This document shows, one piece after another, positions 1-39,064 of a stretch of DNA of 39,064 nt. Made by a program: the position numbers and the translations under genes. The stretch comes from a virus. Its lineage: Duplodnaviria; Caudoviricetes. The stretch is from the IMG/VR virus record IMGVR_UViG_3300023174_000339, positions 1 to 39,064 of that record, one strand, 5' to 3'. Within the stretch, counting starts at the first letter, position 1; every line of letters starts with the position of its first letter. A model generated the notes under the pieces. That model saw nothing but the letters and a program-made list of their open reading frames with translations, did not search any database and was not told the origin of the DNA.

Positions 1-54
1 CATTTTGTTTCCTTCCAATCGGTTATTGCCTTCCAATTTTACAACAAAAAATAG

Positions 55-107
55 GTGCTAGGGGGCGGGAGCAGGGAAGGCGACTGCTACAACCGACCCC
101 CTAGCAC
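55..107 (-). terminator. Long composite hairpin after the tail tube gene (terminator or regulatory RNA)
   Basis: GTGCTAGGGGG(55-65)/CCCCCTAGCAC(97-107), inner stem AGCAG/CTGCT, and a T-rich run on the - strand. Conserved in the second copy. Confidence 0.7.
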
Positions 108-121
108 ATTTACTCTGTTAC

Positions 122-1108
122 TTAGATATAAGTACCAGAAGCCTTTGCATTTTGTAGTACCCACTTAATAGGAGCAAAACCGCCAGAAGCACCAGCATCT
201 GTGGTATTACCAAGTCCGTCAAGTTCAATTTTGATTTTTACAAAATCATCTCCACGGTCATAAGCGGCGGCAGTATAAGCACCCTTTGTAATGGTTGCTT
301 GAATTTGAATTGCGGCAGCACCTGTTCCATAAGCCCAGTTAAGAACAATGGCAGGTTGTGTGTTTGTTAGGTAGCGTGTTAATTCTGTATCCGCTTCCAT
401 AATAAACTCAATATCACCTGTAACATCAAGAGCACCAACAAATACGCTAAATGGATTTTGTGTTTGTGAGATACCGTAAATTGGCGTAACTGGTCGCTTC
501 AATGAGATTGAACCATTCATACCATTTGTGATTGATGATCCACCGATAGATACAGTTCCTTGCCAAACTGGTGTTGGCAATACTGTGCTAAATGATGGTG
601 ATGGTGCAGTAGTTGTTGCTGAAATAAAACCTGTGGACTTTGCATCAAATTCCAATATTCCATCTGAACTAAACTTTAGTGTTACATCGTGGAATTGTTG
701 TGCGGCGTATGTACGCGTACCAGCAACATAAAAGTCTGTAAGTGTGTAAGAAAGTGGTTGAACATCAGCAGATGCCGCAAGACTGTTCCTTAGCGAAATT
801 GTGTGTGTGAATGGAGCAGATGCGCCAACTGTTGCGCAAGCACCCATAATACCTGTTAATGCGTAACCGATACCATCAGCAAATACCGCACCACCTAAAT
901 CAAATGTAGAGCGTGTGCGACCCGGAATATAGTTGTAATTTTCAACCATAGCACCGCGAAGCCCTTTATCAAATAATGGGTCAATTACATCTACTGGCTT
1001 TACAGTATCTTTATTGACAAGAAGGTAATCTGTCGGTGCAACGGCAGTACCTTTTGTTACTTCTTTTGCAATTCCTATATAGGAACGGACGGAATTTTGG
1101 ACTGCCAT
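122..1108 (-). CDS. Major tail (tube) protein, allele 1
   Basis: 328 aa, beta-rich Thr/Gly/Ala protein starting SYIGIAKEVTKGT. Sits between head-tail genes and the tail assembly chaperone. Confidence 0.8.
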   Translation of the reverse strand: MAVQNSVRSYIGIAKEVTKGTAVAPTDYLLVNKDTVKPVDVIDPLFDKGLRGAMVENYNYIPGRTRSTFDLGGAVFADGIGYALTGIMGACATVGASAPFTHTISLRNSLAASADVQPLSYTLTDFYVAGTRTYAAQQFHDVTLKFSSDGILEFDAKSTGFISATTTAPSPSFSTVLPTPVWQGTVSIGGSSITNGMNGSISLKRPVTPIYGISQTQNPFSVFVGALDVTGDIEFIMEADTELTRYLTNTQPAIVLNWAYGTGAAAIQIQATITKGAYTAAAYDRGDDFVKIKIELDGLGNTTDAGASGGFAPIKWVLQNAKASGTYI

Positions 1109-1285
1109 TTACTCACTCTCCTGCGGTGTTGTGAAGGTTGGTTTGGTTGAAATCTTAGCACTAACACTAATAACTTCATACGCATTAAAATCATCTGGGG
1201 CATCAAATTCTGCATTTGGCGCCACAACAATCCCAAGCGAAGGGAACACACGCTCGTCTGTTCCCGTGTATTTATACTTTGCCAT
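1109..1285 (-). CDS. Small hypothetical virion-region protein (58 aa, MAKYKYTGTDERVFPSLG...)
   Basis: Not in the ORF track. Translated by hand; has an AAGGAG RBS and fills the gap between flanking genes exactly. Confidence 0.75.
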   Translation of the reverse strand: MAKYKYTGTDERVFPSLGIVVAPNAEFDAPDDFNAYEVISVSAKISTKPTFTTPQESE

Positions 1286-1294
1286 ATGTTCTCC

Positions 1295-1783
1295 TTATGC
1301 TTGTATCATTTCGGTAACATCAAACTGTAATTCAGCGTATGTTTCCGTTGCTCCCTCGGCAACCGTTGAAGGTTCGCCATAAGTAGCATTGATAATAGGT
1401 TCAGCACCTTGCCAAACCAATGTTCCTGTTGAGTCACCAAATCGGTGGTCTGAACGCAATCTTGTCTTAATATTATCAACAAGTGTATCAAAATCTGTCA
1501 TTGCATCTTCTGCGTTTCTTTGCAAAGAGTGGTGAAAGATTTGTAGGACTATTGAGTAATCTACACGCTTCCAACCGTTAGTAGCACCACCAATTGCCAA
1601 GCGTGTTTCATTTTCTGACTGAATAAATACCACAACTGCGGCACGCGATAATTGACCTGCCGTTGAACCAACTTGAAAATTTATGCGCTTGGGAAATGAA
1701 GTAAATACTTGATTTAGCGTGGCTATTGGCGGTGTGCTTAAAAATGTTGCCAATGTGGCACGGACTCCTGTGCGCCCTGCCAT
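1295..1783 (-). CDS. Putative tail terminator / tail completion protein
   Basis: 162 aa; position between head-tail adaptor and tail tube, with size typical of this role. Confidence 0.55.
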   Translation of the reverse strand: MAGRTGVRATLATFLSTPPIATLNQVFTSFPKRINFQVGSTAGQLSRAAVVVFIQSENETRLAIGGATNGWKRVDYSIVLQIFHHSLQRNAEDAMTDFDTLVDNIKTRLRSDHRFGDSTGTLVWQGAEPIINATYGEPSTVAEGATETYAELQFDVTEMIQA

Positions 1784-2667
1784 TATCTAATCCTGCGATA
1801 AAGTTTAATCATTTCAAGCGCAGAAGCAATATCTCCACCAAAGCGTTGTGCGCCATCAACATTTGCAGTAGGGCTTGTGGTGACTTGCATAGTCATAGAG
1901 TTATCGCCACGCATTTTGATAAATGCAGTTGTGATAAGAATACAAGCCTGTTTAATTGTGGTTGGTAAATTACCGATTGCAACTCCTGCGGCGTGTGTTG
2001 AAACTAATGCAGTTGTAAGAGGTACTGTGGTTGAACCATTTACATAATTTGATGCAACTGTTACATCTTCACTTAATGCGCCATCATAGATATGCAAAAT
2101 TTGACCAGCAATAATTCCTACGCCACTTCTAACAGTTAGTGTAGATTGAGTTGCAGTCGCACTAGCAATTTTTGTATTTACATAACCTGCCACATAAGTA
2201 TATTTCATAAAGATTTGCTGGCGCGGAATTCCACCACCAAATGCAAGTGGCCCTTGACTTGAATATGAAGTTGATAATTGAGATAACGGAATAATAATTT
2301 GCTGGTTTTCAAACCAAGTTTGTGAACAATCTGGCAAAGTAATTAAATTAAGTGGGCTTCCGCCATATTGAAAATTTGATAATTGAATAACTGGTGCATT
2401 GTTTGGGTGTAACGCAATATAACCCTCAGAAGTCATGCGTGTGCGTTGTGTTTCTGTATATGTTTGCGCAGTTAAATTCTGATTAAAATGTTGGTCCATA
2501 TAGGAAGATGCACGCATAATAACATTTGCTAATTCTGCATCTTGCGCCTGAGAGTTACCGCCTACAACAAGATTGTCATAGTCAATAGATGTTGGTGCAT
2601 TTTTATATTCAGCAACGGTCAAGTAGGCACTTTCATCTGTTGTGTCTGGTGTAATACCTACTGGCAT
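1783..2667 (-). CDS. Putative head-tail adaptor/connector with beta-rich insertion
   Basis: N-terminal YLTVAEYK...ASSYMD and C-terminal LPTTIKQAC...YRR resemble gp6/gp15-type connectors; downstream of the capsid gene. Confidence 0.6.
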   Translation of the reverse strand: MPVGITPDTTDESAYLTVAEYKNAPTSIDYDNLVVGGNSQAQDAELANVIMRASSYMDQHFNQNLTAQTYTETQRTRMTSEGYIALHPNNAPVIQLSNFQYGGSPLNLITLPDCSQTWFENQQIIIPLSQLSTSYSSQGPLAFGGGIPRQQIFMKYTYVAGYVNTKIASATATQSTLTVRSGVGIIAGQILHIYDGALSEDVTVASNYVNGSTTVPLTTALVSTHAAGVAIGNLPTTIKQACILITTAFIKMRGDNSMTMQVTTSPTANVDGAQRFGGDIASALEMIKLYRRIR

Positions 2668-2670
2668 TTG

Positions 2671-2952
2671 CTATTCTCCATCTCTTGACGGTGTGTTACT
2701 TTCATATCCGCAACGACCACACTTTTTGAACCAACTACCAAAACCGCACTCATTGCAAGTATAACCAAGCGACATATCGTTTGTTGTACCCATCAAACTT
2801 GCTTCAAAAAAACCTTCTGCCTTTAACGCCTTTGCATCTCTTGCGTTTGAAACTTCAACCATGCCTTTTTTGTTTTGATTGTACTTACGCACACCGCGAG
2901 ATGTGGTTATATCAACGCCTCTTAATCCTTGTGGTCCCACTAATTTTGTCAT
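2671..2952 (-). CDS. Hypothetical protein with C-terminal zinc ribbon
   Basis: 93 aa; CNEC...CGRC; GAAGGA RBS. Confidence 0.7.
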   Translation of the reverse strand: MTKLVGPQGLRGVDITTSRGVRKYNQNKKGMVEVSNARDAKALKAEGFFEASLMGTTNDMSLGYTCNECGFGSWFKKCGRCGYESNTPSRDGE

Positions 2953-2969
2953 TTGTTTCCTTCATTTAG

Positions 2970-3009
2970 TAAAGAAGTAGCGTGCGCCTTCCTGCACGCC
3001 ACCTCTTTA
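2970..3009 (-). terminator. Hairpin after the major capsid gene
   Basis: On the - strand TAAAGAGGTGGCGTGC-AGGAAGGC-GCACGCTACTTCTTTA, a ~16-bp stem with G-U pairs. Confidence 0.65.
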
Positions 3010-3016
3010 TTGCTTA

Positions 3017-4723
3017 CTAAGCCCTGACAATTCCTGATACTGCGCCGTTCCATGCTGGAGCAGTGCAGAAGAAGTTACCACGGAAGTATGTGCTGAACTC
3101 ATATGCGAACTGAGTTACTGGCCATTGAATGCCCATGTAATCCTGAACCATGAAGTTAGCCCAAACATCTGTTACCTCTGTGTCTGGAATTGGAAGTGTG
3201 TATGAAAGGACTGGTGATACACCCTGTGGAAGCCATGGGTGAACAGTTAGAGGAACCATCTTGCCAGTAACTTCATTGTTAAGAGCGCCAATTACTGCAC
3301 CACCAACATAATCTCCCACTTCATTCTGTGAAAGGTTAATACGGTAGTTAGCAGTTGAGCCGTTCTTGATTGCATCTGAGAGTTGCTTACGGTCTGCGCC
3401 GTTTAGGAAAATCTCATCTGGGTCAGCCTTAACTGCATCGTATAGACCAGAGAATACATTTTGGTATTCAACGCCTGGGTTTGATGTTGAGAAGGTTGAA
3501 TTTACTGCGTTGTTGAAACCTGAGTTTGCACCAAGAACAGTAGGAAGAATTCCGTCATATCCTGTTGCATATGCAGATGTATCTGCTGCTGCGCGAGTTG
3601 CGGCTGCACCAGTTGTTGTAAATGCGGCATTGTTACCTGTAACGATAGCGCCAGCACCTTGAATTGTGAATGTACCAGTTCCACGAAGTGTTCCCTGATA
3701 CTTAAGGTTTGCGTTACCTGTTGCAGTTCCAACATAGATGTTGTAACCAAGTGCGCCAGCAACTGCAGTTCCTACTGTAATTGTAAGAACATCTCCTGCT
3801 GCTACTGTTTCTGAAACTTCAGTTCCAAGAATTGACTCACCAAAACCTGAACTTGAAATACCAGCATCAGCAGTCACATTGATGTAGTAAGTATTAGCCG
3901 CTAGTGCAGTCTGTGAACCAGATGCGACTGGTGAAGCCTTTGTAAATGTTGGTGCTGAAAGTGCGCCAGAGTATCCTGATGCAGTTCCGCGAGCCATAAG
4001 CATCATGCGCTCTTCCATCAACATTGTTGCGTAAAGTGTTGATGTTGAAGATAGTTGGCGCAAGTCCTGATATCCCATACCTGAGAAATTAGCATCAAAT
4101 GATACTGAGTCAGATAGTGAGTATGAGTTGTATGGCAACACTAGGTCATCTGCTGAGTAAGAAATCTTTGGACCGCGCTCGTAGTTGATTGAACCGAAAG
4201 CAGTTGTTGTGCTTTCTGTAATTCCCGGCCATGTGTTACCGACTCCGCCTGTACCTGTACCTGTGTAACCGTTAATACGCTTTACACGGTGTGATGTACC
4301 GACACCCTTCTTACGCGCAATCTTGTTACGCAATGGTGTTGGGCGTGGTGTAAGCAACTTAGAAGGTGCTTCAAGGTCAAAAGCCGCAAATGATGTGGTA
4401 AGTGGGCTTGTGAGTGTGATGTCTTTCTGAATATCCTGCATTGCCAAACGCTGAGAAGCAAGTGCGTTATTTAGCGCGCCTACTGCATCTGGTGAAAGTG
4501 ACTTGTTTGTTGCTAGGGCTTCAAGTGTTGATACTGGGTCGCCAGATGCTGATGCAAATGTTGATGTACCTGACTTGATTGCCATAATTGCTGATGGGTC
4601 TGAAATAGATTGTCCAACAGACTTGTTAAAAGCGTCTGTGTATTCGTCCATGCGTACTGCTGCATCTTTTGCAGAAGTAGCATCTCCGAACAACTCAGTT
4701 GCTTTAACTGGTGCGAGAGCCAT
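3017..4723 (-). CDS. Major capsid protein (with beta-rich insertion)
   Basis: 568 aa directly after the protease/scaffold. FDLEAPSKLLTPRPTPLRNKIARKKGVG-type N-terminal region and CTAPAWNGAVSGI C-terminus. Followed by a strong hairpin. Confidence 0.8.
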   Translation of the reverse strand: MALAPVKATELFGDATSAKDAAVRMDEYTDAFNKSVGQSISDPSAIMAIKSGTSTFASASGDPVSTLEALATNKSLSPDAVGALNNALASQRLAMQDIQKDITLTSPLTTSFAAFDLEAPSKLLTPRPTPLRNKIARKKGVGTSHRVKRINGYTGTGTGGVGNTWPGITESTTTAFGSINYERGPKISYSADDLVLPYNSYSLSDSVSFDANFSGMGYQDLRQLSSTSTLYATMLMEERMMLMARGTASGYSGALSAPTFTKASPVASGSQTALAANTYYINVTADAGISSSGFGESILGTEVSETVAAGDVLTITVGTAVAGALGYNIYVGTATGNANLKYQGTLRGTGTFTIQGAGAIVTGNNAAFTTTGAAATRAAADTSAYATGYDGILPTVLGANSGFNNAVNSTFSTSNPGVEYQNVFSGLYDAVKADPDEIFLNGADRKQLSDAIKNGSTANYRINLSQNEVGDYVGGAVIGALNNEVTGKMVPLTVHPWLPQGVSPVLSYTLPIPDTEVTDVWANFMVQDYMGIQWPVTQFAYEFSTYFRGNFFCTAPAWNGAVSGIVRA

Positions 4724-4749
4724 TTGTTTCCTTTCGTAAAGAGTTTGAA

Positions 4750-7272
4750 TTATTTGTTGGCTTGTATTACTAATGCTTTGGCTTCAAAATCTGATGCCAA
4801 TTCTTTGTAACCGCGTGCTAAATCTTTATCATCGGTTACGGCAGACTTTGCGCGATATTCAGCCGCTTTTTGAAGTAAGTCGCCAAGTTCGGCAATTACT
4901 GCTGGCTTAATAACGGAACGCTTTGGTCCGCCTGCTACTGCTTTAGTTTTTGCCGTTGCTAATTCTGCATTTAACTTGTTAATTTCCTCTTGATAGGAAA
5001 TAACCTCATTAGTTATAGCATCTTTTGCACTCTTTACGGCTTTTTCAATGATTGCAGTAATTGTCTTGTTAGACAAATCCTCATCATCTGAGGAATCTTC
5101 ATCTATGCCATTATCGGCAATATCATTTCCATCTACATCAATGCGTGGAAGAATTGTGGTTGATGACTTAGGAGTTTCAGTAGGTGAAACCATAGTTGCA
5201 GTTGATACATCATCACGACCGTGCGCATCTGATGGCTTATCGCAACCACACTCTAAGCACTTAGCGGTATCTGACTTGTCCAAAGGCTTCTTGCCTTCTG
5301 CTTCTTCAACTTCTTCTTCGGCGGCTTCTGGCTTGGAACCTTCGGCAGTTTCTTCCTCTGCACTTTCGCCATATTCCTTTTCTTCATCTTCTTCAAGTTC
5401 AACTCCTGCTTCTTTACACATTGACTTGCATTCGTCAAGTGCTTTTTGAGCAGCCATATAATTCATTTTGCATTCTTCATATTGCTTCATCAAATCTTCT
5501 TTTGAAGGCTTTTCTGCAACGGCTTTTTCTTCTTCTTCGTGCATTGATTTTGTTACTGTCTTTTTACGCGCCATTGCACGCTCCTTAGTTGTAGTTGTTG
5601 TTACAGATTTTGAATCTCGTTCATTGTAAACATCAAGCATCGTTTCAACTTCATCTATACTTTCTTGAAAACGCTCATCATTTGCAATACTTGAAATTGA
5701 TTTGCTATCTGCGTTGGCTAAAATAGTTTGTGCTTCTTCCATACGCACCATTGCATTTTCAAGAGCATCTTTGCGTTCGTCATCATCTTTAGCGTTATAT
5801 GCTCTATCTAATTGTTCATTTGCTTCTTTTAGTGAATCTTCTGCCGCTTCAACCGCATCTTCATCTTTCTCGGTTGTATTTTCATCATAATCATCACTAT
5901 CTTCATCAAATACGGAATCCATCATTTGTGAAACATCATCATTTACATCTATTGCTGAAGAAATTGCTTCTTGGTCTAATGAATTGTAACCTGCTTCTGG
6001 TTTACCGCTTTCTGGTTTATTACTTGATGGTTTATCTGAACCACCACTACCGCTACCAGAACCAAAGCGGCCTGCTTCATCGCGCTCTTGTTCCTTTTCA
6101 ATAAATTCTTCAACTTGTTCTAATGCGCCAGCAGTATCAGATTTAGCCAACATTAGTTTTGCATTAGGGTTTGCTGGTCTATCCACTAATGAAATTTCTA
6201 CAATCTGTCCGTCAATAATTCTTCCGTTAGCGGCTTTTGTATCGCGTACAATGCGAGGCGCACGAATACCGATTGAGAAACCTTTTAACACACCTGCTTC
6301 AACCTTTTTAATGCTAACTGGGTCCACAACTAATGCAGAAATGTAATGTCCATCTGCTTTGCTATCTAATTCTTTTGCGACACCTGCGGCAATATTGCTA
6401 TGTTGTTCTCTAATGTTACCGCCAGTTTTGAACCACTCTGGCATTGCTCTATCTAACCAACCTGCATCGCAAATCTGTTGGTCAATATCTAGTGCATCAT
6501 CAGTTGCCTTACCATAAACTAATAGCGTTCCATCATCTTGCTTTTCTTGCTTAATAATTGCGGCATATGAATGTGCTAAGTCTGTGGTCATTGATTTATC
6601 CTTTTTCTTTTCTCTCTCTGCAATACTGTCTGCCCAAGTTTTACCTGCATCACCACCCCATAGTAGCCACGCAATATAACCGCGAGAAGGATTTGAGGCA
6701 TTACCCCAGTCCTTTCCTTTTTTATCAACTTCGTGTCGTGCAAAATAGGATACCATGCGGTTGATTGTTTTTAACGGTAATGATTTACCATTTGATAAAT
6801 CTCTAGCACGCGCAACACCAACCATAGTGCCGCCACGCTTAAACTTTTCGCGCAATTCTAACCCACGCCGAGCATTTTCTTGTGCGCCTTTAGGCGGTAC
6901 AAATCCATCTTCTTTCAAAATCATTTTGGCAGTTTCTTTGCGATAACCACCGCCACGCTTTTTGTATTCACGCACTACCCAAGCATTAGCAACGGCTGAT
7001 GGGTACACATCAAACTTCTCTTTTGCTTCACGCTTTATTCTGTTATACAAATCAGTATCAGAAGGCTCGGAATTACCGCCGCCTGCATTTATATTTTCAT
7101 AATCTGGTTTCTCTGCCTTTTCTTGACTAACCACATGAATATTTAATGCCGTTAAATGGTCTTTGGCATCTTGTAATGTTTTATGGCAGGTAACAACAGA
7201 GTTATCTTCATCTTTGACTACTGGATAACCAGCGCAATCGTATGAACCTTTTTCTCCGATGTGATATGGCAT
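4750..7272 (-). CDS. Multidomain prohead protease/scaffold fusion
   Basis: HK97-type protease motifs (REQH, KGFSIG, EISLVDRPANP), long acidic/coiled-coil C-terminus and extra N-terminal domains. Confidence 0.8.
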   Translation of the reverse strand: MPYHIGEKGSYDCAGYPVVKDEDNSVVTCHKTLQDAKDHLTALNIHVVSQEKAEKPDYENINAGGGNSEPSDTDLYNRIKREAKEKFDVYPSAVANAWVVREYKKRGGGYRKETAKMILKEDGFVPPKGAQENARRGLELREKFKRGGTMVGVARARDLSNGKSLPLKTINRMVSYFARHEVDKKGKDWGNASNPSRGYIAWLLWGGDAGKTWADSIAEREKKKDKSMTTDLAHSYAAIIKQEKQDDGTLLVYGKATDDALDIDQQICDAGWLDRAMPEWFKTGGNIREQHSNIAAGVAKELDSKADGHYISALVVDPVSIKKVEAGVLKGFSIGIRAPRIVRDTKAANGRIIDGQIVEISLVDRPANPNAKLMLAKSDTAGALEQVEEFIEKEQERDEAGRFGSGSGSGGSDKPSSNKPESGKPEAGYNSLDQEAISSAIDVNDDVSQMMDSVFDEDSDDYDENTTEKDEDAVEAAEDSLKEANEQLDRAYNAKDDDERKDALENAMVRMEEAQTILANADSKSISSIANDERFQESIDEVETMLDVYNERDSKSVTTTTTKERAMARKKTVTKSMHEEEEKAVAEKPSKEDLMKQYEECKMNYMAAQKALDECKSMCKEAGVELEEDEEKEYGESAEEETAEGSKPEAAEEEVEEAEGKKPLDKSDTAKCLECGCDKPSDAHGRDDVSTATMVSPTETPKSSTTILPRIDVDGNDIADNGIDEDSSDDEDLSNKTITAIIEKAVKSAKDAITNEVISYQEEINKLNAELATAKTKAVAGGPKRSVIKPAVIAELGDLLQKAAEYRAKSAVTDDKDLARGYKELASDFEAKALVIQANK

Positions 7273-7274
7273 TT

Positions 7275-7556
7275 TTATGCAGAATATGTAATTACTACTG
7301 CGCCAGTTGCTGATGCTGCTGCTGAAATTCCCCAGATTTGGTCTCCAGCATTTGCATAAAATATTTGTGATGTAGCGTTAGCAATGGTACGACCAATAGT
7401 TGCGCCTGATGTTGTAATTGTTGCATCACCAACAAAGATTGCCGCACTATGACCATTGTAAATATTAATTGCAGTTTGTGGTTTAGCGTTTTTATCCACT
7501 TGATGTATAAGTGATGCCACGGTTAATGTTTGTGTGTTGAAATGCTTAAATGCCAT
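7275..7556 (-). CDS. Hypothetical small beta-rich virion protein
   Basis: 93 aa ORF tightly packed in the head operon. Confidence 0.65.
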   Translation of the reverse strand: MAFKHFNTQTLTVASLIHQVDKNAKPQTAINIYNGHSAAIFVGDATITTSGATIGRTIANATSQIFYANAGDQIWGISAAASATGAVVITYSA

Positions 7557-7559
7557 TTG

Positions 7560-8402
7560 TTATTCTCCATTCAAAATATAGTCTAATGCATCTTGTCCTA
7601 TGTCTTGTGTATCTACCACATATGGCGCAATATCACAAACACAATTAGGGTGTGCTGGCGGTTCCGTATCTCCGCTAGGAAAAGTATCGTCAATACGGAT
7701 AGGCGATACATCTGCATTTTCTTGGCATAAATCGCAAGGGTCTGCGACTATCCACTCTACCAGTTCCGCACCGCTTTCTTCATATAACTCTCTTGAAGCA
7801 ACAGATACGGCACTACTCATTTCAGTTTGCGCAATAGTTAATGCGCGTTCGCTATCGTCTAACAAATCTTCCAATTCTTCACGCACACTTGTTGGCGTTT
7901 CACCTCTGGCTAATGCTCTGCCTAAAAGTGTTCCAATTCTGTCTAGCGTGGTTCTATTTACACCTTGAATTGTTACACCGCGCCTATCTAACAAATCAGA
8001 TAATCCGCGAGGCGGTTTAATCAAATTAGCGGCGGCACGGTTTCCTGGTCGCCAAGTATCCCAGTTAATGCCCATTGCGCGTTGTAAATCTGCTTTTGAT
8101 GGTGCTTTGTTTATCTTTGCTTTTGCTATTGCGCTCATAGCAATATCTTGCCCAAGCGTGTAACTATCCACATAAATAGTTTCCAAGGCACTAAACATTT
8201 CTTTGCTATTAGGGCGTATATGAATACGAGCATATTCGCGTGTTTCTTCGGTAGTTGTAGTTGATGTAAATGCCATTGAAAAGAAATCATTTACAACTGC
8301 ATCTACATCTATTGAAGCGCGTAACGCATCTCTAATAAGTTTTGCGCGCCGTGCAGCAAGGCGTGTTTTTGCGCCTTGTCGTTTCTTCCACGCTCTATTC
8401 AT
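7560..8402 (-). CDS. Head morphogenesis protein (Mu gpF / SPP1 gp7 family)
   Basis: RALTIAQTEM, CDLC and PPAHPNCVC motifs; directly after the portal gene. Confidence 0.85.
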   Translation of the reverse strand: MNRAWKKRQGAKTRLAARRAKLIRDALRASIDVDAVVNDFFSMAFTSTTTTEETREYARIHIRPNSKEMFSALETIYVDSYTLGQDIAMSAIAKAKINKAPSKADLQRAMGINWDTWRPGNRAAANLIKPPRGLSDLLDRRGVTIQGVNRTTLDRIGTLLGRALARGETPTSVREELEDLLDDSERALTIAQTEMSSAVSVASRELYEESGAELVEWIVADPCDLCQENADVSPIRIDDTFPSGDTEPPAHPNCVCDIAPYVVDTQDIGQDALDYILNGE

Positions 8403-8403
8403 T

Positions 8404-10221
8404 TTATGCTAAATAGCGTTCCGCATACCAGCGTGCGCTATCGTAATCTTTTGCAGTAACAAATTTGTTTAACACATCTGCATAGATAACTGGAACATCT
8501 TGAAAACGGAACGCTCTATCTGGTGATTTTGTTAAGAAGCGCAAAAACTTTTTTAATTCTTGTTGTGCTTTAACTGCTTCGGTTACATCTACCTCTGGCG
8601 TATCTTCAATTGCAGGCACTTCTGCTTCTACTTCACCATCATCTGTTAATGATTGTGTGCCGTCAATTAACACCATACCTGTTTCTGTTACAAGATATGA
8701 ACCAGTTGCGGTTGTGAAGATAGGAATATCTGCTTCTGGTGCTTCAATTAAAGGCAAACCAACGCGTGAGCGTGCTTCATTTAGCGTTAATGTTCCAGAT
8801 TTGATATTTATATCAGCAGTGCGTGCATTGCTTTCTGTATCTTCTCTGCCACTTTCCATAAACTTGAATTCAAGTTCGCGTGGCATACCGAGGAACACAT
8901 ATGAGAGTTGTGTAATCATTTTTGCAACCCAGTTTGCTAACGGAATTGCGCCAATTACTTCACTACTTTCTGCCTGACCTAATTGGAAACCTGCTCCACC
9001 CAAACCGCCTTTAGGGCTAAATCCAATTTCGGAAGGTTGTACGCCAAAGTGTCCGCAAATGCTATTTACAAGATAATCGTCAAGCGTATCCTTGAACTTC
9101 TCGCCATAACCATCAAATTGAATTGGCTCCATACCGACTGGCAATAGGCGAACACGCTTGCGTTGTTCTGTTTGTCCTGCTAAATCGCTATTGAAAATGT
9201 TTTCATATGCGCGTAACAAGTCTGGGTTATTACCAAAGTTTGCATCTGTTTTCATCATCAGTTCTGGTGTAACGCCATCTGTATATTCGGCGCGTATCCA
9301 TTGCTGACGGCGCAAGTAAATGTCTGCAAGTGGTAATGCGCGTTCAGTTGGTCCATATCCATACACGCTAGTTGTTCTGCGGTTCTTGATTAGATACGCT
9401 AATTCATCACTTGTAAATTCGCCATCTGCTTCTTCTGTTTCTGTTGGTGCGGTAAATTCGCTACGAGGGAAACCAAACAAGATTTGCTGATATGCACTAT
9501 AAGGTGGCATTGGTCGCATACCACGGTCATCAATCAATGGCTTAATTGTTGAACCATCAAGAATTTGTAATCCGTATAGTTCATCACCGACAGTTTTTTG
9601 CGGCCATATAGCCCACGCATCTAGCACTAATATCTCTTCAAGTGCAATATTTAACCAGTCATAAAACAATAATCCGTTTGCTCTATCTGGTTGTTCCCAA
9701 AATGCACGCACTCGGTTTATATCTTCGGTGTAATTATCTCGCGCAGTTTGCATAGCGCGTACGCGAGCGCCACCGATTTCGCTAATAATCTTTTCTGCGG
9801 CATCTTCGCCTAATGTAATATCCCAATTTAATCCAAGTATCTTTGCTTTTGTAACTTCAATACATCTGCGCAAGATATCAATTTGGTCTGCGGCGGCGCG
9901 TAATGTTTTGAAAGGTGTTAAGCGTGTTTCTGTAATGTTGATATTTTGCGCAACTTGATATTCATATCTGCGTGGGTCTGGTCTGCCGCTATCTGGATTA
10001 GGCGGATTGATTGCGCCCGGAACGATAGGCATACCAGGAGCAAATGGAACTGTTGCAAGATTTGGATTGCGTGGTAGTGCATCTGTTTGCCCATATGTTG
10101 TTGTTTGCCCAATGTTATTGCGCATTTGTGTTTCTGTTACTGCTATTGAACCTACTGGTAGATTAGGTGCTTTAGTAATCTCTTTTGCAACTCTTTCTGC
10201 AAATCGGTCTATTAAACCCAT
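8404..10221 (-). CDS. Portal protein
   Basis: 605 aa after the terminase; YGYGPTE and ICGHFGVQPSEIGF resemble HK97-family portal motifs. Confidence 0.88.
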   Translation of the reverse strand: MGLIDRFAERVAKEITKAPNLPVGSIAVTETQMRNNIGQTTTYGQTDALPRNPNLATVPFAPGMPIVPGAINPPNPDSGRPDPRRYEYQVAQNINITETRLTPFKTLRAAADQIDILRRCIEVTKAKILGLNWDITLGEDAAEKIISEIGGARVRAMQTARDNYTEDINRVRAFWEQPDRANGLLFYDWLNIALEEILVLDAWAIWPQKTVGDELYGLQILDGSTIKPLIDDRGMRPMPPYSAYQQILFGFPRSEFTAPTETEEADGEFTSDELAYLIKNRRTTSVYGYGPTERALPLADIYLRRQQWIRAEYTDGVTPELMMKTDANFGNNPDLLRAYENIFNSDLAGQTEQRKRVRLLPVGMEPIQFDGYGEKFKDTLDDYLVNSICGHFGVQPSEIGFSPKGGLGGAGFQLGQAESSEVIGAIPLANWVAKMITQLSYVFLGMPRELEFKFMESGREDTESNARTADINIKSGTLTLNEARSRVGLPLIEAPEADIPIFTTATGSYLVTETGMVLIDGTQSLTDDGEVEAEVPAIEDTPEVDVTEAVKAQQELKKFLRFLTKSPDRAFRFQDVPVIYADVLNKFVTAKDYDSARWYAERYLA

Positions 10222-10225
10222 TACA

Positions 10226-11572
10226 TTAACCTCTCAAATTATTTCCGCATTTAGAGCAAATGCTAGCCGTTTTTGGTGATGGCATACCGCAAACTGTACA
10301 TAATAATGCCATACTTGCGAGTGCGAGCATACTAGCACCGCCAGAGTTTAATTCTGTTATTGCCCACACTAATGCATCTAATCTGTCTGGGCTTTCTGCT
10401 GATGTTGGAGTCCATTCGCACATTTGCGTTTCAAGTTCAGAGAAGTAACCAATGTGATGCACTCTGCCTTGTTCGTACAAACTGCTTATAGGTTCGGCGC
10501 GTAATTGTTTACCTCTAGTTGCAGTTACCTTTTTTGTCGCAACAGAAGCATCTACCTGCTTTAATAACAAAATAACCATATCGCCGCCGTTGTTTGTTTC
10601 GGCAACGATTTTGTCTGCACTATGTTTGTGATACAACTCAACTGCCACTCTTGCCCAAGCATCTGGCGTTGTACGGATAGATTTATCGTCAAGTATGTAG
10701 TAATCGCCATTTGATGCAACGCCAGCGGCAACTATGCCTGTTTCATCGCTAGTAGCGTTACCAGTTACCGCAGGGTCAATGGCAACTACAACGCGAACAA
10801 GTGGTGGTGCGCTATCCACCCGAGCATCGTCAATTAGTTTGCGAGTCCATAGCGCACCATCTACATTGTCCAGTATTTCGCCGTAAAGTTCCTGTCTGCC
10901 GAGGCGCGTGTTCTCATAACGCAATCTGTACTGGGCTAATGCACTTTCAGCTAAGTTAGCAGCATTATCAAATGTAGAACCACGCACTACCTTTACATTG
11001 TCTTGTGTTATTAACTCTTTGATTAACTTAATCGGCTTTGGCGTAGTTGTAACAATAGTTTGTGGGAATTCACCTAAGCGCAAACCAAATTGGTACTGGT
11101 CCCACGCTTCTGGATACTTAAATGCGGCTAACTCATCAAACCAACCGCCATGATGTTGTGGTCCACGCAAACGCTCTGGTTCTTCACCAGAAAACAATTT
11201 AATGCGAGAACCATTTGTTAGGAAGATTTCACCAATGGAACGGTTGTAATCCTTTAGCGTGCCATATTGGCGTAACACATTAACAATACCGCTTTCACCT
11301 TCTGCGCAAGTATCGCGTGCATCTCCATAAGTAGGCGCAACAATAGCCCAGCGTGTCTTTGGTTTGCTAGATGCTTCCCAAGCAAGCCATTCTGCCGCCG
11401 TGCGTGTCTTACCAGCGCCACGCCCTGCTAAATATAACCAAGTTGTCCAAGATGTATCTTCGGTTGGTAATTGTTCAGGTCGCGCTAACTGACTAAGCCA
11501 TCTAACTCTGCGGCTGGCTATTAAGGATAGCGACAAGTCGCTTGACTTCATCATCAATTGTGTCTCGGTCAT
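10226..11572 (-). CDS. terL: Terminase large subunit (start uncertain)
   Basis: Walker A AGRGAGKT, Walker B WFDE, coupling motif TTTP, nuclease AIDPA and SPDRLDA. Confidence 0.95.
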   Translation of the reverse strand: MTETQLMMKSSDLSLSLIASRRVRWLSQLARPEQLPTEDTSWTTWLYLAGRGAGKTRTAAEWLAWEASSKPKTRWAIVAPTYGDARDTCAEGESGIVNVLRQYGTLKDYNRSIGEIFLTNGSRIKLFSGEEPERLRGPQHHGGWFDELAAFKYPEAWDQYQFGLRLGEFPQTIVTTTPKPIKLIKELITQDNVKVVRGSTFDNAANLAESALAQYRLRYENTRLGRQELYGEILDNVDGALWTRKLIDDARVDSAPPLVRVVVAIDPAVTGNATSDETGIVAAGVASNGDYYILDDKSIRTTPDAWARVAVELYHKHSADKIVAETNNGGDMVILLLKQVDASVATKKVTATRGKQLRAEPISSLYEQGRVHHIGYFSELETQMCEWTPTSAESPDRLDALVWAITELNSGGASMLALASMALLCTVCGMPSPKTASICSKCGNNLRG

Positions 11573-11942
11573 AGATACTTACCTCAACTTGTGCCTTCGT
11601 AGGCATATCCAAACCAAGCAATCTGGCACGCCTTTCCATAATCTTAATTAACGCTAACACTAACCGTGCACGAGTATTGGCATCTACATTTTGCGTATCT
11701 GTTAAATCTCCCCATATGGCGGCTTGCGCAATATCTAATCTATCCATTTCAGATTTGCGCACTTCAACTACATCTTCATAAACAATTCTGTTACACGCAC
11801 TTAGATATGCCTTATGCGCGCCAGATGCACTTGCGTAACCTAAACGCTCTGCGATTAAATCAAATGTTAATCCACCGCGCCTAAATTCAAGTACCTTGCG
11901 TTCCTTCTCCAAGGTTTCTGGTTTAACTTTACTTCTTCCCAT
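11502..11942 (-). CDS. terS: Terminase small subunit
   Basis: N-terminal HTH (GLTFDLIAERLGY) and IMERRARLLGLD; immediately upstream of terL. Confidence 0.8.
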   Translation of the reverse strand: MGRSKVKPETLEKERKVLEFRRGGLTFDLIAERLGYASASGAHKAYLSACNRIVYEDVVEVRKSEMDRLDIAQAAIWGDLTDTQNVDANTRARLVLALIKIMERRARLLGLDMPTKAQVEVSIYDRDTIDDEVKRLVAILNSQPQS

Positions 11943-12109
11943 TACTTACTCCCACCCCAACCACCGCCACGAAATATGGCTGGCGTTGCTCCTATAACTT
12001 TGCTCATAGCATTACCGCACTTGCAGGTTACTTCGTGCTTATCATCAAACCCGAAATAAACATTTTCTTGTTCGTTACATTTGAAACATTTGAAGCCGTA
12101 TATTGGCAT
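11942..12109 (-). CDS. FmdB-like zinc-ribbon protein (55 aa)
   Basis: Hand-translated MPIYGFKCFKC...TCKCGNAMSKV...IFRGGGW. GGAG RBS; TAATG coupling to terS. Confidence 0.8.
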   Translation of the reverse strand: MPIYGFKCFKCNEQENVYFGFDDKHEVTCKCGNAMSKVIGATPAIFRGGGWGGSK

Positions 12110-12132
12110 TTACACTCCCATAATCCACTACA

Positions 12133-12141
12133 AATATAGCA
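12133..12141 (-). promoter_or_regulatory. Candidate extended -10 promoter (TGcTATATT) for the packaging/structural operon
   Basis: Fits TGnTAnnnT, in the gap before the FmdB-like gene and terS. Confidence 0.35.
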
Positions 12142-13272
12142 CTAATTCTGTGGGCGAGGACATAAAACCTTTGCAATCTCTTCATTAGGTTTTCCTGCAT
12201 ATCTGAAACCAGTTGTGATACGGCTACGCGATAGTCCTAATCTGCCTGTTATAGAAGATGTTTTGCCTCTTTGCGCCACTCTGGAAGGTTCTCTTATCAT
12301 TTCCCAGTTGGGGCTTCTATTCAACGCCCTAACGCGTGCAGGGTGAGATGTAGTCGTATATGTAGAGAGTCCTTGCGCCGCTAGTCCAGCGCAAACATAA
12401 TCTACAAACCTGCCACCTAAGCCGATACCCTGATAATCAGGCAGAACAACAGTCCTGCTAATACGCCTAGCATTTTTAACATTAGCGTTAATAAGTGGCA
12501 AGATAGCGGTAAATACTGCTGGTTGATCGTTAATCAAACCAACATAAATCTGTGCAGACTTATTCAAACTGTCGCTTAGATAGTGATGTTTGCTGAATAT
12601 GCTCCACGCTTCATACTTTGCCCAAATGACTTCAACATTGACTTGTGGGCGGGGTTGAACCGACCCCCAAGTGAAAGTGCCAAGATGTGGCTGATAAATC
12701 CAGTCAGGTTGCAACCACTCTTCAATATCATAATGGCAAGCAACTGCTACAAACTTTTGATTGCGCGCTCTAACAGTTTTAGCAATAGCGGCAGAACCTA
12801 TTTGCGCAACTGTACGGTCAATAACAGATGTAAATTCATCTACAACTGCAATCTCTTTGCTCTCTGCAAGTACGCGTGCCATACTCACACGGAACTTTTC
12901 ACCGTTTGATAAATTCTCATATGGGCGCAACCAAGCAGGCGGTGATGAGAAACCAACACTAGAAAGCAACTCTGTAATATCCTTAATTGCTAACTCTTTT
13001 GGAAAATCGTCAATAACGGCGTTACTGCGACCCCATTGCATAGTTTCCGTGCTTAACAATTCTTGATTGAACATATCTTTGGCAACTGTTGTTTTACCTG
13101 CACCGCTAGGACCAACAATTAGTCCTATATTCCAATCGCGTGTTCCTAAATCTGGAATATTGTTAGGAATTTCCGTTGTAGATATTTTTGCCGCCTGTAA
13201 ATCAAAAATGCCCTCTAACTGCATTACTCTGGGTGTTCTGTTAATTTCTGTGGTTAATCTAATAACACTCAT
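12142..13272 (-). CDS. ABC-type ATPase fused to a GNAT (Mom-like) acyltransferase
   Basis: Walker A GPSGAGKT, signature-like LSNGE, Walker B AVVDE, H-loop ACH. C-terminal HHYL and RTVVLPDYQGIGLG (GNAT motif A). Confidence 0.85.
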   Translation of the reverse strand: MSVIRLTTEINRTPRVMQLEGIFDLQAAKISTTEIPNNIPDLGTRDWNIGLIVGPSGAGKTTVAKDMFNQELLSTETMQWGRSNAVIDDFPKELAIKDITELLSSVGFSSPPAWLRPYENLSNGEKFRVSMARVLAESKEIAVVDEFTSVIDRTVAQIGSAAIAKTVRARNQKFVAVACHYDIEEWLQPDWIYQPHLGTFTWGSVQPRPQVNVEVIWAKYEAWSIFSKHHYLSDSLNKSAQIYVGLINDQPAVFTAILPLINANVKNARRISRTVVLPDYQGIGLGGRFVDYVCAGLAAQGLSTYTTTSHPARVRALNRSPNWEMIREPSRVAQRGKTSSITGRLGLSRSRITTGFRYAGKPNEEIAKVLCPRPQN

Positions 13273-13287
13273 ATTTGCCTTCCTTAA

Positions 13288-13821
13288 TTAGATAACGATT
13301 GCGCGAACACGCAACCCTTCTTGCGATAACCGTAACAACAATGCAGTTTGTTCGTTTTCATCATCACACTCAATTACAACTTCAAAGCGCTCGCCAATTT
13401 CTTTCAAATCGGTGTTAATTTCTTCGCGTGTTTTCAAATCAAAACCTTTAAAGCCTAAATCTGTTACCGACCAGTCATTTGTGTTCAAATCACGCAACTG
13501 CCCAAGCAATATTTCACTATTCCAAGATGCCAATTCAGCCGTGCGATTATCTGCGAGCGCGTATGCCTTAATTGTGTCTGTATCCCAGTCCTCTGGCACG
13601 GTAACGCAAGATAAACCTTTCCAGCCAATTTGTCTGGCGGCTTCTAGTGTTCCGTTACCAGCAACAACAGTTAAATCTTTTGTTATTACTACTGGTTTGC
13701 GCTGACCAAACATTTGTAGCGAGTGCGCAATAGCATCTAGGTTTTTTTGATTATGCGCTCTTGCATTGTTCGGGTCAAGCATTAAATCGTCAATCGGAAT
13801 TACTTTTATTTCCAGTTCCAT
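13288..13821 (-). CDS. ParB/Srx N-terminal domain protein
   Basis: PNNARAH, FGQRKPVVI, VVAGNGTLEAA and YALADNRTAE. Confidence 0.88.
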   Translation of the reverse strand: MELEIKVIPIDDLMLDPNNARAHNQKNLDAIAHSLQMFGQRKPVVITKDLTVVAGNGTLEAARQIGWKGLSCVTVPEDWDTDTIKAYALADNRTAELASWNSEILLGQLRDLNTNDWSVTDLGFKGFDLKTREEINTDLKEIGERFEVVIECDDENEQTALLLRLSQEGLRVRAIVI

Positions 13822-13841
13822 ATTTACCTTTCAAATTTAAG

Positions 13842-13877
13842 GAGAGAGGGTGCAAAGGGACGGAAGCACCCTCTCTC
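13842..13877 (-). terminator. 12-bp inverted repeat hairpin between the HTH gene and the ParB gene
   Basis: GAGAGAGGGTGC/GCACCCTCTCTC. Confidence 0.55.
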
Positions 13878-13885
13878 ACACTCCG

Positions 13886-14086
13886 CTATGCCGAAGGGAT
13901 TGACGGCTTGCGAAGTACCTTCACTCGCTCAACATCTGTGATGTTAAACAAGGATTTTCTTTTGTATTTGCCTGACGGTACAAGAATTTTGCGCCATACA
14001 AGTTGTCGCAAATTGTTATGTGAAATATTAAGCATCTCTGCCGCAATATGGCTATCTACCATACCTTCGGGAATTTCATTACTCAT
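13886..14086 (-). CDS. Small helix-turn-helix DNA-binding protein (MerR/excisionase-like)
   Basis: AAEMLNISHNNLRQLVWRK...FNITDVERVK; start reassigned to MSNE after an AAAGG RBS. Confidence 0.7.
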   Translation of the reverse strand: MSNEIPEGMVDSHIAAEMLNISHNNLRQLVWRKILVPSGKYKRKSLFNITDVERVKVLRKPSIPSA

Positions 14087-14097
14087 TTTGTGCCTTT

Positions 14098-14499
14098 CTA
14101 CAATGACCAAGGGTCATCAACTGGGTCCTCAATCGGTTTTTCATTATGCGGTAAAAGTGGTTCCGCAACATTTCTCGGAACAATACCATAACCGTTAATT
14201 GTACATTCCAGCGATTTAACTTCAACGCCTTCTTTACCGATATATGTGTTTTGCGTTAGCAAACCGTTAAATGTAATCAAAGTACCTTTGCGCAATTCGT
14301 TTGCCGCACCTGTTGCATTTTTGCCCCAGATAAAACAACGCAACCAAATTGTTTCTTTATCAACCCACTCGCCATCTTTATTTACACGCGGTGTGTTAGC
14401 AATTGAAAAAGATGTTACATTTTTTCCAGTCGGTGTTAATTTAATTTCAGGGTCGTTACCTAAACGACCTTCTCCGTAAATAACAATTTCACCAGCCAT
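14098..14499 (-). CDS. ssb: Single-stranded DNA-binding protein
   Basis: GRLGNDPEIKLTPTGKNVTSFSIA, WLRCFIWG and acidic DDPW tail; start MAGEI. Confidence 0.92.
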   Translation of the reverse strand: MAGEIVIYGEGRLGNDPEIKLTPTGKNVTSFSIANTPRVNKDGEWVDKETIWLRCFIWGKNATGAANELRKGTLITFNGLLTQNTYIGKEGVEVKSLECTINGYGIVPRNVAEPLLPHNEKPIEDPVDDPWSL

Positions 14500-14839
14500 A
14501 GCCTTCTTTCCTTTCAATGTAATCGTAAGTTCCTTCAATAGTTAGTTTAACAGTTGAACCGTTAGGAAGCAATAACGGATAATCAAATGGGTCTGCGTGT
14601 TGCGGAACAATATGTCCTGTTTCTGTTGCAGTTTTTATATTCATATGAACAGATAATGTTCCTAAGTTGTGGCACTCATGATGTAACGCAACAAGATTAT
14701 CAACTGTATCTTTACCGCCACGCGAGCGTAGTTTGCGATGATGCAACGCAAAATTATCTGATAACCCTATTCCACATTTTTCGCAGTATTGTTCGCACCG
14801 TGCAAGAATTAACTCTCTTAGTGCTTTCCAATCAGTCAT
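14489..14839 (-). CDS. HNH endonuclease
   Basis: CEKC, HHRKLRSRGG, NLVALHHECH. Confidence 0.85.
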   Translation of the reverse strand: MTDWKALRELILARCEQYCEKCGIGLSDNFALHHRKLRSRGGKDTVDNLVALHHECHNLGTLSVHMNIKTATETGHIVPQHADPFDYPLLLPNGSTVKLTIEGTYDYIERKEGYGW

Positions 14840-14868
14840 TTGATGCCTTCTGCGATTATTTTGATGGT

Positions 14869-15360
14869 TTAATCGGAATAAGTGTTGAAATAATCGTCAA
14901 TAACGGATTCAGCATTGAGCAAATTGCGGCTTAACTTTGCTTTGTCTGTTATTCGTATTAACACACCTTCAACCGTGCCATATTCTTTGATAGCAGTAAT
15001 TTTTGTTACTTGTTGGTCATCATCATAAGCAACACCTGTTAATCCATCTAGCACCGCACGAATTAACTTATCAATATCTGGTCTAACAAAAGGTTCAATG
15101 CGCTTTACTGTTTTAGGTTTCAAAAAAGTAAATGTTAAATGAACCTCAACGCCTTCAACTGCTTTTTCCCAGATTACAGACTTAGCAACACGCGCAATAT
15201 CAGCGCGCCATAATGCTAAATCTTGCGCACGGACATGAATTGCGTGTCCGTTAATGAATTTGAGAGAACCTTGTGGAATTGGTCTGCCTGCAATAAAAAA
15301 TTGCGCGCTAGTACCAGCGATGTCTTTTCCAGAATTTCCAAGCGGTGCAAGGTTGCTCAT
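14869..15360 (-). CDS. rusA: RusA-family Holliday junction resolvase (start uncertain)
   Basis: GRPIPQGS and RPDIDKLIRAVLDGLTGVAYDDDQQV. Confidence 0.9.
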   Translation of the reverse strand: MSNLAPLGNSGKDIAGTSAQFFIAGRPIPQGSLKFINGHAIHVRAQDLALWRADIARVAKSVIWEKAVEGVEVHLTFTFLKPKTVKRIEPFVRPDIDKLIRAVLDGLTGVAYDDDQQVTKITAIKEYGTVEGVLIRITDKAKLSRNLLNAESVIDDYFNTYSD

Positions 15361-15709
15361 AACGATGCTTAATATACCGCAAACCGTTATCAATTTGTTT
15401 CTTTGGGTGCTTAGATTTTTCACCGAGCATTTGAGCAATACCGTAGGCACTACTCTTTGGATTGTCTGATTTGTGGTTCCAAGCACTTTCTTTTCCCCAT
15501 AATTGACTAAGGCATACAAACTGGGTTTTATTCCAGTTGTATGCCTTAATAGCATTTTGAGCGTATCTTTTAGGGTTTTCTACCGCTAAGTGCATCTGTA
15601 TTTCATTTTTAGACATAAGCGGTGCGTTTGCTTCTGCTGGACTTGTTACCGTTAATAGCAAACCTATAACAGTTGCTAATATGGTTTTTTGTATATTTTG
15701 TTTTTGCAT
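15308..15709 (-). CDS. Secreted lytic transglycosylase (SLT/lysozyme-like)
   Basis: Signal/TM N-terminus; CLSQLWGKESAWN...SSAYGIAQ...GLRYIKHRY...WY matches the actinobacterial SLT type. Confidence 0.85.
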   Translation of the reverse strand: MQKQNIQKTILATVIGLLLTVTSPAEANAPLMSKNEIQMHLAVENPKRYAQNAIKAYNWNKTQFVCLSQLWGKESAWNHKSDNPKSSAYGIAQMLGEKSKHPKKQIDNGLRYIKHRYEQPCTAWKFWKRHRWY

Positions 15710-15720
15710 TTCCTACTCCT

Positions 15721-16020
15721 TTACAGGGTTCGGGTTCGGGTCGCTTCTTCTTTATCGTAATTATCCGATGATTTGAGTGATGAGCGATTTCTGAGGCGTT
15801 CTGCAAGTTCCTCACTTGTTGTAGATGTGTTTTGAATATGCGCCCTTTCGGGGTCGCAAATAGGGCAGAAACGCACTCCATCATACCAAGTTTCAACCAC
15901 AATTTGTTCACCTAATCTTATTCTTTTTTCGGTGTGTTTGTACCGCACCCATATAAATCCCTTTTCACAACCATCTGTATGTGTACAAAAGCAATTTACT
16001 CGGTGGCATCTTGTATCCAT
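15721..16020 (-). CDS. Hypothetical Cys/His-rich protein
   Basis: 99 aa; CHRVNCFCTHTDGCEKG...CPICDPER. Confidence 0.7.
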   Translation of the reverse strand: MDTRCHRVNCFCTHTDGCEKGFIWVRYKHTEKRIRLGEQIVVETWYDGVRFCPICDPERAHIQNTSTTSEELAERLRNRSSLKSSDNYDKEEATRTRTL

Positions 16021-16190
16021 TACAACTCCCTTCTTAGTAAGTTCATTACATCATCTATCCCTGCGGCGTGTCCTGTTAAATATACAAACGCCAGTTCATT
16101 TGCTGGTGGTTCAGTATTCATTTCCAATTTGAGTTCATTTGCATTTCGTAACAGAGTTTGTATTAACTCAAACTTTTCACTTTCTTCCAT
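16020..16190 (-). CDS. Hypothetical protein (56 aa)
   Basis: Start MEESEK after an AAGGG RBS; coupled to the next gene. Confidence 0.6.
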   Translation of the reverse strand: MEESEKFELIQTLLRNANELKLEMNTEPPANELAFVYLTGHAAGIDDVMNLLRREL

Positions 16191-16473
16191 CTTGTTCCCT
16201 TTCGTTACCGAGTGCAATATCGGCGCAAATTGCTTGAACGCCGAGTAAAGCATTATCAATACTGCCTGACCGTTTAACGATTTCCTTACGATTAGCAACT
16301 GGGTTCCACGCAAGTATCTTTTTTGCAACTTCATTGCGTATTTGCGCTTCCAGTACCGTTATTATCTGCTTTGCTAATTCTTGTTCTTTAGCAGTATCGG
16401 TTTTCAATAACAGTTTGCCATCTTGAACAAACCAATGCGGTTTTTTGCAACTGCGAAAATTAAAAAACTGCAT
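16177..16473 (-). CDS. Hypothetical protein
   Basis: Start MQFFN lies 1 nt after the upstream stop. Confidence 0.6.
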   Translation of the reverse strand: MQFFNFRSCKKPHWFVQDGKLLLKTDTAKEQELAKQIITVLEAQIRNEVAKKILAWNPVANRKEIVKRSGSIDNALLGVQAICADIALGNEREQDGRK

Positions 16474-16474
16474 A

Positions 16475-16648
16475 CTATTTGCCAACCTTTCCGTGCAGAA
16501 TTTCAATTAAATCGGTATATGTGTGTATTTCGGCGTAAAGATAACGCTGGATTTGTTCTCCAGCATATTTGCTTTCTTTTATATCTTTATCTGTTACGCC
16601 TAAATCGCCTGCCAATTTACTAACAAACCAATCATTAACTGTTGCCAT
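16475..16648 (-). CDS. Hypothetical protein (57 aa, MATVNDWFVSKLAG...)
   Basis: Hand-translated; fills the gap between flanking genes exactly; GAGG RBS. Confidence 0.65.
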   Translation of the reverse strand: MATVNDWFVSKLAGDLGVTDKDIKESKYAGEQIQRYLYAEIHTYTDLIEILHGKVGK

Positions 16649-16873
16649 TTATCTGCCTCTCTTATGGTCAACAGATAGTTCCCAGTGATACTCGCAAAGG
16701 GGTCTGCCTAGTCGCTGGTGACTTGATGGTTCTTCACAGAGTACGCAGTTAGGGATAAACGGTTGCGAGTCTGTAATCGTCTCTGGTGAGTTTATTTCGT
16801 TTAGTATTTCCGCTAATACAGGTTCTGCCGCTTTTGCCATTTTGTCTAACATATCTTGTAACTCTTTACTCAT
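16649..16873 (-). CDS. Hypothetical zinc-finger protein
   Basis: CVLC...LCEYH; ATGA coupling with the upstream gene. Confidence 0.65.
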   Translation of the reverse strand: MSKELQDMLDKMAKAAEPVLAEILNEINSPETITDSQPFIPNCVLCEEPSSHQRLGRPLCEYHWELSVDHKRGR

Positions 16874-17688
16874 TTGCCTTGCCTTTCTTTGTACATATTC
16901 TGCGCCACGCGATATGCGTAACTGACTAAATCCGTCAAATCTTTACTCGCCGCTTCGTCAATTGCTAATAATGCTATACGACCAAACCGCTTTATCATTT
17001 GACCAATGCGCCCAATTTCCACGCTGGATAACTGGCGTGTTTGTAGTTCCGCTACATACCACGCAGTTAGTGCTATACAACCGCCTATATCGTTATTGTT
17101 ATGTAACTTATCCCATTCATCTTCAACTAATCGGGATAAGTTCCAAGCGTTAATACCATTAGCGCGTGCATCTGTTAATTTATTGCTAATGTTTTCAACT
17201 GCTTGTCTTGCACTTTCTACTCTTGGAGTAGGAAGTAGTTTCTTTTCTTCTGTATTCTGTATTATGTATTCTGTATTCTGTATTCTGTATTCTGGCTCTG
17301 TTATTAACGCGTTATCCCAGTCATCATTAACTGGTTCGGCGTTGTTATCTGGTACTGTTTGCTTATCTCGGTAACGCTTTTGCCTTTCTCTGAGATTTGC
17401 ACGCTTTACCTCTACTTGATTTTTGCTAGTTTGATGCGCCAGATAATCGTGAATACGGAAACCGTTATTTGCCATATCTTCACGCCATAATTCCGCATTT
17501 GTTAATTCCGCAATTATGGACATATCGTTATTAGCAAATCTTGCCGCTATTTGCATTGGTATTAACCCATCGGTTAAATACTTTCCGCAATAACATAATC
17601 CGTTAATATGAACACGAAATGCACTATCAGATAGTCCAACCACTTTGGGGTGGTCTGGAAAACTATCGTCAATTTTTATCCACGCCAC
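16870..17688 (-). CDS. Putative replication initiator protein
   Basis: MAWIKIDDSFPDHPKV...IHDYLAHQ...RQKRYR N-terminus typical of actinophage replication proteins; internal tandem repeats. Confidence 0.7.
   Translation of the reverse strand: MAWIKIDDSFPDHPKVVGLSDSAFRVHINGLCYCGKYLTDGLIPMQIAARFANNDMSIIAELTNAELWREDMANNGFRIHDYLAHQTSKNQVEVKRANLRERQKRYRDKQTVPDNNAEPVNDDWDNALITEPEYRIQNTEYIIQNTEEKKLLPTPRVESARQAVENISNKLTDARANGINAWNLSRLVEDEWDKLHNNNDIGGCIALTAWYVAELQTRQLSSVEIGRIGQMIKRFGRIALLAIDEAASKDLTDLVSYAYRVAQNMYKERQGK
17246..17294. repeat. 7-bp tandem repeat (TATTCTG)x6 plus one degenerate unit
   Basis: Units at 17253-17294 (one is TATTATG), preceded by TCTTCTG. Confidence 0.95.
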
Positions 17689-18605
17689 TATTTCACCGAC
17701 AATCTCATTGATGGTTCGCCTTGCTTCTTAGGAACGAAACCTAACGCTTCTTCAACGGCTTTCTCGTCAATAGACTGTCGCCCTGCGATTTGAGTCCATT
17801 TAACAATATTGCCATTTGGAGTAACACCATCAACGCCTTCTAAGTGCGATTTGATGCCATCTTGTTCCGCTTCTAATTCTTTTATTTGTCCAGATAGCGT
17901 TATGTACCGTTCAATAGCGGAAACAGTTTGATTATCTGTAATTGTAGTTTCCGCTACTTCTTTTCCCTTGCCACCACAAGTTTCACCGTAATATGAACAG
18001 TAGAATTTGCAGAATTGTGCGGCGTATCTTTCTGGTGCTGGCGCAGTATCCATATCTTGCACTTCGCGTAACCACTTCAAACCTTCAAGTGCCACCGCTT
18101 CGTTGTATTCCTCTGTGTGCAATTTGATATTGCGTTCATCACCATCTCGCGGAATACCCACAAGAGTTACGGTTTTAGGACTATTACCATTTTTTGCTAG
18201 TAGATACGCGTATAACTGCACTTGTGTGCGTTGTTGTGTGCTTGGAAAATAAGTTAAATTTTTCAATTTAGTGGTTTTCCAATCCACAACTGCGCCTACG
18301 CTTGGAATATACAAGTCAATATGACCTTTCAAACCGTCATATTCAACTTCTTCTTCCAACCAGTAATCACCCCAATTAGCCGCATTATCTTTCACTAATG
18401 CTTCTTCAATCATTTTGTGAATAGCAGTACCCATAAGTGCAGGTAGTTTGAGTGTTTCATTTGTCTTTGGTGTGTCTTGTATTTGTAACCATACTTGCTT
18501 ACGACAACCGCCGATTTGAGATACCCCAATTTGTTTTTGTTGCGAGCGCTCGCGGTTGTTATCGTATGTTGTTAATGCTTTCATTAACATTTCATCTATT
18601 TGCAT
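17688..18605 (-). CDS. PD-(D/E)XK exonuclease (RecB/Cas4-like)
   Basis: GTAIH, GHIDLY, VVDWKT, QVQLY and Cys cluster C...CKFYCSY...C. Confidence 0.88.
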   Translation of the reverse strand: MQIDEMLMKALTTYDNNRERSQQKQIGVSQIGGCRKQVWLQIQDTPKTNETLKLPALMGTAIHKMIEEALVKDNAANWGDYWLEEEVEYDGLKGHIDLYIPSVGAVVDWKTTKLKNLTYFPSTQQRTQVQLYAYLLAKNGNSPKTVTLVGIPRDGDERNIKLHTEEYNEAVALEGLKWLREVQDMDTAPAPERYAAQFCKFYCSYYGETCGGKGKEVAETTITDNQTVSAIERYITLSGQIKELEAEQDGIKSHLEGVDGVTPNGNIVKWTQIAGRQSIDEKAVEEALGFVPKKQGEPSMRLSVK

Positions 18606-18724
18606 TATTTTCTCCCTTTGCATGTATCTGGGCAATCGCCGCAACAGTTGCAGCAAGCCGATTTGGTTGTAGTTGATTCAAAATGCGTTGCGGTATCTCC
18701 GCAAATAATGCATTCATCTGCCAT
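18605..18724 (-). CDS. Cys-rich microprotein (39 aa, 8 Cys)
   Basis: MADECIICGDTATHFESTTTKSACCNCCGDCPDTCKGRK; AAGGGG RBS; TAATG coupling. Confidence 0.7.
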   Translation of the reverse strand: MADECIICGDTATHFESTTTKSACCNCCGDCPDTCKGRK

Positions 18725-18734
18725 TTTTATCCCC

Positions 18735-19073
18735 TTATATCTCTAGTGAAGCCCTAACGGAAGTTCCGATAGAGCGTGCAATATCCACTTGTGTGCGGAT
18801 ACGCGTTGAATTTGCTCTGGCGGCTTTTACAACCGCCTCTGCTTGATTAAGCGCCTTATATTGTTCTTGGCAAACAATTAACGCATAATCTTGTACATCT
18901 TGAACACGCATTTTTTCAGTAGATAACTTCATACGAGAATGTGCCATTTCAATCTCGTAATCTGCTTTTGCTTTGTGATATGAGTGTTCTGCCTGTTCAA
19001 GAAAATCGTGTGCATCATCAACTTCTTTAGATAATGATGCAAGCCTATTTTCTATTGCTTGTGGTGTAACCAT
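18735..19073 (-). CDS. Hypothetical coiled-coil protein in the recombination cluster
   Basis: 112 aa, helical; AAAGG RBS. Confidence 0.75.
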   Translation of the reverse strand: MVTPQAIENRLASLSKEVDDAHDFLEQAEHSYHKAKADYEIEMAHSRMKLSTEKMRVQDVQDYALIVCQEQYKALNQAEAVVKAARANSTRIRTQVDIARSIGTSVRASLEI

Positions 19074-19182
19074 TGGATTTTGCCTTTCCGGAATTCCCGC
19101 AAACCGTGCATTGTGCTAACTCATTTTCTTTCCAGTTAGCGCAATACCAGCAACGGTACGGTTCATTATTTATTAGAGTCAT
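19045..19182 (-). CDS. Small zinc-ribbon protein (45 aa)
   Basis: Hand-translated MTLINNEPYRCWYC...CTVCG; overlaps both neighbours. Confidence 0.55.
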   Translation of the reverse strand: MTLINNEPYRCWYCANWKENELAQCTVCGNSGKAKSNGYTTSNRK

Positions 19183-19402
19183 TTCGGGCAATTCCCACAA
19201 TGATTATTAGTGCTTCATCTTCTGAAAAACCAGCCATAATTAAATTTCCGTACAGTTCAAATAACTTGTCTGGCGGAATTGAGATTAACGGTTCGTCAGA
19301 TTTGTTTTTAACAGTTACGCTTTTACTTGTAATAGTTGTTTTTGTTCCAATTTTAGAAACCAAATCCAACCAACTTTCATTGCTATTCTTATCTGTTCTC
19401 AT
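19166..19402 (-). CDS. Hypothetical protein
   Basis: 78 aa, AGGAG RBS, LIMAGFSEDEAL. Confidence 0.7.
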   Translation of the reverse strand: MRTDKNSNESWLDLVSKIGTKTTITSKSVTVKNKSDEPLISIPPDKLFELYGNLIMAGFSEDEALIIIVGIARNDSNK

Positions 19403-19728
19403 TATTTTCTCCTAATTGTTCTAAGTTCAAATACATTTGCCCATTGTGGGTTTTCGTCAATTATTAACCGTGAGTAATAAGGTGCATAATTGTTATTTAT
19501 CTTGAAATCGGAATTAGGGTCATCAGTTTCCATGTAATAATTCCAACGCAGTACTTCAAATAGCATATTTATGCCAATTCTGCGCCGACCCCGATTTACA
19601 AGTTCAGCAGTCATAGACTTTAGCGCCGAATACACCTGCGGATTATTTGCGTGAAACTGTGCAAATCGTTCCGCAGGTGTTAATTCGGTACTGAAATCAA
19701 GTTCCATGAAGAAACTTGTATTATCCAT
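19402..19728 (-). CDS. Phage hypothetical protein
   Basis: FHANNPQVY...FEVLRW...FKINNNYAPYYSR; start MDNTS. Confidence 0.75.
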   Translation of the reverse strand: MDNTSFFMELDFSTELTPAERFAQFHANNPQVYSALKSMTAELVNRGRRRIGINMLFEVLRWNYYMETDDPNSDFKINNNYAPYYSRLIIDENPQWANVFELRTIRRK

Positions 19729-20521
19729 TTGCCTTTTCGCCTTCAAGAAATGCTTTTCTCTCCATAACTTCTGCACGGAGAGTAGTCAATTGCTTTGTAG
19801 CGCGGTCTGGAAATTCATTATCCAGTTCATTTTTGTAATCGTTGAACAACTTACGCAACGATTCCAAATCTGTTAATTTCTTGATGGTTTCTGCCGTATC
19901 TTGATAGTTTGCCACCATATGTGGTGTATCAACTGGTTTTGGTTCAGGTATTTCAACAACTGCACTTACTGGCGCAATCGGTGAACCTGCCTGTTCCATT
20001 TCCTCGGCGGTGTAAATACCAGATAGGTCGTTAGGAAACGCCTTTCTGAGTGCTAACGCTTCTGCGCATTTAGCAATCATCAAATCAGGCATTTTTTTCC
20101 ATATCGGGCTATTTGCGTTGTAACCGTCAAATTTAGCGACCGACCAAAGTGGTTCAACGAACCCCTTGCGCAATACGCCAACCTTTGCCGCCAGAGGCGG
20201 TGTCTTTTCCAGCCAAATGTCTGTCCAAGCGCCATCTTCACCGCACCAATACGGCCCGACTTGTCCAGCATATTCACCAGAGCGTTGTGCAACTATTCGC
20301 AGTCCGTCAATAGATGCTTGAATGGTGAACCTGCCACCGCGTTCAATCATATACAACTGGCGTGCAAACGGGTCAAGCCCTGTTCGTTGTGCATAATGAA
20401 GAAATACTGCTAAATCTCCATTACTGGCGTTTGTTAGCCCTAGTTGTTTCAACGCGGCTAACTGTTTTGTATCCCACATCTGTTGGTCAGGATTGACCGC
20501 CAGAGCCGATTTATTTTCCAT
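19721..20521 (-). CDS. bet: RecT/Bet (Red-beta-like) single-strand annealing recombinase
   Basis: GLDPFARQLY, SIDGLRIVAQRSGEYAG and WKKMPDLMIAKCAEALALRKAFP. Confidence 0.92.
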   Translation of the reverse strand: MENKSALAVNPDQQMWDTKQLAALKQLGLTNASNGDLAVFLHYAQRTGLDPFARQLYMIERGGRFTIQASIDGLRIVAQRSGEYAGQVGPYWCGEDGAWTDIWLEKTPPLAAKVGVLRKGFVEPLWSVAKFDGYNANSPIWKKMPDLMIAKCAEALALRKAFPNDLSGIYTAEEMEQAGSPIAPVSAVVEIPEPKPVDTPHMVANYQDTAETIKKLTDLESLRKLFNDYKNELDNEFPDRATKQLTTLRAEVMERKAFLEGEKANG

Positions 20522-20713
20522 TTATGCCTTCTCTCTTGCTAGTCGGACACGCAATACTGTTGGATTTAGATTTGCCGCCGAGAGTGCGGTGGTTACTTCC
20601 ATTTCCGCTATATCGCGTATCTCTTTTGATAGTGCAGAACCCTTCAATTTTTCAACTGAGGATTTTGGTGTCGGTATTTCTACTGCCACCAGTATTTTTA
20701 CTGTGTTTGCCAT
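20522..20713 (-). CDS. Hypothetical protein (63 aa)
   Basis: AGGAAGG RBS; abuts bet. Confidence 0.7.
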   Translation of the reverse strand: MANTVKILVAVEIPTPKSSVEKLKGSALSKEIRDIAEMEVTTALSAANLNPTVLRVRLAREKA

Positions 20714-20766
20714 TGTGTTGCCTTCCTGTTATTTATTTTGCAAACAATTTGTCTGCAAAATGCGTG

Positions 20767-20788
20767 CGGATTAAAGTTTTGCCTACTT
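20767..20788 (-). promoter_or_regulatory. 22-bp repeated motif, copy 1
   Basis: + strand CGGATTAAAGTTTTGCCTACTT; consensus CGGATTARANNNNTGCCTACTT. Confidence 0.8.
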
Positions 20789-20998
20789 CCATTCAATAAT
20801 GCAACCACTTTCATTGCAGTACCAAAAGAAATGAATTGCAAATTGATAAAGAAGAAACCCACCTAAGATTGCAATTGCAAATAGGACACGCCTACCGCGT
20901 TTGTTCAATTTAAGTGGGTTTGAATTAAGAGTATTTACAGTCAATACCGATATTGCGGTGATTAAAGAAAATGAGATGCCTAATACGGTGTTTATCAT
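20783..20998 (-). CDS. Small two-TM membrane protein
   Basis: Two hydrophobic stretches; GGAGG RBS. Confidence 0.7.
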   Translation of the reverse strand: MINTVLGISFSLITAISVLTVNTLNSNPLKLNKRGRRVLFAIAILGGFLLYQFAIHFFWYCNESGCIIEWK

Positions 20999-21019
20999 TT
21001 GGGTTTGCCTCCATTAACT

Positions 21020-21048
21020 AGATTAAACGATTTATTTGTTGAGTTCAA
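21020..21048 (-). promoter_or_regulatory. Sigma70-like promoter for the recombination/replication operon
   Basis: TTGAAC-17 nt-TAATCT on the - strand, upstream of the GGAGG RBS. Confidence 0.6.
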
Positions 21049-21060
21049 GTAATTAAAAGT

Positions 21061-21189
21061 GCAAGTCGCGTATCTATTTATTGTTATGCCTAATAGTAAA
21101 AACACGCCTTGCAGACGATTAGGCGGTTTGGCACTTGTTGGGGTTACTTAACTATTACCCGACTTGTACCAAACCGCCTAGCGACTTGC
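21061..21189 (-). other. Multi-stem structured intergenic element after DUF932
   Basis: Outer GCAAGTCGC/GCGACTTGC; inner TAGGCGGTTTGG/CCAAACCGCCTA. Confidence 0.6.
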
Positions 21190-21195
21190 TATGAC

Positions 21196-22206
21196 TTATA
21201 GAAGATTCAAGATTTTGTTCTTGAAGTTATCTCCTGCGCCAGTAACAATACGGATAGCCCTTGCAGTATCTGGGTTTTTATCGCGTACTGGTTTAGCCCA
21301 GTCTGAGTACTCAGTAAAGGCGTTATATGCCGCCCACTTTGTACCGCTAATGTTGGCTTGTGTTGGTGCTTTCCACAAACCGTTGAGTGTTCCGCGTGCA
21401 GTTTCCGCCATAGTTACTGCGCGTGGACTTTCAGGGTCATCAATTGGAAATACATTTTCAACTAATGAATAAAATTCCTTATCAGACATTTTCTGACTAA
21501 GAAGATTATTTGCTAACTCTTCAAATGACTCTGTGTATTTCCAAGTCAATTTAAGTGTTTCGCGTGCAACTTGAATTTTGCTATCTACATTCGGAGTATG
21601 TCGTAATGTGAAAGTAGATTTAGCATCGTGAATTGCGGCAGTTAAAGTGTTCTGGCAAACCACGCGGATAGGGGTAACTAGAACATTGAACGATGAAGTG
21701 CCATCGTGTGTGTTCCACGCCATCAAATATAAATCAATAGCATCTACGCCACCAATTTGCAATCCTTCTGGCATTTTCATAGTCATAAAGACTTTTTTAC
21801 CGTTATCAATACTGCCAGCAGTTTCAAATACGGCGCCACTTTCATCGGCGACTGCATTTAGAAACGAAAATGCTTGCAGATTTTGTACTGGTGTGTAACG
21901 GTTACCCACAACGCCAAGTGCTTGCGCCTTTTTTGTCTTTGGGTGATAGCGATAAGTCATAAACTTATCTGCATATGTGATTTCTTCCATTGAGCCTTGT
22001 TCCATAGCGGTTTTACCAAACATTGGAACCATTGTTGATACTGGGTCATCAGATTTGATAACTTGCCAGTCCAGTTGTGCAGTTTTTAGCGCATCTTCTG
22101 CGGTTAATGCGCCTTCTGTAACGGTGCCTAGTTTGTGCCAAGCGACCTCGCGTGCGGAAAAGAAGGCGGAAGTTCCATCTTCAAATTCCTCTAGTCTGTG
22201 TGCCAT
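21196..22206 (-). CDS. DUF932-family protein
   Basis: AWHKLG, FETAGSI, HDGTSS, TPIRVVCQNTL, RHT and GTKWAAYNAFTEY. Confidence 0.9.
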   Translation of the reverse strand: MAHRLEEFEDGTSAFFSAREVAWHKLGTVTEGALTAEDALKTAQLDWQVIKSDDPVSTMVPMFGKTAMEQGSMEEITYADKFMTYRYHPKTKKAQALGVVGNRYTPVQNLQAFSFLNAVADESGAVFETAGSIDNGKKVFMTMKMPEGLQIGGVDAIDLYLMAWNTHDGTSSFNVLVTPIRVVCQNTLTAAIHDAKSTFTLRHTPNVDSKIQVARETLKLTWKYTESFEELANNLLSQKMSDKEFYSLVENVFPIDDPESPRAVTMAETARGTLNGLWKAPTQANISGTKWAAYNAFTEYSDWAKPVRDKNPDTARAIRIVTGAGDNFKNKILNLL

Positions 22207-22529
22207 TATGCGTTTATCCCTTCGGTTGTGTTTGTTGTTGGTTTGTTTAACTCGGCGGCAACGGCTAATGCAATTGCATAACTATCACCGACGAATGCTG
22301 GAAACGGTACGGAAATAAAACTTGTACCGTGTTTCATTGAGTCTGCATACCACTTAATCCACTTTGACCAGTTAATAACTAAATACTGATCTGCGGTGCA
22401 ATATCCTTTGGATACGCAAGCATCGTGATAAAAACTGGTTGGGTTAATTGTTAGCCAAGTATCTGACTCAGTTATTTCCGTTTCTGTTTTAACGGTAACT
22501 GTTATTGTTTTTGTATTAGTCATTATCAT
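22206..22529 (-). CDS. Hypothetical protein
   Basis: 107 aa ORF coupled to DUF932. Confidence 0.65.
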   Translation of the reverse strand: MIMTNTKTITVTVKTETEITESDTWLTINPTSFYHDACVSKGYCTADQYLVINWSKWIKWYADSMKHGTSFISVPFPAFVGDSYAIALAVAAELNKPTTNTTEGINA

Positions 22530-22950
22530 TTACCTCAAAATCTTCAATTTCAAATGACTCAGATGTTTGTTCAATATTGTCATCAGTTATATTTGATGAG
22601 ATTTTAATATCAAAATCACCTTCGCTAAAGTCTGACTCATCATATGTAAGTGGAACATTGAATTCATATTCACAAACTGCGGCAAATGTAACCTTGACGG
22701 ATTTAGTAAGTTCCATATCAAGATCAGCGGCTAACTTAATTAAATCCTTGGTATCAATATCTTTTGCTATAATATGTTCTTTAAGAAATTCCTCAACTTT
22801 GTCGTATAACTCAACATATTGATTTTTAAGATTTTCTTTCGTTGATGCAAGTGTTTGAATACGGTCAATATATGTATCAACCGTATCTTTTAATCGTTTA
22901 TTTTCTTCTTGTAGTGTTTCTATTGTTACTGGTGTTGTTTCTTCAGTCAT
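22516..22950 (-). CDS. Acidic hypothetical protein with N-terminal coiled coil
   Basis: 144 aa, AAGGGA RBS; first gene after hammerhead 1. Confidence 0.75.
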   Translation of the reverse strand: MTEETTPVTIETLQEENKRLKDTVDTYIDRIQTLASTKENLKNQYVELYDKVEEFLKEHIIAKDIDTKDLIKLAADLDMELTKSVKVTFAAVCEYEFNVPLTYDESDFSEGDFDIKISSNITDDNIEQTSESFEIEDFEVNDND

Positions 22951-22977
22951 TTTTTATCCCTTTGCTATTTGCTGATG

Positions 22978-23064
22978 AGGCTCATCAGTAGTGCCATTTA
23001 GCACTAGACACGGTAAAATGCGTGCGGATTAAAAATCTGCCTACTTTTTTACCGTGTTTCGCCT
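22978..23064 (-). ncRNA. Type II hammerhead ribozyme (HH1)
   Basis: - strand: AGGC-GAAA-CACGGTAAAA[28-nt loop]TTTTACCGTG-TC^-TAGTGC[TAAATG]GCACTA-CTGATGA-GCCT. Complete core and all three stems; predicted cut between 23007 and 23006. Confidence 0.9.
23025..23046 (-). promoter_or_regulatory. 22-bp repeated motif, copy 2 (in the HH1 stem III loop)
   Basis: + strand CGGATTAAAAATCTGCCTACTT. Confidence 0.8.
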
Positions 23065-23292
23065 TCAAATATGCGATTTGTGTATGGCGTATTGCCCTAA
23101 TCTATTAGCGGTAATAAGTAACTGGTCTGCTACTTGCATTGCTAATGAATAGTTATCTGTCCGAATTGCGTTTTCAAATACTTCACCAGCCAATTCAATA
23201 AATGCAAAGTCTGCATCTATATTATTAACGGGTTGCAATTCCGGGCATTGAGGACATTCTGTGTTCCGTATCTTAATTATTTTCGCAGTCAT
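23065..23292 (-). CDS. Hypothetical protein (75 aa)
   Basis: AAGGAG RBS; its stop codon abuts HH1. Confidence 0.7.
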   Translation of the reverse strand: MTAKIIKIRNTECPQCPELQPVNNIDADFAFIELAGEVFENAIRTDNYSLAMQVADQLLITANRLGQYAIHKSHI

Positions 23293-23364
23293 AATTTGTC
23301 TCCTTATCGTTGATTGAAATGTGATAACAAATTCTGTTACCAGTTATTGTGCATATTGAACAGG

Positions 23365-23571
23365 TCATAGGACTGTTACCCATCTGCGTGCCGCGTTGCA
23401 AAGATTGTCGTAATCACCAGACATACTGTCCATTGTGTATTGACTAATCTCTTCCTTAGTTGCGCCAGCCCTTTTGAGTGCTTTTGAAACTGCACCCATA
23501 ATCTCAAACGCATTTTCAGTAAGTGTTAGATGTACTACTGCTTGTGGATATTTTGGTGTTATTGTGTTCAT
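23365..23571 (-). CDS. Phage hypothetical protein (68 aa)
   Basis: NAFEIMGAVSKALKRAG...SMSGDYDNL; GGGAG RBS. Confidence 0.8.
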   Translation of the reverse strand: MNTITPKYPQAVVHLTLTENAFEIMGAVSKALKRAGATKEEISQYTMDSMSGDYDNLCNAARRWVTVL

Positions 23572-23894
23572 TTGTTTCTCCCTTTTGTATAGTCCTTTGT
23601 GAACATTTCTGACTTTCTTGTTGCGGTTTTTGAACAGTAGATATCAACGCCCGCTTTTACGCCCATTTGCACAATAGGAATTAACTCATCTTCGGTAAAA
23701 TAACCGAGCGCAATTAACTCTTGATGCGCAATTTGCTTGTAGTGGTCGCCGTACCCATATTGAAACGGAAGTACGGAAACGATTTCTCCGTCAACCCATA
23801 TTCGTGCAGAGAAATATGAATTGCCGTATGTGGTATCTGTCCACTCTCTTGCTTCAATAAAGACAGACCGTGCAACTAACTGTGTATTAACCAT
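23568..23894 (-). CDS. Phage hypothetical protein (108 aa)
   Basis: WTDTTYGNSYFS...PFQYGYGDHY; GGAG RBS. Confidence 0.8.
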   Translation of the reverse strand: MVNTQLVARSVFIEAREWTDTTYGNSYFSARIWVDGEIVSVLPFQYGYGDHYKQIAHQELIALGYFTEDELIPIVQMGVKAGVDIYCSKTATRKSEMFTKDYTKGRNK

Positions 23895-24318
23895 TGTTAT
23901 CTCCCTTTAGTAGTTGTGCCATAGTTACCAAAGCGCCGTAATACGCCGCCTTGATTTCATCTGATGTAACTTCATATTTTGATTGTTCGTTGTATCGCTC
24001 TATTCTTTTTAACCACTTAGTAATTGGCATTGTAAGAACATTTGTAGAAAGACCGATACGCTTTTCAATATCACCAAATGAAATTGGGTAACTTTCACTT
24101 TCATTTGTATCGTTATTGAATTTAGAAACAAGCGGTGTAAATAACTCCACCACTTTTGTTCGTGCGTAGAATTGAACGGCATTTTTTGCGGTAATACTGC
24201 CCATATCTACATGCATTGTTGTCCAGATAAGTGCGTTTGTAATTGCCCACTCACCGTTTTCTTCTTCTTGTAACGCTTCCATATTCTTGCAGTTTGTGAT
24301 ATCCCAATCAAGTGACAT
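23887..24318 (-). CDS. Hypothetical protein (143 aa)
   Basis: MSLDWD...RIGLSTNV; AAGGGAG RBS. Confidence 0.75.
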   Translation of the reverse strand: MSLDWDITNCKNMEALQEEENGEWAITNALIWTTMHVDMGSITAKNAVQFYARTKVVELFTPLVSKFNNDTNESESYPISFGDIEKRIGLSTNVLTMPITKWLKRIERYNEQSKYEVTSDEIKAAYYGALVTMAQLLKGDNNG

Positions 24319-24370
24319 TTTATTCTCCCTTTGTTAGTTGTTTGTGTTATTTGTTGATGTTGCATACTTG

Positions 24371-24392
24371 CGGATTAGATTTTTGCCTACTT
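24371..24392 (-). promoter_or_regulatory. 22-bp repeated motif, copy 3
   Basis: + strand CGGATTAGATTTTTGCCTACTT, flanked by TTGCA/TGCAA. Confidence 0.8.
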
Positions 24393-24413
24393 TTGCAATT
24401 GTTTTTGCTGATC

Positions 24414-24836
24414 TTAACAATCTGCGCAATCACAACTTGCGTTATTTGTATTTTGTAGTTCTTTTTGAAATGTACTCCAAGTATCTTGAAGTCCTTTCTT
24501 TGACTTGCTTAGATTTTCATTAGTCGTTACTTGACCAAAGAAAACATCTGCAATATCTTTTGCTGATTTGAAGTATTCTGCGCCGATAAAATCACCGAAC
24601 CCATATCCTTCATCATCGTTGTAACTCCAACCACCATCTGCTTCACCGAAGTTGATAGTGTAAATAAAATCTGGGTGGTCAATTTGTATATATCCGCCCC
24701 AGACTATTTCTGCTTTTGTTACTTTCCATGTTTCTCCAAGTTGAACAGTTGCAGAACCAAATGTTGGTAAATCTGTTTCTGTTCGTGGGTCATATTCAGT
24801 TATTGCTTTTGCTATTTCTTCTAGTGTTATTGCCAT
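24414..24836 (-). CDS. Hypothetical protein ending in CDCADC
   Basis: Start MAITL after an AAGGGA RBS. Confidence 0.75.
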   Translation of the reverse strand: MAITLEEIAKAITEYDPRTETDLPTFGSATVQLGETWKVTKAEIVWGGYIQIDHPDFIYTINFGEADGGWSYNDDEGYGFGDFIGAEYFKSAKDIADVFFGQVTTNENLSKSKKGLQDTWSTFQKELQNTNNASCDCADC

Positions 24837-24872
24837 TTGTTTATCCCTTTGTTTGTAGTTAATTTGCACTTA

Positions 24873-24894
24873 CGGATTAAATTTTTGCCTACTT
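24873..24894 (-). promoter_or_regulatory. 22-bp repeated motif, copy 4
   Basis: + strand CGGATTAAATTTTTGCCTACTT, flanked by TTGCA/TGCAA. Confidence 0.8.
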
Positions 24895-24895
24895 T

Positions 24896-25072
24896 TTATG
24901 CAATTTTTTTGCCTGTATATGTGGTCATATACTTGCTTTTTGTAACTGTGTATTCAATTACTCGGACTTTGTGTTTGTGCTTACCGAGTAAATCTTTTGC
25001 TTCTTTTGCGGTTTTCTTATCTGCGGTTTTCCAACCACAGTTGCAGAAAGCCTTATATACTTTTTTGTCCAT
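24896..25072 (-). CDS. Small basic protein (58 aa) with CxC...HxH
   Basis: Hand-translated MDKKVYKAFCNCGW...KHKH; AAGGGAG RBS; first ORF after HH2. Confidence 0.75.
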   Translation of the reverse strand: MDKKVYKAFCNCGWKTADKKTAKEAKDLLGKHKHKVRVIEYTVTKSKYMTTYTGKKIA

Positions 25073-25095
25073 TTTGTATCTCCCTTTTTATGTGA

Positions 25096-25170
25096 TAGGC
25101 GTACCATCATCAGTAACCGTTGCCTAAGCGGTTAGACGGCGCTTACTTTTAGTGCAAGCGCCGTTTCGGA
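25096..25170 (-). ncRNA. Type II hammerhead ribozyme (HH2) with loop I pseudoknot
   Basis: - strand: CC-GAAA-CGGCGCTTGC[ACTAAAA]GTAAGCGCCG-TC^-TAACCG[CTTAGGCAA]CGGTTA-CTGATGA-T-GG, then GCCTA, which is complementary to loop I TAGGC. Predicted cut between 25135 and 25134. Stem II is minimal. Confidence 0.82.
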
Positions 25171-25740
25171 AATTGTTTGTCCCTAGTTATTTGAATTGTG
25201 CAAATACCAAGATCATTGAGTTGAACTTGATACCGCTATCGGTGTGCCAAACCGACCTCTGAGATAAATTCTCCATGCCGACTTCCGCCTTATTTGGAGT
25301 GCGCTGATTAGCAACTACTGTGGGTGCCTTTGTCTGCCACTTTCTAGGACTTACCCGTTGCGTGCGTTCCCTTATTTGCGTGTCATAACTTTTTGCAATG
25401 TGTTATATCTACTAATTGCGTACCTTGTAGAATACCGAAAGTCTGCCTAATTAGTGTTAGTGTGATTAACAGCGACTAACAGATTGTGCTGGCTATAATT
25501 CGGACTTGCAATTTGTTACTGGATACTCTGAACGGTGCAAATTAAATAACGAAATTTGCGTTCCGTTTATATCTCCTATGTATCAATATCTACTTATTTT
25601 CCTCGCCAGAGCGGTGCGGTGCGTAAGCGTTAATCCGATGCCTTCACCGAGGTTTTTGTAGATATTTAGTTGTAAATGTTCTAGTAGGTAAATTACTTGG
25701 GTTGTATTCGTACGAATGGACGACCCGTTAATAAACTACC
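25135..25740 (-). ncRNA. Candidate large (~600 nt) structured non-coding RNA
   Basis: No credible ORF. Many helices (AATATCTAC/GTAGATATT, CCTCG/CGAGG, AACGG..GCAAATT/AATTTGC..CCGTT, GTTAGT/ACTAAC, ACTAATT/AATTAGT, TCGGT/ACCGA). Bounded by a candidate promoter and HH2. Confidence 0.55.
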
Positions 25741-25745
25741 CTTCA

Positions 25746-25754
25746 ATGGTATCA
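25746..25754 (-). promoter_or_regulatory. Candidate extended -10 (TGaTACCAT) for the leftward early transcript
   Basis: Fits TGnTAnnnT just upstream of the first hairpin of the structured region. Confidence 0.45.
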
Positions 25755-25890
25755 CCCCACGCCGAGATGGGTTTCAGAGGGTGTTTTTAACCTCGTTACA
25801 GCCCCGTATAGACACGCATATGTACAAGTGGTACATCTATATGCAATTGCTATTCAAATGTCCGCAAATAGCCTTACACGCCTTGTGGAA

Positions 25891-25913
25891 AAGTAGGCAG
25901 TTTTTTAATGCCG
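25891..25913 (+). promoter_or_regulatory. Repeated motif, copy 5 (inverted, 1-nt insertion)
   Basis: AAGTAGGCAGTTTTTTAATGCCG, oriented with the rightward ORF. Confidence 0.65.
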
Positions 25914-25968
25914 ACACATTATTTGTAACACTTGCATACTCAATCACAAGTGGGCATACACTTCGGTT

Positions 25969-26199
25969 ATGGCACAAACTGGTAAATCAAGTTATTCGCA
26001 AATCACAATCCGTTGTGGCGGTTTAGTTGTTGAATTAGGAACTGAAACCGAATACCCAGACATGGTTGATGATTTAACTAACCGTGCGCTAAATGTATTC
26101 AAAGAAGCGTGCCAAACAGTAAAAGACAATGGCGTGGATATATCAAATATGCGCCTAATCACCGCAGATTATGGTGATGATTATGATGATGAAGAGTAA
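25969..26199 (+). CDS. Acidic hypothetical protein (76 aa), probably leaderless
   Basis: No RBS; TACACT (-10) ends 6 nt before the ATG; lies in a gap free of - strand genes. Confidence 0.75.
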   Translation: MAQTGKSSYSQITIRCGGLVVELGTETEYPDMVDDLTNRALNVFKEACQTVKDNGVDISNMRLITADYGDDYDDEE

Positions 26200-26303
26200 T
26201 GTGCCGAATTTGCGGAGATTGCGCTAAGGAACATACACGCACTATTGACGATGCCGTTGATGAAGCGGAAACTAATCTAACCAAATTTTGTATTCCGCAG
26301 TAA
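26199..26303 (+). CDS. Microprotein (34 aa) MCRICGDCAKEH...
   Basis: TAATG coupling to the upstream gene; CxxCxxCxxxH. Confidence 0.5.
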   Translation: MCRICGDCAKEHTRTIDDAVDEAETNLTKFCIPQ

Positions 26304-27306
26304 CTCTGCCTTTAACTGGGTCAATAAAATGCAGGCGTTGGCTTGGAATAGCGCTAGCAGCTAATAAATCGCGTGCATACCGATTATCACTCTCAGTTGA
26401 ACCTGTTTGGTAAATACTTCCTAATCCGTTTGCCATTGGCCAACAAGCGTGTGTGTGATAATGCCCCACATATACATCTCTAAATTCCCAAGGATACGCA
26501 CCGCTACGCCAACGGTTTGCATGTTGAACAATGGCAGTAGGTGATGCAAACCCATTTCTGCCTACTTCATCACCGTGTATTAACAATGCGCGGTAATTAC
26601 CGATTTCAACTCTTTGTACATCATCTGGACAGTCCTGCCAAGTTAAACGCTTCTCATCTGCAAGTAACTGGCGCGCTAATTCATAACACATACGGTCAAT
26701 ATTATCGTTGCGTGGTACATCTGCGCGTTTGTTACCGATACGCCCGTGATTACCCCACTCTGCAACCACTAATACATTTTCGTACATTGTTAATGCTTTT
26801 CTAATAACATCGGTAATAAGTCTTGATACCGTTACATATTGTTCAAATAAAGTGGCATCAACTTCGTGTAACTGTGCTGGATAGTTAAATAAACCTTCAA
26901 CCATATCGCCGCCAAATAACACAACTACATCTTTTACAGGGTGGTCTGCTCTTTGTATTTCTGTAATTTTGTAGGCTTTATCTACAAAGTCCATAACGCG
27001 TTTGCGCATTACTTCTGAATTATATGTAGTGGTTTTTTTACTGCCTTGCCAGTCAGTCATATGCCATAGTGCAACTTCACTAGATTTTTTGCGTTTATCT
27101 GGTACTGGTATCTGTACAGATTTAATTGCACCCATAGCAAGAGTTGCATCTTTGGTTGCTTGTATTGTTACTTCAACTAATTCTTCTGTACGGTTCTTTG
27201 CATCTTTGAGTTGTTTTTGAGTGCGTATTAACGCCTTGCGCAATTCCGTTATATCACTTGATTCAATATCTTCTGGTAACTCTTCAAATCGGTCTTTAAG
27301 ACTCAC
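26272..27306 (-). CDS. Calcineurin-like metallophosphoesterase with N-terminal coiled coil
   Basis: TDWQ, GGDMVEG, GNHGR, IHGD and VGHYH. Confidence 0.88.
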   Translation of the reverse strand: MSLKDRFEELPEDIESSDITELRKALIRTQKQLKDAKNRTEELVEVTIQATKDATLAMGAIKSVQIPVPDKRKKSSEVALWHMTDWQGSKKTTTYNSEVMRKRVMDFVDKAYKITEIQRADHPVKDVVVLFGGDMVEGLFNYPAQLHEVDATLFEQYVTVSRLITDVIRKALTMYENVLVVAEWGNHGRIGNKRADVPRNDNIDRMCYELARQLLADEKRLTWQDCPDDVQRVEIGNYRALLIHGDEVGRNGFASPTAIVQHANRWRSGAYPWEFRDVYVGHYHTHACWPMANGLGSIYQTGSTESDNRYARDLLAASAIPSQRLHFIDPVKGRVTAEYKIWLD

Positions 27307-27547
27307 GCGCTATCTCCATACCGTGTTGTGTGTAACCTGATTTATCTAACCAGTTATCTTCATATAACGGATTTGCTACGCACCGTATGGACTTAAAGAA
27401 GTCCATCATTAGCGCAACTTGCCACGCTGGAATATCACCAATGCCTAGTATTGCGCCCCAACCACGACCAGTGCGCGCAAAGTTTTCATACGCATCACCA
27501 TGTACATTTTGTCTATCTTCAAGAATTTTCTTTACTTTTTCGGACAT
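27296..27547 (-). CDS. DUF6378-like phage protein
   Basis: DRQNVHGDAYENF...W...VALMM..K..R...DNWLDKSGY. Confidence 0.7.
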   Translation of the reverse strand: MSEKVKKILEDRQNVHGDAYENFARTGRGWGAILGIGDIPAWQVALMMDFFKSIRCVANPLYEDNWLDKSGYTQHGMEIARES

Positions 27548-27771
27548 TTACAGACGCCGTTTCTATGCGCTCTTATTGCTTCATTACTGCTTTTAATACC
27601 TTCCGACCTAAGCGCACTTAAAATAACATTTGCAGATAATCCTCTTGCCCACGCTTCATCTAATGCTTTTTTATTTTCTGGCGTTAAATTGTCGTACATA
27701 AATTGATACGGGCAAAAAGTATCTGGTTTTCTTGTTTTTGCAGCATTTGTTAGTTTATCTGCGAGACTCAT
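27532..27771 (-). CDS. Hypothetical protein (HTH-like, ends HRNGVCKC)
   Basis: Start MSLAD after an AAAGGCGG RBS. Confidence 0.7.
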   Translation of the reverse strand: MSLADKLTNAAKTRKPDTFCPYQFMYDNLTPENKKALDEAWARGLSANVILSALRSEGIKSSNEAIRAHRNGVCKCPKK

Positions 27772-27836
27772 TTTTCCGCCTTTCGTTAAGTAAATAATAC
27801 ACACAAAAGCACGGTATTCGTATTGTTAAACGCAAA

Positions 27837-28229
27837 TTAACCTTTACTTATTTTGGCGCAGGTGGCACACCTACGGCCTCTTTGTCCTCGTACATACCGA
27901 GTATTTTCTGGCGTAAAGGCGTGTCCGTGTTTGCAATGGGTTCTGGCGCTTCTTGCCTTAACAATCAAACTTCTCTTTATATTATCTGATTGAGTTATTG
28001 CCTGTAAGTGTTTTGGATTAACACAACTGGGATTGCGGCATATATGGTCAATTACCAGTCCTTGCGGAATAACACCGTGAAAATGCTGAAACGACCAGCG
28101 ATGCGCAGTAATAGTTTTTCCATATTCATCGGTAAATAAACCGTAACCGCTTTCTAATTTAGAGGCGTGCCACAACCAGCACTCGTTTGTAATTGTGTAT
28201 TTTAAGTGAAATCTGCCTTCAATATCCAT
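27837..28229 (-). CDS. HNH endonuclease (I-PpoI/HNH_3-like)
   Basis: CWLW, AHRWSF, IDHICRNPSCVNPKHL, HCKHGH and CATC; start MDIEG after GAGG. Confidence 0.88.
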   Translation of the reverse strand: MDIEGRFHLKYTITNECWLWHASKLESGYGLFTDEYGKTITAHRWSFQHFHGVIPQGLVIDHICRNPSCVNPKHLQAITQSDNIKRSLIVKARSARTHCKHGHAFTPENTRYVRGQRGRRCATCAKISKG

Positions 28230-28242
28230 ATGAATACCTCTA

Positions 28243-28279
28243 ACTAGGCGGTTGAACTTCCCCAATACAACCGCCTAGT
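28243..28279 (-). terminator. 12-bp hairpin after the lysis cassette
   Basis: ACTAGGCGGTTG/CAACCGCCTAGT. Confidence 0.55.
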
Positions 28280-28286
28280 CAAAGCG

Positions 28287-28532
28287 TTATTTAGTTTTTT
28301 TCTTGCTCTGCTTGTTAGCAGCAACAATTATTGCATTTTCCACAGTATCGGCAACTGCACCAAAAGCAGGGTCATTTTTATCTACCGCACGAATTGCTGG
28401 TGCAATAACACCAGAAACAATTGCAACTGCGTATGCGCGCCAGTCGGTAATACTGGTGGCAAGTAAAGGTGTAATAGCAACAACAACACCGCGCAAATAG
28501 GATTTAAGCATTGATTTCATTCTGTAACTCAT
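28287..28532 (-). CDS. Putative holin
   Basis: Two hydrophobic segments and a basic C-terminus; directly after the endolysin. Confidence 0.65.
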   Translation of the reverse strand: MSYRMKSMLKSYLRGVVVAITPLLATSITDWRAYAVAIVSGVIAPAIRAVDKNDPAFGAVADTVENAIIVAANKQSKKKTK

Positions 28533-28553
28533 TATCTTTCTTCCTTCCTATTG

Positions 28554-29009
28554 TTAGGGGCGTGCCACAGCCATAACAAGTGAGTATGCGCGTTTTTTCA
28601 AATACACACCATCACCGTTAGATTGTGAACCTTTATTGTCGCCAGCCGTATTTCCTTCAACACACCAAAGATATTTTTTACCGTCATTTTTAATAACAAT
28701 ACCAACATGGTCTGGTTGTGCATCTGTATCAAATTGAAAAAATACAATATCGCCAGACTGAGCCTGTCCTGTTGGTATTAACTTATTGTTCTTTGCAAAC
28801 CATTTAAGTCCTGCATCACAACTTGCAAACCCTTTTTTTGTACTAGCGGCAATTTTCTGTACTTGTTCTGCTTGTGAATAACACCAAGAAACAAACATTG
28901 CACACCAAGGTTGGTTGTTCAAACCGTACCATTTGCCGTACATAGTGTCGTTATTGCCTGTTTCGGTATAACCTATTTGTGATTTTGCTATTGCCGCTAT
29001 ATCTATCAT
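28554..29009 (-). CDS. CHAP-domain endolysin
   Basis: QPWCAMFVSW, GDIVFF, DHVGIV and VEGNT. Confidence 0.92.
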   Translation of the reverse strand: MIDIAAIAKSQIGYTETGNNDTMYGKWYGLNNQPWCAMFVSWCYSQAEQVQKIAASTKKGFASCDAGLKWFAKNNKLIPTGQAQSGDIVFFQFDTDAQPDHVGIVIKNDGKKYLWCVEGNTAGDNKGSQSNGDGVYLKKRAYSLVMAVARP

Positions 29010-29204
29010 TTATTTCTCCGCCATCAGTTTGAATAAATCATCAACTCTTTGTTCTAATCTTGTAATTGAATCCTTCATACTGTTTCCACCGTTAGGTTTC
29101 AATTCTGCAAGATAATACTTAACAAGATGCCGAATACTTATTGATATTGCACCAATTAATGTTGATACGCCAACAAGTAATCCAACCCATTGTTCAATAG
29201 TCAT
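29010..29204 (-). CDS. Small membrane protein (lysis region)
   Basis: N-terminal TM; ELKPNGGNSMKD..RLE. Confidence 0.75.
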   Translation of the reverse strand: MTIEQWVGLLVGVSTLIGAISISIRHLVKYYLAELKPNGGNSMKDSITRLEQRVDDLFKLMAEK

Positions 29205-29205
29205 T

Positions 29206-29421
29206 TTATGTCCAAGTCAGTATGCGTATAGTTCCACTTGCATCTACGATTTTGGCTTGGTTGGTTGTTATATTTAACCAAGCATCACCTTTGCGCGGAT
29301 TGCTAGGGTCTGATGTTACATTAGGAAAGGTAAATCTGGTAGCAGTTTCAAGTTTACGCAAACGCGAGTCAAGATCAGCAAACATACTTCGCAAATCTGG
29401 TGGTTGATTTATATATGCCAT
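29206..29421 (-). CDS. Small tail-associated hypothetical protein
   Basis: RLRKLET...PSNPRKGDAWLN. Confidence 0.7.
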   Translation of the reverse strand: MAYINQPPDLRSMFADLDSRLRKLETATRFTFPNVTSDPSNPRKGDAWLNITTNQAKIVDASGTIRILTWT

Positions 29422-29427
29422 TTGTAC

Positions 29428-30522
29428 CTAGTTTGTTGTATTGGTTAAAGTTAATGTTACACGCTCTGGACCATCTTCGCCCGGACTTACAGTAAGTCCT
29501 ACAATGCGATAAATTGCATCAAGTGTTGTAACAAATCGGCTATCGGTAATTCTTAACCGAGCATCATCTCCCAAAGAGTATGTACCAAATTGAGGTTCTG
29601 CATAAGCAGGAACAGTTATTCTAAAAATTGTAATTGGGTTACTCACAGATAACACTTGTCCTGTTGCCAATTGTGCTAAATATGTGCTATCTGTAATTTC
29701 TGAATAATTAACCTGTTCTTCCAATAACGGATAACCGTTAGTAAATTTAGTTGTATCTTCTGCGGTTGCTATTAACTTTCCTTCATTTGAACCTGCGCCT
29801 AAAGCATAAATAGTATTTGCTGAAACTGAACCATCTTCGGTTAAACTGTAAGAAACTATATTACTTGCAGGTAATTCAAATACTGGTACAGTTGCAGAAC
29901 TTGCGCTATAAACTGTACCAATACGCGGATAACCTAATTGCAATATTTTTGTTGGGTTACCTGAACCGTCATAACTTACTTTGATATTGAAATCAAATCC
30001 ATTATTTTGTCTTGCTAAATCTTGTATTGCGCCATATACCTGCTTGTATTCATATGAATAATATGTACGGCTAAGTAATACACCAGATGTTTCCGTGCCT
30101 ACTGTTACACCAATGTTTCCATAAGGCGCAGATTGCGCTTGTGTAATTAAGTTTTGCGCAATAGATAATTGATCGGTATTTGTAAATGCCGTTGTTGTGG
30201 TGATCTTTCTGCGTTCAAAATAACTTTCAAACTCTCTTGCTTCTATGCTTAAAGTTTGACTATCGCTATTGTACGGTCTGCCCCAAATTACACCGCCCCA
30301 AACAAGTGTGCCATTTCTATCAACATAAATACCTGTTTTTGCAGGAATAGTACCGTTAAGCACATTGAAAGTATTTGCATTAAGACCAGATAAAAGCAGT
30401 TGTCCGCTTAAAGTTCCAGCCTGATTTAACTGTTGCGTAAATGAAACACTTGTTAAAGGTAACTCTGCAATTATATTATTTGTTAAAAGATCGGCAAATA
30501 AATATCGGTATGTTGTAGCCAT
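29428..30522 (-). CDS. Minor tail protein (ReqiPepy6 gp37-like hub)
   Basis: DLLT..IIAELP, YVDRNGTLVWGG.IW and YSLGDDARL. Confidence 0.75.
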   Translation of the reverse strand: MATTYRYLFADLLTNNIIAELPLTSVSFTQQLNQAGTLSGQLLLSGLNANTFNVLNGTIPAKTGIYVDRNGTLVWGGVIWGRPYNSDSQTLSIEAREFESYFERRKITTTTAFTNTDQLSIAQNLITQAQSAPYGNIGVTVGTETSGVLLSRTYYSYEYKQVYGAIQDLARQNNGFDFNIKVSYDGSGNPTKILQLGYPRIGTVYSASSATVPVFELPASNIVSYSLTEDGSVSANTIYALGAGSNEGKLIATAEDTTKFTNGYPLLEEQVNYSEITDSTYLAQLATGQVLSVSNPITIFRITVPAYAEPQFGTYSLGDDARLRITDSRFVTTLDAIYRIVGLTVSPGEDGPERVTLTLTNTTN

Positions 30523-30526
30523 ACCG

Positions 30527-30757
30527 TTAGATTATCAGCGTGTCGGCTTCTTGGGCGGTTAAAGGCTTGCCAGCAATCAATTTTGCTTTGGCGCTGGCTT
30601 TGAGATCCGCGAGCGTTTGCGCAGCCGCATCCTCATCTGCCTTCGCTTTTGCGTAAGCGATCGCATCTGCTTCGCGCTGCTTGATTTCCTCGGCTGTAAG
30701 TTCTACTTCAGAGACTTCGCCTGTCTCGCAGTTTACTATGATCTTTGTGTCTGCCAT
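30527..30757 (-). CDS. Tail fibre-associated small protein
   Basis: IVNCETGEVSEVELTAEEI...KASAKAKL; follows the fibre paralogs. Confidence 0.65.
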   Translation of the reverse strand: MADTKIIVNCETGEVSEVELTAEEIKQREADAIAYAKAKADEDAAAQTLADLKASAKAKLIAGKPLTAQEADTLII

Positions 30758-30765
30758 TTTGTCTC

Positions 30766-31278
30766 CTATGATTTAGATATGCCGTAGAGGGTTGCTGTTG
30801 AATACTGCACAAAATTGTCTGGACTAATTGGAGCGATAGATATAGATGTAACCGCTGAAGTGTTAGCCATAAGTCCAGCGCCTAAAACCGCTAAAACCGC
30901 TGTTCCATTAGTTTCTACAACCGAGTCAGTAGAAAATGATTTGTTATTCGCGCTCGTATAGTTGGGAATATACCATTCAGAATTAGCAAAAGTGCTAGCC
31001 GTGTAGTTTGTATTGTCCGTGTATATGGTTGCTGAAAACGCCTGAGAAGTGTTACCAAAAGAAGCGGCTGATGAACCTGTGCCATAAACTGCTTTTTCTG
31101 AATATACGCCCGAAGTGATACCCGCTAAAGTATTTCGCAGGTTTCCATTTGTGCCATTAGTTCGTGTGGATAACTTAACGACTAAATCTGTGTAAGTTTG
31201 TGGAATTGAAGTAAAATCCATAGAGGCTGCGCCGCCAGCGCCAACGGTTACGGATGCAATTTGGATATAAGTTGCCAT
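30766..31278 (-). CDS. Tail fibre / receptor-binding-type protein, paralog 3
   Basis: IASVTVG...FTSIPQTYTDL...YSTATLYGI. Confidence 0.7.
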   Translation of the reverse strand: MATYIQIASVTVGAGGAASMDFTSIPQTYTDLVVKLSTRTNGTNGNLRNTLAGITSGVYSEKAVYGTGSSAASFGNTSQAFSATIYTDNTNYTASTFANSEWYIPNYTSANNKSFSTDSVVETNGTAVLAVLGAGLMANTSAVTSISIAPISPDNFVQYSTATLYGISKS

Positions 31279-31805
31279 TATGCCGCCTTAATTCCGTATA
31301 GGGTGAAGGTTGAACCAGTTGAGAAATTATATTCGACGCCGCCTCTAGAATTTTTAACAGCAATGGAAGTAATTGCTGCGGTATTGCGCCATAGCGCCAC
31401 CGTTGCATTTGTTCCAGAATAATCTAAAGAACTGCTCGCCCTATTGCTTCGAGATAAAAAGGTTTTATATGTTGTTGTATTTGAGTAATTCATAATATGC
31501 GCCGTTGTAACGCTATCCCCGACGGTATTACTTATGGAAATATCTAGTCCCATCCAACCTCGCGCTACATTGCTATCCCTGCCAGAAAGAGCAGAAGTGC
31601 CAGTTCCGTAAAGTTCTGTTGCTGAATAATTTGTTCCAGTATCGCCGTTAAATTGAAGACTGGTAAAGGTTGAACTAGTGTGAGTTGTAGCGGCAAAGAT
31701 AACTAAAATCAAATCGGTATAGGTGCCGCTGATGCTTGAAAAGGTAACGCTGGCTGTCGCGCTGCCAAGTGTTGTAGTCGCTATCGGTTCATAAGTTTTA
31801 GCCAT
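31278..31805 (-). CDS. Tail fibre / receptor-binding-type protein, paralog 2
   Basis: YEPIATTTLG...FSSISGTYTDL...GSTFTLYGIK. Confidence 0.7.
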   Translation of the reverse strand: MAKTYEPIATTTLGSATASVTFSSISGTYTDLILVIFAATTHTSSTFTSLQFNGDTGTNYSATELYGTGTSALSGRDSNVARGWMGLDISISNTVGDSVTTAHIMNYSNTTTYKTFLSRSNRASSSLDYSGTNATVALWRNTAAITSIAVKNSRGGVEYNFSTGSTFTLYGIKAA

Positions 31806-32386
31806 TATTTGACCCCATAAAGCGCGAAGGATGAGTATTGCATCATGTTGCCGTCATAGGCAGTTATGACGATGTTATTTATTGCTGCGGTGTTATTCCA
31901 ACTTACCGAGGATAAATAGATTTCTCCTGAACCATTCCAGTCGCCGCCTGATAGTGCGCGAGTTGTGGTGTTTTTGTTTGTATTTGAATAATCTAAAATA
32001 TCTACAACTGCACCACTAAAGGCACTTGCTGTATTATTGTTATCACCGATCATAAAAGTATAATTTGGACCATTGTTTGATGCTGCGGCTGCGGCTGCCC
32101 CGTTTCCCCGCAAGTAATGAGTCCAATAATTTGTAAGTGTTGTATCGCTGTTATAGGTTGCCCTTACCGCAGTAGTACCAGTAAAAGAACCTGCGCATCG
32201 AGCATTTACTCTGATTTGCAGATGCTTATAAGTGCTAGGGATGCTGCTGAAAGTGATAGAGGCTGAACCACCTGCACCAACAGTTACGGTCTGAATAGAC
32301 TCATAGTCGCCTAAAGCGGCGACTGCCGAAGTGAAACCGTAAGCGCTCGCGGATAATCCGCCCCTTGCTCCTAGTATTGGACTCAT
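31805..32386 (-). CDS. Tail fibre / receptor-binding-type protein, paralog 1
   Basis: YESIQTVTVG...FSSIPSTYKHLQIR...YSSFALYGVK. Confidence 0.7.
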   Translation of the reverse strand: MSPILGARGGLSASAYGFTSAVAALGDYESIQTVTVGAGGSASITFSSIPSTYKHLQIRVNARCAGSFTGTTAVRATYNSDTTLTNYWTHYLRGNGAAAAAASNNGPNYTFMIGDNNNTASAFSGAVVDILDYSNTNKNTTTRALSGGDWNGSGEIYLSSVSWNNTAAINNIVITAYDGNMMQYSSFALYGVK

Positions 32387-32389
32387 TGG

Positions 32390-33457
32390 TTATGCAAATT
32401 TCGTCTGGCTTGCGAATACGGTGTATGTAGGTGTTGCCGCAGTTTTAATTACAGTATATACATAAGCATCAATACTTGAGGCGTTGCCAGCGGCGAATGC
32501 TGTTCCGCCTTGATATTTTGGTGTTACAGATGAACCGTCAATTTGTAGAGCGTTGTTGTAATAAGCGGTTCCGCCGTTTGTTACAAGATGAGTTACAGTT
32601 ATAGCATCACCTACGGATAAAATTGAACTTAGCGTTGCTGTTGAACTACCGCGAATATTCAAAGTCCAGTTTGCGCTTGCGTTTGAAGTGTAATAAAGAA
32701 CCCCTTGAGTTAAAGCATCATAGTTAATTGTTCCTGTTGCGGCTGTCGCTGATACTGTTGTGCGCTCCTCTGGCGAGACCATCACTGGGTTCGACTCTGT
32801 GGCGTTGTTGATCGTCGGGCTGGTTAGCGTTTTATTTGTAAGAGTTTGAGTACCAGTTAAAGTAACAACTGATGAGTCAATAGCCACAGTAGGAATTGGA
32901 CCCGTTCCGCTTGTAACCGTAATACCTGTTCCAGCGGCAACTTCTGTTAGATCACCAACAGGAAGATTTGTAGTTATATTAACGCGTGTATCTGTAATGT
33001 TACCAGTTACAATTGAAGTAACGCCAGCGCCAACGGCAATAGTTGCTAATGAAATTGAGTTAGCAGGTGTTGCAGGCGCAACAGGTGAAGATGCAGGAGT
33101 TCCTGCAACTACATTTATAGCAACTTGATTAAGTGAGCCCGTGTAATAAGCATCTGAAACTGTAATACAAACACGATCTATTCTAGGGTTTGAAGGGTTT
33201 GCAGTTGTAATTGTGGCAACGGTAGATGCATCATTGTAAAATTGATATACGCCCATATTTGCTTGGGTTGTACCAACAATTGCTCCCCAACCAGCCGCAA
33301 CTAACACAGACATACCAGCAGGTGAATTTTGAGTTATCGCAAGAGAAGATGTACCGATAATGCCAGTTGATGAAATGATTGACTGCATTGAAAGACGATC
33401 ATTTTCGGCAGGGTGCGAACCGTTTTGAAGCCAACTGGGCGGTGTGCGTAGTGCCAT
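32390..33457 (-). CDS. Minor tail / fibre-anchoring protein
   Basis: NPRIDRV and GTQTLTNKTLTSP; Thr/Ser/Ala-rich; after Dit. Confidence 0.7.
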   Translation of the reverse strand: MALRTPPSWLQNGSHPAENDRLSMQSIISSTGIIGTSSLAITQNSPAGMSVLVAAGWGAIVGTTQANMGVYQFYNDASTVATITTANPSNPRIDRVCITVSDAYYTGSLNQVAINVVAGTPASSPVAPATPANSISLATIAVGAGVTSIVTGNITDTRVNITTNLPVGDLTEVAAGTGITVTSGTGPIPTVAIDSSVVTLTGTQTLTNKTLTSPTINNATESNPVMVSPEERTTVSATAATGTINYDALTQGVLYYTSNASANWTLNIRGSSTATLSSILSVGDAITVTHLVTNGGTAYYNNALQIDGSSVTPKYQGGTAFAAGNASSIDAYVYTVIKTAATPTYTVFASQTKFA

Positions 33458-33465
33458 TTATTCTC

Positions 33466-34323
33466 CTAGATGTATGTGTTGTACCATACTACCGTAGCGG
33501 CAGTAGTTCCTGCTAATGTATTAATGCCTGTCATATAAAATTGTGATGTACCTACTGGCGCCCAAAACCATTCACCCGATGTGAGCAGATTTCTGGCGGT
33601 AACACCGTTAAGTGTTACAAGTTTATTGTATAAATCAATTACTAAACTATCTGTATTTGTATAAGTACCAGTAAATGTTAAGTATTTATTTTGTGTTGTA
33701 TTACCTAAAGTTGGGTTTGTAATTGGTCCATTTAATGTAATGGTTGGGTATGCAGCCCATCTACCGTTATTTGTTACTGCTGTGGTTACTGCCGTTGAGC
33801 CGCCACCATAAACCAAATTGTATGTACGATCATATGTGCGACCTAATGGGTTTGATACAGATAATACTCCAGTTTGCAAAGTGCTATCGTAATAAGTTGG
33901 ATTAGGACAGAAAAATGTTACTTGTGATGTTATATAACCATAAGTATAATTAGGATCAACGGTTGTAACAAAAGACCGAACACGCGCATTGATAAATTGT
34001 TCTCCCGATGGTGGCAAAATAAAATAAAGCGGTGTTGTCCCTGATATTTGTGGCAATAAAGCATTTTGAATTAAATTTAAGTTTGTTTGCGCTGAGTTAC
34101 CACCACTAGTTGCAAGTGTTAAAAATGTGATCGTAATGTTACGCCCACCAAGAAAATCTTGACCAGAAAACATACCATCTGCATAACCGCGATTATCGTC
34201 TTGATTACGAATTTGAGGCACACCTTCAAGACCATCTACCGAGAGTATTTGATAAGGCGTGGCTGAACCACCAAATGTAAGACCGTTAAATGAAAATGAA
34301 TAACTGGCGGTAACAACAGGCAT
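33466..34323 (-). CDS. Distal tail (Dit-like) protein
   Basis: 285 aa directly after the tape measure gene; GGRNITI, FFCPNPTYY, GPITNP. Confidence 0.75.
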   Translation of the reverse strand: MPVVTASYSFSFNGLTFGGSATPYQILSVDGLEGVPQIRNQDDNRGYADGMFSGQDFLGGRNITITFLTLATSGGNSAQTNLNLIQNALLPQISGTTPLYFILPPSGEQFINARVRSFVTTVDPNYTYGYITSQVTFFCPNPTYYDSTLQTGVLSVSNPLGRTYDRTYNLVYGGGSTAVTTAVTNNGRWAAYPTITLNGPITNPTLGNTTQNKYLTFTGTYTNTDSLVIDLYNKLVTLNGVTARNLLTSGEWFWAPVGTSQFYMTGINTLAGTTAATVVWYNTYI

Positions 34324-36938
34324 TAGATCACCGCCATTCCGTATTTAGCAATTCGTACAAAAGTATTTCCAATGTCTTCTGGGCTTGTGGTATTGTAATT
34401 TGTAACAGGTGCGTTAATCACCAAATTTCTGCCGCCGCTTTCGCGCATATATTCTGTTTCGTTTAGCGCTCCTGTTTTTTGTAACGCATCTGCCATTGTA
34501 TAACTTGCAGCAGAGTCATTTTGTGCAGGAATTGGTACCGTTGGAGCAGTAAATGTTTTAGCATTATTAAGTGCTGCGCTAAGTGCTTCAATGGCACTTA
34601 TTGTTGCATTTGTAGCATTTGTTATTGAACCAAGTTTTTCAATCATATCTTTTTCAATATCTGCAAGACTATCTGCTAATTCCTTACGGGCTTCTGCCTG
34701 TGCTTTCACCATGTCTTTATATGCTTCTGAAATAGCACTATCTCTGGTTTTTTCTGCTTCTGCCATTGCTCTGTCAAAATTGATATTTATTTCAGATTGA
34801 GCATCGGCAAATAATTCTGCTTGATTTTTTAACGCATCCGCAAGATCAATATCTGCTTGTTTGTATGCTTGGCTAAGTTCATCAGTTGCTAATTTTCCGC
34901 CTTTATTCATTTCATTAGCAAGTGCATCTAATCCAGTATTTGAGATTTTTTCTAAACTGATAAAAGTTGATTGTAATTCTTTCATTGTTTGAGGTGATGA
35001 ATTAAGAATTGACTCTGCTAATTGATTACCGATCTCTGGACCAGCAGCCACAATTTGTTCAATAAATGTTTGAGAAAAACCATTTGCCTGTAAAAGTGCT
35101 GCATTTTTAGCAAGATTTTTAGATGCGGCAAGTTTAGCCTGCATAGATTTTAACAGTTCATTAACATTGGCAGTTCCTGCTTCCACCAGTCCTTTGAATA
35201 TATCAGCAGGATTAATTTCTGTGCCTTTACGGAATGCATCACGAAGTCTATCCACAGATTGCTGAACAACACTTTGTAATTTATCGTAATAACTCTTATA
35301 GATATCTGCAATCTTTTTTGTATTATCTTGTTCTGTTTTTAGCATATCTTCTGACTTTTTTAAGTTCAGATCAGCCATCTTGTCGTTAAAATCAGTTTGT
35401 GCTTTTGCAATAGTGTCTTTGTAATCTACATCAATATCAGACATTTTTTCATTAAACTTAGTTTGCGCAGAAATAATCTTTTCATTTAAGTCTTTTACAA
35501 TCTTTATGTAATCTTCGTTTGCTTTTTTGACTTCTTCTTGCGCCTTCTTTTGTTCAGGAGTTAAACCTTTTCCTTTTCCTTTGCCTTTTGTTGAATTACC
35601 AAAATCAATAGGGGTTTCATCTAAGAATTTGATTTTAATTGGTTTGTTCAAGTTATCTAAATTTTTGGAAAAGCCTTCAACTTTTGCTGCGGCGCCATCA
35701 AAGAATTTGCCAATGCCATTGGTTGTATCTTTCAAACCTTCATATGCTTCTTTGGCCGCAGGGTTAATAAATCCTAAAACTTTAAGGAATAATTTTAATG
35801 GACCTGTTACAAGATTAGCAAAAGCCTCAACTAATACACCAACAACTTTTATTAGGAAACCAAATGCTACAAGTCCTGCTTTACCTACGCTTATTATCAT
35901 TTTGCGGAAAGTTTCAGATTTATTCCATAACAAAGCAAGTGCGCCAATAAGCAATACTGCCGCCGCTACAATAAGACCAATAGGATTAGCCGCCATAGCG
36001 GTATTGAGAGCAATTTGTTGTCCTGTGAGTAACATAGTTGCAGTTTTTACAACTGCTTGAACTGCCGCATATATTTTTGTAGCAGCAGTTATTACTTTTA
36101 GCGTTACTGCATAAGATGCTAAAGCAACTGTAACGGTTAAAACAATACCGCCAAAGATTTGAAATGCGGTTGAGTTACGCTTTACAAATTCTATTGCTTT
36201 ATTCAAATTCTCCATAAGGCTTTTTAGATATGGAATTAACACTTCACCGACTGCTTGTGCGGCATTGTTAAATTGTTCTTTAAGAATTTGTAATTGAACG
36301 GAAAATGTTTCAGTTGCTTTAAGTGCTTGACCGCTTAACTTTGATTGCAATTCTCCCATTGCTTTTGTAGTTGCTTCTGCTTTAGGCAAAGTTGAATCCA
36401 AAACAATTCCAAATTGCTTAAATACTTTACCTGCGCCCATATTTGCTCTTACAAGCATTTGAGATGCAGACTCTAAACTTATTGACTTAGCCCGTGCTAA
36501 ATCAGCAGACATTGCTAATAATTCTTTGGATTTTGTTAGATCACCAGTTGATTGAATTAAAACCTGCATACTTGCGGCGGCGGCTTCATCATCAAATCCA
36601 AGTTTGACAAAACTACTAGAAAGTTTGTTAATTTCTTCTCTGGTTGCGGCAGTATTTAATCCTTGCGCCGCTAAAGTGGCATTTAATTTCGTCATAATGG
36701 TTTCGGCTTGCATAGCCTCTTTAATACCAAGTGCCGCAAAACCAGCAAATGCCGCACCTGTAGCCAATAAACCAGCCGTAGCAATACGACTTGCCTTATC
36801 AATGCGACCAATTGAACCGCCAGCCTTTTCAGCCTGACCTTCCATTTTGCCTAGTTCATTATTAACTTGCTTAAATTCTGCAATAGCCTTATCTGCAACT
36901 GCTTTAATCTCAAATATTGCTGGTGGTAAAAATGCCAT
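34323..36938 (-). CDS. Tape measure protein
   Basis: 871 aa, Ala-rich helical; ANPIGLIVAA..LWNKSETFR motif; hydrophobic stretches. Confidence 0.92.
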   Translation of the reverse strand: MAFLPPAIFEIKAVADKAIAEFKQVNNELGKMEGQAEKAGGSIGRIDKASRIATAGLLATGAAFAGFAALGIKEAMQAETIMTKLNATLAAQGLNTAATREEINKLSSSFVKLGFDDEAAAASMQVLIQSTGDLTKSKELLAMSADLARAKSISLESASQMLVRANMGAGKVFKQFGIVLDSTLPKAEATTKAMGELQSKLSGQALKATETFSVQLQILKEQFNNAAQAVGEVLIPYLKSLMENLNKAIEFVKRNSTAFQIFGGIVLTVTVALASYAVTLKVITAATKIYAAVQAVVKTATMLLTGQQIALNTAMAANPIGLIVAAAVLLIGALALLWNKSETFRKMIISVGKAGLVAFGFLIKVVGVLVEAFANLVTGPLKLFLKVLGFINPAAKEAYEGLKDTTNGIGKFFDGAAAKVEGFSKNLDNLNKPIKIKFLDETPIDFGNSTKGKGKGKGLTPEQKKAQEEVKKANEDYIKIVKDLNEKIISAQTKFNEKMSDIDVDYKDTIAKAQTDFNDKMADLNLKKSEDMLKTEQDNTKKIADIYKSYYDKLQSVVQQSVDRLRDAFRKGTEINPADIFKGLVEAGTANVNELLKSMQAKLAASKNLAKNAALLQANGFSQTFIEQIVAAGPEIGNQLAESILNSSPQTMKELQSTFISLEKISNTGLDALANEMNKGGKLATDELSQAYKQADIDLADALKNQAELFADAQSEININFDRAMAEAEKTRDSAISEAYKDMVKAQAEARKELADSLADIEKDMIEKLGSITNATNATISAIEALSAALNNAKTFTAPTVPIPAQNDSAASYTMADALQKTGALNETEYMRESGGRNLVINAPVTNYNTTSPEDIGNTFVRIAKYGMAVI

Positions 36939-37375
36939 TATCTGACCACCCGACCAATATGTTTAGCAATAATTGCAGGCGCAACAGTACGGAACTTCAT
37001 AAACGCTGGCTTCATATAAGGGAAACCAGCCATAGCAGAAGTTCCTCTCCAAGAGTTAGGTGCATATGCGCCACCTAATTCTACGGCGCGCCCGTAAATA
37101 ATTGTCGGACCTACAATAGCAGAATAACTAGCAAAACCTTTGCGAAACTTCTCACCGCGTATGGAACGGCGCAAATTACCTGTGCGGTTCATAGGCGGTT
37201 GTCCAGATGTAGCCTTTTCGCCTTTGGGTCTGCGCCCTTCAATTTGTTCTTTGGATAATTGAATAAGTGTAAGCATCATTTCATCTCGCGCCGCCATAGC
37301 GCCTTTGTCCATATTTGCGCCAGCCTTTTCTAACGCTTGACGAACCATTTTAAGATTTGATGTTATCACTTTCAA
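36938..37375 (-). CDS. HK97 gp10-like tail completion protein
   Basis: RTGNLRRSI, YGRAVELG and PYMKPA. Confidence 0.8.
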   Translation of the reverse strand: MKVITSNLKMVRQALEKAGANMDKGAMAARDEMMLTLIQLSKEQIEGRRPKGEKATSGQPPMNRTGNLRRSIRGEKFRKGFASYSAIVGPTIIYGRAVELGGAYAPNSWRGTSAMAGFPYMKPAFMKFRTVAPAIIAKHIGRVVR

Positions 37376-37568
37376 CCTTTTTCACTAACGCAGAAATTGC
37401 AATTATCCAATCCAATAACGCCGCAGGTTGTTCATCTACTTGTAGTGGTGTCCAACCGAAGTCTTTTGCACAGATGTAATAAAACCATTCCTCATCTGGA
37501 TATGTAAAGGCTTCGTGTCTTTCACCACCTTCAAGCAACCACCTTAATCGCTGGACTTTCCGAAAGGG
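37350..37568 (-). CDS. Tail assembly chaperone, -1 frameshift extension (GT-like)
   Basis: The -1 frame is open from the slippery site through VQRLRWLLEGG...FGWTPLQVDEQP; no good independent start. Confidence 0.75.
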   Translation of the reverse strand, partial: PFRKVQRLRWLLEGGERHEAFTYPDEEWFYYICAKDFGWTPLQVDEQPAALLDWIIAISALVKKVESDNIKS

Positions 37569-37900
37569 CTTTCGGCATCCTTTTCATTTGCTTCTGTATT
37601 AGCCAATGCAGGGAATAGTACCTTTTGCGCATCTTTTGTTTCATCAACAAGAAAATCGTAATCAGCCATTTCAAGTTCATCTAGCGACTCAATTTTGATT
37701 GACGGAATAATTAAATCTAGCGACCAGTCCTCAATAAGTACTGCAAGCAACCCATCTGTTAATGAAAGCGCCTGCATAATACCTTCATCTGCTTTGCCTG
37801 CGTTTGCATAAATCTTTTTGCGGTCTTTTACACGCAACGCTGATGGGTCGCGCAAAGTAACTGTTGCGCCACTAGGTAATGTAATTTTCTTTTGTGTCAT
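37544..37900 (-). CDS. Tail assembly chaperone (G-like)
   Basis: Follows the tail tube gene; start MTQKK after GGAAGG; ends ESPFGKSSD. Confidence 0.8.
   Translation of the reverse strand: MTQKKITLPSGATVTLRDPSALRVKDRKKIYANAGKADEGIMQALSLTDGLLAVLIEDWSLDLIIPSIKIESLDELEMADYDFLVDETKDAQKVLFPALANTEANEKDAESPFGKSSD
37562..37568 (-). promoter_or_regulatory. Programmed -1 frameshift slippery heptamer C-CCT-TTC
   Basis: In-frame X-XXY-YYZ near the chaperone C-terminus; adjacent C-GGA-AAG is an alternative site. Confidence 0.7.
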
Positions 37901-37948
37901 TTTGTTTCCTTCCGATAGTTGTGTGCCTTCCAATTTTACATCAAATAG

Positions 37949-38001
37949 GTGCTAGGGGGCGGGAACGGGGAAGGCGACCGCTACAACCGACCCCCTAGCA
38001 C
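37949..38001 (-). terminator. Second copy of the post-tail-tube hairpin
   Basis: Same outer stem as 55-107; inner-stem changes preserve pairing. Confidence 0.7.
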
Positions 38002-38015
38002 ATTTATTCTGTTAC

Positions 38016-39002
38016 TTAGATATAAGTACCAGAAGCCTTTGCATTTTGTAGTACCCACTTAATAGGAGCAAAACCGCCAGAAGCACCTGCATCTGTGGTA
38101 TTTCCTAGTCCGTTAATTGAGACGGTAATTTTTACAAAATCATCTCCACGGTCATAAGCGGCGGCAGTATAAGCACCCTTTGTAAGAGTTGCTTGAATTT
38201 GAAGTGCGGCTGCACCTGTTCCATATTGCCAGTTAAGAACAATCGCAGGTTGTGTGTTTGTTAGGTAGCGTGTTAATTCTGTATCCGCTTCCATAATAAA
38301 CTCAATATCACCTGTAACATCAAGAGCACCAACAAATACGCTAAATGGGTCTTGTGTCTGTGAAATGCCGTAAATTGGTGTAACTGGACGCTTCATTGAA
38401 ATTGAACCCGTCATACCATTTGTGATTGAAGTTCCACCGATAGATACAGTTCCTTGCCAGACTGGTGTTGGCAATACTGTGCTAAATGTTGGTGTTGGTG
38501 CAGTTGTTGTAGCAGACTTAAAACCTGTTGCTTTAGCATCAAATTCCAACATACCATCTGCGCTAAACTTTAGCGTTACATCGTGAAATTGTTGCGCGGC
38601 ATATGTGCGCACACCAGCAACATAAAAGTCTGTAAGTGTGTAAGAAAGTGGTTGAACATCAGTAGATGCCGCAAGACTATTCTTTAATGAGATTGTGTGT
38701 GTAAATGGAGCAGATGCACCAGTTGTAGCACAAGCACCCATAATACCTGTAAGTGCATAACCAATACCATCAGCAAATACCGCACCACCCATATCAAATG
38801 TAGAGCGTGTTCTGCCCGGAATATAGTTGTAATTTTCAACCATAGCACCGCGAAGTCCTTGATCGTACAATGGGTCAATTACATCTACTGGCTTTACAGT
38901 ATCTTTATTGACGAGAAGGTAATCTGTCGGTGCAACCGCAGTACCTTTTGTTACTTCTTTTGCAATTCCTATATAGGAACGGACGGAATTTTGGACTGCC
39001 AT
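38016..39002 (-). CDS. Major tail (tube) protein, allele 2
   Basis: 328 aa; about 25 amino acid differences from 122-1108 by manual count. Confidence 0.8.
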   Translation of the reverse strand: MAVQNSVRSYIGIAKEVTKGTAVAPTDYLLVNKDTVKPVDVIDPLYDQGLRGAMVENYNYIPGRTRSTFDMGGAVFADGIGYALTGIMGACATTGASAPFTHTISLKNSLAASTDVQPLSYTLTDFYVAGVRTYAAQQFHDVTLKFSADGMLEFDAKATGFKSATTTAPTPTFSTVLPTPVWQGTVSIGGTSITNGMTGSISMKRPVTPIYGISQTQDPFSVFVGALDVTGDIEFIMEADTELTRYLTNTQPAIVLNWQYGTGAAALQIQATLTKGAYTAAAYDRGDDFVKITVSINGLGNTTDAGASGGFAPIKWVLQNAKASGTYI

Positions 39003-39064
39003 TTACTCACTCTCCTGCGGTGTTGTGAAGGTTGGTTTGGTTGAAATCTTAGCACTAACACTAA

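What the first reader, a model, noticed from the sequence alone, without database searches (positions are those of the whole stretch)
23007..25134. Two same-strand hammerheads bracket a six-gene early cassette: possible self-excising, circularisable mRNA
Seen: HH2 (cut 25135/25134) and HH1 (cut 23007/23006) flank 2128 nt containing six small ORFs and three motif copies. Established: hammerhead cleavage leaves 5'-OH and 2',3'-cyclic phosphate ends, which RtcB-type ligases join, and paired hammerheads generate circles in viroids and retrozymes. Inference: the early transcript self-processes into a ~600-nt ncRNA, a 2.1-kb cassette mRNA and a downstream mRNA. A ligated junction would have a poorly matched stem II (AGGC vs TGGT), so a circle should resist re-cleavage. 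This is the strongest candidate for an undescribed system in the window.
Basis: partly seen in the sequence, partly recalled or inferred. Interest (0 to 1): 0.88.

Follow-up and report, generated by a model that had tools for sequence, protein, structure and literature searches.

The report
Hammerhead-cut early transcript, self-locking ribozyme
Two hammerhead-type RNA motifs sit just before start codons in an uncultured phage and likely cut its early transcript into linear pieces, a known phage habit with no sign of RNA circles, but the first cut would free an uncatalogued, covarying RNA of about 600 bases and the second motif carries a tail predicted to fold back over its own catalytic core.

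Summary
Two minus-strand type II hammerheads lie at the stated cut sites, 2128 nt apart, with six small ORFs and three motif copies between them (0 in 100 shuffles). Of 31 related phage loci, 29 carry two or three, with covarying stems. 'Undescribed circularisable cassette' is not supported. Perreault 2011 described clustered phage hammerheads around variable genes and found no circles. Here spacing (418-2128 nt), gene content and number vary, while cut-to-start-codon distance is nearly fixed (52-71 nt, 53 of 53). The ribozymes therefore look like independent 5'-leader modules. The circle junction keeps only one stem II pair in 17 of 23 cases. No RNA data could be examined, so circles are untested. 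Two features go beyond the papers found. HH2 ends a ~606-nt promoter-led RNA with 36 of 74 pairs changed on both sides and no Rfam match. HH1 is followed by the complement of its own core (20 of 25 relatives; 0 of 26 HH2-type), co-varying at N7. The scan noted this arrangement, such a tail and a similar released RNA before, on other DNA.

The parts
25746..25754 (-). Extended -10 promoter-like site (TG-N-TANNNT); predicted start about 25740
   Evidence: Found 572-673 nt before the first cut in the window and in 18 relatives; absent at that place in the L019-L026, L028 and L031 groups; L001 and L027 lack the upstream DNA
25135..25740 (-). ~606-nt non-coding structured RNA, the predicted 5' product of HH2, ending in HH2's 5' half; long-range helix 25550-25545 with 25191-25186 closes a multibranched core
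   Evidence: 16-sequence alignment: 36 of 74 predicted pairs changed on both sides, 0 of 500 shuffles as high, slid controls 6-9. No Rfam family. Single-sequence z only -1.77
25096..25169 (-). HH2, 'class A' type II hammerhead: stem III loop ACUAAAA, extra U after A9, loop I (25126-25122) to 3' tail (25100-25096) pseudoknot; cut 25135/25134, 62 nt before the next ATG
   Evidence: 5-bp pseudoknot here, 3-5 bp in 17 of 17 distinct first-position ribozymes
24896..25072 (-). Cassette ORF 1, 58 aa, unknown
   Evidence: (weak PHROG hits only)
24414..24827 (-). Cassette ORF 2, 137 aa from the ATG with a ribosome site, unknown
23887..24318 (-). Cassette ORF 3, 143 aa, unknown; family c5, common in relatives
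23568..23894 (-). Cassette ORF 4, 108 aa, phrog_6246 (unknown function)
23365..23571 (-). Cassette ORF 5, 68 aa, phrog_1933 (unknown function)
23065..23292 (-). Cassette ORF 6, 75 aa, unknown; its stop codon abuts HH1's stem II
24873..24896 (-). Oriented intergenic motif (AAGTAGGCA-N5/6-TAATCC), copy 1
24371..24394 (-). Motif copy 2
23025..23048 (-). Motif copy 3, forming the loop of HH1 stem III; replaced by a short loop in several relatives
22978..23064 (-). HH1, 'class B' type II hammerhead, 4-bp stem II AGGC/GCCU, no pseudoknot; cut 23007/23006, 56 nt before the next ATG
   Evidence: stem I: 6 of 7 pairs changed on both sides
22972..22978 (-). Anti-core tail UCAUCAG, exact complement of HH1's CUGAUGA (7-bp hairpin, 3-nt loop), overlapping stem II by one base
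21196..22950 (-). Conserved downstream operon: 144-aa protein, 107-aa protein, DUF932 protein (336 aa)
21105..21180 (-). Inverted repeat and terminator-like site after DUF932, likely end of the transcript
   Evidence: consensus scan only; count at chance level
25889..25912 (+). Motif copy on the opposite strand, 57 nt before a conserved plus-strand ORF
20767..20790 (-). Motif copy outside the cassette, 54 nt before ORF 20522-20713

Best explanation
Two conserved type II hammerhead motifs each sit 56-62 bases before a start codon and likely act as independent self-cutting leader modules that would split the phage's early transcript into linear pieces, not a circle. Shown by sequence and comparison: the folds, their conservation and covariation, the fixed distance to the next gene, the upstream promoter-like site, the covarying ~606-nt RNA and HH1's anti-core tail. 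Inferred steps: (1) host polymerase starts near 25740; (2) HH2, with its pseudoknot, cuts during transcription, giving the structured RNA a defined 3' end and the first small gene a new 5' end; (3) HH1 does the same for the conserved 144-aa/DUF932 operon; (4) because both are type II, each downstream product begins with a 5'-OH and a hairpin from its first base, then an open A-rich leader and ribosome site, which would shield it from 5'-end-dependent nucleases and make its translation independent of whichever genes lie upstream (a natural counterpart of the RiboJ insulator); (5) six bases after HH1 is complete, the tail can pair with the catalytic core, which would lock the product against re-joining and probably lowers the share of transcripts cut. 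The 2128-nt piece is then just the middle fragment.
For: Cut-to-ATG 52-71 nt in 53 of 53 distinct ribozymes with a ribosome site in reach; L016 and L018 class A had none in the search span and lie 92 nt from the ATG. Distance 48-58 nt in 10 of 10 from five more distant records. Spacing 418-2128 nt, 1-6 genes of changing identity, three ribozymes in 4 of 31 loci. In L221 and L222 the last ribozyme sits directly before DUF932. Stem II strands differ between ribozymes of one genome: cognate 2-5 bp, circle junction 1 bp in 17 of 23, skip junction 1 bp in 20 of 23. Anti-core hairpin of 6 bp or more in 20 of 25 non-class-A and 0 of 26 class A ribozymes from sets not picked for it; N7 partner U-A 17, C-G 3, U-G 1, C-A 0. 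With the tail, p(stem II) for HH1 is 0.046 against 0.99 without, ddG 2.5 kcal/mol. Precedent: all three ribozymes active in ~2-kb prophage transcripts, and the halovirus HF1/HF2 transcript 5' end mapped within 3 nt of a hammerhead cut (PMC3088659). An extra U after A9 raised the cleavage rate in a viroid hammerhead (PMC3705267 passage).
Against: No cleavage, transcript end or stability was measured. Folding energies are 2D only and omit tertiary contacts, so how far the tail blocks HH1 is uncertain. A 5'-OH end leads to decay, not protection, after glmS cleavage (PMC6765202 section 13). The ribosome site is only slightly more open after cutting (class A 0.52 to 0.58, class B 0.63 to 0.74), so there is no strong translation switch. 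The oriented motif is unexplained and could mark internal starts. The N7 covariation is one column and may rest on few independent events. The host is unknown.
Confidence: 0.65

Rival explanations
1. One reading: the middle piece is ligated, by a host RtcB-type enzyme or by the chimeric ribozyme itself, into a stable circular mRNA that is the point of the pair.
For: The end chemistry is right (PMC6765202 passages). The junction would keep HH2's pseudoknot and one stem II pair, and a one-pair type II hammerhead is reported active, so self-ligation is conceivable. It reaches 2-4 bp in 6 of 23 pairings.
Against: Circles and splicing were looked for and not detected in the same kind of arrangement (PMC3088659). 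The two ribozymes are not repeats, and no matched junction is kept (1 bp in 17 of 23). Size, content and number vary. No RNA ligase among 56 ORFs scanned. The window junction's 2D fold is not a hammerhead. HH1 is predicted to be damped by its tail.
Confidence: 0.08
2. HH1 is mainly a regulated or mostly-off switch: the tail keeps it inactive until a pause or a phage factor, perhaps binding the motif grafted into stem III, lets it cut, so most transcripts read through.
For: The anti-core fold is favoured in 28 of 28 distinct cases, p 0.65-1.00, ddG 0.4-5.5. The motif occupies the stem III loop in 11 of 26 distinct motif copies.
Against: Many relatives have a short stem III loop with no motif yet keep the tail. 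No regulator was identified. Tertiary energy is not counted. This rival overlaps step 5 of the best explanation.
Confidence: 0.15
3. Cutting destabilises the downstream RNA (glmS-like decay from the 5'-OH end) and times the shut-off of early genes.
For: glmS precedent; the genes are in the early region.
Against: The products start with a 6-8-bp hairpin at the first base and a kept leader length, which suits protection better (reasoning from recalled RNase J and RNase E end preferences; no call).
Confidence: 0.08
4. The oriented motif is an internal promoter or regulator site, so the cassette genes are mostly made from their own starts and the ribozymes only trim read-through RNA.
For: Copies lie 37-57 nt before start codons in the window, on both strands.
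Against: No sigma-70-type site at these copies. A start inside HH1's stem III would bypass a ribozyme that stays conserved. The motif was not found in many relatives that keep both ribozymes.
Confidence: 0.07

Closest known systems
Clustered hammerhead ribozymes flanking genes in prophages (Clostridium scindens, Azorhizobium caulinodans, Agrobacterium tumefaciens; Perreault et al. 2011, PMC3088659; passages, section 8 and part 1 of section 11 read)
   Same: Several same-strand hammerheads around single genes or short, non-constant gene blocks; type II topology; loop I to 3' tail pseudoknot; short stem II; proposed polycistron processing.
   Different: Here the layout is followed across a phage family with covariation; the cut-to-start distance is fixed; the second class lacks the pseudoknot and has an anti-core tail; the first ribozyme ends a large structured RNA. 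None of these three appears in the parts read.
Halovirus HF1/HF2 HHphage hammerhead (same paper)
   Same: Ribozyme just before the first early ORF; the mapped transcript 5' end matches the cut.
   Different: Single, variant-core, archaeal virus; no pair.
Retrozymes and hammerhead viroids (PMC4918200, search listing only; PMC6765202 passages; PMC7761336 passages)
   Same: Two hammerheads release a piece with 5'-OH and cyclic phosphate ends.
   Different: Those cut repeated units so the junction rebuilds the same ribozyme (retrozyme detail recalled). Here the two ribozymes differ, stem II does not match and the middle is a variable protein-coding block.
GOLLD and ROOL large phage-associated RNAs (PMC5737381 passage; PMC12286853 search listing only)
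   Same: Large, multibranched RNA in phage DNA, similar size range (sizes recalled).
   Different: No Rfam match to either; no tRNA in the window; 3' end set by a hammerhead.
RiboJ-type ribozyme insulators of synthetic biology (PMC12857756, one passage; design details recalled)
   Same: A self-cleaving ribozyme gives a gene a standard 5' leader regardless of upstream sequence.
   Different: Natural, type II, and in HH1 the second hairpin is made from the catalytic core itself.

Membership tests
Type II hammerhead ribozyme | Core CUGANGA, GAAA, NUH with A15.1-U16.1 | tested here: met
   Both have CUGAUGA, GAAA and GUC; HH2 has one extra U after A9, a tolerated variant
Type II hammerhead ribozyme | Stems I and III closed by loops, stem II open, stems covary | tested here: met
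   stem III 9 of 11 pairs and class B stem I 6 of 7 pairs changed on both sides
Type II hammerhead ribozyme | Loop I to 3' tail pseudoknot (common, not obligatory) | tested here: inconclusive
   HH2 yes, 5 bp; HH1 no, 3 bp and not conserved, 1-4 bp in 22 class B. A U in loop I and an A before stem II recur and may form the alternative contact (inferred)
Type II hammerhead ribozyme | Rfam RF02276 gathering score | tested here: not met
   No hit for the window; relatives 31.9 and 27.1 bits against 37. Long stem III loops and the extra U probably cost score; filed by structure, not by Rfam
Type II hammerhead ribozyme | Self-cleavage at the predicted site | not testable with these tools
   Needs in vitro transcription or RNA ends
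Clustered phage hammerheads (Perreault 2011) | Two or more same-strand hammerheads flanking non-constant genes in phage DNA | tested here: met
   29 of 31 loci with 2-3, none on the other strand; content varies; phage structural genes
Retrozyme or viroid-like circular RNA | Flanking ribozymes are copies, so the junction rebuilds a matched ribozyme | tested here: not met
   Different stems; junction stem II 1 bp in 17 of 23
Retrozyme or viroid-like circular RNA | Defined unit of conserved size and sequence | tested here: not met
   418-2128 nt, changing genes
Retrozyme or viroid-like circular RNA | Covalently closed RNA detected | not testable with these tools
   No RNA run was available to lay on the locus
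GOLLD / ROOL / OLE and other Rfam large RNAs | Match to the family covariance model | tested here: not met
   also none upstream in L025

The most novel reading that the evidence does not exclude
This phage family makes a new class of large ornate RNA (~600 nt, long-range covarying helices, no Rfam family) whose 3' end is matured by a built-in pseudoknotted hammerhead, and pairs it with a one-shot hammerhead that disarms itself by folding its own tail over the catalytic core six bases after synthesis, so that transcription speed sets what share of the downstream operon gets a processed 5' end.
Probability: 0.35. Interest if true: 0.75.

Novelty: new variant of a known kind. Interest (0 to 1): 0.5.

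Why it matters
The purpose of self-cleaving ribozymes in phages is still called largely elusive (PMC6765202 section 13). This family gives a natural experiment: the genes change while cut-to-start distance, the pseudoknot class and the anti-core class are kept, which points to 5'-leader making and can be tested with 80-base constructs. A selected tail that masks the catalytic core would be a simple natural timing or lock device for a ribozyme. The released ~600-nt RNA is a candidate for a new large-RNA class. A natural circular phage mRNA would matter more, but nothing here points to it.

Tried and rejected
RNA evidence: no RNA holder was listed for 22000-26300, so no reads were laid; this is no evidence either way. 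Junction search: a pattern for the HH1-type 5' half joined to the HH2-type 3' half gave 0 records in metagenome contigs; it covers long stem III forms only. All 15 records with the HH2 3' half had the genomic 5' half upstream (L213 has only 20 nt upstream, and L215 has the window's length and spacing and is probably its own record). These are probably DNA assemblies, so they only show no joined form in them. Antisense ribozymes: none in the window or in 31 loci; one type III call in L005 was an overlap artefact. Ribosome-site masking by the ribozyme, a lead from earlier notes: no consistent effect. The anti-core palindrome as a DNA operator: disfavoured, because its spacer varies (16, 17 and 19 nt forms) and U-G occurs. 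The motif as an RNA hairpin loop: stems are strong only inside ribozymes; 8 of 15 outside copies reach 6 bp, several of them G-U rich. Cultured models: regions around the DUF932 homologues of phages Appa, Sonali and Jace have no type II hammerhead, and the upstream RNA has no match among 50,697 phage records. Host: DUF932 hits are mostly actinophages at about 40% identity, terminase hits are mixed; Actinobacteria is a guess. Of 52 class A pattern hits, 14 gave no hammerhead (13 chance, L179 cut off) and were dropped; of 120 anti-core pattern hits, 99 were not hammerheads. The core profile of the upstream RNA found L025 and L026 (which are in it) but not L028 or the five distant records L221-L225, so it is not shown for the whole family. 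Literature searches listed no paper on this family, on an anti-core tail in phage hammerheads or on this RNA. Most subscription papers are outside the library, and supplements were not read (Dataset S1 of PMC3088659 and the motif files of PMC5737381 could hold these sequences).
Full report
Setting. The window is a near-complete tailed phage of about 38 kb with almost all genes on the minus strand: terminase, portal, tape measure, endolysin, RecT-like and exonuclease genes. It is a single virus record rated complete. The finding lies between a metallophosphoesterase-like gene (26272-27306) and a DUF932 gene (21196-22206), ahead of the recombination and replication genes, so in the early region by position (inferred). 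The host is unknown.

Observation. A structural scan finds two type II hammerheads at exactly the stated cuts and none in 100 shuffles. The six ORFs, the 2128 nt and the three motif copies are there; two more copies lie outside, one on the plus strand. Rfam misses the window's ribozymes but scores two in a relative below threshold.

Conservation. Of 31 loci fetched through the DUF932 gene, 25 have two ribozymes, 4 have three, 1 has one and 1 has none; the last two are cut short upstream. None lies on the other strand. Several loci are close relatives, so counts below use distinct sequences. Stems change in compensated fashion. There are two classes. The first-position class (HH2) has an ACUAAAA-type stem III loop and a 3-5-bp loop I to tail pseudoknot in 17 of 17; the later class (HH1) has a 4-bp stem II and no conserved pseudoknot. 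HH2's extra U after A9 is present in 10 of 24 class A, and such a U is reported to speed a viroid hammerhead (PMC3705267 passage).

What is fixed and what is not. The interval is 418-2128 nt with one to six genes of changing identity. The window's is the longest seen. The distance from cut to next start codon is 52-71 nt in 53 of 53 distinct ribozymes (two class A cases with a 92-nt leader fell outside that count), and 48-58 nt in 10 of 10 from five more distant records, where the last ribozyme can sit straight before DUF932. Selection therefore appears to act on each ribozyme's relation to the gene after it, not on a bracketed unit.

The circle. PMC3088659 (passages) already describes clustered hammerheads flanking non-constant gene blocks in prophages, shows activity in three cases, names circles and splicing as options and did not detect them. 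Here the stem II strands of one genome's ribozymes mostly do not match each other: the circle junction has 1 bp in 17 of 23 pairings and 2-4 bp in 6. No RNA ligase was seen among 56 ORFs. No RNA data were available, so circles remain untested; I give them 0.08.

The anti-core tail. HH1's CUGAUGA is followed after three bases by UCAUCAG. A hairpin of 6 bp or more is possible in 20 of 25 non-class-A and 0 of 26 class A ribozymes in sets not chosen for it (23 of 26 class B against none of 25 class A with another de-duplication). The variable core base and its partner change together: U-A 17, C-G 3, U-G 1 and no C-A; a pattern that allowed all four combinations returned U-A 12 and C-G 6. In 2D energies the tail fold beats the active fold in 28 of 28 cases; for HH1 stem II falls from 0.99 to 0.046. 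Tertiary energy is not counted, so the tail may act mainly after cutting, as a lock, or before it, as a throttle. Natural hammerheads are thought to be selected for cutting during transcription (PMC1636495 passages), which fits a short window before the tail emerges. The covariation is one column and the number of independent events is not known.

The upstream RNA. An extended -10 site lies 572-673 nt before the first cut in the window and 18 relatives, giving a start near 25740. The 606 nt to the cut have no long minus-strand ORF. In 16 aligned sequences 36 of 74 predicted pairs change on both sides, 9 of them in HH2's stem III; no shuffle of 500 reaches this and slid controls give 6-9. The structure was derived from the same alignment, which favours it, and an independent stricter count kept three helices. 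All 38 class A ribozymes from a separate pattern search had a profile hit, 36 of them reaching well upstream of the ribozyme (the set overlaps the first 31 loci). A shorter, diverged core is visible in L019-L026 and L031. There is no Rfam family and no match in cultured phages. Its function is not known; by analogy with GOLLD and ROOL I would guess a scaffold or decoy RNA made in excess early in infection (guess, low weight).

The motif. It is oriented with transcription on both strands, 37-57 nt before start codons when outside a ribozyme in the window, and is grafted into HH1's stem III loop in some lineages only. It is not a sigma-70-type site. A regulator binding site is the likeliest reading; it stays unexplained.

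Verdict. The ribozymes are real and the arrangement is a known kind. The best reading is linear processing into a released structured RNA and mRNAs with standard, hairpin-capped 5' ends (0.65). The anti-core tail and the upstream RNA were not found in print in searches, with the limits that most subscription papers and all supplements went unseen. Earlier notes of this scan report the same arrangement, such a tail and a similar released RNA on other DNA; a sequence look-up found no look-alike of this RNA. I set the score on my own tests: interest 0.5, new variant of a known kind.

Noticed in passing
window 25969-26199 (+): A 76-aa acidic ORF on the plus strand, against the genome's direction, conserved in the aligned relatives with no Pfam hit; preceded by TTGCAT-19 nt-TACACT ending 6 nt before its ATG, suggesting a leaderless mRNA, with a motif copy further upstream.
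   Followed up: partly
window 1-1170 and 37895-39064: The two ends align without gaps at about 89% identity (124 mismatches): a diverged overlap or strain mosaic, not a clean terminal repeat; the 328-aa gene appears twice.
   Followed up: partly
window 25183-25168 (-): GGGA just upstream can pair with HH2's stem II 5' strand (UUCC), a possible competing hairpin for class A; the columns hardly vary, so there is no covariation support (helix 16), and L025 and L026 lack it.
   Followed up: partly
L014 6174-6227, L016 after 5426: In this clade the repeat motif has a different sequence (AATATGCGCA-N6-YAAGC) but takes the same places, including HH1's stem III loop.
   Followed up: no
L002 6127, L005 2788: Third, middle ribozymes with GAAAU stem III starts, AUA cut triplets and their own stem II, also with motif-like loops and anti-core tails; L006, L008 and L010-L013 class B use AUC.
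   Followed up: partly
window 23791-23773 (-): A terminator-like hairpin inside cassette ORF 4; the count of such sites is at chance level.
   Followed up: no
L025 about 3800-4190: The upstream RNA carries large insertions in this lineage while keeping the core blocks, as large ornate RNAs with variable domains do.
   Followed up: no

What the first reader, a model, noticed from the sequence alone, without database searches (positions are those of the whole stretch)
25135..25754. ~600-nt ORF-free, helix-dense region between a promoter and a ribozyme: candidate large phage ncRNA
Seen: the only long non-coding stretch in a densely packed genome, with at least eight local helices on the - strand, a possible long-range GTCCTAG/CTAGGGAC pairing, a TGnTACCAT element upstream and HH2 defining a precise 3' end. 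Established: phages carry large structured RNAs of this size class (ROOL, GOLLD). I cannot assign it to either family by eye. Inference: a known-class or new large ncRNA matured by a ribozyme.
Basis: partly seen in the sequence, partly recalled or inferred. Interest (0 to 1): 0.8.

Follow-up and report, generated by a model that had tools for sequence, protein, structure and literature searches.

The report
Large ribozyme-tailed phage noncoding RNA
A group of lake phages carries a roughly 600-base non-coding stretch whose base pairing, including a long-range knot, is conserved by matching mutations, and which matches no catalogued RNA family; it is predicted to be cut free by a self-cleaving ribozyme at its end and likely acts on its own as a folded decoy or scaffold early in infection.

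Summary
The feature is real, but single-sequence folding does not show it: without the hammerhead arm the folding z-score is -0.3. The evidence is comparative. I found 49 distinct homologues in freshwater-type phage contigs. A structure fixed on the window sequence shows changes on both sides at 59 of 89 pairs in a structure-blind alignment of 44 of them (shuffled mean 43, 0/500). On a tree, 52 branch-level compensatory changes sit in register against 0-8 when partners are slid. The RNA has a ~315-nt multi-junction core closed by long-range helices, an E-loop-like motif, a covarying pseudoknot to the 3' tail and swappable 5' domains. One relative holds a 76-aa ORF in a peripheral arm. An extended -10 element lies upstream in 30 of 30 close relatives; a type II hammerhead follows in 28 of 29 gene-anchored carriers (the 29th contig ends inside it). 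Rfam gives no hit for the body (GOLLD, ROOL, introns), and no tRNAs are nearby. Verdict: a new large ornate phage RNA family; discrete transcript and function untested.

The parts
25746..25754 (-). Extended -10 promoter-like element (TGn-TAnnnT); start of transcription inferred at about 25739
   Evidence: match in 30 of 30 close relatives, middle triplet variable; function inferred
25135..25739 (-). Predicted released RNA, about 605 nt (about 440-760 nt in relatives, estimated)
25684..25739 (-). Domain D1, variable 5' hairpin domain; the window has a short variant, most relatives a longer branched one
25585..25666 (-). Domain D2, interrupted hairpin with a K-turn-like internal loop (motif name recalled, read by eye); replaced in some relatives, absent in the L021 group; preceded by an A-rich linker that recurs before domains
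25261..25575 (-). Conserved core closed by long-range helix P1 (25575-25570 with 25266-25261) and P3 (25523-25520 with 25275-25272), with an E-loop-like motif (25527-25524 with 25271-25269)
   Evidence: P1 5 of 6 pairs and P3 3 of 4 pairs change on both sides; partner-swap test
25531..25567 (-). P2 arm; its loop (25550-25544) is the 5' half of pseudoknot PK1; holds a 76-aa ORF in relative L361
25386..25518 (-). Branched domain P4-P9
   Evidence: 88-100% paired for P4-P7 and P9, both-side changes in each
25279..25385 (-). Rod P10-P13 with a symmetric A-rich internal loop and a conserved terminal loop near 25340-25335; an extra hairpin domain is inserted here in L003
25203..25255 (-). 3' hairpins P14 and P15, present only in the group closest to the window
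25186..25192 (-). 3' half of pseudoknot PK1
   Evidence: 89% paired, 4 of 7 pairs change on both sides; own partner -5.2 vs other partners -2.3 kcal/mol
25096..25170 (-). Type II hammerhead ribozyme (HH2), predicted cut after 25135, extra U after the core heptamer, loop I/3' tail pseudoknot 25126-25122 with 25100-25096
   Evidence: orthologues pass Rfam RF02276; activity untested
24896..25085 (-). Ribosome-binding site and first early ORF (58 aa); this slot holds unrelated genes in relatives
   Evidence: 47 first ORFs fall into 15 clusters
22975..23063 (-). Second type II hammerhead (HH1), predicted cut after 23007, again just before a ribosome-binding site
25969..26199 (+). Conserved divergent 76-aa ORF sharing the intergenic region; also present in relatives without the RNA
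   Evidence: no PHROG or Pfam match

Best explanation
The region encodes a large RNA with a conserved, pseudoknotted multi-junction fold that is likely the first thing transcribed from the phage early promoter, is predicted to be cut from the early mRNA by the type II hammerhead at its 3' end, and likely works in trans as a folded decoy or scaffold for host RNA-binding proteins. Shown: conservation, compensatory pairing, the pseudoknot at the level of covariation, fixed coupling to a hammerhead, an exchangeable downstream gene, patchy presence among relatives. Inferred: the start at about 25739, self-cleavage after 25135 leaving a 2',3'-cyclic phosphate on the RNA and a 5'-OH on the mRNA (established hammerhead chemistry), and stability from the tail being locked into the core. 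Hypothesis only: E-loop-, T-loop- and K-turn-like surfaces mimic rRNA or tRNA and soak up host defence nucleases or translation factors, possibly as oligomers like GOLLD and ROOL. My odds: real structured RNA 0.93; discrete trans-acting species 0.7; decoy or scaffold role given that, about 0.6.
For: Covariation on a structure-blind alignment of 44 of 49 homologues: 86.6% cells paired vs 73.5 shuffled, 59 of 89 pairs changed on both sides vs 43.1, score 0.301 vs at most 0.067 when slid. 52 compensatory branch events vs 0-8 slid. Partner-swap tests for P1 and PK1, 0 of 10000 permutations, not phylogeny-corrected. L361 lacks both halves of PK1 and holds an ORF looped out by a long stem. A model of the rod built from 13 rows finds members left out of it (L361, L251, L334, L030) and none of 20 other loci. 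The first gene after the hammerhead falls into 15 unrelated clusters, which argues against a gene-specific switch. Of 61 informative relatives, 29 carry the RNA, 9 a hammerhead with a short leader, 23 neither: an accessory module. Contigs of a relative cover 25308-25726 in one freshwater RNA library. Tandem hammerheads in prophage transcripts were shown to cleave (PMC3088659, passages).
Against: No single-sequence folding signal without the hammerhead arm. An all-pairs covariation test on the 30 closest sequences gave only 2 pairs at E<0.05, one of them in the hammerhead. 44 branch events break pairs; the count of further pair types does not exceed shuffles (106 vs 110); P8's outer pairs, P12b and P2b are only 51-75% paired over all clades. 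The G-U versus A-C strand test is inconclusive (52 vs 55 cells). The RNA-library contigs cannot show strand, ends or level and may be DNA; the same run also covers coding parts. Nothing here tests protein binding or oligomers.
Confidence: 0.5

Rival explanations
1. A giant cis-acting leader: the folded RNA senses a ligand or protein and controls hammerhead cleavage, and so the stability or translation of the early operon.
For: Always directly upstream of the hammerhead; PK1 ends 17 nt before hammerhead stem II; it is part of the primary early transcript.
Against: Downstream gene is unrelated across 15 clusters; 9 relatives keep the hammerhead with only a short leader and 23 have neither; L361 lacks the PK1 tail but keeps core and hammerhead; no riboswitch hit.
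Confidence: 0.2
2. A catalytic RNA or selfish element related in kind to self-splicing introns or HEARO-type RNAs, using the hammerhead to define its end.
For: An ORF is tolerated in a peripheral arm, as in introns (recalled); modular gain and loss of domains; invariant unpaired residues in the core.
Against: No Rfam intron or ribozyme hit for the body; always at the late/early junction, one copy per window; only one pseudoknot found; the inserted ORF has no significant PHROG match.
Confidence: 0.12
3. A purely structural RNA that self-assembles into cages for storage or packaging with no specific host target (GOLLD/ROOL-like nanocage).
For: Conserved 3' core plus variable 5' domains mirrors the organisation described for GOLLD (bioRxiv 10.1101/2024.12.08.627333, parts 1-2 read); PK1 could be intermolecular, as some ROOL and GOLLD pseudoknots proved to be; A-rich loops are conserved.
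Against: No second covarying kissing contact was found; no tRNA array nearby; not exclusive with the decoy reading.
Confidence: 0.12
4. A DNA element (origin, packaging or single-stranded DNA fold) rather than an RNA.
For: The G-U/A-C test does not pick a strand; the plus strand folds as well as the minus strand.
Against: Sits exactly between a conserved promoter-like element and an RNA enzyme motif on one strand; non-nested covarying pseudoknot over 360 nt; dispensable in 32 of 61 relatives; far from the terminase and replication-initiator genes.
Confidence: 0.05

Closest known systems
GOLLD RNA (Rfam RF02032)
   Same: Large, multi-junction phage RNA from lakes with a conserved 3' region and a variable 5' region (bioRxiv 10.1101/2024.12.08.627333).
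   Different: No model match at E<=10 in the window or in 5 relatives' genomes; shorter (about 440-760 vs over 800 nt); no tRNAs nearby; ends in a hammerhead.
ROOL RNA (Rfam RF03087)
   Same: Similar size (mean 581 nt), phage-borne, few invariant nucleotides (PMC5737381, passages).
   Different: No match; one pseudoknot found vs three; not near tRNAs; hammerhead-coupled.
Type II hammerhead ribozymes flanking prophage genes (RF02276; PMC3088659)
   Same: Open stem II, loop I/3' tail pseudoknot, tandem copies around changing genes.
   Different: Here the upstream product is itself a large conserved structured RNA; the window's group has an extra U after the core heptamer.
HEARO RNA and self-splicing introns with ORFs in loops
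   Same: An ORF looped out of a peripheral helix (L361); comparison recalled, HEARO described.
   Different: No Rfam hit; the ORF is in 1 of 49 homologues and has no nuclease match.

Membership tests
GOLLD | Match to covariance model RF02032 | tested here: not met
   0 matches at E<=10 in window and 5 relatives; none in cmscan
GOLLD | Conserved 3' region with variable 5' region | tested here: met
   (organisation only, no sequence likeness)
GOLLD | Usually beside tRNA genes | tested here: not met
   0 tRNAs in the window and in 16 of 16 loci scanned
GOLLD | Homo-oligomeric nanocage | not testable with these tools
   needs cryo-EM or mass photometry
ROOL | Match to covariance model RF03087 | tested here: not met
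   no hit in cmscan; one search also negative, but its controls did not ring, so it adds little
ROOL | [quoted passage not shown] | tested here: inconclusive
   several junctions and one covarying pseudoknot found; further ones not excluded
Type II hammerhead (RF02276) | Catalytic core with stems I and III closed and stem II open | tested here: met
   orthologues 38-44 bits vs cut-off 37; window copy itself not called, with one extra U
Type II hammerhead (RF02276) | Loop I / 3' tail pseudoknot | tested here: met
   5 Watson-Crick pairs in the window; alternative matching pairs seen in relatives
Type II hammerhead (RF02276) | Self-cleavage | not testable with these tools
   needs in vitro transcription
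Group I / group II introns, riboswitches, other Rfam 15 families | Match to any of 4227 models | tested here: not met
   only weak chance hits below cut-off

The most novel reading that the evidence does not exclude
A new class of large ornate phage RNA that makes its own 3' end with a built-in ribozyme, is the first product of infection in phages of freshwater Actinomycetota, and acts as an RNA-only anti-defence or host-takeover decoy built from exchangeable domains, possibly assembling into cages through the pseudoknot contact.
Probability: 0.35. Interest if true: 0.9.

Novelty: new variant of a known kind. Interest (0 to 1): 0.74.

Why it matters
Only a handful of bacterial or phage RNAs of this size and complexity are described (GOLLD, ROOL, OLE), and their functions are poorly understood. 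This family adds a distinct fold. Its ends are predicted by a promoter and a ribozyme, so one in vitro transcript should give the native molecule for probing and cryo-EM. Natural variants with and without each domain, without the pseudoknot, or without the RNA at all supply ready-made controls. It would also give phage hammerheads a concrete job: releasing a non-coding RNA from an mRNA.

Tried and rejected
Rfam at gathering and at E<=10 on the window, and E<=5 on 8 relatives: nothing for the body. blastn against 50,697 GenBank phages: no match. A 14-base pattern scan gave mostly chance loci (only L132 and L197 matched). A pattern for the L021-type rod gave 10 loci, of which L379 and L381 are chance coding matches. 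Seven genome-collection loci of the neighbouring exonuclease lack the core (three also by model). The short leaders of the L037 group share a short motif by eye but match neither the HMM nor the model. Short likenesses to RNase P, group I and tRNA T-arm motifs (recalled) were dropped: wrong order and no Rfam hit. G-U/A-C strand asymmetry: inconclusive. Single-sequence folding energy: not significant without the hammerhead arm. Absence of RNA contigs over other parts of the window in run X1 says nothing. Three look-ups in earlier findings returned nothing. Literature: seven full-text searches listed no paper describing this RNA. PMC10690425 predicted 8495 motifs of 29-151 nt from IMG/VR (passages); its alignment and diagram files were too large to read, so fragments of this RNA may be among them. 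Subscription papers, including the original GOLLD paper and reviews of large bacterial RNAs, were not searched.

Full report
Setting. The window is a tailed-phage genome with nearly all genes on the minus strand: tail, portal, terminase, recombination and lysis genes match PHROGs. The finding lies at the junction between the lysis/late block and a run of small early genes. The neighbouring exonuclease (26272-27306) has 589 relatives among scanned viral stretches, of which 80 were kept. In the genome collection its three best matches lie on contigs labelled Actinomycetota, Rhodoluna and Nanopelagicales (70-75% identity), so a freshwater actinobacterial host is inferred, not shown.

Observation. 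The gap 25073-25968 is the longest non-coding stretch. An extended -10-type element sits at 25754-25746 and is matched in 30 of 30 close relatives with a variable middle triplet. A type II hammerhead spans 25170-25096 and a second one 23063-22975. Rfam does not call the window copies but does call orthologues above the cut-off. From the single sequence, helix density is not above chance once the hammerhead arm is removed (z -0.28); with it, both strands score about -2.2 to -2.5.

Homologues. Gene-anchored loci, hammerhead patterns and a hammerhead-independent core pattern gave 49 distinct cores. The 30 closest average 77% identity, minimum 60%; two shorter or diverged groups and several single outliers extend this. 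Among the 80 gene-anchored loci, 19 end too early to tell, 29 carry the core, 9 carry a hammerhead behind a short leader and 23 carry neither. Of the 29, 28 have the hammerhead; L039 ends inside it. The first gene after the hammerhead falls into 15 unrelated clusters among 47 ORFs. No match was found in GenBank phages.

Structure. I fixed helices on the window by coordinate after reading folds and alignments, so the structure is not independent of these sequences. It was counted on a structure-blind alignment of 44 of the 49 cores (four near-duplicates and the ORF-bearing L361 left out). Of 89 pairs, 59 change on both sides (shuffled 43.1, 0 of 500), 86.6% of cells pair (73.5 shuffled, 31-40 slid), and the covariation score is 0.301 against at most 0.067 slid. 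The count of further pair types does not beat shuffles (106 vs 110). On a tree, 14 well-aligned helices show 52 compensatory branch events and 44 breaks, against 0-8 compensatory events when slid. The 5' domains also covary in 13 rows (9 of 23 pairs, 1 of 500). A stricter all-pairs test on the 30 closest rows had little power: 2 pairs at E<0.05.

Anatomy. Two variable 5' domains (D1, D2), often preceded by an A-rich linker, lead to a core closed by P1 (25575-25570 with 25266-25261). Inside are the P2 arm, an E-loop-like motif, P3, and a junction carrying a branched P4-P9 domain and a rod P10-P13 with a symmetric A-rich loop. The P2 loop pairs with the 3' tail (25550-25544 with 25192-25186), a pseudoknot spanning 360 nt. 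Each sequence pairs better with its own partner than with others' (P1 -7.1 vs -4.8, PK1 -5.2 vs -2.3 kcal/mol; 0 of 10000 permutations, not corrected for kinship). The E-loop residues are invariant in 44 of 44, but my extraction required them; they are also invariant in the 30 rows aligned without that anchor. Motif names (E-loop, K-turn, T-loop) are recalled and assigned by eye. L361 carries a 76-aa ORF with its own ribosome-binding site looped out of P2 and lacks the tail, so both halves of PK1 are gone together. L003 has an extra hairpin domain in the rod, and an RNA-library contig runs off into unlike sequence at the same place. A model of the rod finds L361, L251, L334 and L030, none used to build it, and none of 20 other loci.

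It is 76.5% paired over all rows and beats shuffles on cells and score but not on pairs changed (196 of 500). Its both-side changes come from the diverged groups, where these columns do not align; in the 29 alignable rows there are none. The same nucleotides fit local stem P13, itself nearly invariant. The pair is unsupported but not excluded.

Expression. One freshwater metatranscriptome, kept as contigs, holds two contigs of a relative over 25308-25726, along with contigs over coding parts. This shows presence in an RNA library only; strand, ends and level are not shown.

Mechanism. I read the locus as promoter, large RNA, hammerhead, ribosome-binding site, exchangeable early gene. Cleavage would free a ~605-nt RNA with its tail knotted into the core, and leave the mRNA with a 5'-OH; hammerheads flanking changing prophage genes are known and were shown to cleave (PMC3088659, passages). 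Independence from the downstream gene and patchy presence favour a trans-acting accessory RNA. A decoy or scaffold for host RNA-binding proteins is my best guess and is untested. Cis control of cleavage, catalysis, a pure cage and a DNA element are the rivals.

Comparison and novelty. It is organised like GOLLD and sized like ROOL (bioRxiv 10.1101/2024.12.08.627333, parts 1-2; PMC5737381, passages; PMC12990946 and PMC9569102, passages) but matches neither model and has no tRNA neighbours. Seven literature searches listed no description; short fragments could be among the unread alignments of PMC10690425. I rate it a new family within the known kind of large ornate phage RNAs, set apart by its fixed coupling to a ribozyme.

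Noticed in passing
window 122-1170 and 38016-39064: The two ends share 92% identity over 1049 nt, each holding a 328-aa ORF: an imperfect assembly overlap of a circular genome or a real duplication.
   Followed up: partly
window 25134-23007 (-): The piece between the two hammerheads (about 2.1 kb, several small genes) would have a 5'-OH and a cyclic phosphate and so could be circularised by a host ligase; some relatives have three hammerheads (L051, L053).
   Followed up: no
L037:7530-7760, L051:5720-5970: A sister group has a different hammerhead behind a conserved short leader of about 130 nt that shares a short motif with the rod's 5' strand; no significant model match.
   Followed up: partly
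L361:729-959 (-): A 76-aa ORF of unknown function inserted inside the RNA's P2 arm, no significant PHROG match.
   Followed up: partly
L251:900-1300 (-): A diverged member sits directly behind an endolysin-like and a holin-like ORF (named by eye) rather than the exonuclease and small divergent gene.
   Followed up: partly
window 25969-26199 (+): A conserved acidic-tailed 76-aa protein, the only clear plus-strand gene, divergent from the early promoter in most relatives; no family match.
   Followed up: partly
window 25186-25172 (-): The tail just before the hammerhead resembles this phage's ribosome-binding site and spacer but has no start codon; perhaps a relic of how the hammerhead was gained.
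   Followed up: no
window 25717-25706 (-), L002, L334: The tip of D1 is a perfect 12-nt palindrome with changed arms in these relatives, a possible dimerisation site.
   Followed up: no
window 25935-25800: Short inverted pentamer motifs recur in the divergent promoter region, also in relatives lacking the RNA; possible regulator sites.
   Followed up: no
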